A stretch of DNA of 64,000 nt from Alphaproteobacteria bacterium (lineage in GTDB: Bacteria; Pseudomonadota; Alphaproteobacteria; UBA828): assembly GCA_965214705.1 (NCBI GenBank), contig CBDCCI010000001.1, positions 576,001 to 640,000 of the forward strand. Direction: 5' to 3'. This document shows positions 1 through 64,000 of the stretch, in pieces; positions within the stretch are counted from its first letter, which is position 1, and every line of letters starts with the position of its first letter. The translations under genes were made by a program, and so were the position numbers. Under the pieces are notes generated by a model. That model had not been told where the DNA came from and made no database searches. It was given only the letters and a program-made list of their open reading frames with translations.

Positions 1-216
1 GCGGTGCTGCCGATGGCACCGCCGGTGGCGCTCGTCACCGCTCACAGCATCGGGTGGGTGTCGAGGAGGTGGCGGGCGACCTCGCGGACGCGATGGCGCT
101 CGTGCACCCTGACGGGACCGCGGGGGTCTTCGGACAGGTGCACCACGTAGAACACCGCGCCGCGGTTGAGGATGTCGTCCTGGCGATAGACATCCCCGAC
201 GTAGTCGCCGTCCTGA

Positions 217-240
217 TATTACGTTGAGCTCAACGTAATA
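217..240. repeat. Perfect 24-bp palindrome TATTACGTTGAGCTCAACGTAATA; its core arms resemble the RIT terminal motif
   Basis: Self-complementary. Arm TTACGTTGAG compares with RIT end TTATGTCGAG. Confidence 0.9.
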
Positions 241-549
241 AATTGGCCTGTATCGGTCGTGCGCAGCAGGACCGATACAGGCATTGAGCTGAGCCGCGCT
301 GCACGGCCGTAGTGCCGGGCTATGGGGAAAGTAACCGCTGGGTGGGAGCCGATTAGGCCGAAGCGGTGCAACCTGTTGGTGTCGCTGGCGGCGCCGGCAC
401 TCTGAATCTCCACTTATCAGGTTGCGACGCGGCTGTGCAGGGGCTCGCGACGATGTTTCGCCGCCGGGCAGCACGAAGCGGGCGCAGGAGCGGTCGCGGC
501 GCGGCGGCCGGGGGGACTGTTGTCGGACCTTGTCGGTTCTGACGCATCG

Positions 550-1770
550 TCACGGCGGTCGGGTATTCGTCGCCCGCATGGCTGCTTGGGGCTGCGGCTC
601 AAGAATGACGGTTTGCCGCAGCGTTGCCTCGCCGCACTGGCGGCACACGGTGATGTCGATCCCCGTCAGTCGCAGCATCATCTGCTGCGTCGTTTCCGGC
701 TCCCGCGGTTCAGGGGCAGGCTGGCCGAGCAGGTCTCGGCAGCGGGCGAGCTTGCGAGCCCGGCAGCGATTGGCGAGCAAGCCGTAGTGGCGCAGGCGGG
801 TGAAGCCGCGCGGGAGGACGTGCAGGAGGAAGCGGCGGATGAACTCGTCGACGTCGAGACGCATCACCTTGACCTTGTTGCCGTCAGCGTAGTCGCGCCA
901 ACGGAAGCGAACGTGCTCGCCGTCGAAGTCGACGAGGCGATGATTGGCGATGGCAGCCTTGTGGGTGTAGCGCCCGAGATAGGCCAGAACGTGCCCGGCG
1001 CCGGCGAACGGGGCCTTGGTGTAGACCACCCAGTCGTTCGACCGCAGCGCGGTCTTCAGACACTCGAACTCGCGGCTGTCGTCACCACCGCCGACGACCT
1101 TGAGCCGGAGTTCGCCGTCGCGGTGCGCGGCGCCGAGGAAGTCGAGATACTTGCCGCGGAAGACCTTCGAGAGCGCGACCGTGGGGAACAGGAAGCCCTT
1201 GCGCGCGGGAGTGAGCCAGCGCTCTCTGTCCGGGCTCAGACCGCCGTCGGTGACGATACAGTGGACATGGATGTGCTGTCCCAGATTCTGCCCCCAAGTG
1301 TGCAGCACCATGGTGATGCCGAGCTCGCCGCCGAGCCAGCGGGGATTGCGGCCGAACTCGAGCAGGGTCTGGGAGGCGGCCTTGAAGAGCAGCCTGTAGA
1401 TGAGCGCGGTATTGCCCTGGGCCACGGGGTTGAGCTCGTGGGGCAGGGTGAACACGACATGCCAGTAGTCGATGTCGAGCAGATCGGCGCACTGACGCTC
1501 AACCCACCTGGTCTGCGAGAGGGTCTGGCACTTGGGGCAATGACGGTTCCGGCACGAGGCGTACTGGATCGTCACCGCCCCGCAGTGATCGCATTCTGCC
1601 TTGAACCCGCCGAGCACAGCGGTGCGGCAGTTCACCAGCGCGTCGACGACCCTCTGCTGCTGGGCCGAGAGCAGATGTGTCTCGCCATAGGCGTCGCCGC
1701 GCTCGCGCAGGATGTCCGCGACCTCCAGCGCCGGCCGTGTGGCTGGCGCCGCGTGGCCGACATGAGCCAC
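550..1770 (-). CDS. IS91-family rolling-circle (Y2/HUH) transposase
   Basis: N-terminal Zn domain (CDHC..SCRNRHCPKC), HVVFTLP, HUH motif HIHVH, YLGRY tyrosine pair, C-terminal CxxC. Confidence 0.93.
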   Translation of the reverse strand: MAHVGHAAPATRPALEVADILRERGDAYGETHLLSAQQQRVVDALVNCRTAVLGGFKAECDHCGAVTIQYASCRNRHCPKCQTLSQTRWVERQCADLLDIDYWHVVFTLPHELNPVAQGNTALIYRLLFKAASQTLLEFGRNPRWLGGELGITMVLHTWGQNLGQHIHVHCIVTDGGLSPDRERWLTPARKGFLFPTVALSKVFRGKYLDFLGAAHRDGELRLKVVGGGDDSREFECLKTALRSNDWVVYTKAPFAGAGHVLAYLGRYTHKAAIANHRLVDFDGEHVRFRWRDYADGNKVKVMRLDVDEFIRRFLLHVLPRGFTRLRHYGLLANRCRARKLARCRDLLGQPAPEPREPETTQQMMLRLTGIDITVCRQCGEATLRQTVILEPQPQAAMRATNTRPP

Positions 1771-1773
1771 CGG

Positions 1774-2628
1774 TCAGGCCTGGGCAGGACGCGGAAACTC
1801 CAGCAGGTCCAGGGGCGACGGCGTGGCGGACGTCTTGTCGTGAGCAAGGTGAAGGTAGCGCATGGTCGAGCGGATTGAGGTGTGCCCGAGGCGGCGTTGG
1901 ATGACATGCAGCTCGACGCCGGCCTCGAGGAGCCCGGTGGCGTAGCAATGGCGCAGCGTGTGGATCCCGCCGGGCTTGGCGATCCCGGCTTTGTCCTTGG
2001 CTCGATCGTAAACGTGTGCTGGCCCATGGCGCGTCATCGGCCGGCCGGGAATCCGACCGGGGAACAGCCAGTGCTCGGGCCGTACCCGCTGCCAGTACTC
2101 GCGCAGCTCGTCGAGCAGCCGGGGCGAGAGCGGGACGTAGCGGTCCTTGTTGCCCTTGCCCTGATCGACGCGCAGGCACATCCGCTGTGAGTCGATATCG
2201 CTGATCTGCAACCGGCCGAGCTCGCTCGCCCGAAGCCCCGCTGCATAGGCCGTCATCAGCAAGGCGCGGTGCTTGCGGTTGATGGTGACGCTGAACAGCC
2301 GCACCAGTTCGTCTTGGTTGAGCAGTACGGGCAGGGTGGAAGGCGTCTTGGCGAAGGGCAGATAGAAGTGCGGCTCGGGCAAGCCCAGCGTGATGCGATA
2401 GAGGAAGCGGATCCCTTGGCGAGCGCTGTTGCAGCTCTGCCAAGCCAGCCCCCGCTCTTCGTGAAGAAAGATGAGGTACTCCTGGACTTCCTCCGCTGAG
2501 ATGTGCTCGGGGCTGCGACCGTAGTGAACCGCGAGCCCGGAGACCGAGTTGAGGTAGGACTTCCTGGTGTTCTCGGCGAAGCCGCGAACCGTCATGTCGT
2601 TGATCATGCGCTGGCGAAGTGCCGTCAT
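1774..2628 (-). CDS. Tyrosine recombinase (IS91-associated integrase)
   Basis: SAM-like N-terminus (LRQRMINDM), GLRASE, HTLRH, LGH..T..Y. Confidence 0.93.
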   Translation of the reverse strand: MTALRQRMINDMTVRGFAENTRKSYLNSVSGLAVHYGRSPEHISAEEVQEYLIFLHEERGLAWQSCNSARQGIRFLYRITLGLPEPHFYLPFAKTPSTLPVLLNQDELVRLFSVTINRKHRALLMTAYAAGLRASELGRLQISDIDSQRMCLRVDQGKGNKDRYVPLSPRLLDELREYWQRVRPEHWLFPGRIPGRPMTRHGPAHVYDRAKDKAGIAKPGGIHTLRHCYATGLLEAGVELHVIQRRLGHTSIRSTMRYLHLAHDKTSATPSPLDLLEFPRPAQA

Positions 2629-2937
2629 GGGGCGTCTCCCTCTGGGTTTGGTCTGTCACGAAGACACGCCCATGCTCTTGCTCGCCGGCTTGGCGGTCGA
2701 CGACCATCGATCAACGAGGGAGAAACAGGATTCGACCCTGCGCCCAGACGCTGGAGCGAACGGCCACACTCAACTTACGCGCGGCAAGGAGATCACTCTG
2801 GGCACCCGGCGGCCGAGGCGCCCCGCCGCGGAACGCGGCTCAGTTCAGTACCAGTTATGTCGAGAGAGTTTTTATGGGCAGCTGAGCCGCTCCGGTCCTG
2901 CAGGAACAAGCCGCAGGACCGGATTCGCTCAACATTT

Positions 2938-3939
2938 CTACGCGGCGCGTGCGTCGTGCAGAATGGCCATCAGACGATCAGGCGCGTCCGTAAAGGCGCC
3001 CTTTCTGATCGAGGGAGGAACTCCTCGAGCAAGGATCTCAAGCTTCCCGATGGGATCGCTACGCAGGTATATCTCCGTACTGCGGATGCTGGCGTGCCCC
3101 AGCCAGAGAGACACCTTTCGAATGTCCCTTGTGACCTCGTAGGTATGGAGGCCACACGCGTGCCTCAACACGTGCGGCGTGATCCGCTTGCTCGCCAATG
3201 ACGGCATCGTCTTGCGAGCGGTCGCGGCGTGCAGCGCCAAGCGATGGGCGAACCCATGGCGGCTTATCGGGGCGCACCTGGCATTGAGGAAGACGTGGTC
3301 GTCCTCCACGGCTGGCCGGATGGCAAGCCAGTCGCGGAGAACCGCACTGGTTTCCTTCCACAGCGGGAGCGTGCGCTTCCTTCGACCCTTCCCCGTCACC
3401 CGCACCGTATCGGCGTGCGGATGCCCGAGGTCGCCGACCATGACCCCGACCAGTTCCGAGACCCGAAGCCCGGCGCAGTAGGCCAGGTGCAGCATTGCCC
3501 GATCGCGCAAACCAGCTGCGGTTTTGGGGTCCGGTGCGTCAAGCAATGCCTGCACTTCATCGTGGTCGAGGCAGTCGATGACCGTTTGGTCATGACGCTT
3601 CATCGGGATGGCGCTGATCTGTTGAGCCACATCGAGACAGGCCGGTAAACGGTACTCGAGGTATCGGAAGAACGACTTGATCGCGGCAAGGCGCACGTTC
3701 CGCGTGGGGACCGTGTTCCCCCGGTCTCTCTCCAGATGATCGAGGAAGTCGAGAACCAGCTCGCTCGAGAGGTGCTCGATCGTGATCGCGCTGGGGCGGA
3801 TGCCGAGCCGATCTGCCGCGAAGCGGCTCAACAGCACGAAGCTGTCGGTGTAGCTGCCGACAGTATGCCGGCTGGCGTTGCGCTCCTGGGGCATATGGTG
3901 CCGTAGGAACATGCTGATATGGGGAGCTAATTCGGTCAT
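2938..3939 (-). CDS. ritC: RIT tyrosine recombinase C
   Basis: MTELAPHIS start overlapping the ritB stop, RNVRLAAIKSFF, GLRVSE, HVLRH, LGH...Y. Confidence 0.88.
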   Translation of the reverse strand: MTELAPHISMFLRHHMPQERNASRHTVGSYTDSFVLLSRFAADRLGIRPSAITIEHLSSELVLDFLDHLERDRGNTVPTRNVRLAAIKSFFRYLEYRLPACLDVAQQISAIPMKRHDQTVIDCLDHDEVQALLDAPDPKTAAGLRDRAMLHLAYCAGLRVSELVGVMVGDLGHPHADTVRVTGKGRRKRTLPLWKETSAVLRDWLAIRPAVEDDHVFLNARCAPISRHGFAHRLALHAATARKTMPSLASKRITPHVLRHACGLHTYEVTRDIRKVSLWLGHASIRSTEIYLRSDPIGKLEILARGVPPSIRKGAFTDAPDRLMAILHDARAA

Positions 3940-6096
3940 GGCCTCATCCTCTGCGTCCGTGCGTTTTCCGTCTCCCAGGCAATCTGCTTCAGCAAGGTCG
4001 GCGTCGCCTCGAGGTACCAATAGGTCGAGGTAACGGAGGAGTGGCCGAGGTAGGTCGAGAGCGCGAGCATGTGCCGGCTGACCTGGTCTCGATCGGTTGC
4101 GATTGCCTGCTCAAGCGACGTGACGGAGAAGCGATGCCTCAAGTCGTGAAGCCTGACACCCGGCTCACCGGGACCGCCGCGTAGTCCTGTGGCACGGGCC
4201 AGCTTCACGAACATCGTGGTCAAAGTGGCCTTGTTGAGGGGTTTGCCGTTCGACAGAACGAACAACGCGTCGCTCGTGCCGCCGAGCTGCTTGCGGATCT
4301 CCAGATAGGCCGCGAGTGCATCACACGAGTTCGGATGCAGCGGAACGAGTCGAGACTTCCTGAACTTGGTTTCTCGAATGACGAGCCCGTCGGAGGTGAT
4401 GTCCGAGAAGCGCAGTCCACAGACTTCGGAGCGCCGCAAACCGGTTACAGCCACCAAGCCGATCACACAGTACAAGGTGTGCGGCGTGATCGAACCGGCC
4501 GGCGGAAGGCGCAGGGCGGCTTCCATCAGCCGTTTCACCTCAGCCTCACCCAACAGGCGCGGTGTACGCCTCTGCACCTTCGCGCGGCCAAGCGCGTCTA
4601 TGTGTGGAATCTCGTGACGGTCATCTTCACTGTGCAGCCATAGGGCGAACTGCCGGAGTTGCCTCAGACGTTTCCGAGCTCTCCCGGGGGATGGCGTGTC
4701 GGAGGCAAAACGAATCATCGTTTCGGCCCGGACAAGGTTAAGGGTTGGGCAGGCTCTCTCTCGAGAGCCTGCCCAACCCTTTTGAACGAAGCCGCGGGCC
4801 ACGAGAGGCGAAGTTGAGCTATGTGGAAAGTGCGCTGATGTCAGCGTCAGGCGGCATCCACCGGCAGCAGAGTTGCGCATAAAATCGACGCTCGCGCCGG
4901 TCTTTCGGCAGGCATGCGGGCGCACGCTGCGAGGACTGAGCGGGGTGTGAGCCGAGGGCTGTCAGCCCGGCTCAAGCGGAGACAGGTTCGGTCGTGCGTC
5001 GGCGCTTTGGCGCCGTTGCGCGGGGCCGAAGCGAGCGGGCGTCTCACGGTTTCCCCCTGTGGGTCGGCGGCAGCGCCGGCGGGCCGCGCGTCGAGCGGGG
5101 CTCATGGCGGCGGCGGATTTCGCGGACGAGGCGCATGACGCCGCCGCAGTGGGGGCAGGCCACGGGCGCGGTGCCGATCTCGGGCTCTTCGTCGGGCTCG
5201 GCCTGAGCGCCGTCCACGCTTCCCTCGGGGGCGGCGCAGCCGAGGGCGCCGAGAGCCTGGCGTGCTCTCTCCAGCGTGCTGGCGCGGCAGCCGTTGGCGA
5301 GGATGCCGAAGTAGCGAATGCGGTGCATGCCGTCCGGCAGGACGTGCCTCAGGAAGCGGCGGATGAACTCGTCGGCGCTCACGGTGGCGATGCCGTAGCG
5401 CGGCTTTCTCTGCCCCGGCGCCTTGGGCTTTCGGTGGCGGAAGGAGACCGTCTCGCCGTCGAAGGAGACGATGCGGCTGTCGGAGATGGCGATCCTGTGC
5501 GTGTAGTGCGAGAGGTACCGGAAGACCTGCTCAGGCCCGCGGAAGGGCCGCTTGGCGTAGACCACCCAGTCCCTGGCCCGGGCGGCGGCAAGCGTGGCGT
5601 GGAACTCGCCGGGATTGGCGAGGTGGGCGAGGGTGCCGTGGAACTCCAGGTCCCCCCGGCCGTGGGCGCGGGCGAGCTCCTTGAGGAAGAGGCGGCGGAA
5701 CAGGCTGCCGAGGACCTTGACGGGGGCGAGGAAGGTGGTGCTCCCCGTCTTCCACTCGCCACTGTCTACGTCGAAGCCCGCGTTGGGCACGACCACGTGC
5801 AGGTGCGGGTGGAAGCGGAGCTTCTGATCCCAGGTATGGAGGACCGCGGTGCCGCCGATGCGCATGCCGCCGTGGCGGGGATCGGCGGCGATGGTGCGCA
5901 GGGTCTCGGCGACGGCCCGGAAGAGGATGTCGAACACCACCCTGCGGTTGCAGAAGGCAATGGCGGCAACCTCCTTGGGCAGGGTGAAGACCACATGGAA
6001 GTAGGGCACCGGCAGGATGTCCCCGGCGCGCTCCTCGCTCCAGAGGTTGGCGGCGAGACCCTGGCAGGTGGGGCAGTGGCGGTTGCGGCAGGAGTT

Positions 6097-6441
6097 CTTA
6101 TGAGCTCTCTCCGCAAGGCCCGGCTTCATCTACGTCAATGGCATTCGCAATCTCTCCACTCGAATCCGCGGCCGATGTCCAGGCAGAACGTCGTTTCCAC
6201 GCAGCGATCCGCCACGCTGCTCAGCTCTTATCCGGTTCGGAACTCCGGCGCTTGCCGGCTCCGTGACCCCAATACCGCATCCAAGCGGTGGTGACGTTCC
6301 GGGAGGCGGGACCCATCTGTAGAACGGTGCCAAGCGGCGACCCAACTCTTGCCCGGTCACACGCCTTGCCCGGCATCCTCCGCGGCCGCGTCCGACCACG
6401 TCGGAACCTCCTGTATTTTCCCGTTCGTTCGGCCGGTGCCC
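6097..6441 (-). ncRNA. Candidate seekRNA/bridge RNA downstream of the IS110 recombinase
   Basis: 345-nt non-coding end, conserved with 47309-47587, with hairpins and short matches to the donor junction and target. Confidence 0.65.
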
Positions 6442-7638
6442 TCAGGAGACGATGGCGCCCTCAGGCACCAGTCCTTGGGTGGCATAGCGCCACAGCGCGA
6501 TCAGCAGCTTGCGCGCGACCCCCACGATCGCCCGCTTCCTCGCTCGCCGGTCCCTCCCGCCACCGGCATCCCTGGCGACGTAGGCGTGGAACCACTTCGT
6601 GATCGCGCTTTCCGGTTGCAGCTTCAGCCAGCGCCAAGCCATCTGGATCATGTGCTTCCTGACATGCGAGGGGCCGGCCTTGCTGATGCCAAGATCGTGG
6701 TCGACATCTCCGCTCGCCCACGGCACCGACGTCAACCCGGCCCAGCTGCCCAACTCCCGGCGATTGCGGAAGTCCCGATAGAACACCTCGCCAGCCAGCA
6801 GTGTGGCGTCATTGAGGCCGATGCCATGGATGCGCGTAAGCGCCGCGATCATCGCCGTCCCGTCACGATTGGTCGCGTCCTGGGCTTTCCGGCCAGCCTT
6901 CAGCAGGGCCCTCTTCTCGGCCTCGATCATCTCGATATGCTCCTCAACCAGGCGAAGCATCCCCACCGCCCTCTCAATCTCTGCCCGCGCACGCGGCGGC
7001 AACGGCGCCCCATAGCCCGTCCGCGCGGTCGCGAGGCGTTCGAGGAAGTCCGGCTTGCGCGGCGCCAGATCGAAGATGCCGTGCAACTGCAAGAGCCCTT
7101 TGATCCGGTTGTTGACGCGGGTACGCTCGCTGATCAGCGTGTCCCTCTCGCGCAGCAGGCGCTTGGCATCCTCCTGGTCCACATCGGGCACGCGCACCCA
7201 GGACATGGCCTCCGAATCGCCTTGGTCCCATGCCTTCAGAGCCCGAACCATCCTCCTCGCGTCGATACGGTCGGTCTTTTTCTTCTTGGCGCGCCGGTTC
7301 ACCCGCAGGCTCGCCGGATCGTTCATGAAGATATCGATCTCCGCGTCACGGCGCTCGATATCGCGGGCAAGCCAGAACCCCTCGTAGCCCGCCTCGTAGG
7401 TCAGCATCACCCGAGGACGGGCGCCGAGCTCCCTCGCCACCCGTTCCCGCACCGACCCGACGAGATCCAACAGTCCCGCCGTGTCGGCAGCAGCCAGTGT
7501 GTGGATGCTGATGCTGCCACCCGAGGCATCCGGGCAATGCACGCCAACGATCCACGATTTGAGGCTGATCTCCACCGCGACATAAATCGTGCTACTACTT
7601 GCGCCTGTCAGCGCGGTCGTGTCTGGACCATCCGACAT
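6442..7638 (-). CDS. IS110-family (DEDD) recombinase/transposase
   Basis: IYVAVEIS, YEAGYEGFW, KKKTDRIDA, GIG, GLTSVPWASG, GISKAG, ARKL. Confidence 0.92.
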   Translation of the reverse strand: MSDGPDTTALTGASSSTIYVAVEISLKSWIVGVHCPDASGGSISIHTLAAADTAGLLDLVGSVRERVARELGARPRVMLTYEAGYEGFWLARDIERRDAEIDIFMNDPASLRVNRRAKKKKTDRIDARRMVRALKAWDQGDSEAMSWVRVPDVDQEDAKRLLRERDTLISERTRVNNRIKGLLQLHGIFDLAPRKPDFLERLATARTGYGAPLPPRARAEIERAVGMLRLVEEHIEMIEAEKRALLKAGRKAQDATNRDGTAMIAALTRIHGIGLNDATLLAGEVFYRDFRNRRELGSWAGLTSVPWASGDVDHDLGISKAGPSHVRKHMIQMAWRWLKLQPESAITKWFHAYVARDAGGGRDRRARKRAIVGVARKLLIALWRYATQGLVPEGAIVS

Positions 7639-7941
7639 CCGTCCACTCCGTTGTTGACGATTCCGCTCGGAGAGAAGGTGCTGGCCTTCTCTCCGAGCTT
7701 GTCTAACCGCCAGAATCGATTCGGTGCCACCGTGCTCATGGTATCTGAAGAGCGGATGCTCGCGCCCGCAGCCCTCGCAGGCGTACATGTGGCCGCCGAG
7801 CACGGCGGTGCGGCACGCCTCGATGGCGCCCATGACCTTGAGCCGGGCGGCGTCGATGCGCCCTTTGTGGCGCTCACGGAAAGCGGCGCCGGCGCGGCGG
7901 AAGATCTCCGCCACGCCCGCGCGTTCGGCCTCCACGCGCCG

Positions 7942-8820
7942 TCAGTTGCGCAACGCTGCGAAGCCTGAGATCGGGTGGTCGAGGCCCTCGAACATCTTGC
8001 CGGTGACGCGGGCGTAGTGACGGGTCGTGTTCGCGCTTCGATGGCCGAGCATGTCCCGGATCACCTCGATATCGCCGCCGCGCTCGAGGAGATGGGTCGC
8101 CGCCGAATGGCGCAGGCAATGGAAGGTGTAGCTGCGGTCGAGCTCGGCAATGTCGCGCGCCCTCCTGAAGGCGGCCTGCAAGGTCTCCGTTGCGATGGGC
8201 CTGTCGAGCGAGACGCCGTAGAAGAGCCAGTTCGTCGGACGCGGCCAGATGTTCCTGTAGTAGACGCGCAAGTAGTGGATGACGATGTCCGGCAACGGTG
8301 CCATTCTCTCGGTGCCGCCTTTGCCGGAGGGGATGTGCAGCAGCTTCTTCTCCGACAGGATGTCGCCGACCTTGATGGCCAAGGTCTCGGAGATGCGGAG
8401 CCCGCCGCCATAGCCGGTGACAATGGCAGCACGGTGGCGGAGGTCGGGTGTCGCAAGGATGAGGTGCTCGACCTCCTGCTCCGACATGTAGCGCGGCAGC
8501 TTGCCGGGCTTCTTGCGGGAGCGCAGGCCGGCGACATGGTCAGGCCAGCCGAGTGTGTCGATGTAGAGGAAGTTCAGCGCGGCGAAGGAGACGTTGGTCG
8601 TGCCCGGACTGAGCCCCTTGTCGATCCGCCCCAGGTACCACTGGCGCACCTGCTCGGCGTCGAGCTCGTCCGGCGAGGCGTCGTAGTACCTGGCCAGGTT
8701 CTTGATCTCGCAGATGTAGGCCTTGGACGTGCTCGCGGCCAGATTGGCGATGCGGAGCTGCTCCTCCATGCGCTGGCGAAGAGGGGTGACGGTGTTCGTG
8801 TCGCACGCGGTCCCGGTCAT
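7942..8820 (-). CDS. Tyrosine recombinase of element type B, copy 1
   Basis: TPLRQRM, GLRISE, HCLRH, LGH..TT..Y. Confidence 0.92.
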   Translation of the reverse strand: MTGTACDTNTVTPLRQRMEEQLRIANLAASTSKAYICEIKNLARYYDASPDELDAEQVRQWYLGRIDKGLSPGTTNVSFAALNFLYIDTLGWPDHVAGLRSRKKPGKLPRYMSEQEVEHLILATPDLRHRAAIVTGYGGGLRISETLAIKVGDILSEKKLLHIPSGKGGTERMAPLPDIVIHYLRVYYRNIWPRPTNWLFYGVSLDRPIATETLQAAFRRARDIAELDRSYTFHCLRHSAATHLLERGGDIEVIRDMLGHRSANTTRHYARVTGKMFEGLDHPISGFAALRN

Positions 8821-9165
8821 TATCGATCTCCCTGGATCGCGACGGCGCGCCGCCGGACCGATCCGGCGACGGTCCGTCGCAGGGGTCGATGCTAACCACT
8901 GGTGATCGGGAGGCTGCTGGGGATCCGCCACCCGACGGGCGGAGCGCCACTGACGCAACCGGGAAGCGAACGCACAGAACAAACGGCACCCGCGACGCCT
9001 CGGAAATGAATGAACTCTACGCCGCTAACTCCGCGTAGCGGCTTCGTTCAAAGTCCTCTCCGAGCGCCATCGCGTTATCTGCCCACGCGAGCAGCAGGCG
9101 TTCTTCGTTCTCGTACCGGCAGCCAAGATGTCGTTTGAGGGCGACGAAACGGCCAACATGCTTCT

Positions 9166-10731
9166 TCATGTGCATGGCAGATCCCCGATCCAGGGCTGCG
9201 CCACCTCGAGAAGCATCGGGCGGTCGGTCTTGGCATAGATCGCGGTGGTATCCAGCGAGCGATGCCGCAGAAGCGCGCCGATAACGTCGAGCGACACTCC
9301 GGAGCGAACCAAGTTGGTCGCTGTGGAGTGACGGAAGAGGTGCGAGCCCCGCGGTCGGACTTCGCTCATGCCGGCCCGCTTCAGAGCGGATTTGACGCGT
9401 GCCGAGACCGTTCCACTACAAGCAAAGGGCCGATGCGGTGCTTTTGCCCGAAGGAAGACCTGGTCCTCGGCGACGCGCGGACGCGCCTGCTCGATGTAGG
9501 CGAGAACGGCGTCGCCTGCATCCTGGGGAAGCGGCAATCCCACCTGCCGCCGGGACTTCCCGCACACGCGGATTATCGCGTTGTGCCAGTCGATGTCATC
9601 GAGACGTAGCCGGACGATATCTCCTGCGCGTAGGCCGAGGCGGGCGAGGAGAAGGAGGATCGCCCGATCACGCAGACCTACGGGCGTCGTGACATCGCAG
9701 CATCGGATGACCTGCTCGATGGCCTCGGCAGGAAGATATCGAGGCAGGCTGGCCAACTTCCAGACGCGGCCCCTTGGGACTGCATCGACGAGAGTCGGCG
9801 AACAGATTCCGCGAGCAGCAAGATACCGCAGATACATTTGCATGGAGGTCGCCAGCGTCTGGGCATGACCCCATGACACCCCCTCGAACCGTGCAAGCAG
9901 CGCGGCTCGGATGCGCGCAGCGTTGTAACCTTCAGGATCTTGCCCAAGTCTCGCGAGCAACGTGCTGACGTTGCGTTTGTGATCGCGGATTCTCTCAGCC
10001 CCAATGCCGCGATGTCGTCGAAGCCACTCGCCGAATCCGTCCAGCGAGGTGTCCCTCGCCGTTTCGGGCACCACCGTCCGATGGTGGAGCACGCCTCTGT
10101 CAGTGAGGTACTGCGCAAACTCGACGAAGGGACGAACGTACTGCGGGTCGTAGCGGAGACTGCCGAAGTTCCTGGAGCAGCCTGGGCAGACGCAGTCGTG
10201 GCCGAGGAACTGCTCCACCACATCGGAATCGACTTCCCGCATGGGAATGCGGGACCGATGCATCCAGAAGAGAAGGTGCCGGCACACGCCCCGCCAATAG
10301 GCGAGCGTGGCGGCAGCGTAACCGTCGATTGCGCGCCGGGCGATGAAGTCTTCCAGAAGGGTCAATCCTTCATGAAGGTCGCCGGGATGTGGGATGTGGC
10401 CCGTGTCCTCCAAGTACTGCACGAGCTTCAACGCGCCCGTCATCAAGGGGCGTGGGTACACGGTAGTCTCTTTGCGGCGCGACGGCAGCGTCCCTGCACA
10501 TCCGCATTCGTGATGACGGAAACGGCGCAACACGGCATCGTCAACCGAGACAATGGCCACGCCCTCTTGGTGCAGCCAAACGAGAAGGTGCCGCGCCGAA
10601 CGCCACAGGCTGCTGATGGTGTTCTCGGTAAAGTCGCAGCGGCGCAAATAGTCCACAAATGCTTGAAGGTGATGTTGGAACTGGTGCGGCGTCGGCCCCG
10701 GCCGAAAGACCCGCGTTGCTGTCGATGACAT
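9166..10731 (-). CDS. ritA: RIT tyrosine recombinase A (long form, about 521 aa)
   Basis: LPRYL, RDRAILLLLARLGLR, HLFRH, LRHRSLDTTAIYAK..L..VAQPW. The N-terminus carries a repeated module. Confidence 0.88.
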   Translation of the reverse strand: MSSTATRVFRPGPTPHQFQHHLQAFVDYLRRCDFTENTISSLWRSARHLLVWLHQEGVAIVSVDDAVLRRFRHHECGCAGTLPSRRKETTVYPRPLMTGALKLVQYLEDTGHIPHPGDLHEGLTLLEDFIARRAIDGYAAATLAYWRGVCRHLLFWMHRSRIPMREVDSDVVEQFLGHDCVCPGCSRNFGSLRYDPQYVRPFVEFAQYLTDRGVLHHRTVVPETARDTSLDGFGEWLRRHRGIGAERIRDHKRNVSTLLARLGQDPEGYNAARIRAALLARFEGVSWGHAQTLATSMQMYLRYLAARGICSPTLVDAVPRGRVWKLASLPRYLPAEAIEQVIRCCDVTTPVGLRDRAILLLLARLGLRAGDIVRLRLDDIDWHNAIIRVCGKSRRQVGLPLPQDAGDAVLAYIEQARPRVAEDQVFLRAKAPHRPFACSGTVSARVKSALKRAGMSEVRPRGSHLFRHSTATNLVRSGVSLDVIGALLRHRSLDTTAIYAKTDRPMLLEVAQPWIGDLPCT

Positions 10732-10990
10732 CGTCACTCTCCTCCTATCCTCAGTGGGGGAGGAGAGGCTTACATAATGTTGAGCGAATCCGGTCCTGCG
10801 GCTTGTTCCTGCAGGACCGGAGCGGCTCAGCTGCCCATAAAAACTCTCTCGACATAACTGATAGACGCGGGCTTCGTTCTCGCCCACCCGCCGGAACCCG
10901 ATGTCGCTGCTCATTGTGCTCTCCCCGTAGCGTGATGCCGGCGCGGAGAGGACTCTCTCTGCTCTCCATGCGGCTCGCCGCTCGCCCGCT

Positions 10991-11971
10991 TCACTCGGAC
11001 TCCCGGTCTGCGAGCGCGGCCGCCGTCCAGGCGGCAAGCGCGGCGGAGCCGAATGCAAGGAGATCCTCGTTGAAGTCGGCACCGCGAGGCACGATGACGG
11101 TGGCGGCGACGCGCGCGTATTCGCAGCGCCGGACGAGGCGCGCGGCAGCGCGCTCGCCTTCTTCATCGTTGTCCCTGGCGATGACGATGCGGGCGACGCC
11201 GGGCGGAGGCGCGAATGCGCCGAGGCTGCCGGCGGAGAGCGCTGCGGCGGCGACGGTGTCGGGGATGGCCGTGACGATGGACAGCACGGTCTCGATCCCC
11301 TCGCCGACGAGGAGCGAAGCTCCATCGTCGGGGTCGCCGAAACGGACGGCATGGCCGTGCACGTGCCCGAGCGCCTTGCGCGGGCGACTCACATTTGCCT
11401 TGGCGGGCCTGGTCGGGTGCAACCACGTTCGCAGCACGCCGCAGATGGCTTCGTCGGTGCCGGTGACGGCCGCGACCAGGGCCGGCAGGCGGCGCATGCC
11501 GCTATCGCCGCGGTAGAAGAGGCTGGGATGGAAGCGCAGGGCCGCGAAGTGGCAGCGCTCAATACCGCGCGTCTTGAGGTAGGCCTCGGCATGGGTGCCG
11601 TCGATGGCGCGGCAACGGCGCCACAGGCGCCGCGCCGCCTCGGTGGCGTCGTAGGCGTCGCCCGAGCCCGCGGCCGGCGCAGCCGGCCGCGCGAGGAAGG
11701 CGCGGGCCTCGTCGAGCGCCGCGCGCAGCGTCGGCGCGTTGATGCGGTGGCGGATGATGTCGAGCAGATCGCCATGCGCGCCCGTGGCTGCATCGGTGAA
11801 CTTCCCGGGCGCCCCCGGCGGCGCGAGACGGACGTAGAGAGATCGGCCGCGCCCGCCGTCGAGATCGCCCGCGACCCAGTACCGGCCCCGGCGGCGCCCG
11901 TAGGGCAGGTATCGGCGGCAGGCTTCTTCGGCGCGCTCGGCGAGTGCTGCGGCGACGGCAGCCGCGTTCAT
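10991..11971 (-). CDS. Plasmid/ICE-type toprim-domain primase-like protein
   Basis: GRYWVAGD N-domain, AEAYLKTRGI, VGEGIET, ARDNDEEG toprim motifs. Confidence 0.85.
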   Translation of the reverse strand: MNAAAVAAALAERAEEACRRYLPYGRRRGRYWVAGDLDGGRGRSLYVRLAPPGAPGKFTDAATGAHGDLLDIIRHRINAPTLRAALDEARAFLARPAAPAAGSGDAYDATEAARRLWRRCRAIDGTHAEAYLKTRGIERCHFAALRFHPSLFYRGDSGMRRLPALVAAVTGTDEAICGVLRTWLHPTRPAKANVSRPRKALGHVHGHAVRFGDPDDGASLLVGEGIETVLSIVTAIPDTVAAAALSAGSLGAFAPPPGVARIVIARDNDEEGERAAARLVRRCEYARVAATVIVPRGADFNEDLLAFGSAALAAWTAAALADRESE

Positions 11972-12173
11972 GGCGCACACTTCGGGCGGGGGCGGGAGCC
12001 GGCGAAGCCGGGACCGTCGGCGGTCATGGGGAGCATGAGAGACCTCGCTGGACGCAGCATGGGACACGGCCCGGTCCCGGCCTCGACCGGCCTCTCGCCG
12101 GCGCCGGGACGGCGGGCGGCGCGCGAAGCGCAGGCCCCGCCGTCCGGCCAGTGGCGGACTCGGATCGGGCTGC

Positions 12174-12213
12174 ACAAAGAAACCCGCCCCGCGCGGGAGG
12201 AACGCGGGGCGGG
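12174..12213 (-). terminator. Rho-independent terminator, originally just downstream of ssb
   Basis: CCCGCCCCGCG stem followed by TTTCTTT on the minus strand. Confidence 0.55.
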
Positions 12214-12452
12214 CTCTGGGGCGAGCGGGTATGGCGCGACAATCTGCATGAGATCCGCGCGGCTATCAGGATGAGATTCCTGGCGGCGACGGCGCGTTGA
12301 GGATTCCGCTGTGAGGCGGGGATTGCAAGCTCTTTTTGGATTTTGATTGTCGCGGCGCGACAGTTTCTTCGAGCAGCCAGATTGACGCGGAGAGGAGGCG
12401 GCCCGCGGGGGTCGATCTCTCGCGGGCCGCGAGTGGGGCAGTGGTGGCCGGC

Positions 12453-14902
<2,450 letters not shown>

Positions 14903-14965
14903 CTACGCCCTCCCTACATTCCTGGCCGCCGATCTCCCCCGTCTCATCCTGATTGACGCTGCTGT

Positions 14966-16876
14966 TTTGCGGTAGGAACGCCGGTTACCCAGCGCCCCCC
15001 GCACAGATCCCCGCAGGCCCGTTAGGGCACGAGGCTCCTACCTTGAGTGGTTGACGGCAAATCGCTGGTTTGGCCAAGGGTGGCGGATGCTCAGTGGCGG
15101 CCAAAAGGCCCGCGCCAGGGCGCCGACCTTGGCCAGCGTGAAGCGGTCCTTTTGGGATCGGCGCCGCAGCACGCGACGCCATAGCCGCACGAGCCGGAAC
15201 GTGAACTGCTTGAGGTACGGGAAGCTGGTTGGGACGGCATAGTATCGAAGCCATCCGTCCACGACCCTCCCAAGCCATTTTGCAACCTCGTACCGGTCAT
15301 GGTGCATCCTTCGGCGCAGTTCGGCCTTGATGCGCTTGAGGGTTCGGTTGACCCGGCTTCGCATCGGTTTCCGGCCCAGACCGGGACGTCCGGTCCTCGT
15401 GGTCCGGCAGTAATGCGTGAACCCGAGGAAGTCGAACGTTTCGGGACGCCGCTCGCCTCGCGCCCGCCGGCGTGCGATCGCCCGCTGGCCAAACTCGATG
15501 AGCCGCGTCTTGTCCGGGTGGAGGTCGAGCGAGAACAAAGCCAGCCTCGCCTTCAAGTCGCGCAGGAACCGTTCCGCGTCGCTCTTGTGCTCGAAACCGA
15601 CCACAAAATCATCGGCGTAACGCACGATGATCGTGTCGCCGCAGGCCGTCCGCGAACGCCATTTCTGGAACCACAGGTCGAGCACATAGTGGAGGTAGAC
15701 GTTCGCGAGAATCGGCGAAGCCACCGCCCCTTGCGGGGTGCCCACCAGCGTGTCTGACCATGCGCCCTCTTCGATGACGCCCGCGTTGAGCCACTTGGCG
15801 ATCAGCCGGAGTGCCCGCCGATCCCCGATGCGATGGCCCAAGAACCGGAGCGTCCAGTTCCTGTCCAGGTTATCGAAGAACCCACGGATGTCGGCGTCAA
15901 CGATCCAGTTGACCCGGCGTCGGTCGATCCCGTACGCCAGAGCATCGAGCGCGTCGTGCGCCCCACGCCCCGGACGGAACCCATAGCTGAACCCGAGGAA
16001 GGCCGGCTCGTAAATTGGCGTCAGGATAATCTCCGTCACCGCCTTCTGGACGATCTTGTCCTCTAGCGCGGCGACGCCGAGCGGTCGTGTCCCGCCGTCT
16101 GGCTTGGGTATCTCTACCCACCGGACCGGCGGCGCCCGATACGCTCCGGTCTGTACGCGACGGTGAAGGTCGAGCAGCCGCTCTTCCAGCCCCTCCGCGT
16201 ACTGAGCCCATGTCATGCCGTCTACCCCCGCTGCGGCGTCCCGCTTCAGCGCGTGGAAGGCCCAGCGCAGCGCGTCCGGCGTGACATGATGCAAGAGCGC
16301 CGTCAGCTTCTCCCGCGGCTTCCTCGTTGCAGTTTGCCGTATCCGCTCGGCGGCCTGGGACACGCTTTCCCGGCTCTGCGTCCGGCGCGTGCTTTCGCGT
16401 CGCGGATTCCTCTCGGTTCCGGCCCTTCGCTTCATCGGCTCCGCCGGACCTCGCGGCCCCTTGTTCGCCGACTTCATCGCTACTATGGCCGAATCAGATT
16501 GCTTCGACTCGTACATCTTCGATTCGGATATCCTCCTTTCTTCCGCGGCCCCGGTACGACCACCGGGGCAAGTCGAAGCCCTCCCGAGTCCCGGCACAGG
16601 GGTGTACGTGCGTCCATGGATTCCTCAGACAACGCGGAGCCCCGCAGTGCCTCACCAGAGCGGTCCTGCGGGTGTCGCCTTCGGCCGATGAGAAAACCTC
16701 GGCACTCCGGACCATAACATTTTCGATGCTCAATCATCCCGGCCACACGCGCCGCTACCGACGCTTCGACCGCACCCTCACGGATGCCGCCGCACGGCTC
16801 GCGGTGGAAGTAGTGGTTAGCCTTTCCTTCCCGTCGGACTCTCACCGACTCCCCTGCGCCAGTTAGCTCGGCGCTC
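14966..16876 (-). mobile_element. Group II intron (class E-like), about 1.9 kb
   Basis: 5' end GAGCG, domain V GAGCC...GATC with AGC triad, domain VI hairpin after the RT stop. Removal restores the IS21 repeat spacing. Confidence 0.85.
15038..16516 (-). CDS. ltrA: Group II intron reverse transcriptase/maturase, no endonuclease domain
   Basis: AAGVDG, IPKPDG..RPLG, SYGFRPGR, DADI..FFD, GTPQG, RYADD, FDFLGF. Confidence 0.95.
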   Translation of the reverse strand: MYESKQSDSAIVAMKSANKGPRGPAEPMKRRAGTERNPRRESTRRTQSRESVSQAAERIRQTATRKPREKLTALLHHVTPDALRWAFHALKRDAAAGVDGMTWAQYAEGLEERLLDLHRRVQTGAYRAPPVRWVEIPKPDGGTRPLGVAALEDKIVQKAVTEIILTPIYEPAFLGFSYGFRPGRGAHDALDALAYGIDRRRVNWIVDADIRGFFDNLDRNWTLRFLGHRIGDRRALRLIAKWLNAGVIEEGAWSDTLVGTPQGAVASPILANVYLHYVLDLWFQKWRSRTACGDTIIVRYADDFVVGFEHKSDAERFLRDLKARLALFSLDLHPDKTRLIEFGQRAIARRRARGERRPETFDFLGFTHYCRTTRTGRPGLGRKPMRSRVNRTLKRIKAELRRRMHHDRYEVAKWLGRVVDGWLRYYAVPTSFPYLKQFTFRLVRLWRRVLRRRSQKDRFTLAKVGALARAFWPPLSIRHPWPNQRFAVNHSR

Positions 16877-16935
16877 CTCATCTTGTTTGTCGCGCCGCAA
16901 GCGGGCGGGGAAGGCCCGCTGCGGGGAGGTCAGCC

Positions 16936-17385
16936 CTAGAACGGCACGCTGTCTGCCCCTGCTGTAGCCGGATCGCCGGCCGGCGCAGCCTCTCCATCGG
17001 ACGCCGCAGCGCCGCTGCCATTGGCGCCGGCGGGGCGATCCAAGAACTGGATCCGCGAGCCAGGGACGAGCAGGATCTCGGTGGAGAACCGATCCGAGTC
17101 CTCGCCGTCCTTGCGCCAGCGCCGGGTCTGCATCTTGCCCGCGACGTACACCAGGCGACCCTTCTTCGCGTGCTTGTCGAGCATGTCGATCAAGCCGTTC
17201 TGGAAGGTCACGACCCGATGCCACTCGGTCTTGTCGATCCGCTCGCCGGTACCGGCCTTGTCGATGAACGACTCGTCGGTGGCGATACTCAGGTTGGCCA
17301 CGCGCCCGCCGCTCTGCAGGTGGTTGACGGTAACATCGGCGCCCAGGCGGCCAATGACTTCTGCCCTGTTCAATCCGAAAGCCAT
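16936..17385 (-). CDS. ssb: Single-stranded DNA-binding protein
   Basis: LNRAEVIGRLGAD, KTEWHRV, G.LVYV.GK.QTR.W, C-terminal DSVPF. Confidence 0.95.
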   Translation of the reverse strand: MAFGLNRAEVIGRLGADVTVNHLQSGGRVANLSIATDESFIDKAGTGERIDKTEWHRVVTFQNGLIDMLDKHAKKGRLVYVAGKMQTRRWRKDGEDSDRFSTEILLVPGSRIQFLDRPAGANGSGAAASDGEAAPAGDPATAGADSVPF

Positions 17386-17629
17386 GGTCTTGTCTCCTGT
17401 CGATTCGAGTTGATGACGAAGGTTGAGGAGCGGGCTGGAGTCTCTTCTCGACCCCGCCCTGCTCACCTTCTCCAAGCTCCACACCTCCTCTCGTCTGCTG
17501 CCTGCTCCGAGGCCCGCCGGGTTCACGAGGCCTCGCGGACCGCACGGCCGGTGACTGCCGTGGCGCTGGTTCGGGATAGGGGACGTCAAGAGCGGGCTCA
17601 CCTTCGGAACGCCCACGGCGGGTCCGCAC

Positions 17630-18442
17630 TCATGAGGGAGACAGCACCATGAGCGGCACGTTGGAGAGGACTTCGACCTGGTCGGGGCGCAGGCGGGCGA
17701 AGGCGATGCAGGCGGCGGCCTCGGATTCGGTCTCGAAGACGCCCAGCTCCCCGCCCGTCTCCAGTTCGACCACGGTGATCTGCGGTGGCCAGAGCACCGC
17801 CAGGTGTCGCTCGGGCGCGCGGGAGTTGGAACGATATGCGCAGCGCTCACAGCGGGCCGTGCCACCGGTGCGGAGGCCACAATCCACACACGCGCTCTGC
17901 GCGCGCCTCGCGGCGTAGCGTTTCTTGGCGGCGGCGCTGGCTCGCTCGGGACAGACGCGCTCCTTCTCCAGCGCGAGGCACCGGCCGCAGCGCGACAGGC
18001 CTCCGACCGTGGGCTGCCTGCAGCGTACGCATCGGCCAGCAGCCTGCCGTGCGGCATAACGCCGGCGGTCGAGAGCACGTCTGGCCTCGCGGCACGGCTC
18101 GCAGACGGTGCGATCCTCCTCCGGCCGGCGGCGGCCGCACGATGTGCAAAGTCCCGCCGCCTGACGCGCCTGGCGGCGGCGCCTGTCGCCGGCGCGGTCG
18201 GCACGGCGGCACTGCTCCGGATCGCGGCCGCCATATTGGTTGCCCTCGGCGCGGGCCTTCGCCCGGCGGGCGCGCTCGGCGGCGCGGCGCTTCTCGGCAC
18301 AGCCGAGGCAGAGCTTGAGGCCGGGCTCCGGCGGGGCCTTGCCGCAACGCGGGCAGCGGCCGCGCGCGAGTCGCTCGGCACGGAGCTGCTGCTGGCGGCT
18401 CTGGCAGTGGGCTCGATGTGCGACAGATTCCTCCACCGGCAT
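17630..18442 (-). CDS. Arg-rich protein with four tandem CxxC-x(9-11)-CxxC zinc-finger-like repeats
   Basis: RGRCPRCG..CLGC, AGLCTSCG..CEPC, AGRCVRC..CGRC, SACVDCG..CERC. Confidence 0.75.
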   Translation of the reverse strand: MPVEESVAHRAHCQSRQQQLRAERLARGRCPRCGKAPPEPGLKLCLGCAEKRRAAERARRAKARAEGNQYGGRDPEQCRRADRAGDRRRRQARQAAGLCTSCGRRRPEEDRTVCEPCREARRALDRRRYAARQAAGRCVRCRQPTVGGLSRCGRCLALEKERVCPERASAAAKKRYAARRAQSACVDCGLRTGGTARCERCAYRSNSRAPERHLAVLWPPQITVVELETGGELGVFETESEAAACIAFARLRPDQVEVLSNVPLMVLSPS

Positions 18443-18457
18443 GACCGGCGCTCTCGG

Positions 18458-18781
18458 TCAGCGCGCGTAGCGGGCTGCGACCAAGCCCGTCGCCTGCCAT
18501 CCATAGAGTTGCATCCCGGAGCCTTCGAGCTTCACCCCCGTGCAGACGATGATCTCATTGGGCGCGGGCCGCATCTTCCTGACGGCGGCCAGGCTCGCGA
18601 TCGTGCGCCGTTGCTTGCGTCTGCCCTTCGTCCCGGGCTGCTCCGCCTGGACGGGTTCGATCTGCCCGTTCGGATGGGAGCGGTACTTCTCGACCACGTA
18701 GCGCTCGTCGTCGAGACCTCTGCCGAACAGGTGCACCAGAAAGGTCTGCGCGTCGCGATGGAATATCCGGCCGGTCCGCAT
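18458..18781 (-). CDS. Hypothetical protein
   Basis: RBS (GGGGAG) before MRTGRIFHRD, co-oriented with the Zn-finger gene and ssb. Confidence 0.55.
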   Translation of the reverse strand: MRTGRIFHRDAQTFLVHLFGRGLDDERYVVEKYRSHPNGQIEPVQAEQPGTKGRRKQRRTIASLAAVRKMRPAPNEIIVCTGVKLEGSGMQLYGWQATGLVAARYAR

Positions 18782-19403
18782 GATGCCGTCTCCCCCGGTG
18801 GTAGTTGCCGACGGCGGGGGCACGCTCCGCAGCGCCGCCCCCGCCGCCCGCGTCACGGCCGACCTCTCGCTCATGGCGGCGCACGGCGCGGGCGCGATGA
18901 GGGACGGCTGCTGGTGACCGTCTGGACCCGCGTGTCGGTGATCGTCAGGAGAACACGCTTAGTCGATCAATAAGCCCAGCAGGGCGATGAGTCGCCCGCC
19001 GCCGGTTGGGCGATTGGAGACATTCCTCGGCTGTGGGTGAACGGCTCGGCGCAGCGACCGCCTCCGAGCCTTGGGGGCGGCAGAACGACGGACGGCGAGC
19101 CGGTCGCGGCGCTGGCGCAGGCGACGCTGTCGGATGTGGGAGGCTTTTTCTGCGCGGTGGCCGTGTGCCGGCCGCCGGAGGCATCCAGAGGGCCGCTGGA
19201 GCGCCTGGCGCCGCCTTTCGCCGATTTCGGCACGACGTGGCCCCGAAGGAGCGCGCGCCGTCCTGGGCTCGCTGGCAGCGTCGCGGGTCCTGAATGCACG
19301 AGGGCTCGCGTGCGCGGTGAACGATGACGCACTGGCTTTCGCCGGAGATTCGAGGAGGGGGCGTACCTGGCCTTCACACGCTACGCTGGAAAAAACCGAG
19401 CCT

Positions 19404-19814
19404 CTAATGCTCCTTCGCCCGTCGTTCCAGGTAGCTGAGGGCGGCGCGGGCGATCAGTCCTGAGCGTGTCTCGCCCTCCCGTGAGGCGGCTTCGTCAATG
19501 ATCGCAAGTACACGCGAGGGCACAGTAATGTTGATTCGCTTGGCCTTGCTGTCCATCTTGGAGAGATCGACCGCGACAATCGCAAAAATGCCGTCGGCGA
19601 AATGCTCGTCGGCTTGATGCACTTCAAGCGGCGCCCTCTCCGGAATCGCCGCGCTCTGCATGAGCAGGCCCTCAATGTGGAACACGATCGCCTCGTGAGC
19701 ACGGTCGATCGCCCCTTCAAGTGTCTCGCCGGCGGAGAAGCAGCCAGGAAGATCCGGTACCGTCACGCCATAGCTGCTGTCCTCATCCTTGTGGATGACA
19801 ATCGGAAATCTCAT
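19404..19814 (-). CDS. hicB: HicB antitoxin
   Basis: YGVTVPDLPGCFSAGET N-domain and RINITVP RHH C-domain. Confidence 0.93.
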   Translation of the reverse strand: MRFPIVIHKDEDSSYGVTVPDLPGCFSAGETLEGAIDRAHEAIVFHIEGLLMQSAAIPERAPLEVHQADEHFADGIFAIVAVDLSKMDSKAKRINITVPSRVLAIIDEAASREGETRSGLIARAALSYLERRAKEH

Positions 19815-20008
19815 TTCCGTTCCCTCCAGTTCCAGCCGGCCTGCCGGTAGATGCTTCGTGCCGTCCCGATCGGTAGGTCTTTTCTCGGATGAGGCACGGT
19901 AACTAGACCGGCTCGTTCGGGGTGGATGAACTGGTGGTGGCTGCCGCGAATTCGATGGGCCACCCAGCCGTCCCGCTTCAGCCTCCTGACGATGTCGGCG
20001 CTATCCAT
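19811..20008 (-). CDS. hicA: HicA toxin
   Basis: GW..RIRGSHHQF.HP..G.VTVPHPRKDLPIGT..SI..QAG. Confidence 0.95.
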   Translation of the reverse strand: MDSADIVRRLKRDGWVAHRIRGSHHQFIHPERAGLVTVPHPRKDLPIGTARSIYRQAGWNWRERK

Positions 20009-20149
20009 CGATGAGTACTATACACACGAGAATGCCGGTAATCACGGAAGTCTGGGACTGAGGACTGGGATCCTCCGTCCGGAATCCTGTCGTGGCGGTG
20101 TTCGACGCTGGCGTCGGCGCTTTCCGTTCTTCGCGGTGCCGGTCACCGG

Positions 20150-20518
20150 GAGTTGCGCCGCGTGTTCCATACGTGGTTCAGTCTGCTGGCCGGGCCTGGC
20201 GCCGGCGGCGCCGCAATCGAGGGGGTCGAGGAGATGGAGCGACTTGAGGAGGCGGGCGAGCTGAGAACGGCGGTTCAGGACCGTGTGCGCGCATGGCGTG
20301 AGGCAGACCGCGAGCAGGGCCGCGCGGAAGGCGTCGAGCAGGAGCGGTCGCTGCTGCGTCGCCTGACCGAGCGGAAGTTCGGTGCCGACACCGCCGGGGC
20401 CTTCGCGGCCCTGCTGGCCGGGATCGAGGATCCGGAACGTCTGGCGGATTTCGGCGAGTTGATCATCGACTGCGCTTCGGGCGACGAGCTCATCGCGCGG
20501 CTGGAGAGTTCGGCTTAG
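20150..20518 (+). CDS. Orphan C-terminal Rpn fragment (RpnS-like; probable start 20234)
   Basis: Clearly homologous to the 3' part of the Rpn gene (about 24875-25264); purine-rich SD-like sequence before MERLEEAG. Confidence 0.7.
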   Translation, partial: ELRRVFHTWFSLLAGPGAGGAAIEGVEEMERLEEAGELRTAVQDRVRAWREADREQGRAEGVEQERSLLRRLTERKFGADTAGAFAALLAGIEDPERLADFGELIIDCASGDELIARLESSA

Positions 20519-21331
20519 GCCGGATCGTCCGCCCCCGCGGGACGGTGCCGGGAGCTGCGCCGCTTCGACGGAAATTGGCGCGCCTGACCCGAGCCGTCCG
20601 GCCCGCACCAAGGCGCCGTTCTCCCTCCGCGTCCATTCCCTGTGGGCGATCACAATTGACCATGACGAGTGTCGGACGTCCGCCGGCTTGCGATCGAAGG
20701 CACTGAAGGGCGGCCCCGCCAGGGACCGCCACCGCCGACGTGATTCGGCCCGACGGCCGTGTCGAGCATCGCCGCCCGGCGGGCTGGTTTGATTCCGGAA
20801 TCGGGGGTGCCGTCGGCGAGCTCGCGCGGCGTTTCGGCCCGAGTCGCTACGGGTCGCTTCGCGGAGCTACGCTGGAGTTGGAATTCACTCGCTTCCGCAG
20901 TGATTACGGCGGGGGATTCCTGGGGCTGTCAGAGAGGGCTGAATCGAGAGATAAGAGACTGTATCGATTGAGAGAACCGAGGGTGTAGCTTCTGTCCTAC
21001 GCCCAGGCTCTCCTCTGCTTGAAGAGGCCTCAGCCCGAGGCCTCGCTCGTTTCAACTTGTCCGACCGCCAACGTACCTGACGACTCGGGTCGTGTCCATG
21101 GCCGATGAATCCCACCACACTAGCGCCTGCTTGTCCACATCAGAGTTGCGGCCAGACAGGCCATCGCGGCGACGAACCAAGGAACGATCCCTGACCATCC
21201 TGGGACTTCCGCCCCCTCTGCGCTGCAGCCTCCCCGCACATCCTTGCGGCATCCTCCGTGCCGCACAACGTGCCAAGGCCGAATTCTCGCCACATTTCTG
21301 CGACCATTGCAAGCCCGAAATTCGACCGGCC

Positions 21332-23534
21332 CAGGGCAAATTTGTCCAAGCGGCTGGTAGGCAGTTGAGTTCTGGCCACGGGTTGTGCGGATCGGCTTTG
21401 TTGCGGGGTTTGCGGCGGGGTCTGGCCGAGCATCCGGTTCGGTCAGACGGTTCTGGCATTACCGTGTGGGCGGTGCGGGCGGTGCCGTCGCGATTTGGCG
21501 GTGCCCCGACATGATGGATCGCGCCACCGGCGTGGTCGGGAGCGAGGGCAGGTACGATCTTTGCGCCCGGCTTGCCGGGCGCCGGGGTTCAGGCCGGCGC
21601 GGCGCGCTTTGCGGTCCTCGGCTGGGTGTTCCCGGTCATTTTCAGGAAGTCGAGGACGGCGCGGACGTTGCGGGCGAGCCTGCGCACGGTCGAGGCGACC
21701 TCGAGCCCCCGGCCCTTGATCAGGCCGATGGCGAAGCGCCGCAGGCGGGTCATGTTCTCGGGGCCGAAGCCTGTGCGTATGCGGCTGCGGTCCTCGTCCC
21801 AGGTCCAGTCGAGGCAGTGGTGCGAGCTGTTCTCGATGCACCAGTGGCCGCGGTTGAGGGCGAGCAGGCTCTGCGCGTTGGCCGTGCCGGGCGTGTGGCT
21901 GGAGATCCCGTAGGCGGTCTCGGTGCCGGTCTCGCCGGTCTTCTTGTCCTGGCGGGAGCGCTCGATCATGAAGACCTGGCCGACGCCCGGGAAGTCGAGA
22001 AAGCCGTTCAACTCCGTGCTCGTCCAGATTGCCCGCTGCTCGATGCGTCCGTGCGACAGCGCGGCCTCCTCCTCGAAGTCGGGCTCACGCTCCGGCGCCT
22101 CTTCGAAGAGCAGCGTCACATCGTCCCGCATGGTCTTCTGGTTCCCTTTCACGATGAACATGAAGTGCGCGCCCCGGTCGAGCAGGTAGCGGGCGAACTT
22201 GCGCTGGGTTAGCAGCGCGTCCGTCGTGACCGTCTTGCCCGCGATGTTCGGGATCAGGTCCACCAGCGCCGTCACGGTGCCGATCTCGTTGGTGCGCTTT
22301 GTCTCCTCGTCGGCCCCGACTTTCAGGAGAAGTTTTTTTGGGCGAGCGTGGCCTTGGTCTCGTGCCCGACCGCGCTCATGACATGAGCCTGGGTCCCGTC
22401 CTCGTCGATGGCCCCCCTCAGGGTCTTGCCGTCGATGGCAAGCGCCGCGTCGCCTGAGCCGTGGGCCTCCTGCCACTTGCGCAACGCCTCGTCCAACTGG
22501 TCCGGGTCCACCCGGATCACCACATTGCGGATGGTCGACATCGAAGGCGGCCGGCGCACCCCGTCGCGCAGCCGCACGCCGAAGCGGGCCAGCGCCTTCT
22601 CGCCGAGATCGTCGACCCACTCGGACATGGCCTTCCAGCCTCGCATGCCGCAGAGCGTCGCGCCACTCGCAAGCGCGAGCACGCTGGGCAGCGAATGCCG
22701 CCGTCCCTTGCGCGTGCGGGGGTCGTCGATGTCCTTGAAGTAGGCGTAGAGCGACTCTTGCTGAGCGGCGCTGATCATGGTTCTCGGAACTCCTTTCTTC
22801 CACAACTCCCGATCCAGCCCGGCAGCGGACAGCCGGCGGCAGGCGTCGGGAACCAGGGGGCGCAGCAGCACAAGCTTCGGCGTCGAGCCGGCGACATAGC
22901 CCGAGCGGTGGCGCCGGAAGCCGCGGGTCTGGCCGACCGCCAGCCATCCAGCCGCCCGGTAGACCGTGCCCCGGAACCTCGCCGCGTCCACGAATGTTTC
23001 CAGCATCAGCACGGGGTGGCCGAAGCGGGCCGGCCAGTCGCGCGCCAAGCGCCGCGCGCAAAGCCCCAGCACCCGCGAGCCGAGGTTCGGAACACCCCGT
23101 CCCGGCAGGATCAGGAAGCGCGCGTTGTTCGCGATCAGATGCAGCCGCCCGTGCTGCGTGCGGAAGTCCCAGCCGATCCACTCGTCCCGCGCCCGGCACT
23201 TGCGCGCCGCAGCCGAAAACACGGCCAGCGCCAGCCACTCGCCGCGCCGATGGGCGACGTACCACGCCGTCGCCCCCACCTTCGCAGACGCACCCAGGTA
23301 GTGATGCCCCTCCATCAGCGCGCGGAACCGGGCCTCGTCCTGCGGCCGGACAGCAGCGACATCGACCTCGGAAAGATCCACCGTAGAAACCGTCCCCCTG
23401 CTCGAAGCCGATCCGCAGCAGAACACCGCGAATCCAGTCGCCTCAATCCATAGCAGGGTTGGCGCGCGCTGACCAGACCCAAGGTCAACTCGTAGCGCAG
23501 AACTCAAAAATCAGGCTTGGACAAATTCGCCCTG
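21332..23534 (-). mobile_element. ISAs1-family element with N-terminal DUF4338
   Basis: 20-bp IR CAGGGC(A/G)AATTTGTCCAAGC (19/20), 10-bp TSD TCGACCGGCC. Confidence 0.9.
21589..23381 (-). CDS. DUF4338-ISAs1 transposase fusion read through a -1 frameshift at 22332-22340
   Basis: ORF1 has HHYLG, ANNARFLILP, LETFVD, then DPR..GRRH and IDGKTLRG. ORF2 has DALLTQ, VKGNQ, HGRIE.R, RGHWCIEN..H..LD..WDED. A_AAA_AAC slippery site at the overlap. Confidence 0.85.
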
Positions 23535-24215
23535 TCGACCGGCCGGACAACGGTTTCGAGATTCCACCGTCCACGTCCTCCGCTGCGGCCGGCCCCCTGT
23601 CCGAGACTCCCTGCCGCCGGCAGACCCCCTGCCGCCGGCGCACCGGGTCCTTGGCGGCCGTGCCTGCAGCCGGAGCCGTTGCCGCTCATCGTCATCGCAC
23701 GCTGCGGGGCACCGACTCATGGATGGAGCGCAAGAATATGAAGGTGTCGGGGGATCGCCCGCGAGCGGCGAAGTGCCGCTCATCTCTTGGTGGCCAGAGG
23801 CGTGCGCCGCGTCCCGGTCAACTCCTTGATTCCGGATTGAGCGGGTCCGGCGGGAACCGGTTCGATCACGGGGAATTGTCGGCCAGCGGGCCACATTTCC
23901 GTCCTCCTGCTTCCGCCTTGATGTCGGTAATTCCGGCGATTCCGGGGCCGCGACGGAGAAAACCGCTATGAGCCCGCACCACGGCGCGGCGCAATTGAAA
24001 AGGCCGAAGTACGCCAACAGCGTGCCCTGAGGTTCGTCGTGGCTGCGCACCGGCCACCGCGCTGACACGGGATCGCTGCGGGTGGCAATGCGCGCTCTCA
24101 CCCCTCACCACGCCTCTCCGCAAGACGGCCTTCTGGCATGTCATCGGACCTTCCACTACCATCGGTGCCGACGGTTGCAGCACGACTGCGCGGCCGCGCC
24201 GGAGAGGATGCGGCC

Positions 24216-25264
24216 ATGCGCCACGACGAGATCTATAAGTCCATCTTCTCCCGAAGGATCTCCGTCGAGCATCTGCTCCGCTTCATCGCCGGCACGATCG
24301 ACGACGGCCCCGAGTGGCTCGCGGCCTTCGACCCGCAGACCCTGGAGCCGGTGCCGACCGAGCGCATCGCATCGACGACACCCTGCACCGCCACCTGAGC
24401 GATCTGGTCTGGCGCGTGCGCCTGCGGGACGGCGGCGAAGAGGACTGGGCCTATCTGTTCGTGCTGATCGAGTTCCAGTCTGCGGTGGACCACCTGATGG
24501 CGCTGCGGGTCAACACCTACGTCAATCTTCTGTACCGGGGCCTCTGGGCGGGTCGCCGCTTCGGCGCCTCGGACCGTCTGCCGCCTGTGCTGCCGGTGGT
24601 TCTGTACAACGGCGCCTCACCGTGGACGGCGGCGGCGAGTGTCGAGGCGCTGGTTGCGCCGGAGGGCCGGCCCCCCGGCGCCATTGCCCCCGTGCCTGTC
24701 TATGCCGGCTCGGGCTACGTGACGCTTGACGTGGGCCGGGTCGGGGGCGGAGACTTTCCGCCGGACGATGTCGTTTCCCTGGTGATCGGCATCGAGCGGA
24801 TGTCGTCGCTTGAGGAGGGTTACGCGACGCTGCTTGAGGCGTTTTCGGCACTTCGGAGTTCCGAGCACCGGGACTTGCGGCGTATATTCCACGAGTGGTT
24901 CAGTCTGCTTGTCGGGCAGGGCGCCGGAGGCGCCGTGATCGAGGGGTTTGAGGAGATGGAGCGACTGGAGGAAGCGGGCGAGCTGCGGACGCCGGTCCAG
25001 GACCGGGTCCGCGCATGGCGGGAGGCCGAACGCGAGCAGGGCCGCGCCGAAGGCGTCGAGCAGGGCCGCGCCGAAGGCGTCGAGCAGGAGCGGGCGCTTC
25101 TTCGGCGCCAGACCGAACGCAAATTCGGTGCGGACGCCGCCGGCCGTGCGGTACCCCTGCTGGCCGGGATCGGGGAGCCCGAGCGGCTGGCGGACGTCGG
25201 CGACTGGATCATCGACTGCGCGACGGGCGACGAGCTGATCGCGCGGCTGGCGGACGCGGCTTAG
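24216..25264 (+). pseudogene. Rpn/YhgA-like PD-(D/E)xK nuclease, frameshifted by a 5-bp duplication
   Basis: HD.IYK.IFS, SDLVWRV, LIEFQS.VD..MALR, LPPVLPVVLYNG..PW. GCATC is duplicated at 24364-24373. Confidence 0.85.
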
Positions 25265-25435
25265 CGCGCGCCGCCGCTGCCTCGCGTCAAGAGAGAGCCA
25301 GCGGAGCCCGCCACGATCGGCAGTCTGCGCGGCCACGGGCGAAGCCGCCGCATATGCGGTTTGATCGTCGGTCACGAGTTCAGGGACGGGCAGTCGGAGC
25401 GCCTGTCGGCGCAGAACGACGGCACTGGCCGCCGT

Positions 25436-27283
25436 TCAGTTCGTGCCCATGCCGAAGCCGAGGTCGCGAACGGCCTTGCGGAACGCCGCCTCTGCCCTCG
25501 TCTGCACCACCAGATGCTTCTTCCCCGCGCGCAGGCAGAGCTTCGCCGCGCGCTCGTCGCCGGCAATCCTGGCGGCGACGTCCTCGTCGGCGCATTCGAT
25601 CAACAGCGCCGTACCGCGCGCCTTGAGCGCGCCGGCGGCGCGCTCGACGTTGCGCAGGAAGCCCTCGACCCTCTCGGGCAGAGGCTGATCGTCCCGTGCC
25701 GCAAGGAATGCGCGCAAGCCGTCGGCATCGTGTCCGCCCTCGAAGGCCGCCAGGGTCCGCTCGCGCGCCAGGCGCCACACGCCCTCCGCCTCGACCTCCG
25801 CAAACGTCTCCAGCATGAGCCTCTCGTCCGCCGACAACGCCTCGCCGGCGCACACCCGAAGGTCGGGGAAGACGGTCAGCGAGGTGCGCGCCGCCGCCGT
25901 GCCCGGCTCGTACGTATCGGCGAGCCCCAGGCAGTAGGCGCCGAGCGCATTCAGCCTGAAGTATTGCAGCCCGTCGTAGCGGCTGAGCCAGGCCAGCTCG
26001 CCGCTCCCCGACAGGTGCGTGAAATCCAGCCGTGCCTCCTCGGGGTGGATGTAGGCGACATCGATCAGACCCAGCGTCGCGGCATACTCGAACAGCACGC
26101 ACAGAAGGTAGCGGCCCTGCAGGATGTTCCAGCCGTGAAAGCCGGCATAGCCCAGGCTGTCGTGGTGCAGATCGAACAGGTAGAGCTTCCACGGATCGCG
26201 CGTGATGCCGAACTCGAACGACGACGCCTGCATGAAGCGCGAGAACTCGTCGAAGCGCACCCAGCGGTCCAATGGACAGTGCTTCAGCGCCTCGGCGATC
26301 ACCGGGCGGCGCGTCGACGCCGCGATCATCGCGCGCCGGCCCTTGCCGCGGTTCTGGCCCTTGATGGCCTCGATGCGGCTGAACTCGTCGAGCAGGTCGT
26401 TCTTGATCCAGCGTTGCCAAAGATTGCGCAGCGTCTCCGCTGCGGGCGCCCCCTGGGCGGCGTGGCCCTTCTTCGTCAGCGCCAGCTTCGAGCCCCTGAG
26501 CTCGGCCAGCTTGCCCGCCTGCACCAGCAACGGCCAGGCAAACCCCCTGACGGGGCCGACCGCTTGTTCCCCGCGTCCCCGCTTCTCCGCGAGGTCGAAG
26601 AAGTCGCCCCCGTCCAGTTCCCCGGCAATGGCCGCCGCCGAAGCCGCCGAGGCCCGCCGCGTCTTCGCGCTCACCGCGACCCGCCCGAGATCGATCTGGC
26701 GCAGCACCGAGACCAGGTCTCTCTGTGCCGCACGCTCCATGTCGCGCCGAACCAGCTCGACCCGCTCCAACCCCGGCGCCTCCCCCTCGGGCACGTGGCC
26801 GCGCCGCCGCCGGTCGGCCGCCTCCGGCAGCGCCTCCTCGGCGGCGAGCGCCGCCTCGGGCGGCGCGGGCACGAACGCGCGCAGACGCTCCGCCAGATCC
26901 GGCGGGACGAACGGCGTAGCGTCCGCGTAGCTGCCGCGGGAATGGAGGAAGAGGCGCAGGGGCAATGCGTCGGGAGAACCGCGCCGGCCGAAGCCCAGGG
27001 GCAGCGCGCCGTACTTGGCCTCGAACCGCGCGGCCTTGAAGCCCTCCGCGTCGTGCAGCGCCTCTGCCACCGCCAGTCGTTGAAGCTCGTCGAGATCGTC
27101 CCACAGACGGCGGAGCGAGGCCCCGCTGAGACGGCTCTCGATGGCCGCCACCATGTCGGCCTTGCGCGTGGGCTGCGGCTTCGCCGCCGAGAGCCAGTTC
27201 ACCATGGTCGTGAGGTCGCTGTTGCTCAGCGCGGCAAGCGCCTTCGCCAGGGTAGGGAGCCAGTCATCGGCGATACGCACCAT
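25436..27283 (-). CDS. Helicase-associated (Helicase_C_3-like) domain protein
   Basis: 615 aa. TRKADMV N-terminus and C-terminal LTVFPDL..L.TFA..WRL.R...A...G..FL...QPLP, typical of XPB-associated domain proteins. Confidence 0.65.
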   Translation of the reverse strand: MVRIADDWLPTLAKALAALSNSDLTTMVNWLSAAKPQPTRKADMVAAIESRLSGASLRRLWDDLDELQRLAVAEALHDAEGFKAARFEAKYGALPLGFGRRGSPDALPLRLFLHSRGSYADATPFVPPDLAERLRAFVPAPPEAALAAEEALPEAADRRRRGHVPEGEAPGLERVELVRRDMERAAQRDLVSVLRQIDLGRVAVSAKTRRASAASAAAIAGELDGGDFFDLAEKRGRGEQAVGPVRGFAWPLLVQAGKLAELRGSKLALTKKGHAAQGAPAAETLRNLWQRWIKNDLLDEFSRIEAIKGQNRGKGRRAMIAASTRRPVIAEALKHCPLDRWVRFDEFSRFMQASSFEFGITRDPWKLYLFDLHHDSLGYAGFHGWNILQGRYLLCVLFEYAATLGLIDVAYIHPEEARLDFTHLSGSGELAWLSRYDGLQYFRLNALGAYCLGLADTYEPGTAAARTSLTVFPDLRVCAGEALSADERLMLETFAEVEAEGVWRLARERTLAAFEGGHDADGLRAFLAARDDQPLPERVEGFLRNVERAAGALKARGTALLIECADEDVAARIAGDERAAKLCLRAGKKHLVVQTRAEAAFRKAVRDLGFGMGTN

Positions 27284-27336
27284 CGGTCGCTCCTCTCGTC
27301 GATAACGATGCCGTCCCGATGCCCGGCGCGCACCCC

Positions 27337-28506
27337 TCACGGCGAGATGTCCTTTCCGATGCTGGCCGCCACCAGGGCCGCCGCTTCCTTCACCGAGTCC
27401 CGCGCCAAGTGCGCGTAGCGGGCGGTGGTCTGGATCTTCTTGTGGCCGAGAAGCTTGCCGATCATCGTGAGGTCTTCGCCCAGCGCCAGCGCCCGCGAGG
27501 CAAAGCTGTGACGCAGGTCGTGAAGCCGGACGTCGTCGAGCCCGGCGCGCTCCCTCACCGGGTACCAGTAGTAGGCGAGGTGCGTCAGCCGCTCGCCCGG
27601 CTCGCGGCCCGCGATCACCCAGGGGTTGCCGGCAAGCCGGGGAATGGCGGCAAGAACCCGCGCCGCAGCAGGCGACAGCGGAACCACACGGGGGCCGGTC
27701 TTGCTCTCGCGAAGCCGGACCTCGTTCCTCTCCAGCGCAACGTCCTCCCACCGAAGCCCAAGTACCTCGCCCGAGCGGCACCCGGTCAGCATCAGAAGCC
27801 GGATCGCCGCTGCCACGTGAACCGGAAGCCAGCCCTCGGCCTCAAGCTCGTCCAGAGCCTGACCCAGGCGCCCGAACTCCTCCTCGGTCAGGAAGCGTTC
27901 CGGGCGCCGCGTCCGGTAGCGCGTCACGAAGCGGCAGGGGTTGCTTCCCGCCGGAACCAGTCCCCACGCTTCCGCGCGGTTCAGCATCCGCGACAGTGCG
28001 CCCACCGCCTCGTTCGCGGCCACCGGCGTCTTGCGCAACCTGTAGTGAAGCTCGGCCACGTGCTCGCGGCCCAGCGCCGACAGCGGCACCTTGCCTAGCG
28101 GCGGCAGGACGTGCCTGCCGATCACCAGGCGGTAACCCGCGATCGTGCTCGCCCTGCAGCGAACCTCCACGTGCTCGCGCATGTATCTTTCGGCAAGATC
28201 GGCCACCGTCGGGCCGGCATCGCCGCCGCTCGAGGCCCTGGGCTCCTCGCCCGCCTTGATCCGGGCCAGCAGCCCGGTCCCCCGGCGCCGCGCCTCGTCC
28301 GCCGAGATCGTGCCGTGCCGGCCAACCGTGATCCGCTTCGACCCTCTGGGGCCGCGGCCCTGCACCAGATACGTCTTCGCCCCGTTGGGATAGACCCGTA
28401 CACCGAAGCCCCGCAGGTCCCGGTCCCAATAGATGACGTCCTTGTCCCCGGCGCGCAGGCCGTCGACCACCCGGTTCGACAGGGACTTCCGTTCAAGTTT
28501 CGCCAT
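27337..28506 (-). CDS. P4-type tyrosine integrase with arm-binding domain (pair 1, second gene)
   Basis: WDRDLRGFGVRV, LTGCR, HDLRHSFAS, LLGH..TTARYAHL. Confidence 0.92.
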   Translation of the reverse strand: MAKLERKSLSNRVVDGLRAGDKDVIYWDRDLRGFGVRVYPNGAKTYLVQGRGPRGSKRITVGRHGTISADEARRRGTGLLARIKAGEEPRASSGGDAGPTVADLAERYMREHVEVRCRASTIAGYRLVIGRHVLPPLGKVPLSALGREHVAELHYRLRKTPVAANEAVGALSRMLNRAEAWGLVPAGSNPCRFVTRYRTRRPERFLTEEEFGRLGQALDELEAEGWLPVHVAAAIRLLMLTGCRSGEVLGLRWEDVALERNEVRLRESKTGPRVVPLSPAAARVLAAIPRLAGNPWVIAGREPGERLTHLAYYWYPVRERAGLDDVRLHDLRHSFASRALALGEDLTMIGKLLGHKKIQTTARYAHLARDSVKEAAALVAASIGKDISP

Positions 28507-28526
28507 ATCGCGGTTCCCCCCGACCC

Positions 28527-29747
28527 TTACGCCATCTGTGCTGGCGGCAATCCAGGCGCTCCGTTGAGGACAGCGGCCCCGGTGCGGACGACGTCGTCCT
28601 CGATGCTGCCCCCCACCCGCGCCGCCGCGATCTTCTCCGCGTCCCGCGAGAGGTGCGCGTAGCGCGCCGTGCTGCCGATGTCCGTGTGGCCGAGAAGGCG
28701 CCCGATCATCGGTAGAGCCAGACCGAGGGCCAAGGCTCGCGACGCAAAGCTGTGACGCAGGTCGTGGATCCGCACGTCCTCTACTTCGGCACGCTCCCGC
28801 GCCCGGTGCCAGGGGTTGGTCAGCTCCGACAAGTGGCGATCCGGCCTGCGTGCCGGAAATACCCATGGGCTCCGACGGACCCGCTTGATCCCCGCCAGCA
28901 CCTGTGACGCCTCCGGCGTCAGAGGCACCATGCGCGCCCCCGTCTTCGCATCGCGCAGGCGAAGCTCCCCGGACTTGCGGTCGACGTCGCTCCAGCGAAG
29001 CGTCAGCACCTCCCCGAGACGGCATCCGGTCAGCATGATCAGCCGCAGCGCCGCCGCAGCCCGCGCCTGCACCGGGCCCTCGGCCTCCAGCTCGCGCAGC
29101 GCGAGGCCCAGCCGGCGATACTCGTCCTCGGTTAGGAAGCGCTCTCTCCGCCCCTCCTTGTAGCGCAGAACGAACCGGCACGGGTTGCCGCCGGGCGGCG
29201 CCATTCCCCACGCCTCCGACAACGAGAACATCTTGGACAAAACCATCAGCGCCCGGTTCGCGGCACGGGGCGTCTCACGCATCCCGTAGTGCAGAGCCGC
29301 CACCTCCGCCCGGCCCACGGAGGCCACGGGCTTCGCACCCAATGCCGGCAGGATGTGGTTCCTCAGCGAGCCGGCGTAGATCCTCTGCGTGTGCGCGTTG
29401 CAGTGCACCTTGACATGGCCCTCCATGTAGCGCTCGGCCAGGTCGGCGACGGTGAGCGTGCGCTCGAGCGGCCTCGCCACGGGATCCTCGCCCTGCTTGA
29501 TGCGGGCGATGGCGGCTGCGGCCTTCTTGCGCGCTTCCTCTGCGGTGGTCTTGCCGTGCCGGCCGAGGGAGACCCGCCTGATGCCGGCAGGCCCCCGGCT
29601 CTGGGCCACGTATATCTTGGTGCCCGAGGGGTAGACGCGCACCCCGAAGCCGGGGAGTTCCCGGTCCCAGAAGACGGCCTCCTTGCCCTCGACGGAGAGC
29701 CCGTCGACGGTGCGCTTGGAGAGCGTGAGTTCGCCCCTCTTCGGCAT
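28527..29747 (-). CDS. P4-type tyrosine integrase with arm-binding domain (pair 1, first gene)
   Basis: WDRELPGFGVRV, LTGCR, HDLRHSFAS, LLGH..STARYAHL. Confidence 0.92.
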   Translation of the reverse strand: MPKRGELTLSKRTVDGLSVEGKEAVFWDRELPGFGVRVYPSGTKIYVAQSRGPAGIRRVSLGRHGKTTAEEARKKAAAAIARIKQGEDPVARPLERTLTVADLAERYMEGHVKVHCNAHTQRIYAGSLRNHILPALGAKPVASVGRAEVAALHYGMRETPRAANRALMVLSKMFSLSEAWGMAPPGGNPCRFVLRYKEGRRERFLTEDEYRRLGLALRELEAEGPVQARAAAALRLIMLTGCRLGEVLTLRWSDVDRKSGELRLRDAKTGARMVPLTPEASQVLAGIKRVRRSPWVFPARRPDRHLSELTNPWHRARERAEVEDVRIHDLRHSFASRALALGLALPMIGRLLGHTDIGSTARYAHLSRDAEKIAAARVGGSIEDDVVRTGAAVLNGAPGLPPAQMA

Positions 29748-29991
29748 CGAGAATCCCTCGAGTCGCGGCGTGTCTGAGCCGCCGAAATTGCCGTAATCAC
29801 TTCGTAAAACACCGACATCCAACTCCGGCGTATTAGAGCGTAGGTTTGTCATGACGTCAAGGGGCATCCGTGTCACGTCAACCTGTTGTTATCATGTGTA
29901 TATACGCACTCCTGCGTATTACAGCGTACCCCAGCGTAGGCCTGTCGTTGATTTGACAAATGCGAGATATTAAAAAGGAGAGCCTCAAGTC

Positions 29992-31518
29992 ATGAAGCAG
30001 GGGAAGCTGACTCGCAGTTTGCTGGCGGCGTGCTCGACCGTCGCGCTCGCGGCCGTCCTGTACGGCTGCGTACACAGTGACGATGACCCGACTACCACCC
30101 CGCCAGATCCAGCAACCGTGGATCTTTCGGCAGTGCCCGATCACAACCTCATGGCAGGCGAGCACGTGATCGAACCGGGCGAAAGCTTGGTCGAGGGGAA
30201 TGTCGAATTCTCTTGCCCGGCGGACGGTGAGGCCTGCGTAGTCACGGTGGCGGTGGACGCCGACGGCAAGATCTCGGCCAACTCTACCGGCGGCGCGGCG
30301 TCCGTGCTGTACAGCATGGCGTACCTCGATGATAGAATGGCCGGTATAAAGATGGCCAGTGACAGAGCGCTCGGCATCGCGTCCGCGATCACTTCTGCGA
30401 CCTCTACTCCACCGGCGATCGACGTCGAAGTCACCGCGACCCGCGCGACGGGCGAGGAGGCGAGCGTCGAGGTTGCGGTGACGGGCGACGACGCCGGCAC
30501 CGGCGACTTCGAGGCGGCGGATGCCCCTGCCGCCATCGCAGGGTGGCACGGCTCCAGTTGGATGCGCGGCGAGGCTACCGAGCATGTGACCGTTTACACT
30601 GATATCGACGAGCCTACACCCACGGCGTTTACCATGATCCATCTCCTGGACCGCAGCACTGACGACGATGCGAGTGACAACGAGGCCTTGAGCATCACCA
30701 ATGCTAACGTGAACATGGTTAGCGGTGTGGCTGAGTTCCCCTCCGCAGCGCTTCAGACGGGCGCACCCTTCGACGAAGACGACGAGTTCACGGGCATGTT
30801 CGATGGCGCGCCGGGCACTTTTACCTGTGCTGCCGCTGATTGCACCCTCTCTACAGATGGCGATGGCAAGCTGGCCAGCGTGGCCGGCATTTGGTACTTC
30901 ACGCCTGACGAGGGGGCTAAGGTTCCCGTGGCCGACGACGACTACCTGCATTTCGGCTGGTGGCTGAACTCGCCAGACGAGGCCAACGACGATGGTGAAT
31001 ACGAGTATATGCTCGACACCTTCTACGGCGGCTCGACGGCTCCCTTCACGGGGGATGAGGTTGCCGTAGTTGAGGGCAAGGCCAAGTACTCGGGCGCCGC
31101 GGCCGGGTTGTACGCGACGCGGACCTTCGAGGACGGCGATGCCACCGGCGCCAACGATGGTACGTTCACCGCAGATGTCGCACTGACCGCGGCTTTTGGC
31201 GGCGACGATGTCGCCATCAACGACCAATTCAAGATCAGCGGGTCCGTGACGAACTTCATGGAGGGCGGCGAGAGTCTCGGCTGGTCGGTGGCGCTGCAGG
31301 AGGTCGACATCAGTGGAACGGGCGGCGGTGACGCCTACCTAATTGAAGGCGACGCGTCGGCGTTTTCCGGCACGGGCGCTCCGGGGACGGGTTCGTGGGA
31401 AGCGATGTTCTACGGTCCCGTTGACGGGGTCGCGGCTCCCACCGGCGTCGCCGGTCAGTTCGGCGCCAATCTCGGCGACACGGACCTCGCCGGTGCATTC
31501 GGTGCTACCAAGGACTAA
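29992..31518 (+). CDS. Acidic surface lipoprotein with TbpB-like C-terminal barrel (probable Slam substrate)
   Basis: Strong RBS AAGGAG, signal peptide with lipobox LYGC, YLHFGWWL, A.YSG.AAG.Y, terminal AGAFGA. Confidence 0.8.
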   Translation: MKQGKLTRSLLAACSTVALAAVLYGCVHSDDDPTTTPPDPATVDLSAVPDHNLMAGEHVIEPGESLVEGNVEFSCPADGEACVVTVAVDADGKISANSTGGAASVLYSMAYLDDRMAGIKMASDRALGIASAITSATSTPPAIDVEVTATRATGEEASVEVAVTGDDAGTGDFEAADAPAAIAGWHGSSWMRGEATEHVTVYTDIDEPTPTAFTMIHLLDRSTDDDASDNEALSITNANVNMVSGVAEFPSAALQTGAPFDEDDEFTGMFDGAPGTFTCAAADCTLSTDGDGKLASVAGIWYFTPDEGAKVPVADDDYLHFGWWLNSPDEANDDGEYEYMLDTFYGGSTAPFTGDEVAVVEGKAKYSGAAAGLYATRTFEDGDATGANDGTFTADVALTAAFGGDDVAINDQFKISGSVTNFMEGGESLGWSVALQEVDISGTGGGDAYLIEGDASAFSGTGAPGTGSWEAMFYGPVDGVAAPTGVAGQFGANLGDTDLAGAFGATKD

Positions 31519-31529
31519 CCCGATTGACG

Positions 31530-31617
31530 GGATCGGGGTCGCCTCGTAAGACCCCGATCCTTTAGGTCCGGACTTCCGGAAGAGGGTGGCGGGATGTGCC
31601 ACCCTCTTCTTCTTTCT
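31530..31617 (+). terminator. Two consecutive hairpin-U-tract structures between the lipoprotein and Slam genes
   Basis: GGATCGGGGTC/GACCCCGATCC+TTT and GAAGAGGGTGGC/GCCACCCTCTTC+TTCTTT. Confidence 0.6.
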
Positions 31618-31653
31618 CATTCTCTCTCTGTTGAGTTCCGTCCGAGGTCTGCG

Positions 31654-33048
31654 ATGACGTTTGCCCCGCTTTGCCGTGCCCTCGCGTTTGCCGCTTGCCT
31701 GTTGCTCGCCCTCCCGGCCTGGGGCGCCACGGAGGAGGCCGCAGGTGAACTCTCTGCACAGTCCGCCCCCGCGCTGCCGGGCTTGGCGTCGGCGCAAGCG
31801 CTGGTCGATGAAGGCCGCTTCGGGGAGGCGTTGGCCATCCTGAATGCGCTGGCACAGGACTATCCCGACCATCCCCGGCGCACCGATGTCCTCTTCCTGC
31901 TGGGCCTGGCGGCGACCCAGGCGTCGCTGAACCCCGATCTCCCGGAGGGGCGGCGGGAGCTTCTGCTGAGCCTCGCCATCGCGTCCTTCCGCGTCATCCT
32001 GATCGATCGGCCCGCGCTCGTGCGGGTGCGTCTGGAGCTGGCCCGCGCCTTCTTCCTCAAGGGCGAGGACAGCCTGTCGCAGCGCCACTTCGAGCGGGTG
32101 CTGGCCGGCGACCCGCCTGAGGCGGTGGTCGCCAACGTCCGACATTTCCTGAACCGGATCAGGGCACGGCGGCGCTGGAGCTTCAGCCTTGGCGCCGCCA
32201 TCGCGCCCGACACCAATATCGGCGGCAGCTCGGAGGAGCGCACCATCTATATCTTCGGTTTGCCGTTCGAGCGCGACATCGAGGAGCTGACCACGTCGGG
32301 CATAGGTCTCTCGGTGTGGGGCGGCGCCGAGCACCAGTATCCGCTGAGCGAGCGGGTGCGGCTGCGCAGCGGCGCCAATCTCTCGCGGCGGGAGCACGAG
32401 GGATCGCGGTTCGACGAGGTTTTCGCGTCGGTCCATCTCGGGCCTCGCCTGCTGCTGGGCGAGCGCACGGAGGCGAGCGTGCTGGCCACCGCGAGCCAGC
32501 GCTGGGCCGGCACGGTGAAGGATCGACACGCCCTCGGCGGGCGCGTCGAGGTGGGGCACCGGGTCAACCGTGCGGTGACGGTGAACGGGCGGGTCGCCTG
32601 GGAGGACCGGCACCATCGAACGGGGACGAGCCGGGACGGGCCGGCTCTGGATGTGTCGCTGGGCGGCGCCTGGGTGATCGCGCCCACGGTTCGGGCGGAT
32701 GTGTCTGCGGGGTATGGGCGTGAGCGCCCGGAGGTGATGCGCGATCGCCATGAGAGGTATCGCGTTGGCGCGGGCGTTTCGGTGCTCCTGCCGCTGGGCT
32801 TCACGGTGAGCGGCGGCGGGGACTATCGCTGGACGGACTTCGAGGCGGGGTGGCACCCGTACGTGCCGGACAACGGGGCGCGCGAGGACCGGACGTGGAG
32901 CGCGCGGGCGTCGGTGTACAACCGTGGGATCACCCTCTACGGCTTCAGCCCGGCGGTGGGGGTGGTTCACGAGGTCCGCAAGACCAACGCACAGCTCTAC
33001 GACTACGAGCGCACGCGGGGCGAGCTTCGCTTCGTGCGCCAGTTCTAG
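31654..33048 (+). CDS. Surface lipoprotein assembly modifier (Slam/DUF560, TPR + beta-barrel)
   Basis: Signal peptide, RVRLELARAFF TPR, APDTNI, SGIG, C-terminal TNAQLYDY.R...FVRQF. Confidence 0.85.
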   Translation: MTFAPLCRALAFAACLLLALPAWGATEEAAGELSAQSAPALPGLASAQALVDEGRFGEALAILNALAQDYPDHPRRTDVLFLLGLAATQASLNPDLPEGRRELLLSLAIASFRVILIDRPALVRVRLELARAFFLKGEDSLSQRHFERVLAGDPPEAVVANVRHFLNRIRARRRWSFSLGAAIAPDTNIGGSSEERTIYIFGLPFERDIEELTTSGIGLSVWGGAEHQYPLSERVRLRSGANLSRREHEGSRFDEVFASVHLGPRLLLGERTEASVLATASQRWAGTVKDRHALGGRVEVGHRVNRAVTVNGRVAWEDRHHRTGTSRDGPALDVSLGGAWVIAPTVRADVSAGYGRERPEVMRDRHERYRVGAGVSVLLPLGFTVSGGGDYRWTDFEAGWHPYVPDNGAREDRTWSARASVYNRGITLYGFSPAVGVVHEVRKTNAQLYDYERTRGELRFVRQF

Positions 33049-33529
33049 TCACCGGGCGGCCCGAAGCGGCGGCGTTGGCGGGGCGGCGGCGCCATGAACG
33101 CACTGCATCGATGGGCCTGACGGGTCTCCGGGCACGCCTTGGGTTGCCGGGCACCCAGGTCCCACACGTGGTCGGCGCCGAGCAGCGGCCGAAGCCCCGG
33201 ACCTCCATCGGCCAGATGCACCACCGCGCTGATGGCGGCCACGCGAGCCAAGTCGCTGGCCCGCGTGACCGCGTCGGCGTGGAACGCCTGCACGTCCTCC
33301 ACGTGATGACACCGACGGAGCCGGAGCAGATCGTCCCGGTGCACGATGCGGTGCGCCTCGGTGCCGCAAGGCTCGCAGGCTTCCATCCAACAAAACGACA
33401 GCCCCTGCCGAGAACCCAACTGCTCTGGAAAAGATATGTCCACCTGCGACACGCCACCCTCAGATACCGGGCCCTGAATGAGTTGGACATGATCAAACAC
33501 TGAACTGATTCAACAGTGGGGGGTTGAGA

Positions 33530-33642
33530 GGGCCGGGACAACGGCGGCTCCGACCCGTCGTCGATGATCAGCACCTCGAACAGATTCCGCGGATAGGTCT
33601 GGCCTTCCAGCGCCGCCAGCGTCCTCGCCAGCGTTTCGTCTA
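33530..33642 (-). pseudogene. GT2 glycosyltransferase N-terminal fragment
   Basis: LARTLAALEGQTYP..FEVLIIDDGS abutting the IS630 end at TA. Confidence 0.6.
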
Positions 33643-34240
33643 GTGTCATGTCACTCATCAAATGTCGGATAGAGGCGCTTCAGTCTGACACGGGCGTCGT
33701 CCGTGGTGAACTGCCAGTCGACCTTGGCCTGAACCCGATCCCGGGCCGCCTGCCAGGCGGCGACCTCGGTGCGCAGCGCTTCGAAGGAGGCGATTCGGCG
33801 ATTGAGGCACTGCCGGATCATGACATTGAGCTCGATCTCGGCGATGTTCAGCCAGCTGCCGTGTTTGGGAGTGAAGACGAACTCGAAGCGGTCCCACAGG
33901 GCCTTGGCCTGTGCCGCAGGGTAGGTCTCGTACAGTGCGCCGGGGCGGTGCGTGCTCAAGTTGTCCATCACCAGAGTGATCCGGATGGCGCTCGGGTATC
34001 GATCGGCGATGTCGGCGAGGAAGCGCGCCCAGTCGGCCTTGGTTCTGCGCTGCGTCACCTTGGTCATGCGCTTGCCGGCCAGAGGCTCCGCGGCCATGAA
34101 CACGTTGCAGGTTCCGCAGCGCCGGTATTCGTAGTCGTGCCGGGCCGGCCGGCCCGGTTCGGCGGGGATCGGCTCGCGCGTCTCGCCGATCAGCTGGCGG
34201 GGCGTCTCGTCCATGCACACCATCGGGCGCACCTGCGGTG
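33643..34240 (-). mobile_element. IS630-family transposase, 3' half only
   Basis: VCMDE, DYEYRRCG, LVMDNLSTH, FTPKHGSWLNIAEIE, WQFTT.DAR.KLKRLYP-like C-terminus. Confidence 0.85.
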
Positions 34241-34345
34241 CTAACATACTGACATAGCGTTGCTTATTTCCTCCTGCTTTGGCCGGAAGGCGCGGAATCG
34301 CCCTGCGTCTTGCCCCGGCTGCAACGGAGCGAAGGAGGAAAATCG

Positions 34346-35470
34346 ATGGCGACGCTTCGCCTCAACGAACGCCGTGTCAACACGCTCAAGCCCCGAAAGG
34401 CCGCCTACGACGTTCGCGACCGAGAGCTCAAGGGATTCGGCGTCAGGGTCCTGCCCTCGGGCGCCAAGCGGTACTTCATTCACAGCCAACACCAGGGCCG
34501 GCGGGTCTGGAAGATCGTGGGCCAGGCCGGCGCCATCGGCACGGACGAGGCCCGCGACCGGGCCAGGGCCCTCTTGGCCGCGATCCGCAGGGGAGACGAC
34601 GACCAAGCCGCCGCGCCGCCGGACACACTGTTCGAGACGGTCGCCGACGAAGTGTTCCGGCGCTACGCCCGAAACTGGAAGCCGTCTACGCTCAACGTCA
34701 ACCGGCGCTATTACCGCAACCAGATCCTGCCCTGGTTCGAAGGCCGACCGATCGCCGGTATCGCCGTGAGCGACGTCCGGCAGTGGTTCGCATCCCTTCA
34801 CGAGACCCCGGTGACTGCCGACCGCTCGGCTCCCGTCCTGTCGGTCATCATGCGCCAGGCCGAGGTCTACGGCTACCGGCCAGAGGGCACCAATCCGTGC
34901 GCGGGCATCAGACGATACCGGCGCCAGGGGCGGGAGCGCTTCCTGTCGGCGGCGGAGATGCGCCGGCTGGGCAAGGTTCTGGCACGCCATAAGGCCGGCC
35001 GGCCGCAGGCCGCGGCGATCATACGGCTGCTGCTGCTCACCGGATGCCGCAAGGGCGAGATCGTCACCCTCGAATGGCGCGACTACCGAGAGGGCAAGCT
35101 GTTCCTGCGCGACAGCAAGTCCGGGCCGCGCACGGTCTGGCTCTCGTCCGCCGCGCGCGAGGTTCTCGACAGCCTGCCCCGCAGCGCGGTCTGGGTCTTT
35201 CCCTCGCCGCAAACCGACAGTTGCCTGACCACGAAGGCACTCGACCAGGCCTGGCAACGCATCAGAGCCGAGGCAGACTTGTGCGACGTCCGACTTCACG
35301 ATTTGCGCCATACCTATGCCAGCATGGCGCTGGCGCAGGGCGAGACGGTGCTGACCATCGGCCGCCTGCTCGGACACCGCGATCCGGCAACGACCCTGAA
35401 GTACACCCATCTCGCCGACGCCATGGTGCGCGAGGCGGCCGATACCGTCGGCGCCGTCCTTGAGGGCTGA
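34346..35470 (+). CDS. P4-type tyrosine integrase (pair 2, first gene)
   Basis: RBS AAGGAGG, RDRELKGFGVRV, LTGCR, HDLRHTYAS, LLGH..TTLKYTHL. Confidence 0.92.
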   Translation: MATLRLNERRVNTLKPRKAAYDVRDRELKGFGVRVLPSGAKRYFIHSQHQGRRVWKIVGQAGAIGTDEARDRARALLAAIRRGDDDQAAAPPDTLFETVADEVFRRYARNWKPSTLNVNRRYYRNQILPWFEGRPIAGIAVSDVRQWFASLHETPVTADRSAPVLSVIMRQAEVYGYRPEGTNPCAGIRRYRRQGRERFLSAAEMRRLGKVLARHKAGRPQAAAIIRLLLLTGCRKGEIVTLEWRDYREGKLFLRDSKSGPRTVWLSSAAREVLDSLPRSAVWVFPSPQTDSCLTTKALDQAWQRIRAEADLCDVRLHDLRHTYASMALAQGETVLTIGRLLGHRDPATTLKYTHLADAMVREAADTVGAVLEG

Positions 35471-35473
35471 CGC

Positions 35474-36661
35474 ATGGCCGCGAAGAGGCGGCGTCTGACC
35501 GACGCCAACGTGGCCCGGCTGACGCCGGCGGCCCGCGAATACACCGTCTGGGACACGCGCCGGACGGGTCTCGGCGTGCGGGTGCGGCCGTCGGGGCACC
35601 GCAGCTTCGTCTATTGCCGGAGGGGCGAGGATGGCGCGCGCAGGATCACGCTGGGACCTGCGGCGCTGACGGGCGTCGAGGAGGCGCGCGCCAAGTGCCT
35701 CGCCATCGAGACCGGAGCGCGGTCCGGCAGGCCGGAACGCGGAGCGGTGCCGACCTTCGGCGACTTCGCTGCGGGTCCGGGGCGGGCGTGTTTCGACAGA
35801 GGCAAACCGTCCACACGGAAGAAAGCGAGCCGGATCGTCGACGCGCGCTTGCTCCCGGCCTTCGGAGCGCTGCCTCTGGATCGGATCACCCGTGCCGGCG
35901 TGAGCCGCTGGTTCGACGAATACAGCCGGACCGCGCCGGGCGCGGCCAACAAGGCGTTGAGCCTTCTCCGCCGGATCCTGAACCATGCGATCGTTTGCGG
36001 CCATCTCCAGACGAACCCTGCGCGTGGCATCAAGCGGAACCCCCGCCCGAAGCTCACTCGCTTCTTGTCCCGCGATGAAGTGCGCCGTCTCCACCGTGCG
36101 CTGGACTGCTATGCCGGCGCACGGCCTTCGTGGGCGCGGCAAGCGGATGTCATCCGCCTTCTGCTGCTGACCGGCTGCCGGAAGAGCGAAATCCTGACGC
36201 TGCGCTGGCAGGACGTGGACGCAGACACGCTCAATCTCGCCGACGCCAAGACCGGACCGAGACGGGTCTTTCTGAGTGCGCCGGCGCGCGCCATCCTGGA
36301 GCGGCAGACGCGAACCGGGTGCGCGTATGTCTTCCCCTCGCCGACGGATTCCAGGCGGCCGCTTTCGCATCACCTGCCGCTCTGGTACTTGGTGCGTAGA
36401 GAAGCCGGGATCGAGGATGTACGCCTTCATGACCTTCGACACACGTTCGCTAGTCACGCTGTGCTGAAAGGCATCCCGCTGCCAGTTGTTTCCCGCCTGC
36501 TTGGCCACAAGCGACCAAGCATGACGCTGCGCTATGCTCATGTCGGCGACCGGGAGACCGAAGTGGCTGCGGAACGCATCGGCGTGGCAATCGCGCGAGC
36601 GTTGGATTGCAGCAGCGCCTCCACAAACAAGGATATCGATGGCGCCCGACCGACGAGCTGA
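35474..36661 (+). CDS. P4-type tyrosine integrase (pair 2, second gene)
   Basis: WDTRRTGLGVRV, LTGCR, HDLRHTFAS, LLGH..MTLRYAH. Confidence 0.92.
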   Translation: MAAKRRRLTDANVARLTPAAREYTVWDTRRTGLGVRVRPSGHRSFVYCRRGEDGARRITLGPAALTGVEEARAKCLAIETGARSGRPERGAVPTFGDFAAGPGRACFDRGKPSTRKKASRIVDARLLPAFGALPLDRITRAGVSRWFDEYSRTAPGAANKALSLLRRILNHAIVCGHLQTNPARGIKRNPRPKLTRFLSRDEVRRLHRALDCYAGARPSWARQADVIRLLLLTGCRKSEILTLRWQDVDADTLNLADAKTGPRRVFLSAPARAILERQTRTGCAYVFPSPTDSRRPLSHHLPLWYLVRREAGIEDVRLHDLRHTFASHAVLKGIPLPVVSRLLGHKRPSMTLRYAHVGDRETEVAAERIGVAIARALDCSSASTNKDIDGARPTS

Positions 36662-36785
36662 CCGGATCCAAGACCCGACTCTCGACCGTCAGGTGTGGTC
36701 GGAATTTGGAAACAATCACTTTGTCGCGGTCAGCAATGGGCAATCTGGTTGGTCTGTTACAAATGGACCGCACGACGCATGGCTC

Positions 36786-36990
36786 TCGAAGCATCCCGAT
36801 GTCCGCATCTCGGTAAAGAGATTCGGCCCTATCGAGAGAGGAACCGTAGACCTTCGACCGTTGACGATATTCGTCGGCCCAAGCAATACCGGGAAGGCAT
36901 ATTTTGCCACTCTGATCTACGCATTGCATAGAGTCCTGCACGGATTCCGGCGCGTACCTGTCTTCGGGTATCATCTCGACGCTCGAAATG
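36786..36990 (+). pseudogene. N-terminal fragment of an AAA_15/AbiEii-like ABC ATPase
   Basis: RISVKRFGPI..G.VDLRPLTIFVGPSNTGK Walker A, then the frame degenerates. Confidence 0.7.
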
Positions 36991-37153
36991 ATCGTCCCTA
37001 TGCAGCGCATCTCACGCTTCCGCCGAGCAAGGCCGCTACGGGAAGCGCCAAGCGGCAACGAGCGCACATCCCTCGGCAGGGCCGAGAAGGGTGAGGAGTC
37101 GCCTGCATTCTTGGCCACAACTTCATCTTCGCGCGAGGTGGCGCGCCCTGCGC

Positions 37154-38173
37154 ATGCTGACAATGCGTGGAACGGACCGCCCCCGTAGAAGCCGCGAACC
37201 GGCGCTACGCCTCGTGCGATCCAGCACCCGGACCTGGGTCGTTGCCGGCGCTGTCAGTCTGGTGCTGTTCGGTCTCGTCGTGGCGCATTTGGACCGGGAT
37301 TCGCTGGCCCGACTATCCGATGGAATCTCACCGAGCCTTGCCGGAGCGGGCGTGGTGCTGTTCGTGGTCGAGAGCCTTTTCAGCGCCCTTCGCATGTACT
37401 TGATCGCCGGCAAGCGCGGAGGATTTTCCGTGGCCACGCGCGTCACCGCTTGGCACGCGATCTGGTTGATCGTGCTCCCTTTGCGCCTGGGCGAAGTAGC
37501 CTGGGTCGTCGTCATGCAGCGCGCTTATGGATGGAACACCGCCACCGCGGTGGCCTGCGCGGCGGTACAGCGCTTGCTCGATCTTGCGGTCGTCGCAGCC
37601 TTTCTGCTTCTGACGATACCGGCGACCTTCGGTCTTCACGAGGACCGACTACCCGCGTTCTCAGCCTTGGCCGTCGCGGTCTGCCTGCTCGCAATCATCG
37701 TTTCCGCGACGCTGCACGTCCAACTACGTCTCCTCGCCAGACTCCTCGTCGTCGGCGCCCGGCGACCGCGGGGCCGGCGGCGCCGTTTTTTGCGACATCT
37801 GAACCAAGCGCGGCGTTGGCTCGAAGACGTCCGCCATCGCCGCGCTATGCGGCGTTGCATCGTGCCGACCGTGATCATCTGGACGGCTGTCATCGCTGGG
37901 TACTGGATTCTCGGCCAGGCGGTCGGCCTGGATCTCGCCTTGGCCGAGTTCTGCTTTGCGGCAGCGGGCAGCAACATTGTGGCGGCGTTTCCGGTACCGT
38001 CTGTTGGTGGTTTCGGCCTGTTGGAAGCGGGCTTCACCGGCATTGTGGCCTGGTTCGGTGCGCCGGTCGGAACGGCGGTCCTGGCCGCCTTGGCGATCCG
38101 ACTTGCTTCCATGGCCGCGGCCGTCCTATTCTGGTTAATCGCCACGGCGTGGGCTGGAGCGGCAAGGGCTTGA
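37154..38173 (+). CDS. Lysylphosphatidylglycerol-synthase-like membrane flippase
   Basis: Multi-TM, LPLRLGE, QRLLDL, P.PSVGGFGLLEAG. Confidence 0.8.
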   Translation: MLTMRGTDRPRRSREPALRLVRSSTRTWVVAGAVSLVLFGLVVAHLDRDSLARLSDGISPSLAGAGVVLFVVESLFSALRMYLIAGKRGGFSVATRVTAWHAIWLIVLPLRLGEVAWVVVMQRAYGWNTATAVACAAVQRLLDLAVVAAFLLLTIPATFGLHEDRLPAFSALAVAVCLLAIIVSATLHVQLRLLARLLVVGARRPRGRRRRFLRHLNQARRWLEDVRHRRAMRRCIVPTVIIWTAVIAGYWILGQAVGLDLALAEFCFAAAGSNIVAAFPVPSVGGFGLLEAGFTGIVAWFGAPVGTAVLAALAIRLASMAAAVLFWLIATAWAGAARA

Positions 38174-38194
38174 AGAGGCGCGGAACAGTCTGTC

Positions 38195-38938
38195 ATGAAT
38201 ACGTCGTCTGTTCTCATTGTTTTTCCGGTGCACAATGAAGCGGGGAATCTCAAATATATGCTGCCCCCATTGATGGAGGTCGTCCGACATGAAGGGTACG
38301 ATCTTCTTGCCATTGACGATGCCTCGACCGATGAATCGGTCGAAGTCTTGAAACAGCATAACGTTCCGACAATCACCCTGTCTGAAAACCTCGGTTACGG
38401 TGCTGCGCTGCAAACAGGCTACAAGTATGCGGTCGCCAAAGAGTACGAGTACTTGATCCAGTTGGACGGGGACGGACAACACGACTCTCGGTTTCTGCCG
38501 ATGATTCGGCAGAAACTGACGTGTTATGATTTCGTCATCGGTTCGAGGTTCTTGGAAAGCGGCCCTGCGCCTTTTCCGCCAGCGGGTAAGCTATACAAGG
38601 GAACCCCACTCCGAAAAGTCGGGATTCGTCTGTTTCGCGCGCTGCTATACGTCATGACCCGCGTATGGATATCGGATCCGACGTCGGGAAACGTCGGAAT
38701 GAATCAGAAATGCATGCGATTCCTGAGTAAGGATATCTATCCTCATGACTTTCCCGACGCGGACGTACTCTTGGCCCTGATCCGTAATCGTTTCAAGCTG
38801 TGCGAAGTGCCAGTGTACATGTACCACAATAGCGCCGGTGGACACCTGCACACGGGAGGCACGCCGATCTGGTATGTGTTTAAGGTCATGCTTTCAATGT
38901 TTGTTGTAACTACCCAGGTACCCCGCCGCCAGATCTGA
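38195..38938 (+). CDS. GT2 glycosyltransferase (DPM1/polyprenol-P sugar synthase-like); 3' end altered by IS66
   Basis: PVHNEA, IDDASTD, NLGYGAALQTG, DGDGQH, GSRF, DPTSG. Confidence 0.88.
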   Translation: MNTSSVLIVFPVHNEAGNLKYMLPPLMEVVRHEGYDLLAIDDASTDESVEVLKQHNVPTITLSENLGYGAALQTGYKYAVAKEYEYLIQLDGDGQHDSRFLPMIRQKLTCYDFVIGSRFLESGPAPFPPAGKLYKGTPLRKVGIRLFRALLYVMTRVWISDPTSGNVGMNQKCMRFLSKDIYPHDFPDADVLLALIRNRFKLCEVPVYMYHNSAGGHLHTGGTPIWYVFKVMLSMFVVTTQVPRRQI

Positions 38939-39000
38939 GTGCGTGCTGATGTTGGTCGCCGCCGGTGCCGTTTGTCCGTCGGCGCGTCGATGATCTGCCC

Positions 39001-39029
39001 TTGACTGTATAGGCACGCTCGCCTATGGG
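39001..39029 (+). promoter_or_regulatory. Candidate sigma70 promoter of the methylase-transposase unit
   Basis: TTGACT-17 nt-TATGGG upstream of RBS GAGGAG and GTG at 39058. Confidence 0.4.
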
Positions 39030-39057
39030 TTGCTCTCTCGCATGAGAGGAGCAGCCG

Positions 39058-39727
39058 GTGGGGTATTTCGGATCGAAGGCGACGACCGGTCTGAGCCAGG
39101 CGCTGATTGCGCTGATGCCCCCGCACTCTGTCTATATCGAGAGCCACTTGGGGGGGCGGGGCGCTGATGAAGCGCAAGCCTGCGGCCGTGCGCTCGATCG
39201 GGATTGACCGCGACGAGCGGGCGCTTGAGTCCTTCGACTGTGGCTACCCGGTGGAGTTGGTGCACGGCTGCGCCCACTCCTTCCTGGCCTCGTTCCCGTT
39301 CCTGGGCCCGGAGCTGGTCTACAGCGATCCGCCCTATCTGCACGCGACCCGGCGTTCGTCGCAGCGCTACCGCTTCGAGTACGAGGAGGCCGACCACGTC
39401 GCGCTCCTCGAACTGCTCAAGGGTCTGCCCTGCCAGGTGATGGTCTCGGGCCACCCGTCTGCGCTCTATGACGAGTTGCTGGCGGGCTGGCGCCGGCTGG
39501 CGCTGCAGGTGACGACCCAGGCCCAGGTGCGGACCGAGGCGGTGTGGTTCAACTTCGCGCCCGACCGGGTGCACTGGGCGAGCTACGCGGGCCGCAACTT
39601 CACCGACCGCCAGCGCATCAAGCGCAAGGCGGCCAACTGGGGCCGGCGCTACGAGGCCATGCCGGCGGGCGAACGCCTGGCGGTGCTGGCCGCGATCATG
39701 GCCGTCGAGGCTGACGAGGGTTTGTGA
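39058..39727 (+). pseudogene. Small Dam/D12-class adenine methyltransferase with a +1 frameshift in a G7 run (39150-39156)
   Basis: GYFGSK, MPPH.VYIE.HLGGG motif I, DPPY motif IV. Confidence 0.8.
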
Positions 39728-41265
39728 CAGTGTCGCGCTGGCACGCGGACCTCGCCGCTCACGACGAGGCTTTCGCGTGCCTGCAGGACCTTTTCACCCC
39801 ACAATCCTTCGCGATGACCGCCGTCAAAGCCATCCGGGAATGGGGCCAGGGGCTGCTTCGCCTGAGCGCGGCGCTGGTCAAGGAGAACGACGCGCTGGAG
39901 CGGGAGAACGCCCGCTTGCGCGAGCGGATCGCCGAACTTGAGCGCAGCGCCGCGCTCGACAGCACCACCAGCTCCAGGCCGCCGGCCAGCGACGGCCTGA
40001 AGAAGAAGAGCGCAGACCAGGAGAAGCGCACCCGGAGCCGGCGCGGCAAATCCGACAGGCCCAGCGGCGGTCAGCCGGGCCACAAGGGAACCACCCTGGA
40101 GCGGACCGAGAACCCGGACCACGTCGTGGATCATGATCCGTCCGCCTGTGAGGGCTGCGGCGCGCCGCTGTCGGACGCCGACCGTCACGGAGCCCCCGTC
40201 TGCCGGCAGGTCTTCGATGTGCCCGAGCCGCAGCCCCTCGAGGCCACCGAGCATCGCGGCCATCGCTGCCTCTGCGCCGCCTGCGGCACCATGACAACAG
40301 CCGCCTTCCCGAACGGCGTGAGCGCCCCGGTCCAGTACGGGCCGCGCATCACCGCGTGGGTGACCTACCTGCTGCACGCTCAGTTCATTCCGGAGAAGCG
40401 CGTCGCCGAGGTCATGAGCGATCTCTTCGCGGTCAAGATCTCAACGGCCACCATCGCCGCCATGGGCCGGCGCACCGCCCGGCGCTTCGAGGGCTTCCTC
40501 GATCGTGTCGCAGAGATCATCCGCACCGAAGCCCCGGTCAAACACCTCGACGAGACCGGCATCCGCATCGCCGCCCGGACCCATTGGCTCCACGTGCTGT
40601 GCACCCCGTTGCTGACCATCCTGCGCGTCGCCAGCGGGCGCGGCCATTTCGACGAGAAGCTCAACGGCATCGTCATCCATGACGACTATGCCACCTACTT
40701 CGCTCTCGAGGGCGTGCGCCACGGGGCCTGCAACGCCCATCACCTGCGTGAGCTCCAGGCCCTGATCGAGATCGAGAAGGAAGACTGGGCAACGAGCATG
40801 CACCAGCTGCTCTCCCGTGCCAACAGAGCCGCCCGCTTCGCCCGCAAGAATGATCGCGACGTGCCCGCATCGCTGGTCGCCCGCATCTCGCGAGCCTGGG
40901 ACCGCATCCTCGAACGTGCCATCGCCGCTCACGAAGAGATGCCGCCGCTCCAGACCGGAAAGCGCGGACGACAAAAGCGCCGCATCGGTCACAACCTCGC
41001 GCTCCGGCTCCAGAAGTACAAGGAGGGCTGCCTGCGCTTCCTCACCGACCCGCGAACCCCGTTCTCGAACAATGAGGCGGAGCGCGATCTGCGAATGGGC
41101 AAGCTGCGTCAGAAAATCTCAGGCGGCTTCCGCTCGATGCAAGGTGCCTGCGACTTCGCCAACCTGCGGTCCGTCATCGCCACCGCTCGAAAACAGCGCT
41201 GGAATGTCCTCGAAACCCTGGCGCACCCCGATCCCATGCAGCTAATCCCGGTACTGCGCTTCTGA
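39724..41265 (+). CDS. tnpC: IS66 transposase
   Basis: SSRPPASD, GGQPGHKG, CxxC, YGP, DET, CNAHHLREL, NNEAER.LR..K...K.SGGFRS. Confidence 0.93.
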   Translation: MTVSRWHADLAAHDEAFACLQDLFTPQSFAMTAVKAIREWGQGLLRLSAALVKENDALERENARLRERIAELERSAALDSTTSSRPPASDGLKKKSADQEKRTRSRRGKSDRPSGGQPGHKGTTLERTENPDHVVDHDPSACEGCGAPLSDADRHGAPVCRQVFDVPEPQPLEATEHRGHRCLCAACGTMTTAAFPNGVSAPVQYGPRITAWVTYLLHAQFIPEKRVAEVMSDLFAVKISTATIAAMGRRTARRFEGFLDRVAEIIRTEAPVKHLDETGIRIAARTHWLHVLCTPLLTILRVASGRGHFDEKLNGIVIHDDYATYFALEGVRHGACNAHHLRELQALIEIEKEDWATSMHQLLSRANRAARFARKNDRDVPASLVARISRAWDRILERAIAAHEEMPPLQTGKRGRQKRRIGHNLALRLQKYKEGCLRFLTDPRTPFSNNEAERDLRMGKLRQKISGGFRSMQGACDFANLRSVIATARKQRWNVLETLAHPDPMQLIPVLRF

Positions 41266-41392
41266 AATCCCCCGCCGCTCCGCTCCACGTCAGCGGCACC
41301 AGGCCAGAGGCATCAGTCCATCACGCGTGAGTGCTCGGCGGAATCAGACCTGGGCAGTTACTGTTTGTTTCCAATATACGCAGCGGGGGGGG

Positions 41393-42750
41393 CATAAGCG
41401 CTAACTTGTTTATCACTCTTCGACGAAGCATTCGGCGATTTGGGGCAGGCGCTGTCGGGGCGGTTCGGAGAGGGATTTGGAGATCTGGTTCCATTCGTCG
41501 ATCACCTCGGCGAGGGACAAATGGGGTTCGATGGCTCGCACGACCTGGTTGAGCATGAACCTGAAGTCACGCCAGGCGCTGTGCGGCCGGCAGCGCCTCC
41601 AGGCTGTATCCCCAGGGGGAAACCGTGCTGGCATGACGGATCAGCTTTTCCACCAGCAGCGCCACCAGGAGTTTGCCGTAGAGCCACGCCTTGGCGCTCT
41701 CGTTGTCGTATTTGGGCAGATGCCCCAACTGCGCCAGAGACTTGAAGCGCTTGAAGACCAGTTCGACCTGCCAGCGGGTGCGATACCACTCCAGGACCTG
41801 CGCCGCGCTGAAGGCCGCTTCGTGAAAGGTCGTGAACACAATGACGTAGCGCGCGAACTCCAGGGTTCGCGGCCGAACCTGTTTGCCCTTGCGCCCGGCC
41901 TCCTTGCGCAGCTTGCGCTGCGCCAGCCTGATGGCTTCCTGCGTCTTTCTGATCGCGCACACGCGACCCGGCACCGCGATGCCGTCCCCGACCGCCAGCA
42001 CGGGCCAGGATCGCACGCTGCCGACCCGCTTCAGCGTCGTGACGTGTGCAAGCAGGTCGAACGGCGCGCCGGCGCGCGTTCGAAGCGACAGCGCCCCGGT
42101 GTTCACGCGCACGGTGACATGACCCCCCGCGGACACCACGTGGTGGAGGCCCGCAGCAGTCGAGTAAGCCCGGTCGGCGAGCACAAAGTCGCCCTCGCCG
42201 ACCGGGAACTGCGCAAACGTCTCGCCCGTGCCCCGTCCCTCGCTCGCCGTGAGCTTGAAGAAGTCGCACGCCAGCGACGGAAGGCGCACGCTGTAGTGCA
42301 GGCGCCACAGCGCCCCGGTCCGGCCCGGCTCCTTCACCGTCGTCGCGTCGAAGGCCCTGACCTGGAACCCGCCATCGGCCGACATCGCCATCCCCTGTTC
42401 GCGAAACAGCGCGACGCACAACGCGTGAAGCCAGTCCCCCGACTTCCTCAGCCGCTTCAACAAGGCCACGTCGGACAGATCGGCCAGGTTCGCCTTCCTG
42501 GCACGGACCACGGTCTCGCGCAGCGAGTGTCCGCAGGCCAGATGCAGCAACAGCGTGCGCAGCAGGGCGTCGACCGACTTGTCCTTGCGCAGACCCTTCA
42601 AGGCCCCGGTCTCCCGTGCCAGTTCCCGCCAGCCCTCGGGCAGAAACAACGACACCACTTCCCACTCCTCGTCCATCCGCCAAGCCTCCCCGCAGCGCGT
42701 ACCGACCCACAATACGGATTGCCGGCGTGAGAAACAAGTTAGCGCTTATG
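41393..42750 (-). mobile_element. IS4-family element inserted in a poly-G tract
   Basis: 19-bp perfect IR CATAAGCGCTAACTTGTTT; G8 on the left and G21 on the right. Confidence 0.88.
41567..42676 (-). CDS. IS4-family DDE transposase (possible frameshift extension to 41413)
   Basis: FDAT, LADRAY, YRTRWQVELVFKRFKS (YREK motif). Confidence 0.88.
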   Translation of the reverse strand: MDEEWEVVSLFLPEGWRELARETGALKGLRKDKSVDALLRTLLLHLACGHSLRETVVRARKANLADLSDVALLKRLRKSGDWLHALCVALFREQGMAMSADGGFQVRAFDATTVKEPGRTGALWRLHYSVRLPSLACDFFKLTASEGRGTGETFAQFPVGEGDFVLADRAYSTAAGLHHVVSAGGHVTVRVNTGALSLRTRAGAPFDLLAHVTTLKRVGSVRSWPVLAVGDGIAVPGRVCAIRKTQEAIRLAQRKLRKEAGRKGKQVRPRTLEFARYVIVFTTFHEAAFSAAQVLEWYRTRWQVELVFKRFKSLAQLGHLPKYDNESAKAWLYGKLLVALLVEKLIRHASTVSPWGYSLEALPAAQRLA

Positions 42751-42774
42751 GGGGGGGGGGGGGGGGGGGGGTAA

Positions 42775-43173
42775 ATGGCTGTGAACATTCCGGTTCACCA
42801 CATTTATTTCTCGCTCGTCTGTGGGTTATTAATCCTGGGGCTCGTTGTAGAGCTGATTCGCAGGTCGCGGTTGCAGGAGCGCTACGCCGCATTGTGGATC
42901 GTGGTAGCGCTGGTGTTCATGACATATGGGTGGTGGCTTGATGCCGCGGCTGCCGTTGCGAGCTGGCTCCAAATAGCGGATGTCGTACCAGTCATACTGT
43001 TCTTGGGGATTTTCCTGTGCGCGTTGTTGATCCTGCAACTATCTATGAAAATCAGCGAATTCTCCAACAAGATCAAGAACCTGATTCAGGAAGTCTCCAT
43101 ACTCAAGTATGAGCTGAGGCTTCACAAGTCTTCAGACTCGAAAACCGATGGAGCTGGCGGTGAAGATATTTGA
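42775..43173 (+). CDS. DUF2304-family small membrane protein (GT2 partner)
   Basis: LIRR.RL.ERYA.LW, three TM segments, S..IS...KIK.L.QEVSIL. Confidence 0.8.
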   Translation: MAVNIPVHHIYFSLVCGLLILGLVVELIRRSRLQERYAALWIVVALVFMTYGWWLDAAAAVASWLQIADVVPVILFLGIFLCALLILQLSMKISEFSNKIKNLIQEVSILKYELRLHKSSDSKTDGAGGEDI

Positions 43174-44020
43174 TGCGTCGGCGCACAAGGTCGTGAGCCG
43201 GCGGTCGCCGAGAAAGATCGCGGTTCTGTCCATCGATGTGGAGCATGACTACAACGGGGCTCGAACCGACGCCTTGGATCGGCTTCCCGATCTGCTTGAC
43301 GCCGTCCGGCGCGCCTGCCTGCCGTTGACAGCCTTCGTGGAAGGGCGTCTGTTCAACGCACGTCCAGATCTGTGCACCCACCTTGAGGAGGCTGGAGCCG
43401 ACCTGCAACTCCATTGCTACGACCATAGAGAGCCCAACGACACCGCCGAGAGCCTCACCCGGGGCATCGCCGCCTTCGAGATGTTCGCGGGCGAGCGGCC
43501 GCGCGGTTACCGGGCGCACACCTATCGTCTGACGGAAGAGCATTATCGGACGCTGGTCGCTGAAGGTTTCGCGTGGGATTCGTCCATCCTGCCGGGCGTC
43601 GGCCTCGGCAATCATCCCGGCAAGGTGTTTCGCCGCGGCGACTGGTTCGTGATCGACGAGGCGCTCGCGGAGTTTCCAGTGGCAAGCTGGCGCGCGCTGG
43701 GCATTCCTTTCACCCAGTCCTACCGGCAACTGATGGGACCGTTCGCGGAGTCGCTGCTCGATCGCGCGGCTTCGCTACCGGACCTTCTGGTTTACGACAT
43801 GCACATGGTGGACCTAGTCCGCGACGGCCGGATCGGTCAGTCTCCCCTACCGTTGTGGCTGAAGGGCGCTCACGCGCTGGCACGCCGCAGACAGCGCGGA
43901 TTCGAGGACTTGGCGGCACTGGGCGAACGCCTGCGGGCGCGAGGCTATGAATGGTCCACCTTGTCGCGCTGCCATGAAAGGCTGACAGGAGGAGGCTTAT
44001 GCGGGCCGACGGCCGCCTGA
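43148..44020 (+). CDS. Polysaccharide deacetylase family protein
   Basis: LSIDVEHD, TAFVEG, HCYDH, P.GYRA, WDSS. Confidence 0.8.
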   Translation: MELAVKIFDASAHKVVSRRSPRKIAVLSIDVEHDYNGARTDALDRLPDLLDAVRRACLPLTAFVEGRLFNARPDLCTHLEEAGADLQLHCYDHREPNDTAESLTRGIAAFEMFAGERPRGYRAHTYRLTEEHYRTLVAEGFAWDSSILPGVGLGNHPGKVFRRGDWFVIDEALAEFPVASWRALGIPFTQSYRQLMGPFAESLLDRAASLPDLLVYDMHMVDLVRDGRIGQSPLPLWLKGAHALARRRQRGFEDLAALGERLRARGYEWSTLSRCHERLTGGGLCGPTAA

Positions 44021-44904
44021 TTGCGGGCCACAGTCCTGGTTTCGTCTCGGCTTGGCGGTCGGTGTATCGCGACGTCTATCGTTGGCGGCAGGAAGGCCGG
44101 TTCGCCCTCGTGCCCTCGCTCCTCGGCGCGCCGGTGTTCGCCTATCTGCCAGGCCTCAACTATGCCGACCTTAGCGCAGCCGAAGCGCGAGGGCTTGCAC
44201 GAGAGATGGCGGGCCATTCGTTCAACATCCGCACGTTGACGGCGCCGCAAGGTGAGCTGCCCTACGGCGCGCCCGCTGTTCTCAGGCTTGACCTCGCGGC
44301 GTTCGGCCATGATCGGGAGTCTGTTTGGGAACTGGCGCTGAGCCGGGCGGCTCGCAAAGCAGTCAGGCGCGCGCGCAAAGCTGGCCTCGGAGTCTCCGAA
44401 GAGACCAAACCGGCCGCGAGGGCGGCGTTCCTCCACCTGCTGTCGGTCACCCTCTCCCGGCACGGTGCACCGATGATGCCGGCGGCGCTGTTCGAAACCC
44501 TGATTGACGCGCTCGACGCCCGGATACTGGTAGTTCGCCGTGTCGGCGGCGAAGCGCTGGCAAGTCTGCTCTGGCTTCGCGACGGTCCCTCCGCCTGGGT
44601 CCCCTGGTCCGGGTCGCTACCGAGCGCCGACTGTCCAGGCAACCTGCTCTTTTGGGGGCTGATAGAACAGGCCTTGGCTGAAGGCTCGGACATCGTCGAT
44701 TTCGGCCGATCCCCGACCGGCGACGGCTCCTACCGGTTCAAACGCGGCTTTGGCGCCGTCCCCATCCCCGCCTTGTGGCTCTCCGACAAGCCACCCGACC
44801 TTTACCGCCGCTATGCGCTGGCGCAAAAGCTGTGGCGCACGCTTCCGAACTTCGCAACCGATAATCTCGGACCACGATTGTGCCGATATCTGGCGGATTA
44901 CTGA
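43999..44904 (+). CDS. FemAB-like GNAT acyl/aminoacyl transferase
   Basis: RKAVRRA.K.G, HGAP, NLLFW..I..A, DFGRS...GSYRFK..FGA.P. Confidence 0.78.
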   Translation: MRADGRLIAGHSPGFVSAWRSVYRDVYRWRQEGRFALVPSLLGAPVFAYLPGLNYADLSAAEARGLAREMAGHSFNIRTLTAPQGELPYGAPAVLRLDLAAFGHDRESVWELALSRAARKAVRRARKAGLGVSEETKPAARAAFLHLLSVTLSRHGAPMMPAALFETLIDALDARILVVRRVGGEALASLLWLRDGPSAWVPWSGSLPSADCPGNLLFWGLIEQALAEGSDIVDFGRSPTGDGSYRFKRGFGAVPIPALWLSDKPPDLYRRYALAQKLWRTLPNFATDNLGPRLCRYLADY

Positions 44905-44950
44905 TGCGCACTCCACTACGAGCGGCCATGGCGCCCGGCAACTTGGGAAG

Positions 44951-46456
44951 ATGAATTACTTGGCGTGCGCGAACCGGATTTCTGCAGTATTTCCGGTCAA
45001 AGTGCGACTGACATGGAGGGCCTTCTTCCACATACTTGTGTTAGTATTCCTGCTGAGTGTGCATGTCTATACCACTGTTACCATTCATGCGTCCCGTTTA
45101 CCCAAAATAGGCTATGATGAGTATTATTATCTCGATGCCGCTCTATCCATTTTTGATGGATCCTTTTTTTCCTCATCACGGTCGGTGGAGATCGTTCCTC
45201 TCTATCCTTTGTGGCTGAGCCTGATAATGCATTTAGACCCAGCCTTCACAGTTTTCTCGGAATGCATGGCCGAACAGTGGCATATTTCTCCCCATGAGAG
45301 AAGATTCGATTGTCCACCTTCATACAATCTCTGGCTTTATGCACAAGCCTTTCTGGGAGTCATCGGCATAACACTTTCTTGGTTTGCCGGCTGGCTTGCG
45401 TCCAAGCGTCTCATGGTCGCGCATTTTAGCGCCGTTGTTGCACTGTTGGCGGATTATTACTCATGTTACAATGCGTACTTTTATACCGAGAATTTGGTTA
45501 TCCCGCTCTTCGCTGGTGTCAATCTCTGTCTTGCCTGGTTGACGTTGAGGAAGAGGGGGAGGAGGTGGAAGACTGCAGCGGTAGCAACCGGGTGCGGTAT
45601 TATGCTGGGCGCGCTGATCCTCACGCGGCCGCCTCACGAGTATTTGCTGATGGCCTTGCTGTTTGGGGCAGCTGCCTGGATGATTTGGGATCGCTCGCGT
45701 CGCCTCGAAACTGCCGTTGCGACAACGTGTGTTCTGTTCGGCGCCTTGCTGGTGGTAACGCCCTGGATTGCCCGCAACTACGCGGATAGAGGATTTGTGG
45801 GTTTTACCGAGACATACGCTCCGGTTATTCTCGCTGAAAGAGTCAATTTCAACGATATGACTTTGCGTCAATGGACTGCCGCCTTTCTCTACTGGAGTTC
45901 GAAGGGTTACGGCCGTGATCTCGCGACGGACGTTTTTGGAGCCGAGACGGTCGCCCCTCTAGAATGGCGGCATCCTGAGTACTTTCAAAATCAGAAGAAC
46001 CGCGGACGGGAGTTATTAGTGGGCGTGGAGCCGCAAGATCGTCTAGGAGTCTTGATTGCGCACATATGGGCGGACCTTCCGAAACACCTGGCTGTAAGCG
46101 TACCCTTGGCATGGAGAGGTATGAACAGGCACAAATTCGGCATATACGGCAGTCCGAGTTGGGGTGCAATATTCTTGTTAGCAATCTCCGTGAGTCTCGT
46201 GCGAGGCACGCGGCAAAACCGGACCGTTTTGCTGGCGTTGACGTTCTGTCCGATCATCATCTTGGCGCTCAACGCTCTCGTATCGTCCAACGTTCCTCGA
46301 TATAATATCGGACTGGTAACACCCTTGTCGGTCGCGGCCGCACTGCCCATTGTCTGGGTCATCGACGGCACGTGGAACAGACTACGCCGGTGGACTCCAT
46401 GGACGGATCCGCGCACTCCGAACAGCGCAACGCATCCCCATGATGAGCCGCCATGA
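44951..46456 (+). CDS. GT-C-like multi-membrane glycosyltransferase (ArnT/PMT_2 type)
   Basis: DE..Y..A, P.YP, YTENL, G.L.LTRP, PW..RNY, PRY; lower GC than the flanks. Confidence 0.65.
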   Translation: MNYLACANRISAVFPVKVRLTWRAFFHILVLVFLLSVHVYTTVTIHASRLPKIGYDEYYYLDAALSIFDGSFFSSSRSVEIVPLYPLWLSLIMHLDPAFTVFSECMAEQWHISPHERRFDCPPSYNLWLYAQAFLGVIGITLSWFAGWLASKRLMVAHFSAVVALLADYYSCYNAYFYTENLVIPLFAGVNLCLAWLTLRKRGRRWKTAAVATGCGIMLGALILTRPPHEYLLMALLFGAAAWMIWDRSRRLETAVATTCVLFGALLVVTPWIARNYADRGFVGFTETYAPVILAERVNFNDMTLRQWTAAFLYWSSKGYGRDLATDVFGAETVAPLEWRHPEYFQNQKNRGRELLVGVEPQDRLGVLIAHIWADLPKHLAVSVPLAWRGMNRHKFGIYGSPSWGAIFLLAISVSLVRGTRQNRTVLLALTFCPIIILALNALVSSNVPRYNIGLVTPLSVAAALPIVWVIDGTWNRLRRWTPWTDPRTPNSATHPHDEPP

Positions 46457-47163
46457 TGCGCTCGGACATCAAAGCGGACCAGATCTACGACCGGTTGCGG
46501 GCCGATTTCGGCGGGGCTAGCCCCAAGGCATCGGGATACCTCTCAGAATACGCCTTTCTGCGGGAACGGGCGCTGGTACTTGAGGCCATCGGCACCGAGC
46601 CGGGCGTGACGGTCGACTTGGCGTGTGGCGCTGGGCTGGTCACGCTGCCCTTATTGGCCAAGGCCGGCCGCCGCGTCGTAGGCGTGGACTTCAACGCCGC
46701 GGCGTGCAGGCAGGCCGGGCGGAACGGCATCCAGGCGATCCGCGGCGACGCATTCAACCTGCCGCTGGCGGACGCCGTGGCGGACGTCGTGGTGAACGTG
46801 GAGTTCGCTCAGCAGTATGATTTGCAGGCCATCGAACGCATGCTGCATGAGGTAGAGCGTGTGCTTCGCCCGTCTGGCCGGCTGGTGATCGTCTGGTCCA
46901 ACCGTGCGGCGCTGGCCCATCGGATCGCCAGCGCGGTCTTGCGCGTTTTGGATCGCCTGCGTGGCCGGGCTTCGTTCGCGTTGATTGGTCATGCCCCGTC
47001 GGAGATACAAGCTGCAGGCGAAAGGTCGGGGCTCATCCCCGATCAGGTGTTTGCGATTTGTCCGCCGCTGCGCCTGCGTCTTCGCCGCGTCGACGGGCCA
47101 TTGGTTGGCCTGATCGGATCGAGTTTTGTCGCGATCTTTCGGAAGCAGGCCTCAGGAGAGTAA
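46453..47163 (+). CDS. Class I SAM-dependent methyltransferase
   Basis: VDLACGAG, GVDFN, GDA..LP, E..RVLRP.G. Confidence 0.88.
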   Translation: MMRSDIKADQIYDRLRADFGGASPKASGYLSEYAFLRERALVLEAIGTEPGVTVDLACGAGLVTLPLLAKAGRRVVGVDFNAAACRQAGRNGIQAIRGDAFNLPLADAVADVVVNVEFAQQYDLQAIERMLHEVERVLRPSGRLVIVWSNRAALAHRIASAVLRVLDRLRGRASFALIGHAPSEIQAAGERSGLIPDQVFAICPPLRLRLRRVDGPLVGLIGSSFVAIFRKQASGE

Positions 47164-47308
47164 CCAATCAGTTCGGTGATGCCGCGCCATCTCAAGATGC
47201 ACTTCTGACGGCAGCTCATCTTCCGCCAATAGCAATCCGCGAGATGATAGACGACGATGACGACCTGTCCCGATACAAGCTGGAATCTCCCGCAAAGGCG
47301 GAAGAGTT

Positions 47309-47587
47309 CTTATGGGCTCTCTCCGCAAGGCCCGACTTCATCTACTGAATGGCATTCGTGATCTCCCCATTCGCATCGGCGGCCGATGTCCAGGCAGAAC
47401 GTCTTTTCCACGCAGCGGCTCGTCACGCTGCTCAACTCTTATCCGGTTCGGAGCTCCGGCTCTCGCCGGCTCCGCGACCCCAATACCGCATCCAGGCGGT
47501 CGCGACGTTCCGGGAGGCGGGACCCATCTGTATGACGGTGCTATTCGGCGACCCAACTCATGCTCGGCCACACGCCTTGCCCGGCAT
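47309..47587 (-). ncRNA. Second IS1111 right end with candidate seekRNA
   Basis: Collinear homolog of 6097-6376 with the same outside flank GAGTT. Confidence 0.6.
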
Positions 47588-47679
47588 TGTTGTTCGGCGC
47601 GGGGGTTCGACGCCGATCAGCACGGGAACCTATTGATTTGGCATGATTCTCAGGGGTCAGAGTTGCGCTCCGAATAGCA

Positions 47680-48372
47680 GTCAAGAGCCTGATCGGCGAG
47701 AAGATCGGCCTGCACTCGCTGGGGCCGGCGGACAAGGAAGGGCTCAGGGAGCTGATCGAGAAGCAGCGGGCCAAGGCTGAACGGACCCTGGGCCGAGAGG
47801 TGCGCGTTCTGTGCTGCTACGAGGCGGGCTACGAGGGCTTCTGGCTGGAGCGCTGGCTGGACCGGGAGATGTCCATCGAGACGGTGGTGCTCGATCCGGC
47901 GAACCTGCTGGTGAACCGGAAGGCGAAGCAGCGCAAGACGGATCGGATCGACGCGAAGAAGATGGTGCGTGCGCTGCTCGCGCACGACCGGGGCGATGCT
48001 GCGGTGCTGAGCCGGGTGCGGGTTCCGAGCGTCGAGGAGGAGGATCGCAAGCGGCTGCTTCGCGAGCGCCAGCGCTTGGTGAAGGAGCGGACCTCGCTGA
48101 CCAACTCGATCAAGGGGCTGCTGAAGCTGCACGGCATCTTCGACATGGACCCCCGCGCCAAAGGGTTCGAGGAGACGTTCGCGGACACGGTGACCGCGTA
48201 TGGATCGCCGTTCCCGCCGCGGGCTCGGCAAGAGATCCCTCGGCTTGTGGAGCGGTTGTCGCTCGTGCAGCGGCAGATCGCGGAAGTCGAGGCCAAGCGA
48301 GATGCGGTGGTCCGCCAGAGCGAGGCTATCCCGGCGCCGGCCGCGCCGGAGGGAAGCCAGGAGAAGGCATGA
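47680..48372 (+). pseudogene. IS110 recombinase internal fragment (5' and 3' truncated)
   Basis: YEAGYEGFW, RKTDRIDA, LLRERQRL; paralog of 6442-7638. Confidence 0.85.
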
Positions 48373-49015
48373 CCCAGATGCGAGCGCTGACCCGGATCGC
48401 CGCCGAGGCCGGCGTCGAGCGCCTCGCGCTCATCGGCGACCGCCGGCAGCTGCGGGCCGTGGAGGCCGGCCAGCCCTTCGGCCTGCTGCAGGACGCGGGC
48501 ATGCCCACGGCCAGGATGGACGAGGTGGTGCGCCAGCGCGACGCGGACTCGCGGCAGGCGGTGCTGCACATGGTGGCGGACGAGCCGCGCCTCGCGGTCG
48601 AGGGGCTCGGCAACGGCGTCCTCGAGATGGACGGCGACGAGCTTGGCAGGAATGCGGCGCAACTCTGGTTGAACCTCGACCCGGACCTGCGTGCCGGAGC
48701 GGCGATCCTGGCGCCCACGCACGAGTTGCGCGCCGAAATCAACACCGCCGTTCGCCGCGGCCTGGCAGACGAAGGGGTGCTGCGCGGCCCAGAGCTGGAG
48801 ATCGAGCGCTACGTCAACCTCCACCTGACCCGCCCGCAGAAGGGCGACATCGCCGTCTTCCATCACGACGTGTACGGCGTACGGCGTCAAGGCAAGGCCG
48901 GCGATGCCTGCCGCGTGGCGGAGGTCGATGCCGGAGAGGGGCGCGTGGCGCTCTCCCACCCCGACGGAAGGGAGCGGCGGATCGACCTCTCCGGCTACAT
49001 CCGCTACCGCCTCGA
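48369..49015 (+). pseudogene. TraA/TraI relaxase-helicase fragment
   Basis: L.LIGD.RQL.AVEAG.PF.LLQ..GM....MDEV.RQR. Confidence 0.75.
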
Positions 49016-49100
49016 CTGCCGGACCGCCCCTACATCACCCGTGGCCCGAACTCCGGGCACGGCAGCGGACTCCCGCAATCGGCGACGGGCCGCCTCTCGA

Positions 49101-49547
49101 TCATCGCGAGTCCGAACTCTCCACGCTCGCGCGCGCACGGAGCCGGTCGACGGTTGCCGCCGCTGCCTGCTCGCCCACGAGGTCCGTCAGCATTTCCCGC
49201 AGCTCCTCCTCGCGGCCCTCGCACATCATGGTTCGCATCGTTTCGTCGACCAGCAAGGCGAGTGAATTGCGGGTGCGCGTCAGCAACGCCTCGTCCGTCT
49301 CTGCCTCTGTCGTGCGCTCCGCAATGGCGATCACATGGTCATGAAGGGTGCGCTGCTCCGCCTCGTCCAGCACGAGGCGGGGCGGCATCTCGGGTTCCGT
49401 CCCCGGGTCCACGGTGAGCCCGCACTCGACCATGTAGCGCGAGATGGACAAGCCCTTCCGCTCGGCCAGCACCCGCACGCGTCTCCAATCGGTGTCGGTG
49501 CAGGAAAGCGAGTACGCCCTTGGCCGGGTCCGGCGGCTGCGCCTCAT
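49101..49547 (-). CDS. MobC-like ribbon-helix-helix protein
   Basis: YSLSCTDTDW..V...AERKGLSISRYMVEC; paralogs at 62330-64000. Confidence 0.7.
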   Translation of the reverse strand: MRRSRRTRPRAYSLSCTDTDWRRVRVLAERKGLSISRYMVECGLTVDPGTEPEMPPRLVLDEAEQRTLHDHVIAIAERTTEAETDEALLTRTRNSLALLVDETMRTMMCEGREEELREMLTDLVGEQAAAATVDRLRARASVESSDSR

Positions 49548-49629
49548 GAATCTTCCCCGTGCTCGTCGCCGGACCTGGCGCGAGCCTCCCGGACCAGGAA
49601 GGTGAGTGCGCCGAGCGCCGATATCTCCG

Positions 49630-50173
49630 TCCCCGGTGATGCCGACGGCGTCCGCCGTCCTACCGGCCCCGGGGCACGGCCCTGGCGCTCGAGTTCCTGG
49701 TGCTGACGGGCTGCCGGTCGGGGGAGGTCCGGCTGGCCACATGGGACGAGGTGGATCTGGACTCGGAAACGTGGACGGTCCCGGCGAGCCGCATGAAGGC
49801 GAAGCGCGACCATCGGGTGCCGCTCTCAAGACGCGCGCTGGAAATCCTGCACGAAGCGCGGGAGCTCTCCGGCGGGACAGGGCTGGTCTTCCCGTCGGCC
49901 CACGGCCGGGCGCTCAGCGACAACACGATCTCCAAGCTGCTGCGGGACCTCGGGATCGAGGCCGTGCCGCACGGGTTCCGGTCCTCGTTCCGGGACTGGG
50001 CGGCGGAGTGCTCCGATGCGCCTCGAGAGGTCTGCGAGCTCGCCCTGGCCCATGTGAATTCCGATCGGGTGGAGGCCGCCTATCGCCGGACGGACCTGTT
50101 CGAGAGGCGCCGGGTGCTGATGGAGGAATGGTCGGCCTTCGTCGGACGATCCCCAGAGAGCGGCGAGCATTGA
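49630..50173 (+). pseudogene. Prophage-type integrase, catalytic C-terminal fragment
   Basis: LTGCRSGE, MKAKRDHRVPLS, HGFRSSFRDW, LAH...V.AAY.R. Confidence 0.82.
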
Positions 50174-50433
50174 GCTCGGAGGCAATTCACTCGTCGGACC
50201 AAGTTCGCGAAGGTGGCCTCCGTCCGTCTCTTGCTGCTGACCGGTTGCCGCAACCAAATGGGGCCAGCCCTACACCGCCACCGCTTCGTCTGGCGCTGGC
50301 AACTACGCTATACTTGACCGGAGTAGACACAGCGTTGAATGACGGTTATAGGGATTCGTTACCCGTCAAAAAACGGGTATCTAGAACGCACTGTCGCAAA
50401 ACGAACGGACGGCGTAAACCGCCCCGAAGCGAG

Positions 50434-51081
50434 ATGAGAAACCTCACCGATCGACAGCGTCAGACGCTTGATCTCATCAGGGCCCACGTTCGGCGACACG
50501 GATTCCCGCCGTCGCGAAAGGAACTGGCCGCAGACCTCGGGCTCAGGCATCCGTCGTCGGTGGACGGGCACCTGAGCGCGCTGCAGGCGAAGGGATGGAT
50601 CGAGCTCAAGCGCGACACCAAGCGCGGGATCCGGCTGGTCGGCGACACCGACCCCGGCGTACCGCTCGTCGACCTCGCCATGCCGATTGGAGAGATCGCG
50701 GCGGGTGATCCCATCGTCGCCGAGGATCGTATCGTGGATCAGATCCCATCGGCGGTCGCAGAGCGGTTCTCCCCGCCACCGGATTACTTCCTGACCGTTC
50801 GCGGTGACAGTATGAACCGCACGGGGCTTCGCGACGGCGACGTGGTCGCGATCCGCGCGACACCCGAGGCGAGGCACCGCGACGTGGTCGTCGCACGGTT
50901 CGGCGACGAAGTGACGCTGAAGCGCTTTTTTCGGCGCGACGATCGGCACGTGGAATTGCGCCCCGACAGCCGCAACCCCGAGCACAAGACGATCAAGATT
51001 GACCTCGCCAAGCACATTCTGCACATCGACGGCGTTGCGGTCGGTGCACTCATCGGGCGGTTCGACGACACGACCGAATGA
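50434..51081 (+). CDS. lexA: LexA-family repressor
   Basis: LT.RQ..L..I......G.PPS..E wHTH, IAAG cleavage site, GDSM serine, TLK lysine. Confidence 0.88.
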   Translation: MRNLTDRQRQTLDLIRAHVRRHGFPPSRKELAADLGLRHPSSVDGHLSALQAKGWIELKRDTKRGIRLVGDTDPGVPLVDLAMPIGEIAAGDPIVAEDRIVDQIPSAVAERFSPPPDYFLTVRGDSMNRTGLRDGDVVAIRATPEARHRDVVVARFGDEVTLKRFFRRDDRHVELRPDSRNPEHKTIKIDLAKHILHIDGVAVGALIGRFDDTTE

Positions 51082-51228
51082 ACCAACGAAGAGGTTGAGC
51101 ATGTTCAACAAGGCGGGAACCGACGAACTGTGGCAAGCCACAAAGGGGCTACACGGAGACAACGTCACATGGTGAAGCAAAGCGGGAGGAGGAAACCCGA
51201 GTGACGGATGCCTTAGGGAACGAAGCCA

Positions 51229-54200
51229 ATGACTGACATTCGCGCTTTGCTCACTCTGTTCGGGGCTGATCCGTCAACCTTGCGCCTGCTTGACGACGAG
51301 TGCCCGGAGCTCTTGCCCTACGCGACATTGATGACAGCACGCCGTAACGGCCAGAGCGATCTGGATGCGGTGGAGGCGGTGTACGAGTGGCAGGACGCGC
51401 CACTAGTCTTCTTGATCGACGCGGATTCTTTGGAAGGCGATAACCAGTTGCAACGTATCCGGCGACTGCTCGCGATGCGCGGGGACGCGCCCTATCTTGG
51501 CGTGATCGCGCCGGGCAGCCTTCGTGTGTATCGAATCGCCCTCGACAGGAAGTCCCCGCGGCAGGCTCGGGTAGGTTGGGAGGACGGAGAAGGCGCGAGG
51601 AGTACACTGTTTGCGCGGCTGGCCAACGAGCGTCCGAATGCCGCGATCACCCACTCGGGTTGGATTTCCAATGTCGTGCTGAGGCTGTTAAGCGGCTCGA
51701 TGACGACGCTCATCCATCTCGACGTCTCGCACGAGGATGCGATTTCGCTTGTCGGCCGCGCGTTGTTCACCCGGTTCCTGGGGGATCGAAATCTACTGCC
51801 TGAAAGCATGTCACAGCCTGGGACGGCGGAAAGTCTCTTCGACGACCGCTACATGGCGGAGCAGACATCGAAATGGCTCGACGACACTTTCAACGGCGAC
51901 CTGCTGCCGTTATCGGCGGACATATTTGGAAGGCTCCCGGAGCGGGGCTACCGTGTGTTGGGTGACATCCTCCGACGCGCCCCAGAAGGGCAATTGTTCC
52001 TCCGATGGGAAGAAAAATGGAGCAACCTGGACTTCGCTCACATCCCGGTCGGAGTTCTGAGTCAAGCGTACGAACTCTACTTGAGGGAACATGCGCCATC
52101 CAAGCAGAAGCGTGAAGGTGGCTACTTTACGCCCAGACCGATCGCCGAGTTGATGGTTCGAGCGTCCTTCCGCGCGCTGCAACGACGAAACGCAGGCAAG
52201 GCGGCCAAAGTCCTCGATCCGGCGGTCGGCGGAGGCATTTTTCTGCTGACGGCATTTCGCGAGCTCGTCGGGGAGCACTGGAGGGTCGATGGCAAGCGCC
52301 CGGGTACCGAAACGCTCAGGCGGATCCTCTACGAGCAAATCGTCGGTTTTGACATTAACGAGGCCGCATTGCGGTTCTCTGCGCTGGGATTGTATCTGCT
52401 TTCCATCGAGCTAGACCCCAACCCACGGCCGGTCGACAAGCTGCGATTCGGCGATCTCCGCAAGACGGTTCTGCATCAAGTCAAGAGAGTGGAAGAAGTG
52501 GAGCGGAAGGCGCTCGGCAGCCTAGGACCCCATGTAGGAGACGAGCATAAGGCCCGATACGACCTCGTAATCGGAAACCCCCCTTGGGCAAGCGGGACCA
52601 TGCTGCCCGAATGGAATCGCGTCCTCCGATTGATCGCACATATTGCGGCGGACAGGGGAATCGCAAACAAAGCACCGCCTCTACCGAACGAAGTGCTCGA
52701 TTTGCCTTTCGTGTGGCGGGCAATGCAGTGGGCGAAGCCAGACGGCCAGATTGCCTTCGCACTGCACGCCCGTCTGCTTTTTGCGCAAGGCGACGGGATG
52801 CCGGCCGCGCGCCAGGCATTGTTCGAAGCACTGGACGTCACGTCGGTGGTGAACGGTGCCGACTTGAGGCAAACGAAGGTATGGCCGCATGTCTTGGCAC
52901 CTTTCTGCATTCTGTTCGCCACAAACAGAATACCCGGTGCCGAAGCAGGCTTTAGGGTCATCAGTCCGCGGATCGAGGACTCGCTAAACAAGGCCGGCGG
53001 CATGCGCATCGATACGATCAACGCGGAAGTCGTGGCTTCTCGGCAACTTGTCGAGACCCCTGAGATACTGAAGGTACTGTTCCGAGGATCGAAGGCCGAT
53101 CTAGGAGTCCTGGAACGGATTCGCGCTGTGGGGCACCCGACACTGTACGACTACTGGAAGGAGAGTTTCGGGCTTGGAGCAAACGGCCGTTTACGAGGGA
53201 GCGGGAACGGTTATCAGACGCTTAGACCAACTAGTCGCGTCCGTCGGCACGGAGATGGCCTGCCCGGCGTAGATGCGAGTTATCTGCACGGGCGACCCCA
53301 GATCACGAAGGGACCATTCACCAGACTCTTGATTGACAGCTCGTTGCTTGACCTCTTTTCGCATGAGCGAATTCACGATCCACGGTCCATCGACCTGTTT
53401 GCCGGACCGCAAGCCATTCTCCATGAGTCCCCACCCAAGTCGACGGCGCGAATTAGCGTAGCGGTGTCCGACGAAGGGGTCGTCTACAACACCAGCTTCC
53501 ACGGATATTGTCCCGGAGCGCATCCCGATGCGGCGCTGATCGTTCGTTATCTCGCATTGGTTCTAGGTAGCAAGTTGGCGATCTGGTTCGCGCTTGTTAC
53601 CAGCGGACGGTTCGGCGTCGAAAGAGACGTCGTCGAAAAGATTGCACTCGATCGTCTTCCGTTGCCCCACTTCGACCAACTCACGCCCCTACAGCGAGAA
53701 GAAATCGGACGTCTTACCGAGGGCTTGGACTCGGGAAAGATGTCGTGGGAAGACGTGGACGAGTGGGTGATGCGCTTGTACGGCCTCGGTAAACGAGATT
53801 TGCAAGTCGTTTTCGATACGTTGGAGTTCAACCTGCCGTACCCCAAGAACAAGCGGAACGCGCAAGCGCCGCCGAGTGCCGAGGAGAGGGCACGGTTTTG
53901 CGATGTCCTTCGAGACGAGCTGAAGCCTTGGTGCAACAGGTTTGGTTCGCGGCTGGCCGTGTATCAAATTCCGCCGCCGACCATGGCGCCGTGGCAAGCC
54001 ATCGCAGTTAGGACAGGGCCCGGTCACATAACGGAGACGGTTTCCGAGGATGATTGGGCAGGCCTGCTGAGAGCCGCCGACGAGGCGGCCGCTTCCGAAA
54101 TCCTTGTCGATAACGGACCGGACGGACTTCTGATAGGACGGCTTGCCCAAAGACGCTATTGGAGCATGACCCAAGCGTGGCAGCTTGCACAGCGGATTGC

Positions 54201-54243
54201 ATGGTCCCACGTTGAGTTGTTCAAGCGGCACGCCAACGCATGA
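51229..54243 (+). CDS. Large N6-adenine DNA methyltransferase (type IIG/Eco57I-like architecture)
   Basis: GYFTP, VLDPAVGGGIFL (motif I), GFDIN, IGNPPW (motif IV), long C-terminal TRD-like region. Confidence 0.88.
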   Translation: MTDIRALLTLFGADPSTLRLLDDECPELLPYATLMTARRNGQSDLDAVEAVYEWQDAPLVFLIDADSLEGDNQLQRIRRLLAMRGDAPYLGVIAPGSLRVYRIALDRKSPRQARVGWEDGEGARSTLFARLANERPNAAITHSGWISNVVLRLLSGSMTTLIHLDVSHEDAISLVGRALFTRFLGDRNLLPESMSQPGTAESLFDDRYMAEQTSKWLDDTFNGDLLPLSADIFGRLPERGYRVLGDILRRAPEGQLFLRWEEKWSNLDFAHIPVGVLSQAYELYLREHAPSKQKREGGYFTPRPIAELMVRASFRALQRRNAGKAAKVLDPAVGGGIFLLTAFRELVGEHWRVDGKRPGTETLRRILYEQIVGFDINEAALRFSALGLYLLSIELDPNPRPVDKLRFGDLRKTVLHQVKRVEEVERKALGSLGPHVGDEHKARYDLVIGNPPWASGTMLPEWNRVLRLIAHIAADRGIANKAPPLPNEVLDLPFVWRAMQWAKPDGQIAFALHARLLFAQGDGMPAARQALFEALDVTSVVNGADLRQTKVWPHVLAPFCILFATNRIPGAEAGFRVISPRIEDSLNKAGGMRIDTINAEVVASRQLVETPEILKVLFRGSKADLGVLERIRAVGHPTLYDYWKESFGLGANGRLRGSGNGYQTLRPTSRVRRHGDGLPGVDASYLHGRPQITKGPFTRLLIDSSLLDLFSHERIHDPRSIDLFAGPQAILHESPPKSTARISVAVSDEGVVYNTSFHGYCPGAHPDAALIVRYLALVLGSKLAIWFALVTSGRFGVERDVVEKIALDRLPLPHFDQLTPLQREEIGRLTEGLDSGKMSWEDVDEWVMRLYGLGKRDLQVVFDTLEFNLPYPKNKRNAQAPPSAEERARFCDVLRDELKPWCNRFGSRLAVYQIPPPTMAPWQAIAVRTGPGHITETVSEDDWAGLLRAADEAAASEILVDNGPDGLLIGRLAQRRYWSMTQAWQLAQRIAWSHVELFKRHANA

Positions 54244-54950
54244 GAGGTCAAACGGTTCGGCCTCGACAGGACCAAGTCGCGGCGCTGACCCGCGGCGTTC
54301 GGCTGCCGCTGGCGCCTATCGAGGACGAACATCTCAAAATACTGGCAGAAGGCTTGCAGCGTGCGTTCCATGACGTTCGCGAGCACGAGCCGGACACAGT
54401 CTCCTCTGGCGGAGAGGCGGAAGTGACTGCGTTGATGCAGGCGCGCCTGAACGGGCTGATCCAAGAGGACTCTCTTTGGCGTCAGCTCGTCCTTTGCGTC
54501 GTACGTGGAGCGGAGAGTATCAGTTTCGACGGCGCTCACCTTGAGAAACGCCCAGACCTCTCGATCGTCCTTTCAAGCGCAGACCGGCGCTTTCCCCTAA
54601 TTGCCGAGGCGAAAATTCTCGACGCCGGGGCGTCGAAGACAACAAAACTGTATTGTGAGAATGGGCTTCGGCGATTCGTGCTGGGCGACTATGCGTGGGC
54701 CAACCGCGAAGCATTCATGATCGGCTACGTTCGGGATGGGTCGATGATCGATCCGGCACTCACGGCCTTTTTGTCGAAAGCAGCAGTTTCGGATCCTGAC
54801 CGCTACTTGCTCGAATCGCTTCCCGTCCCTGTTCCGACAAGCCCTTTCGACTTGGCGTACACACGCCATGACCGAAGTTTTGTCTACGGCAACCAAGAAC
54901 CGCCGAATAACCCCGGGCCCATTTCCCTCTGGCATTTGTGGCTAGCGTAG
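54240..54950 (+). CDS. Putative PD-(D/E)xK nuclease, translationally coupled to the MTase
   Basis: ATGA overlap; E..T helix, RPDL, IAEAK, YC.NG..RF..G.YA, MIGYV. Confidence 0.7.
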   Translation: MRGQTVRPRQDQVAALTRGVRLPLAPIEDEHLKILAEGLQRAFHDVREHEPDTVSSGGEAEVTALMQARLNGLIQEDSLWRQLVLCVVRGAESISFDGAHLEKRPDLSIVLSSADRRFPLIAEAKILDAGASKTTKLYCENGLRRFVLGDYAWANREAFMIGYVRDGSMIDPALTAFLSKAAVSDPDRYLLESLPVPVPTSPFDLAYTRHDRSFVYGNQEPPNNPGPISLWHLWLA

Positions 54951-55147
54951 GCAGACTGGAGGGCTACCTCAGTCAATCCGACGGTTGGCCGAACGCGAAA
55001 GGATTACCTAGACTCGTGCCGCTTCATCGTCCACCTCCTCCGACCAGCTACTGTCGTCTTGCTCATCCACCTCGTACGGATCAATGTCTGCCGCCACCTC
55101 TTCGTGTACAGCATTCCCGCTGTTAACGGGCCTTGTGCCGTACGCTT

Positions 55148-56826
55148 GGGTGTAGGTCTGGCATGGCGATCGTAAGTCATTGATTTAGCGCGATTGGCGG
55201 GTGGCCGTAGGCAGCCAGAATCGGGTTTTCGTGACAATCGGCCGGTGCAGGGCCGGATTTTGTCACAACGGCGGCATCCAGCAGTGGTGGGTGGGAACGC
55301 TCCGCACCGCGAGATGCGGTAGGATGCCGCGCCGACAACCCAACATCAGACCCAACATCAGGAGCGTTCCCATGCCAGTGTCGCAGTCTCTCATCGCCTC
55401 GTCCATCGACCTTTTGGGCCTGCCTGCCGAAGTCGCCGAAGCGGTCGCCCAGGTGGTGGAGTTCTGTCGCGAACAGGCTGGGTCTGACCCGTCTGCCGAG
55501 ACGTTCGAAACGGTTGAGACGGGGCTGCGGGACGCCATGAACGGCTTGGGTTGCAAGCTCCTTGGGGCCTTCGCCGAGAGCCGCGACGACGGTGCGAGCC
55601 GGATCGAGCGCGACGGACAGAGCTGGGTCCGGGTGGCGGCGACGCCGAAGACGATCATGACGACGCTCGGTCCCGTGACCTATCGGCGTGCGCGCTATCG
55701 CAGCGGCGCGAGCAGCACGTCGCTGGTGCCGGTGGACGAGAGCCTGGGCCTCATCGACGACTACCTGACGCGGCCGGCGGCGCAGCTCGGGCTGATGATG
55801 ATGGGCCACTGTACGCCGCGTGAAGCGGAGGAGTTCTTCGCGAAAATGGGCGGAATGACGCCGTCGGTGAGCACGCTGCAGCGCCTGGCCCTGAGCATGC
55901 ATGAGCACTGGGAGAGCGTCGCCCCGGAGACGCTGGCCAGCATCCGTGAAACCCAGGGCATACCGCCCGATGCGGTCACCGCGTCCGTCTCCCTTGACGG
56001 CGTCATGGTGGCGCTGCGGGCCGGCGAGGACGGCCGTGCCGAGGCGTGCTGGCGCGAGGCCTCTTGCGGCACGGTCTCCTTCCACGACGCCGAGGGCCAA
56101 CGGCTGAAGACCCTCTATCTCGGCCGTATGCCCGAGAGCGGCAAGGCCGCGCTGAAAGCGCAACTTGCAAGCGAGGTCGCCCATATCCGCCGTGTGAGCC
56201 CGAAGATCAGGATCGGCGCCGTCGCCGACGGGGCCGCCGACAACTGGACCTTCCTCGAAAGCCTCTCGCCCGAGACCGAGGTCATCGACTTCTGGCACGC
56301 TTGCGAGCATCTCCGCGTGGCCTCTGACCATGCGGTGGCGCGCCACTGGTTCGAGAAGCACCGCGAAATCCTGCGCCACGACCCCCGCGGCGTCGACAAG
56401 GTGATCCGGGCACTGCGCTACCTCCTGGACAGGGCAAAGGGGGACCCGGCCGAGATCGAGCGCGAGCTGGCCTTCTTCCGAAAGCACCGCCATCGGATGC
56501 GCTACCACGCCCTGAAGGAAGAGGGCATCGCCATCGGCTCGGGTGTGGTCGAGGCGGCCTGCAAGACCCTCGTCGCGCAGCGCTTGAAACGCTCGGGCAT
56601 GCGCTGGCGGATCGACGGCGGGCAGGCGGTTCTGACCTTCCGCGCCCTGATCAAATCCGGCCTCTTCGACCGGGCATGGGATGCGCTCATGGACGCCCGA
56701 TCCGGACCAGCTAACGACAACATCAGCCCAACCGAAGTCCTGGCACTCGCTGCTTGACCAAAATGAACCAGCCCATATCCTTTAGCGCCATCACGACTGG
56801 CATATCGCCATACGAGAATCACACCC
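55148..56826 (+). mobile_element. ISKra4/ISLre2-like (Mutator-related) insertion sequence
   Basis: Imperfect IR GGGTGT....CT.G.ATGGCGAT, 8-bp TSD GTACGCTT. Confidence 0.85.
55372..56757 (+). CDS. ISKra4-like DDE transposase
   Basis: LDG, ADGA..NW, DFWHA.E.L, IGSGVVEAACK..QRLKRSGMRW. Confidence 0.88.
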   Translation: MPVSQSLIASSIDLLGLPAEVAEAVAQVVEFCREQAGSDPSAETFETVETGLRDAMNGLGCKLLGAFAESRDDGASRIERDGQSWVRVAATPKTIMTTLGPVTYRRARYRSGASSTSLVPVDESLGLIDDYLTRPAAQLGLMMMGHCTPREAEEFFAKMGGMTPSVSTLQRLALSMHEHWESVAPETLASIRETQGIPPDAVTASVSLDGVMVALRAGEDGRAEACWREASCGTVSFHDAEGQRLKTLYLGRMPESGKAALKAQLASEVAHIRRVSPKIRIGAVADGAADNWTFLESLSPETEVIDFWHACEHLRVASDHAVARHWFEKHREILRHDPRGVDKVIRALRYLLDRAKGDPAEIERELAFFRKHRHRMRYHALKEEGIAIGSGVVEAACKTLVAQRLKRSGMRWRIDGGQAVLTFRALIKSGLFDRAWDALMDARSGPANDNISPTEVLALAA

Positions 56827-59131
56827 GTACGCTTGCCGATATGTTCGTACCCAGACAATCATTTCCTCGTCCATGCGCTTCAGCTCGTCGCGCCAACGAC
56901 TTACAAGCTCCGGTTCCGCACCCCGAACGTCCGCAATTGGCCTATCATCGTCTCCACGGGTAGCCAACAAGGCATCAAATGCCTCGCTGAGGTTTTCTAT
57001 CGCGCCGTCAAGATCATTCTGTGCACTAACGTACCGATCTAGTGGCGTGTTACCAGGGTCTTGGGCTTTCCGTGCCTTTCCAGGAGGCGGAAACGTGTTC
57101 CGGAGATAAATGTCGCTGATAGTCTGATCACCAGACCCATCAGACAGAGACTTAACATTTCCATTCTCATCCACTGCACGAATTGGCTGCTCGTTGGCAT
57201 AGTCCTGAACTGCCTGGCCGAACTGATAGATCCCCTGCGGATTGCGTCGCATGGCATCCAGCACTTCCCCGGGAGTACGCCGATCCGGCTGCTCGTTACC
57301 CGCGGATCCCCTATCGGCATTCAACCTGCCAGAAACAACCAGCGGATAGGACGCCCGGACCGCGAGTTCCACGGTCGATGGTCCTGGGTCTTCGGTTGCA
57401 TGGGTGCCAATCCATGCTTGCAACTCGGTCAGAGCGGCCTTTTGGAGTTCTGCGTTCGACCGCCCGGTAGGTTCCCAGTCATGAACACGAACAAACTTGC
57501 CGAACGAATGACGGAGATATCGCCGAACCTGATCCACCTTGCTCGGCTCATCAGCAACCGCACGGAGTATCAGCACAGTAGCAAGGTCATGCATTAGTTT
57601 GGAAGTGATACGTTTGCGGGTGGATTGGCTGGTCACCGCCACGCGAATGGCGTAGTCCACCCGCTCGTCATGGTTAGTGAAGAGATGGACAATTCGTGCC
57701 GCCCGCAACACGGGATCGTCCGGAAGGTGTGCAGCCTTTGCCTCGGCCTGAGTACACGATCCAGCAAGATATGCATACTCAGTCGAAGAGATAAGATCAC
57801 GCCGATACAACTCGGCAAGCACCTCGTCTGCAAGCGATTCGTATTCAGGCCCGTCACCCCAAGGCTTCGGAGGATCAACGTGGCGCAATGCTACGAGCGA
57901 CTTCACTGCCGTCGGAAATTGGGCCGAGGATTGTGGATGAGGCAAGAACCCAACAATAATCAGCGCCGGTATGCGCTCACAACGAAGAGCGATGCTTTCA
58001 CTCTCATCCGGTCCACGCTCGTGAGTCTTATTCAGCTTTCGGATGTGAGCACGCAGTTTCGACTCATTGTCGTCGTAAGGAACATCACTCGATCGGATTT
58101 GCAGCAGGTCGTGAACACACGTAGTCCGCGAAGAGCCCTCCGCTGTAGTCAATGCCGTCACCGCCGCAGATCCGTCCTCGTGCTGATATGTCGTAGCAAC
58201 CACCCAGACGGCCTCCATTACCCCCTGGGACGCGATCGACCTGCGCCAGTCATTCTCAGCGAGTACGTATCCGGCTGCATGTTGCGCAGCCCATGTCAGA
58301 TGGTGCCGGCTCTCGATATCCACCACGAGCTCGCCCTTGTTCGGCTCCTCGGAGTCAAACGGACGAGCTTCCGGGACTGGCCTAAACTTGGAATCTTCAC
58401 CACCGGTCCCGGGTTCAATCGCGAACGGGTGACGGCGTGAAGGAAGCGTTCTCGGGTTGCGGGGGTCGGGCATGATGCGGCGCGCCCAGACACTGGTCCG
58501 AACCCCCAGTAACGTACCGCCGGGAACCGGAATCTTCTCCGCTTCTGGATCCGCGGGGTCACCTATTGATTTCCGTACGTCAGTCGGGTCAACGACAGCG
58601 TTGGCTATCGCCGAAGCGGAAACATCGGACAAGCCGAAGGCGTCAACCAGCCGTGCCGCCAAGCTATGGCGTGACCTCGCGTTTGCGTATTCTGGTAGGC
58701 TCTCTACTGGACGCGGGATGACGTGCGGTTCATTCGTGTACTTATTCATGACTCCTCCAGATTTCGCGTCCCACACAGTCTCGTTCGTAGGACGATGAAA
58801 CAACGGTGCGAAGCAGGGGACCGCCTACGGCAGCCCCCTGCTCGCTAGTCGAACGAGGAACTACGACCTCATCTTGCGCCGCAGTTGGGCATGAAAGTTC
58901 TTGAACGAAGCCGCTACGCGGAGTTAGCGGCGTAGAGTTCATTCATTTCCGAGGCGTCGCGGGTGCCGTTTGTTCTGTGCGTTCGCTTCCCGGTTGCGTC
59001 AGTGGCGCTCCGCCCGTCGGGTGGCGGATCCCCAGCAGCCTCCCGATCACCAGTGGTTAGCATCGACCCCTGCGACGGACCGTCGCCGGATCGGTCCGGC
59101 GGCGCGCCGTCGCGATCCAGGGAGATCGATA

Positions 59132-60010
59132 ATGACCGGGACCGCGTGCGACACGAACACCGTCACCCCTCTTCGCCAGCGCATGGAGGAGCAGCTCCGC
59201 ATCGCCAATCTGGCCGCGAGCACGTCCAAGGCCTACATCTGCGAGATCAAGAACCTGGCCAGGTACTACGACGCCTCGCCGGACGAGCTCGACGCCGAGC
59301 AGGTGCGCCAGTGGTACCTGGGGCGGATCGACAAGGGGCTCAGTCCGGGCACGACCAACGTCTCCTTCGCCGCGCTGAACTTCCTCTACATCGACACACT
59401 CGGCTGGCCTGACCATGTCGCCGGCCTGCGCTCCCGCAAGAAGCCCGGCAAGCTGCCGCGCTACATGTCGGAGCAGGAGGTCGAGCACCTCATCCTTGCG
59501 ACACCCGACCTCCGCCACCGTGCTGCCATTGTCACCGGCTATGGCGGCGGGCTCCGCATCTCCGAGACCTTGGCCATCAAGGTCGGCGACATCCTGTCGG
59601 AGAAGAAGCTGCTGCACATCCCCTCCGGCAAAGGCGGCACCGAGAGAATGGCACCGTTGCCGGACATCGTCATCCACTACTTGCGCGTCTACTACAGGAA
59701 CATCTGGCCGCGTCCGACGAGCTGGCTCTTCTACGGCGTCTCGCTCGACAGGCCCATCGCAACGGAGACCTTGCAGGCCGCCTTCAGGAGGGCGCGCGAC
59801 ATTGCCGAGCTCGACCGCAGCTACACCTTCCATTGCCTGCGCCATTCGGCGGCGACCCATCTCCTCGAGCGCGGCGGCGATATCGAGGTGATCCGGGACA
59901 TGCTCGGCCATCGAAGCGCGAACACGACCCGTCACTACGCCCGCGTCACCGGCAAGATGTTCGAGGGCCTCGACCACCCGATCTCAGGCTTCGCAGCGTT
60001 GCGCAACTGA
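59132..60010 (+). CDS. Tyrosine recombinase of element type B, copy 2
   Basis: Same as 7942-8820 except one N/S change seen in the translations. Confidence 0.92.
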   Translation: MTGTACDTNTVTPLRQRMEEQLRIANLAASTSKAYICEIKNLARYYDASPDELDAEQVRQWYLGRIDKGLSPGTTNVSFAALNFLYIDTLGWPDHVAGLRSRKKPGKLPRYMSEQEVEHLILATPDLRHRAAIVTGYGGGLRISETLAIKVGDILSEKKLLHIPSGKGGTERMAPLPDIVIHYLRVYYRNIWPRPTSWLFYGVSLDRPIATETLQAAFRRARDIAELDRSYTFHCLRHSAATHLLERGGDIEVIRDMLGHRSANTTRHYARVTGKMFEGLDHPISGFAALRN

Positions 60011-60016
60011 CGGCGC

Positions 60017-61258
60017 GTGGAGGCCGAACGCGCGGGCGTGGCGGAGATCTTCCGCCGCGCCGGCGCCGCTTTCCGTGAGCGCCACAAAGGGCGCATCGAC
60101 GCCGCCCGGCTCAAGGTCATGGGCGCCATCGAGGCGTGCCGCACCGCCGTGCTCGGCGGCCACATGTACGCCTGCGAGGGCTGCGGGCGCGAGCATCCGC
60201 TCTTCAACTCCTGCCGCAACCGCCACTGCCCCACCTGCCAGGGTCTCGCCGCCAACCTCTGGAGCGAGGAGCGCGCCGGGGACATCCTGCCGGTGCCCTA
60301 CTTCCATGTGGTCTTCACCCTGCCCAAGGAGGTTGCCGCCATTGCCTTCTGCAACCGCAGGGTGGTGTTCGACATCCTCTTCCGGGCCGTCGCCGAGACC
60401 CTGCGCACCATCGCCGCCGATCCCCGCCACGGCGGCATGCGCATCGGCGGCACCGCGGTCCTCCATACCTGGGATCAGAAGCTCCGCTTCCACCCGCACC
60501 TGCACGTGGTCGTGCCCAACGCGGGCTTCGACGTAGACAGTGGCGAGTGGAAGACGGGGAGCACCACCTTCCTCGCCCCCGTCAAGGTCCTCGGCAGCCT
60601 GTTCCGCCGCCTCTTCCTCAAGGAGCTCGCCCGCGCCCACGGCCGGGGGGACCTGGAGTTCCACGGCACCCTCGCCCACCTCGCCAATCCCGGCGAGTTC
60701 CACGCCACGCTTGCCGCCGCCCGGGCCAGGGACTGGGTGGTCTACGCCAAGCGGCCCTTCCGCGGGCCTGAGCAGGTCTTCCGGTACCTCTCGCACTACA
60801 CGCACAGGATCGCCATCTCCGACAGCCGCATCGTCTCCTTCGACGGCGAGACGGTCTCCTTCCGCCACCGAAAGCCCAAGGCGCCGGGGCAGAGAAAGCC
60901 GCGCTACGGCATCGCCACCGTGAGCGCCGACGAGTTCATCCGCCGCTTCCTGAGGCACGTCCTGCCGGACGGCATGCACCGCATTCGCTACTTCGGCATC
61001 CTCGCCAACGGCTGCCGCGCCAGCACGCTGGAGAGAGCACGCCAGGCTCTCGGCGCCCTCGGCTGCGCCGCCCCCGAGGGAAGCGTGGACGGCGCTCAGG
61101 CCGAGCCCGACGAAGAGCCCGAGATCGGCACCGCGCCCGTGGCCTGCCCCCACTGCGGCGGCGTCATGCGCCTCGTCCGCGAAATCCGCCGCCGCCATGA
61201 GCCCCGCTCGACGCGCGGCCCGCCGGCGCTGCCGCCGACCCACAGGGGGAAACCGTGA
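60017..61258 (+). CDS. IS91-family rolling-circle transposase (intact)
   Basis: SCRNRHCPTC, HPHLH, YLSHY, HRIRYFG, terminal CPHC. Confidence 0.93.
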   Translation: MEAERAGVAEIFRRAGAAFRERHKGRIDAARLKVMGAIEACRTAVLGGHMYACEGCGREHPLFNSCRNRHCPTCQGLAANLWSEERAGDILPVPYFHVVFTLPKEVAAIAFCNRRVVFDILFRAVAETLRTIAADPRHGGMRIGGTAVLHTWDQKLRFHPHLHVVVPNAGFDVDSGEWKTGSTTFLAPVKVLGSLFRRLFLKELARAHGRGDLEFHGTLAHLANPGEFHATLAAARARDWVVYAKRPFRGPEQVFRYLSHYTHRIAISDSRIVSFDGETVSFRHRKPKAPGQRKPRYGIATVSADEFIRRFLRHVLPDGMHRIRYFGILANGCRASTLERARQALGALGCAAPEGSVDGAQAEPDEEPEIGTAPVACPHCGGVMRLVREIRRRHEPRSTRGPPALPPTHRGKP

Positions 61259-62119
61259 GACGCCCGCTCGCTTCGGCCCCGCGCAACGGCGCCAAAGCGC
61301 CGACGCACGACCGAACCTGTCTCCGCTTGAGCCGGGCTGACAGCCCTCGGCTCACACCCCGCTCAGTCCTCGCAGCGTGCGCCCGCATGCCTGCCGAAAG
61401 ACCGGCGCGAGCGTCGATTTTATGCGCAACTCTGCTGCCGGTGGATGCCGCCTGACGCTGACATCAGCGCACTTTCCACATAGCTCAACTTCGCCTCTCG
61501 TGGCCCGCGGCTTCGTTCAAAAGGGTTGGGCAGGCTCTCGAGAGAGAGCCTGCCCAACCCTTAACCTTGATCGCGCGGGAGTCGGAAGGCGTGTCAGGCG
61601 CAAACACAACGCCTTCCATGTTTGGGTGTTCGAACCGCCAATGACCGCCACGGGTCTTGGTCGCGATGAACCCCTGCCGCTCAAGCTGGCGGCGGACTTC
61701 TTTCATTTCGGAACTGGCTGACATTCCTGTCTCCTTGGCTGGCGGCCAAATCGCCAATCGACCTCGGCCGCAACGTGAGTTGACCAACCGAGGTGCCAAG
61801 GAGACGGGGTCTCCGTGCGCATCCTCCTTCCGCTTGCTAGGTAAGACCCAGCGTCACCGAAGGCGGCAACAGCTGCGATGTGACCCTCCCAAGACGTACA
61901 CGAGCGCTGGGTTCATCCAGCAAATCGCGCGTAGCCGCCCCTCATCGCCAATGATGGGGTGGAAGACCGCGAACAGCTGCGTCGCGGTTAGGAGGAGTAT
62001 CGAGGAATGCGGCGGCAACGTCAACCCTGATTCGTGGGAGGCTGGTGGCCGCGCATCTCAAGTGTCGTCGATGTCGAGCGTTACCCCGCTTGGCGGGGCC
62101 AGATCGCATCGGCAGAGAT

Positions 62120-62326
62120 TCTCGACCCGGGTGCCGAGCTTGATCGCGACGGCGTCGGCCGTCACGAAGCCGATGCTGCCGATGTCCCGCGCGAGCCGTT
62201 AGGGGTTCTCCGTCATCACCTGCACGGTGTCCGCGCCGTAGTTCCGGAATGTCCGCACCGCCCGCGCCGTGCCCACGGCGTGGTTGTGCAGGAACACCCT
62301 GATCTCGCGCACGACCTTCTGCTCGG
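62120..62326 (-). pseudogene. RecD2-like helicase fragment (HhH region)
   Basis: AEQKVVREI.VFLH.H.VGTARAVR.F..YGAD.VQVMTENP*RLARDI..IGF.TADA. Confidence 0.65.
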
Positions 62327-62329
62327 CCC

Positions 62330-62601
62330 GGCAGACGCGAAAGCAGCGCCTCGTTGCACCGGTTCAGAAGCGCCACGCGCTCGTACAGCTGCCGCTGCTC
62401 ATCCTCGGACAGGACCAGGCGAGGATCCTCCTCACCGTCATCGGCGTCCGCGCCATGAAGTGCGCAGGCGACCATGAAGCGCGAGAAACTCATCCCGGCT
62501 TCCCTGGCCCGCCGTCCGATCGATGCGCGGTTCTCCGGCGAGCAATACATGCTGCGCGCACGCGCAATCTCCCGCTGCCCGCCTCCCTCGATGGCCGTCA
62601 T
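62330..62601 (-). pseudogene. MobC-like RHH gene, 3' truncated
   Basis: RSMYCS..NRASI.RRAREAGMSFSRFMVACAL...RLVLSEDEQ. Confidence 0.6.
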
Positions 62602-62985
62602 CCCAGCGCCTCCTCGGCATCGACCCGTGAACCGGCACGGCGCACCAGCACCTGCCAGGTGTCCGCCCCGGCGGAACCCTCGACGCGCTCTTTCTCGACC
62701 TCGTAGAGCACCCGCACGGCCCGCTCGATGTGCGCCACCGCGCCCGCAAGCTCGCGCGTCAAGACTCACTCTCTTGTGGACGACCGCGTGCACCTCGCCG
62801 AGGCCGACGGCGCACATGGTACCCGCATCACATCAACCGGTGCTGGCGGGAATCCGTCTTTCCGTCGCGGACCTGTGGCGCGACTGCTTTCTTCTGCCGG
62901 CGCGTTCCGGCTTCACGTCATCATTCTCCTCGTGTGGACGGCCTCGTTCACCTCTTCCATGCCGGTGGCGTACATGGCGCCCGCC

Positions 62986-63483
62986 TCACAACAGCCGATC
63001 CTGGCGGGGATCCGTTTCCCCGTCACGGGCCTGTGGCGCGATTATTTGCTTCGCGGCAGGCGGCACGACCGAGGCGGTAACGATACCGGCCCGCTCCTCA
63101 CCCAGCACCGTGGCGAGCGCAGCATGCAATTCTGCCGAGCGGCCTGGCCCGGCCATCGCGGACGCCCAGGCTGCGAACATCACCGCGATCCGTTCCTGAA
63201 TGTCGCGCACCAGGGGAACCGCATCCTCCCCCTCCAGCACCAGCGCGCGAACCTCCCGAAGCGCCTCCAGCTGCTCCCGCTGCTCTTCCTGCGCGAGCGC
63301 CAGCGCGAGACCCGCGTCCTCTTCCCAACTGTCCCGTTCCACCAGCTCCAACAGGTGGCGCGCAATCGACAGGCCGCGCCGCTCCGCGTTGCTGCGAACG
63401 ATCTCCCAATCCGCGTCCGTCGCCGAGATCGAGATGTGCCTGCTCGGCCTGCGCGCCTTCCGCCGCCGCCGCACCCGTCTCAC
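62986..63483 (-). CDS. MobC-like RHH protein
   Basis: ISISATDADWEIVRSNAERRGLSIARHLLEL; GTGA overlap with the upstream gene. Confidence 0.7.
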   Translation of the reverse strand: MRRVRRRRKARRPSRHISISATDADWEIVRSNAERRGLSIARHLLELVERDSWEEDAGLALALAQEEQREQLEALREVRALVLEGEDAVPLVRDIQERIAVMFAAWASAMAGPGRSAELHAALATVLGEERAGIVTASVVPPAAKQIIAPQARDGETDPRQDRLL

Positions 63484-63790
63484 GGCGCCCGCTCCCGCGC
63501 AAGGACGGAGATCGCGCTCACCAGGCTGAGCCCGCTGCCCCCCGGAAGCTCGCGCCGCAAAGCCCGCACGAATGCCTGCAACTCTCGCACCCCGTCCCGC
63601 TGCTCCACCTGTTCTGCTTCCGTCAGCACCAGGGATGGCGGTCCGGATCGTCGGCGAGTGCAAGCTCCAGTACATAGCGCGACACGGTCTTCTCCGCCGC
63701 CGCCGCGCGCTCCCGGATCATCGCCTGCTCCGCCGGCTTGCAGTGCAGGCTCCGCTGACGCCTGACGGGCCGCACCGCCTCCTCCGTCAC
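63480..63790 (-). pseudogene. MobC-like RHH gene with a 1-nt frameshift near 63633
   Basis: RSLHCKPAEQAMIRERAAAAEKTVSRYVLELAL, continuing LVLTEAEQ in the next frame. Confidence 0.65.
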
Positions 63791-64000
63791 GACCCGTCCT
63801 CCCCGGCCGGCCCCGCCGCCTTCCAGCGGTTCGCCGCGCCGGGATCGGTCAGCCGGTCGAGCATGCCCTCCCGCTCGATCCATTCGTCCACCGCGTCGCA
63901 GGCGTCCTCCCAGGCCTCGCCGGCGCCCGCCCCGCCCAGCCGCCTCTCCTCCAGCCTCGACATTACCAGCATCTCGCGCACCGCCCGGCGCAGGACCTCC
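63787..64000 (-). CDS. 3' end of an upstream gene in the same operon (runs off the window)
   Basis: Open frame whose stop overlaps the next start (GTGA). Confidence 0.5.
   Translation of the reverse strand, partial: EVLRRAVREMLVMSRLEERRLGGAGAGEAWEDACDAVDEWIEREGMLDRLTDPGAANRWKAAGPAGEDGS

Follow-up and report, generated by a model that had tools for sequence, protein, structure and literature searches.

A family-specific palindrome as a probable end module of RIT elements, and IS91-like elements at the same core sites

The palindrome found beside RIT elements is, with high probability, a conserved, constitutive and family-specific module of the RIT end, with the layout and mechanism that we propose below. 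The general layout reads X-h-[A> .. ritABC .. <A]-rc(h)-[B><B]-h-Y, in which A denotes the arm that terminates each of the long inverted repeats, B><B a 20-bp palindrome that is specific to the RIT family and has halves resembling A, and h a 6-bp hexamer that is single in the empty target. The palindrome lies on one side only, a side fixed relative to the target hexamer, and the RIT body occurs in either orientation. Overall, we regard the palindrome as a regular part of the RIT end that has hardly been described. In the parts of the RIT literature available to us, including Van Houdt et al. 2012 (PMC3414803), terminal repeats were judged unconvincing and the mechanism of movement was given as unknown; in the same parts we found no description of the succession of hexamer, inverted hexamer, palindrome and hexamer, of its one-sidedness or of flipping.

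The window, by which we mean the whole analysed stretch of 64,000 nucleotides, holds at positions 213-10863, in this order, a hexamer, a 20-bp palindrome, an IS91-family element (ISa), an inverted hexamer, a RIT (RIT-1) and a hexamer. The features are as follows.

42..218, minus strand: C-terminal part (amino acids 18-75 and stop) of a 75-aa gene, by tblastn of the rejoined ORF
213..218, no strand: outer hexamer CTGATA on the palindrome side, the putative crossover/target hexamer, present once in intact paralogs
219..238, no strand: 20-bp perfect palindrome of two back-to-back B arms, the proposed RIT end module
239..2848, minus strand: ISa, of the IS91 family and carrying a tyrosine recombinase of its own (Pfam, NCBIfam; ends from other copies)
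550-1770: ISa transposase (Pfam Y2_Tnp and Zn_Tnp_IS91)
1774-2628: ISa tyrosine recombinase (Pfam Phage_integrase)
2849..2854, no strand: inner (middle) hexamer TACCAG, inverted relative to the outer ones
2855..2937, plus strand: RIT-1 terminal inverted repeat, ritC-proximal, 83 bp
2938..4020, minus strand: ritC, 360 aa (Pfam Phage_integrase and SAM_1; Xer-like in NCBIfam, below cut-offs)
3936..4735, minus strand: C-terminal part of ritB, which a nested element interrupts some 120 nt into the gene
about 4736..9051, minus strand: ISb, second IS91-like element (boundaries ambiguous by 3 nt; contig joint 4732>9049)
about 6096-7745: IS110-type insertion of about 1650 bp in the ISb transposase (contig joint 6095>7746)
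7942-8982: ISb tyrosine recombinase
9166..10731, minus strand: ritA, 521 aa, with a long N-terminal region (Pfam Phage_integrase at residues 332-502; 98% identical RitA in locus L009 of another genome)
10775..10857, minus strand: RIT-1 terminal inverted repeat, ritA-proximal
10858..10863, no strand: far hexamer CTGATA, direct repeat of 213-218
10858..10914, minus strand: N-terminal part (amino acids 1-19) of the 75-aa gene, by tblastn of the rejoined ORF

The RIT spans 2855-10857 but is not a plain 3.7-kb element, as it encloses the 4.3-kb ISb, which breaks ritB and whose own transposase is split by the IS110-type insertion. Its recombinase trio consists of adjacent ORFs of 521, 307 and 360 aa on one strand, all matching PF00589; the 307-aa ritB is intact in the second copy of the genome (L001:8682-9605), where ritA and ritB overlap by 10 nt. 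The two inverted repeats of 83 bp each differ at 1 position; the ritC-proximal one comprises an outer arm, an inverted inner arm and, internally, an imperfect hairpin. Free of insertion sequences, as in L009, RIT-1 measures 3687 bp. The second copy (C1:4097499-4103349) lies in a paralogous gene and is 99.9-100% identical over 3706 aligned bases; near-identical copies at different sites are, as judged from these alignments, a mark of mobility within the genome.

Deletion of 219-10863 restores the minus-strand ORF of 75 aa. The genome holds five intact paralogs of it (92-95% identical), which read through the hexamer and lack the palindrome, and about 20 more distant paralogs are also present; the encoded protein matched no family among Pfam and NCBIfam profiles. 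An earlier note on this DNA had taken the palindrome for part of the insertion rather than of the target gene and had proposed a search for empty alleles. Both the restored ORF and the five palindrome-free paralogs bear this out, and the latter rule out the palindrome as a pre-existing target sequence. RIT-1 entered codon 19 of the gene. The same note had described the palindrome as built of arms like the RIT end and the inner spacer as a near-inverted outer one. Indeed, the palindrome arms match the terminal arm of RIT-1 at 8/10 positions, and the reverse complement of TACCAG agrees with CTGATA at 5/6. Taken alone, the palindrome is not significant: the window holds no other perfect palindrome with arms of 10 bp, and first-order Markov resamples contain a mean of 0.22 per window. 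Similarly, the 10-mer motif has 12 matches against 5.7 expected, which is weak by itself. We take the feature as real because it recurs beside RITs.

Five RIT families of this genome (RIT-1 to RIT-5), with RitA proteins 39-44% identical to one another, each carry their own palindrome and inverted hexamers at one end. The terminal arm of RIT-2 is unlike its palindrome, which only a subterminal arm resembles. For a wider view, 545 RitA-like stretches in a genome collection were confirmed by tblastn and 80 loci with 39-98% identity were kept, 61 of them with detectable inverted repeats and 50 scorable (both flanks present, 3.0-6.5 kb). Scoring for a hexamer-plus-arm palindrome abutting a RIT end (at least 12/16), we found one at exactly one end in 38 of the 50 external loci, on the ritA side in 15 and on the ritC side in 23. 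The same threshold was reached in 23 of 4617 control windows, and at least 5 of the strongest of these are themselves RIT palindromes. For example, the IS-free RIT-1 of another genome (L009 in G039) lies in a homolog of the 75-aa gene and carries directly on its ritC-side end a perfect 32-bp unit of hexamer, palindrome and hexamer, with a palindrome identical to that of the window. The palindrome is likewise unchanged in independent insertions of one RIT family, and about half of the external palindromes, as read by eye, are imperfect, with mismatches mostly near the centre.

The detector failed in 12 of the 50 loci. In three of these (L047, L069 and L038) an IS91-like element occupies the RIT end, lying in L047 and L069 between RIT and palindrome; L038 shares the flank of L069 on a contig too short to reach the palindrome. 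L057 does carry a palindrome, one whose middle hexamer is non-complementary; in L043 a palindrome and its hexamers flank the one RIT on either side; and L010 is flanked by inverted gene halves and has no palindrome. In the remaining failing loci no palindrome was seen or the inverted repeats were doubtful. Because each family has its cognate palindrome directly attached to one end, we regard the palindrome as a constitutive part of the RIT.

Other origins of the palindrome were considered. The earlier note had favored a minimal mobile landing pad or a co-passenger of the RIT, with integration in two steps: the hexamer-palindrome-hexamer unit would be a miniature element inserting alone, beside which a RIT docks later. 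Neither idea fits the direct attachment of each family's own palindrome to one RIT end in the five families here and in the 38 external loci, and we consider such an origin improbable. The sequence of the palindrome follows the RIT family and not the target, and a unit of 26 bp could not close into a recombination circle. Outside this genome, the identical palindrome adjoins a RIT in G039, and all three copies in G041 adjoin the end of RIT-3. A metagenome scan for the exact palindrome returned one locus, too few to gauge solo sites, where it lies beside a RIT-like repeat. Some loci do look as docking predicts. The two palindromes of L043 are what would be left by a RIT that brought its own palindrome and docked beside an existing one, L057 has a perfect 32-bp palindrome 580 bp from the RIT with no obvious element beside it, and around two RIT-6-type palindromes here (C1:1986275 and C1:3503358) no Rit gene lies within 390 kb. 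The latter two, however, have ISa and ISb as neighbors, in a genome that is rearranged and rich in insertion sequences. L043 and these two RIT-less palindromes may reflect a landing-pad role as a rare event.

An origin in the IS91-like element, with the palindrome as the end, footprint or duplicated target of that element, is hinted at by its abutting the ISa end in the window and by the contact with an ISa copy of 8 of the 9 palindromes of this type in the genome. Yet ISa copies abut five different arm sequences, and in RIT-3, RIT-6, L047 and L069 the insertion sequence adjoins the RIT arm, across the hexamer from the palindrome. RITs free of ISa carry the palindrome all the same (C1:4094759, RIT-4, RIT-5, L009, G041 and the 38 external loci), which contradicts its being a part of ISa and makes this origin scarcely credible. 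Formation anew at each insertion, by a hairpin that is then replicated in the manner of a telomere-resolvase product or a P-nucleotide scar, would account for an inverted duplication of the hexamer flanking the palindrome, and the wider tyrosine-recombinase group to which RIT recombinases belong includes the hairpin-forming telomere resolvases. A replicated hairpin would however be perfect, unlike about half of the external palindromes; the arms, differing from the terminal arm (8/10 in RIT-1), are not copied from it; and independent insertions of one family share an unchanged palindrome. We therefore judge de novo formation very unlikely and retain the inherited RIT end module as our reading.

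The window and C1 copies of RIT-1 differ in that the RIT body is inverted, with the palindrome on the same side of the same target and the hexamers exchanged as reverse complements. Four further flipped pairs occur in other genomes (L050/L052, L045/L053, L060/L063 and L080+L083/L082). These comparisons support site-specific inversion of the RIT body, which the earlier note had raised as a possibility. The hexamers also behave as crossover spacers, as that note had taken them to be. In the 38 loci the far hexamer equals the outer one at 87% of positions and the reverse complement of the middle hexamer does so at 91%. All three agree perfectly in 19 of the 38 loci. The middle hexamer pairs with the outer one while the far hexamer differs in 8 loci, and the reverse pattern is found in 2; far and outer hexamers agree beside a foreign middle in 4, and 5 fall in no simple class. 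In the three copies of RIT-5 the block is constant and the far hexamer is the same as, or close to, the native hexamer of 7 intact paralogs, a pattern repeated by RIT-2 at C3. The window copy is uninformative on carry-over, as its far, outer and native hexamers are the same. The hexamer beside the palindrome thus tends to travel with the element and the far one is usually native, as far as these static copies indicate. We infer from this a strand-biased exchange, on small numbers and with inversion needed as an extra step.

In the model that we propose, the hexamers of three sites, S1 (X-h-A>), S2 (<A-rc(h)-B>) and S3 (<B-h-Y), would be the crossover regions, S2 being the only complete core of arm, 6 bp and arm, and the palindrome would supply a second pair of recombinase arms. 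Recombination of S1 with S3 would join the ends as a circle in which two mirror-image cores lie back to back across the palindrome. Either core could then recombine with a target hexamer, which would let the RIT lie in either orientation while the palindrome keeps its side, and recombination of S1 with S2 would flip the body in place. The arm-6 bp-arm arrangement recurs at S2 and at the predicted circle junction, and the recombinases are Xer-like, below NCBIfam cut-offs; the RIT core may be comparable to an Xer/dif-type core, with two inverted arms of about 10 bp around a 6-bp centre. In assembled contigs of public runs, which are uninformative on absence, no circle or inversion joint was found; the joint 212>10858 seen there is that of the intact paralogs and no proof of excision. 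None of 20 short RIT contigs had terminal overlaps.

Being a perfect palindrome, the double core might also fold or be extruded into a hairpin equivalent to a single duplex core, in the way of CTX phage attP or integron attC; we hold this route to be possible, though somewhat short of an even chance. As single-stranded DNA the 32-bp unit has a predicted fold with a 14-bp stem and a 4-nt loop (z = -4.9), and the hexamer asymmetry (8 against 2 loci, and RIT-5) is, as an indirect sign, compatible with a folded single-strand site. A crossover fixed at one hexamer boundary would mean that the exchange favors one strand and that replication completes it, in the manner of Tn554 and SE elements. The duplex route with two cores and the hairpin route lead to the same integrated product and are inseparable by sequence alone.

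ISa is assigned to the IS91 family by its transposase (PF04986 at 6e-59, PF14319 at 4e-28; NCBIfam transpos_IS91 NF033538, 432 bits against a cut-off of 125), and its ends were fixed by comparing 11-13 end copies in the genome. It inserts without target duplication, and in 9 of 11 copies its transposase-distal flank is a RIT arm ending in ..[AG]TA[AG]. ISa splits S2 of four different RIT families, and its window and C1 copies differ at 3 of 2610 positions. An 8-mer common to the ISa ends and the RIT-1 repeat was rejected as a general RIT feature, being found at only 3 of 61 loci. From these splits and from the near-identity of the window and C1 copies, ISa, which lies between the palindrome B arm and the inner hexamer, is read as having inserted after the RIT. 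Following the entry of RIT-1, ISa inserted precisely at the B-arm/hexamer boundary of S2, and ISb broke ritB. Because ISa sits in S2 and ISb breaks ritB, the window copy is probably immobile now. IS91-like elements lie at RIT core sites repeatedly, exactly and in at least three genera; in the literature available to us, seen in part, we found no description of such homing, and it is apparently a separate, undescribed target specificity. A combined scenario, in which RITs move via a folded or cruciform hairpin site with a single strand exchange at one hexamer boundary followed by replication, carrying the palindrome-side hexamer along, and in which an IS91-family lineage with an integron-integrase-like recombinase homes into the same core, is one that we advance tentatively and regard as rather unlikely in full.

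RITs are widespread. To our knowledge, no laboratory has reproduced their movement by the three tyrosine recombinases, which makes the layout a testable lead. It supplies probable crossover hexamers, a putative second pair of binding arms and an invertible body, and it would account for RITs striking the same codon of paralogous genes. If the homing is real, the IS91-family lineage would be a transposon of a transposon's recombination site.

Several known systems offer comparisons. Compared by description, in sources seen in part, the RITs of Cupriavidus metallidurans CH34 and pHG1 share with RIT-1 three adjacent Xer-like tyrosine recombinase genes in long-short-medium order, an intact length of about 3.7 kb, long terminal inverted repeats and several identical copies per genome; in contrast, the window RIT is broken by nested IS elements. 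Members of the rolling-circle, HUH-Y2 IS91 family resemble ISa in the Y2_Tnp and IS91 zinc-binding domains, the lack of target duplication and a hairpin close to the terminus that follows the transposase gene, and some of them have an upstream tyrosine recombinase gene. IS91 itself uses tetranucleotide targets that differ from the ISa flank, and ISa inserts instead at the arm/hexamer boundary of RIT core sites. Tn554 and SE elements likewise have several tyrosine recombinases, a target-sequence preference and 6 bp of donor site that travel along, whereas RITs have long inverted repeats and a terminal palindrome, lack the Tfp, Srap or TnpC partners, and owe their putative carry-over to a comparison of static copies. 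Finally, CTX phage attP(+) and integron attC are folded single-stranded hairpins used by Xer and IntI recombinases. As may be the case in RITs, two inverted half-regions can pair there into a stem mimicking an arm-spacer-arm core, and one strand exchange followed by replication leaves an inverted core copy beside one junction; RIT stems, predicted here from sequence, would differ in being perfect and without a loop spacer, and would be served by three recombinases of their own.

Re-reading of the sequence and comparison of element ends confirmed the arrangement of palindrome, hexamers, IS91-like unit and recombinase-in-trio transposon (RIT) described in the earlier note. The window corresponds to C2:576001-640000 of the genome G000 (3 contigs, C1-C3), and its locus contains the following parts:

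213-218, + strand reading: gene flank, then outer hexamer CTGATA
219-238: perfect 20-bp palindrome
239-2848: IS91-family element (ISa)
550-1770: IS91 transposase of ISa (Pfam and NCBIfam)
1774-2628: tyrosine recombinase of ISa (Pfam and NCBIfam)
2849-2854: middle hexamer TACCAG
2855-10857: RIT, bounded by 83-bp inverted repeats
2938-4020: ritC
~4736-9051: ISb, IS91-like with its own recombinase, nested in the RIT
9166-10731: ritA (521 aa)
10858-10863: far hexamer CTGATA, then gene flank

The left and right ends of ISa were set from 11 and 13 other copies in G000, respectively. With ritB broken and ISb split in turn by an IS110-type insertion, the window element is an ordinary RIT member now disabled by nested IS elements. 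ISb itself is heavily amplified in G000, with more than 100 near-identical copies detected by tblastn, many of them interrupted. Runs labelled as sponge, coral or marine metagenomes, and runs from two coded organisms, also include contigs with near-identical DNA; being contigs, they say nothing about expression or intermediates.

Deletion of 219-10863 regains a 75-aa minus-strand ORF with homologs in G000, namely five intact paralogs that are 92-95% identical to it and about twenty that are more distant. The claim that the palindrome belongs to the insertion and not to the target gene stands, because intact paralogs exist and read through the insertion point with a single hexamer copy and no palindrome. 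The 75-aa protein matched no Pfam or NCBIfam family. Its neighbour (10991-12175, minus strand) encodes a DUF7146 and Toprim protein of a type typical of conjugative-element regions, and RIT-5, another RIT family of G000, targets a different multi-copy gene family from the same kind of region. A second hotspot in the 75-aa gene family, codon 45, is used by RIT-2 with its own palindrome (C1:4090963-4094862 and C3:316878-325166), and the C1 paralog therefore holds two RITs 100 bp apart. Separately, the flanks of a RIT-6 copy (C1:1589800-1593790) are mutually inverted repeats for more than 160 bp past the element, which is surrounded by an inverted duplication of its target gene.

Palindromes of this kind recur at RIT ends that are free of ISa. 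Among at least six RIT families found in G000 by tblastn, the ISa-free copies of RIT-4 (n = 2), RIT-5 (n = 3) and RIT-2 (n = 1) each carry their own 20-bp palindrome with inverted hexamers directly at one terminal repeat. Similarly, all three palindrome copies of RIT-3 in the related genome G041 adjoin a RIT-3 end in the same layout. In RIT-1 (the window family), RIT-4 and RIT-5 the halves of the palindrome are similar to the terminal arm; in RIT-2 and RIT-3 they are similar to a subterminal arm.

A RitA alignment yielded 80 loci from Alpha-, Beta- and Gammaproteobacteria, Acidobacteriota, Gemmatimonadota and others, of which 61 had detectable inverted repeats and 12 lacked them, the other 7 being too short. 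Fifty were scorable (60 nt or more of flanking sequence on each side, size 3.0-6.5 kb). A hexamer and arm palindrome scoring at least 12/16 was present at exactly one RIT end in 38 of these and, by the detector, at both ends in none (0/50). Control windows reached this score in 23 of 4617 cases, several of the top-scoring ones being palindromes that belong to a nearby RIT or that an IS has displaced. The key control is L009, whose RitA is 98% identical and which, free of ISa, bears a perfect 32-bp hexamer-palindrome-hexamer at its ritC-side end, the RIT being inserted in a homolog of the 75-aa gene. Among the loci missed by the detector, L047 and L069 have an IS91-like element between RIT and palindrome, L038 has a flank as in L069 on a contig that is too short, the middle hexamer beside the L057 palindrome does not match, and in L017 the palindrome lies, by eye, within the detected repeat. 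In L043, palindrome and hexamers stand in direct order on each side of one RIT (L043:85-141 and 3469-3525), the sole such case among the 50 scored. L010, a whole 4127-bp contig with RIT-1 (97% RitA), lacks the palindrome; its RIT lies between N-terminal halves of two 75-aa-gene paralogs, inverted to each other and with inverted hexamers, an arrangement suggesting either that two RIT copies recombined or that the join was made in assembly. The five remaining loci of the 12 missed had no clear palindrome. Judged from sequence, the palindrome is part of the RIT; the earlier interpretation was right in placing it in the insertion and in allowing inversion, but its reading as a landing pad or co-passenger is not supported.

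The hexamers were compared in the 38 loci, each oriented with the palindrome at right. The far hexamer equals the outer at 87% of positions, and the reverse complement of the middle equals the outer at 91% and the far at 83%. Agreement was perfect three ways in 19 loci; middle and outer were perfectly complementary with a different far hexamer in 8, far and outer were identical with a foreign middle in 4, the middle matched the far but not the outer in 2, and 5 were mixed. For RIT-5, the native hexamer could be read from seven intact target paralogs in G000: in all three RIT-5 copies the middle-palindrome-outer block is constant and one base off native, and the far hexamer matches the native one or nearly so. 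RIT-2 at C3 shows a similar pattern. Because these blocks stay constant and the far hexamer is native-like, the hexamer beside the palindrome tends to be the element's own.

A second RIT-1 copy (C1:4094863-4103349) shares palindrome and RIT with the window, likewise has an ISa copy, and occupies the same codon of a 75-aa-gene paralog. Over 3706 aligned bases the RIT parts show 99.9-100% identity, and 3 of 2610 positions distinguish the ISa copies; a distinct 2.16-kb DDE-transposase insertion lies within the C1 RIT. Compared with the window, the C1 RIT body is inverted relative to palindrome, ISa and gene, so that the palindrome is on the ritA side in C1 and on the ritC side in the window and L009. 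The hexamers are reverse-complement swaps, CTGATA/TACCAG/CTGATA in the window and CTGGTA/TATCAG/CTGATA in C1. Of the two, C1 is the flipped copy. In four pairs from other genomes, too, ritA lies either way round with target flanks and palindrome side unchanged, in support of the inversion that had been suggested as possible. Either orientation could arise through a circle in which two cores mirror each other, or through in-place inversion between S1 (far hexamer and RIT arm) and S2 (RIT arm, middle hexamer and palindrome arm); both routes would also account for the swapped hexamers.

Unexpectedly, IS91-type elements appear to home into this end module. A RIT-type arm adjoins the transposase-distal end of ISa in 9 of 11 copies. 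Of 12 copies, 9 have a Rit gene no more than 5.3 kb away, two adjoin a RIT-6-type palindrome that lacks a neighbouring RIT, and the last, a divergent copy, has neither. Insertion always falls at the arm/middle-hexamer boundary of S2 (window 239-2848; C1:1526488, C1:1594569, C1:4094883, C2:498017, C3:317033, C3:1787620 and others in G000); in RIT-1 and RIT-2 it lies on the palindrome-arm side, in RIT-3 and RIT-6 on the RIT-arm side. Such insertions, seen for four RIT families of G000, make no duplication. Relatives occupy the same boundary in a Paracoccaceae MAG (L047:2262-4870) and Bradyrhizobium (L069:2162-4813), with L038 sharing the flank. By its position, therefore, ISa arrived later than the RIT, splitting the RIT's only complete core. 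The ISa recombinase scored best against an integron-integrase model, below that model's cut-off. ISb was seen at the same boundary at least once (C3, near 1787620).

At the level of sequence, these comparisons establish the layout, its conservation, its one-sidedness and the flipping of the RIT. In the mechanism we propose, the RIT would form a circle, crossover would fall inside the hexamers, and the four outer arms would be putative recombinase-binding sites. The core may be presented by a hairpin or cruciform, as predicted by folding, and strand exchange may be biased toward one strand; the integrated product is the same whether the core acts as duplex or hairpin. A conserved, poorly described RIT end module offers a concrete model of how these transposons may move, a problem so far unsolved. 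In earlier work, the inverted repeat that flanks ritA and ritC and is overlapped by a palindrome was judged unconvincing (PMC3414803), hairpin intermediates from palindromic ends were raised as speculation (PMC5737581), RitA, RitB and RitC were grouped with Xer-like simple recombinases (PMC8138268), and RIT movement was listed as untested (PMC10214605). The palindrome-side hexamer recalls the 6-bp carry-over of Tn554 and SEs, as described in the last of these (PMC10214605).
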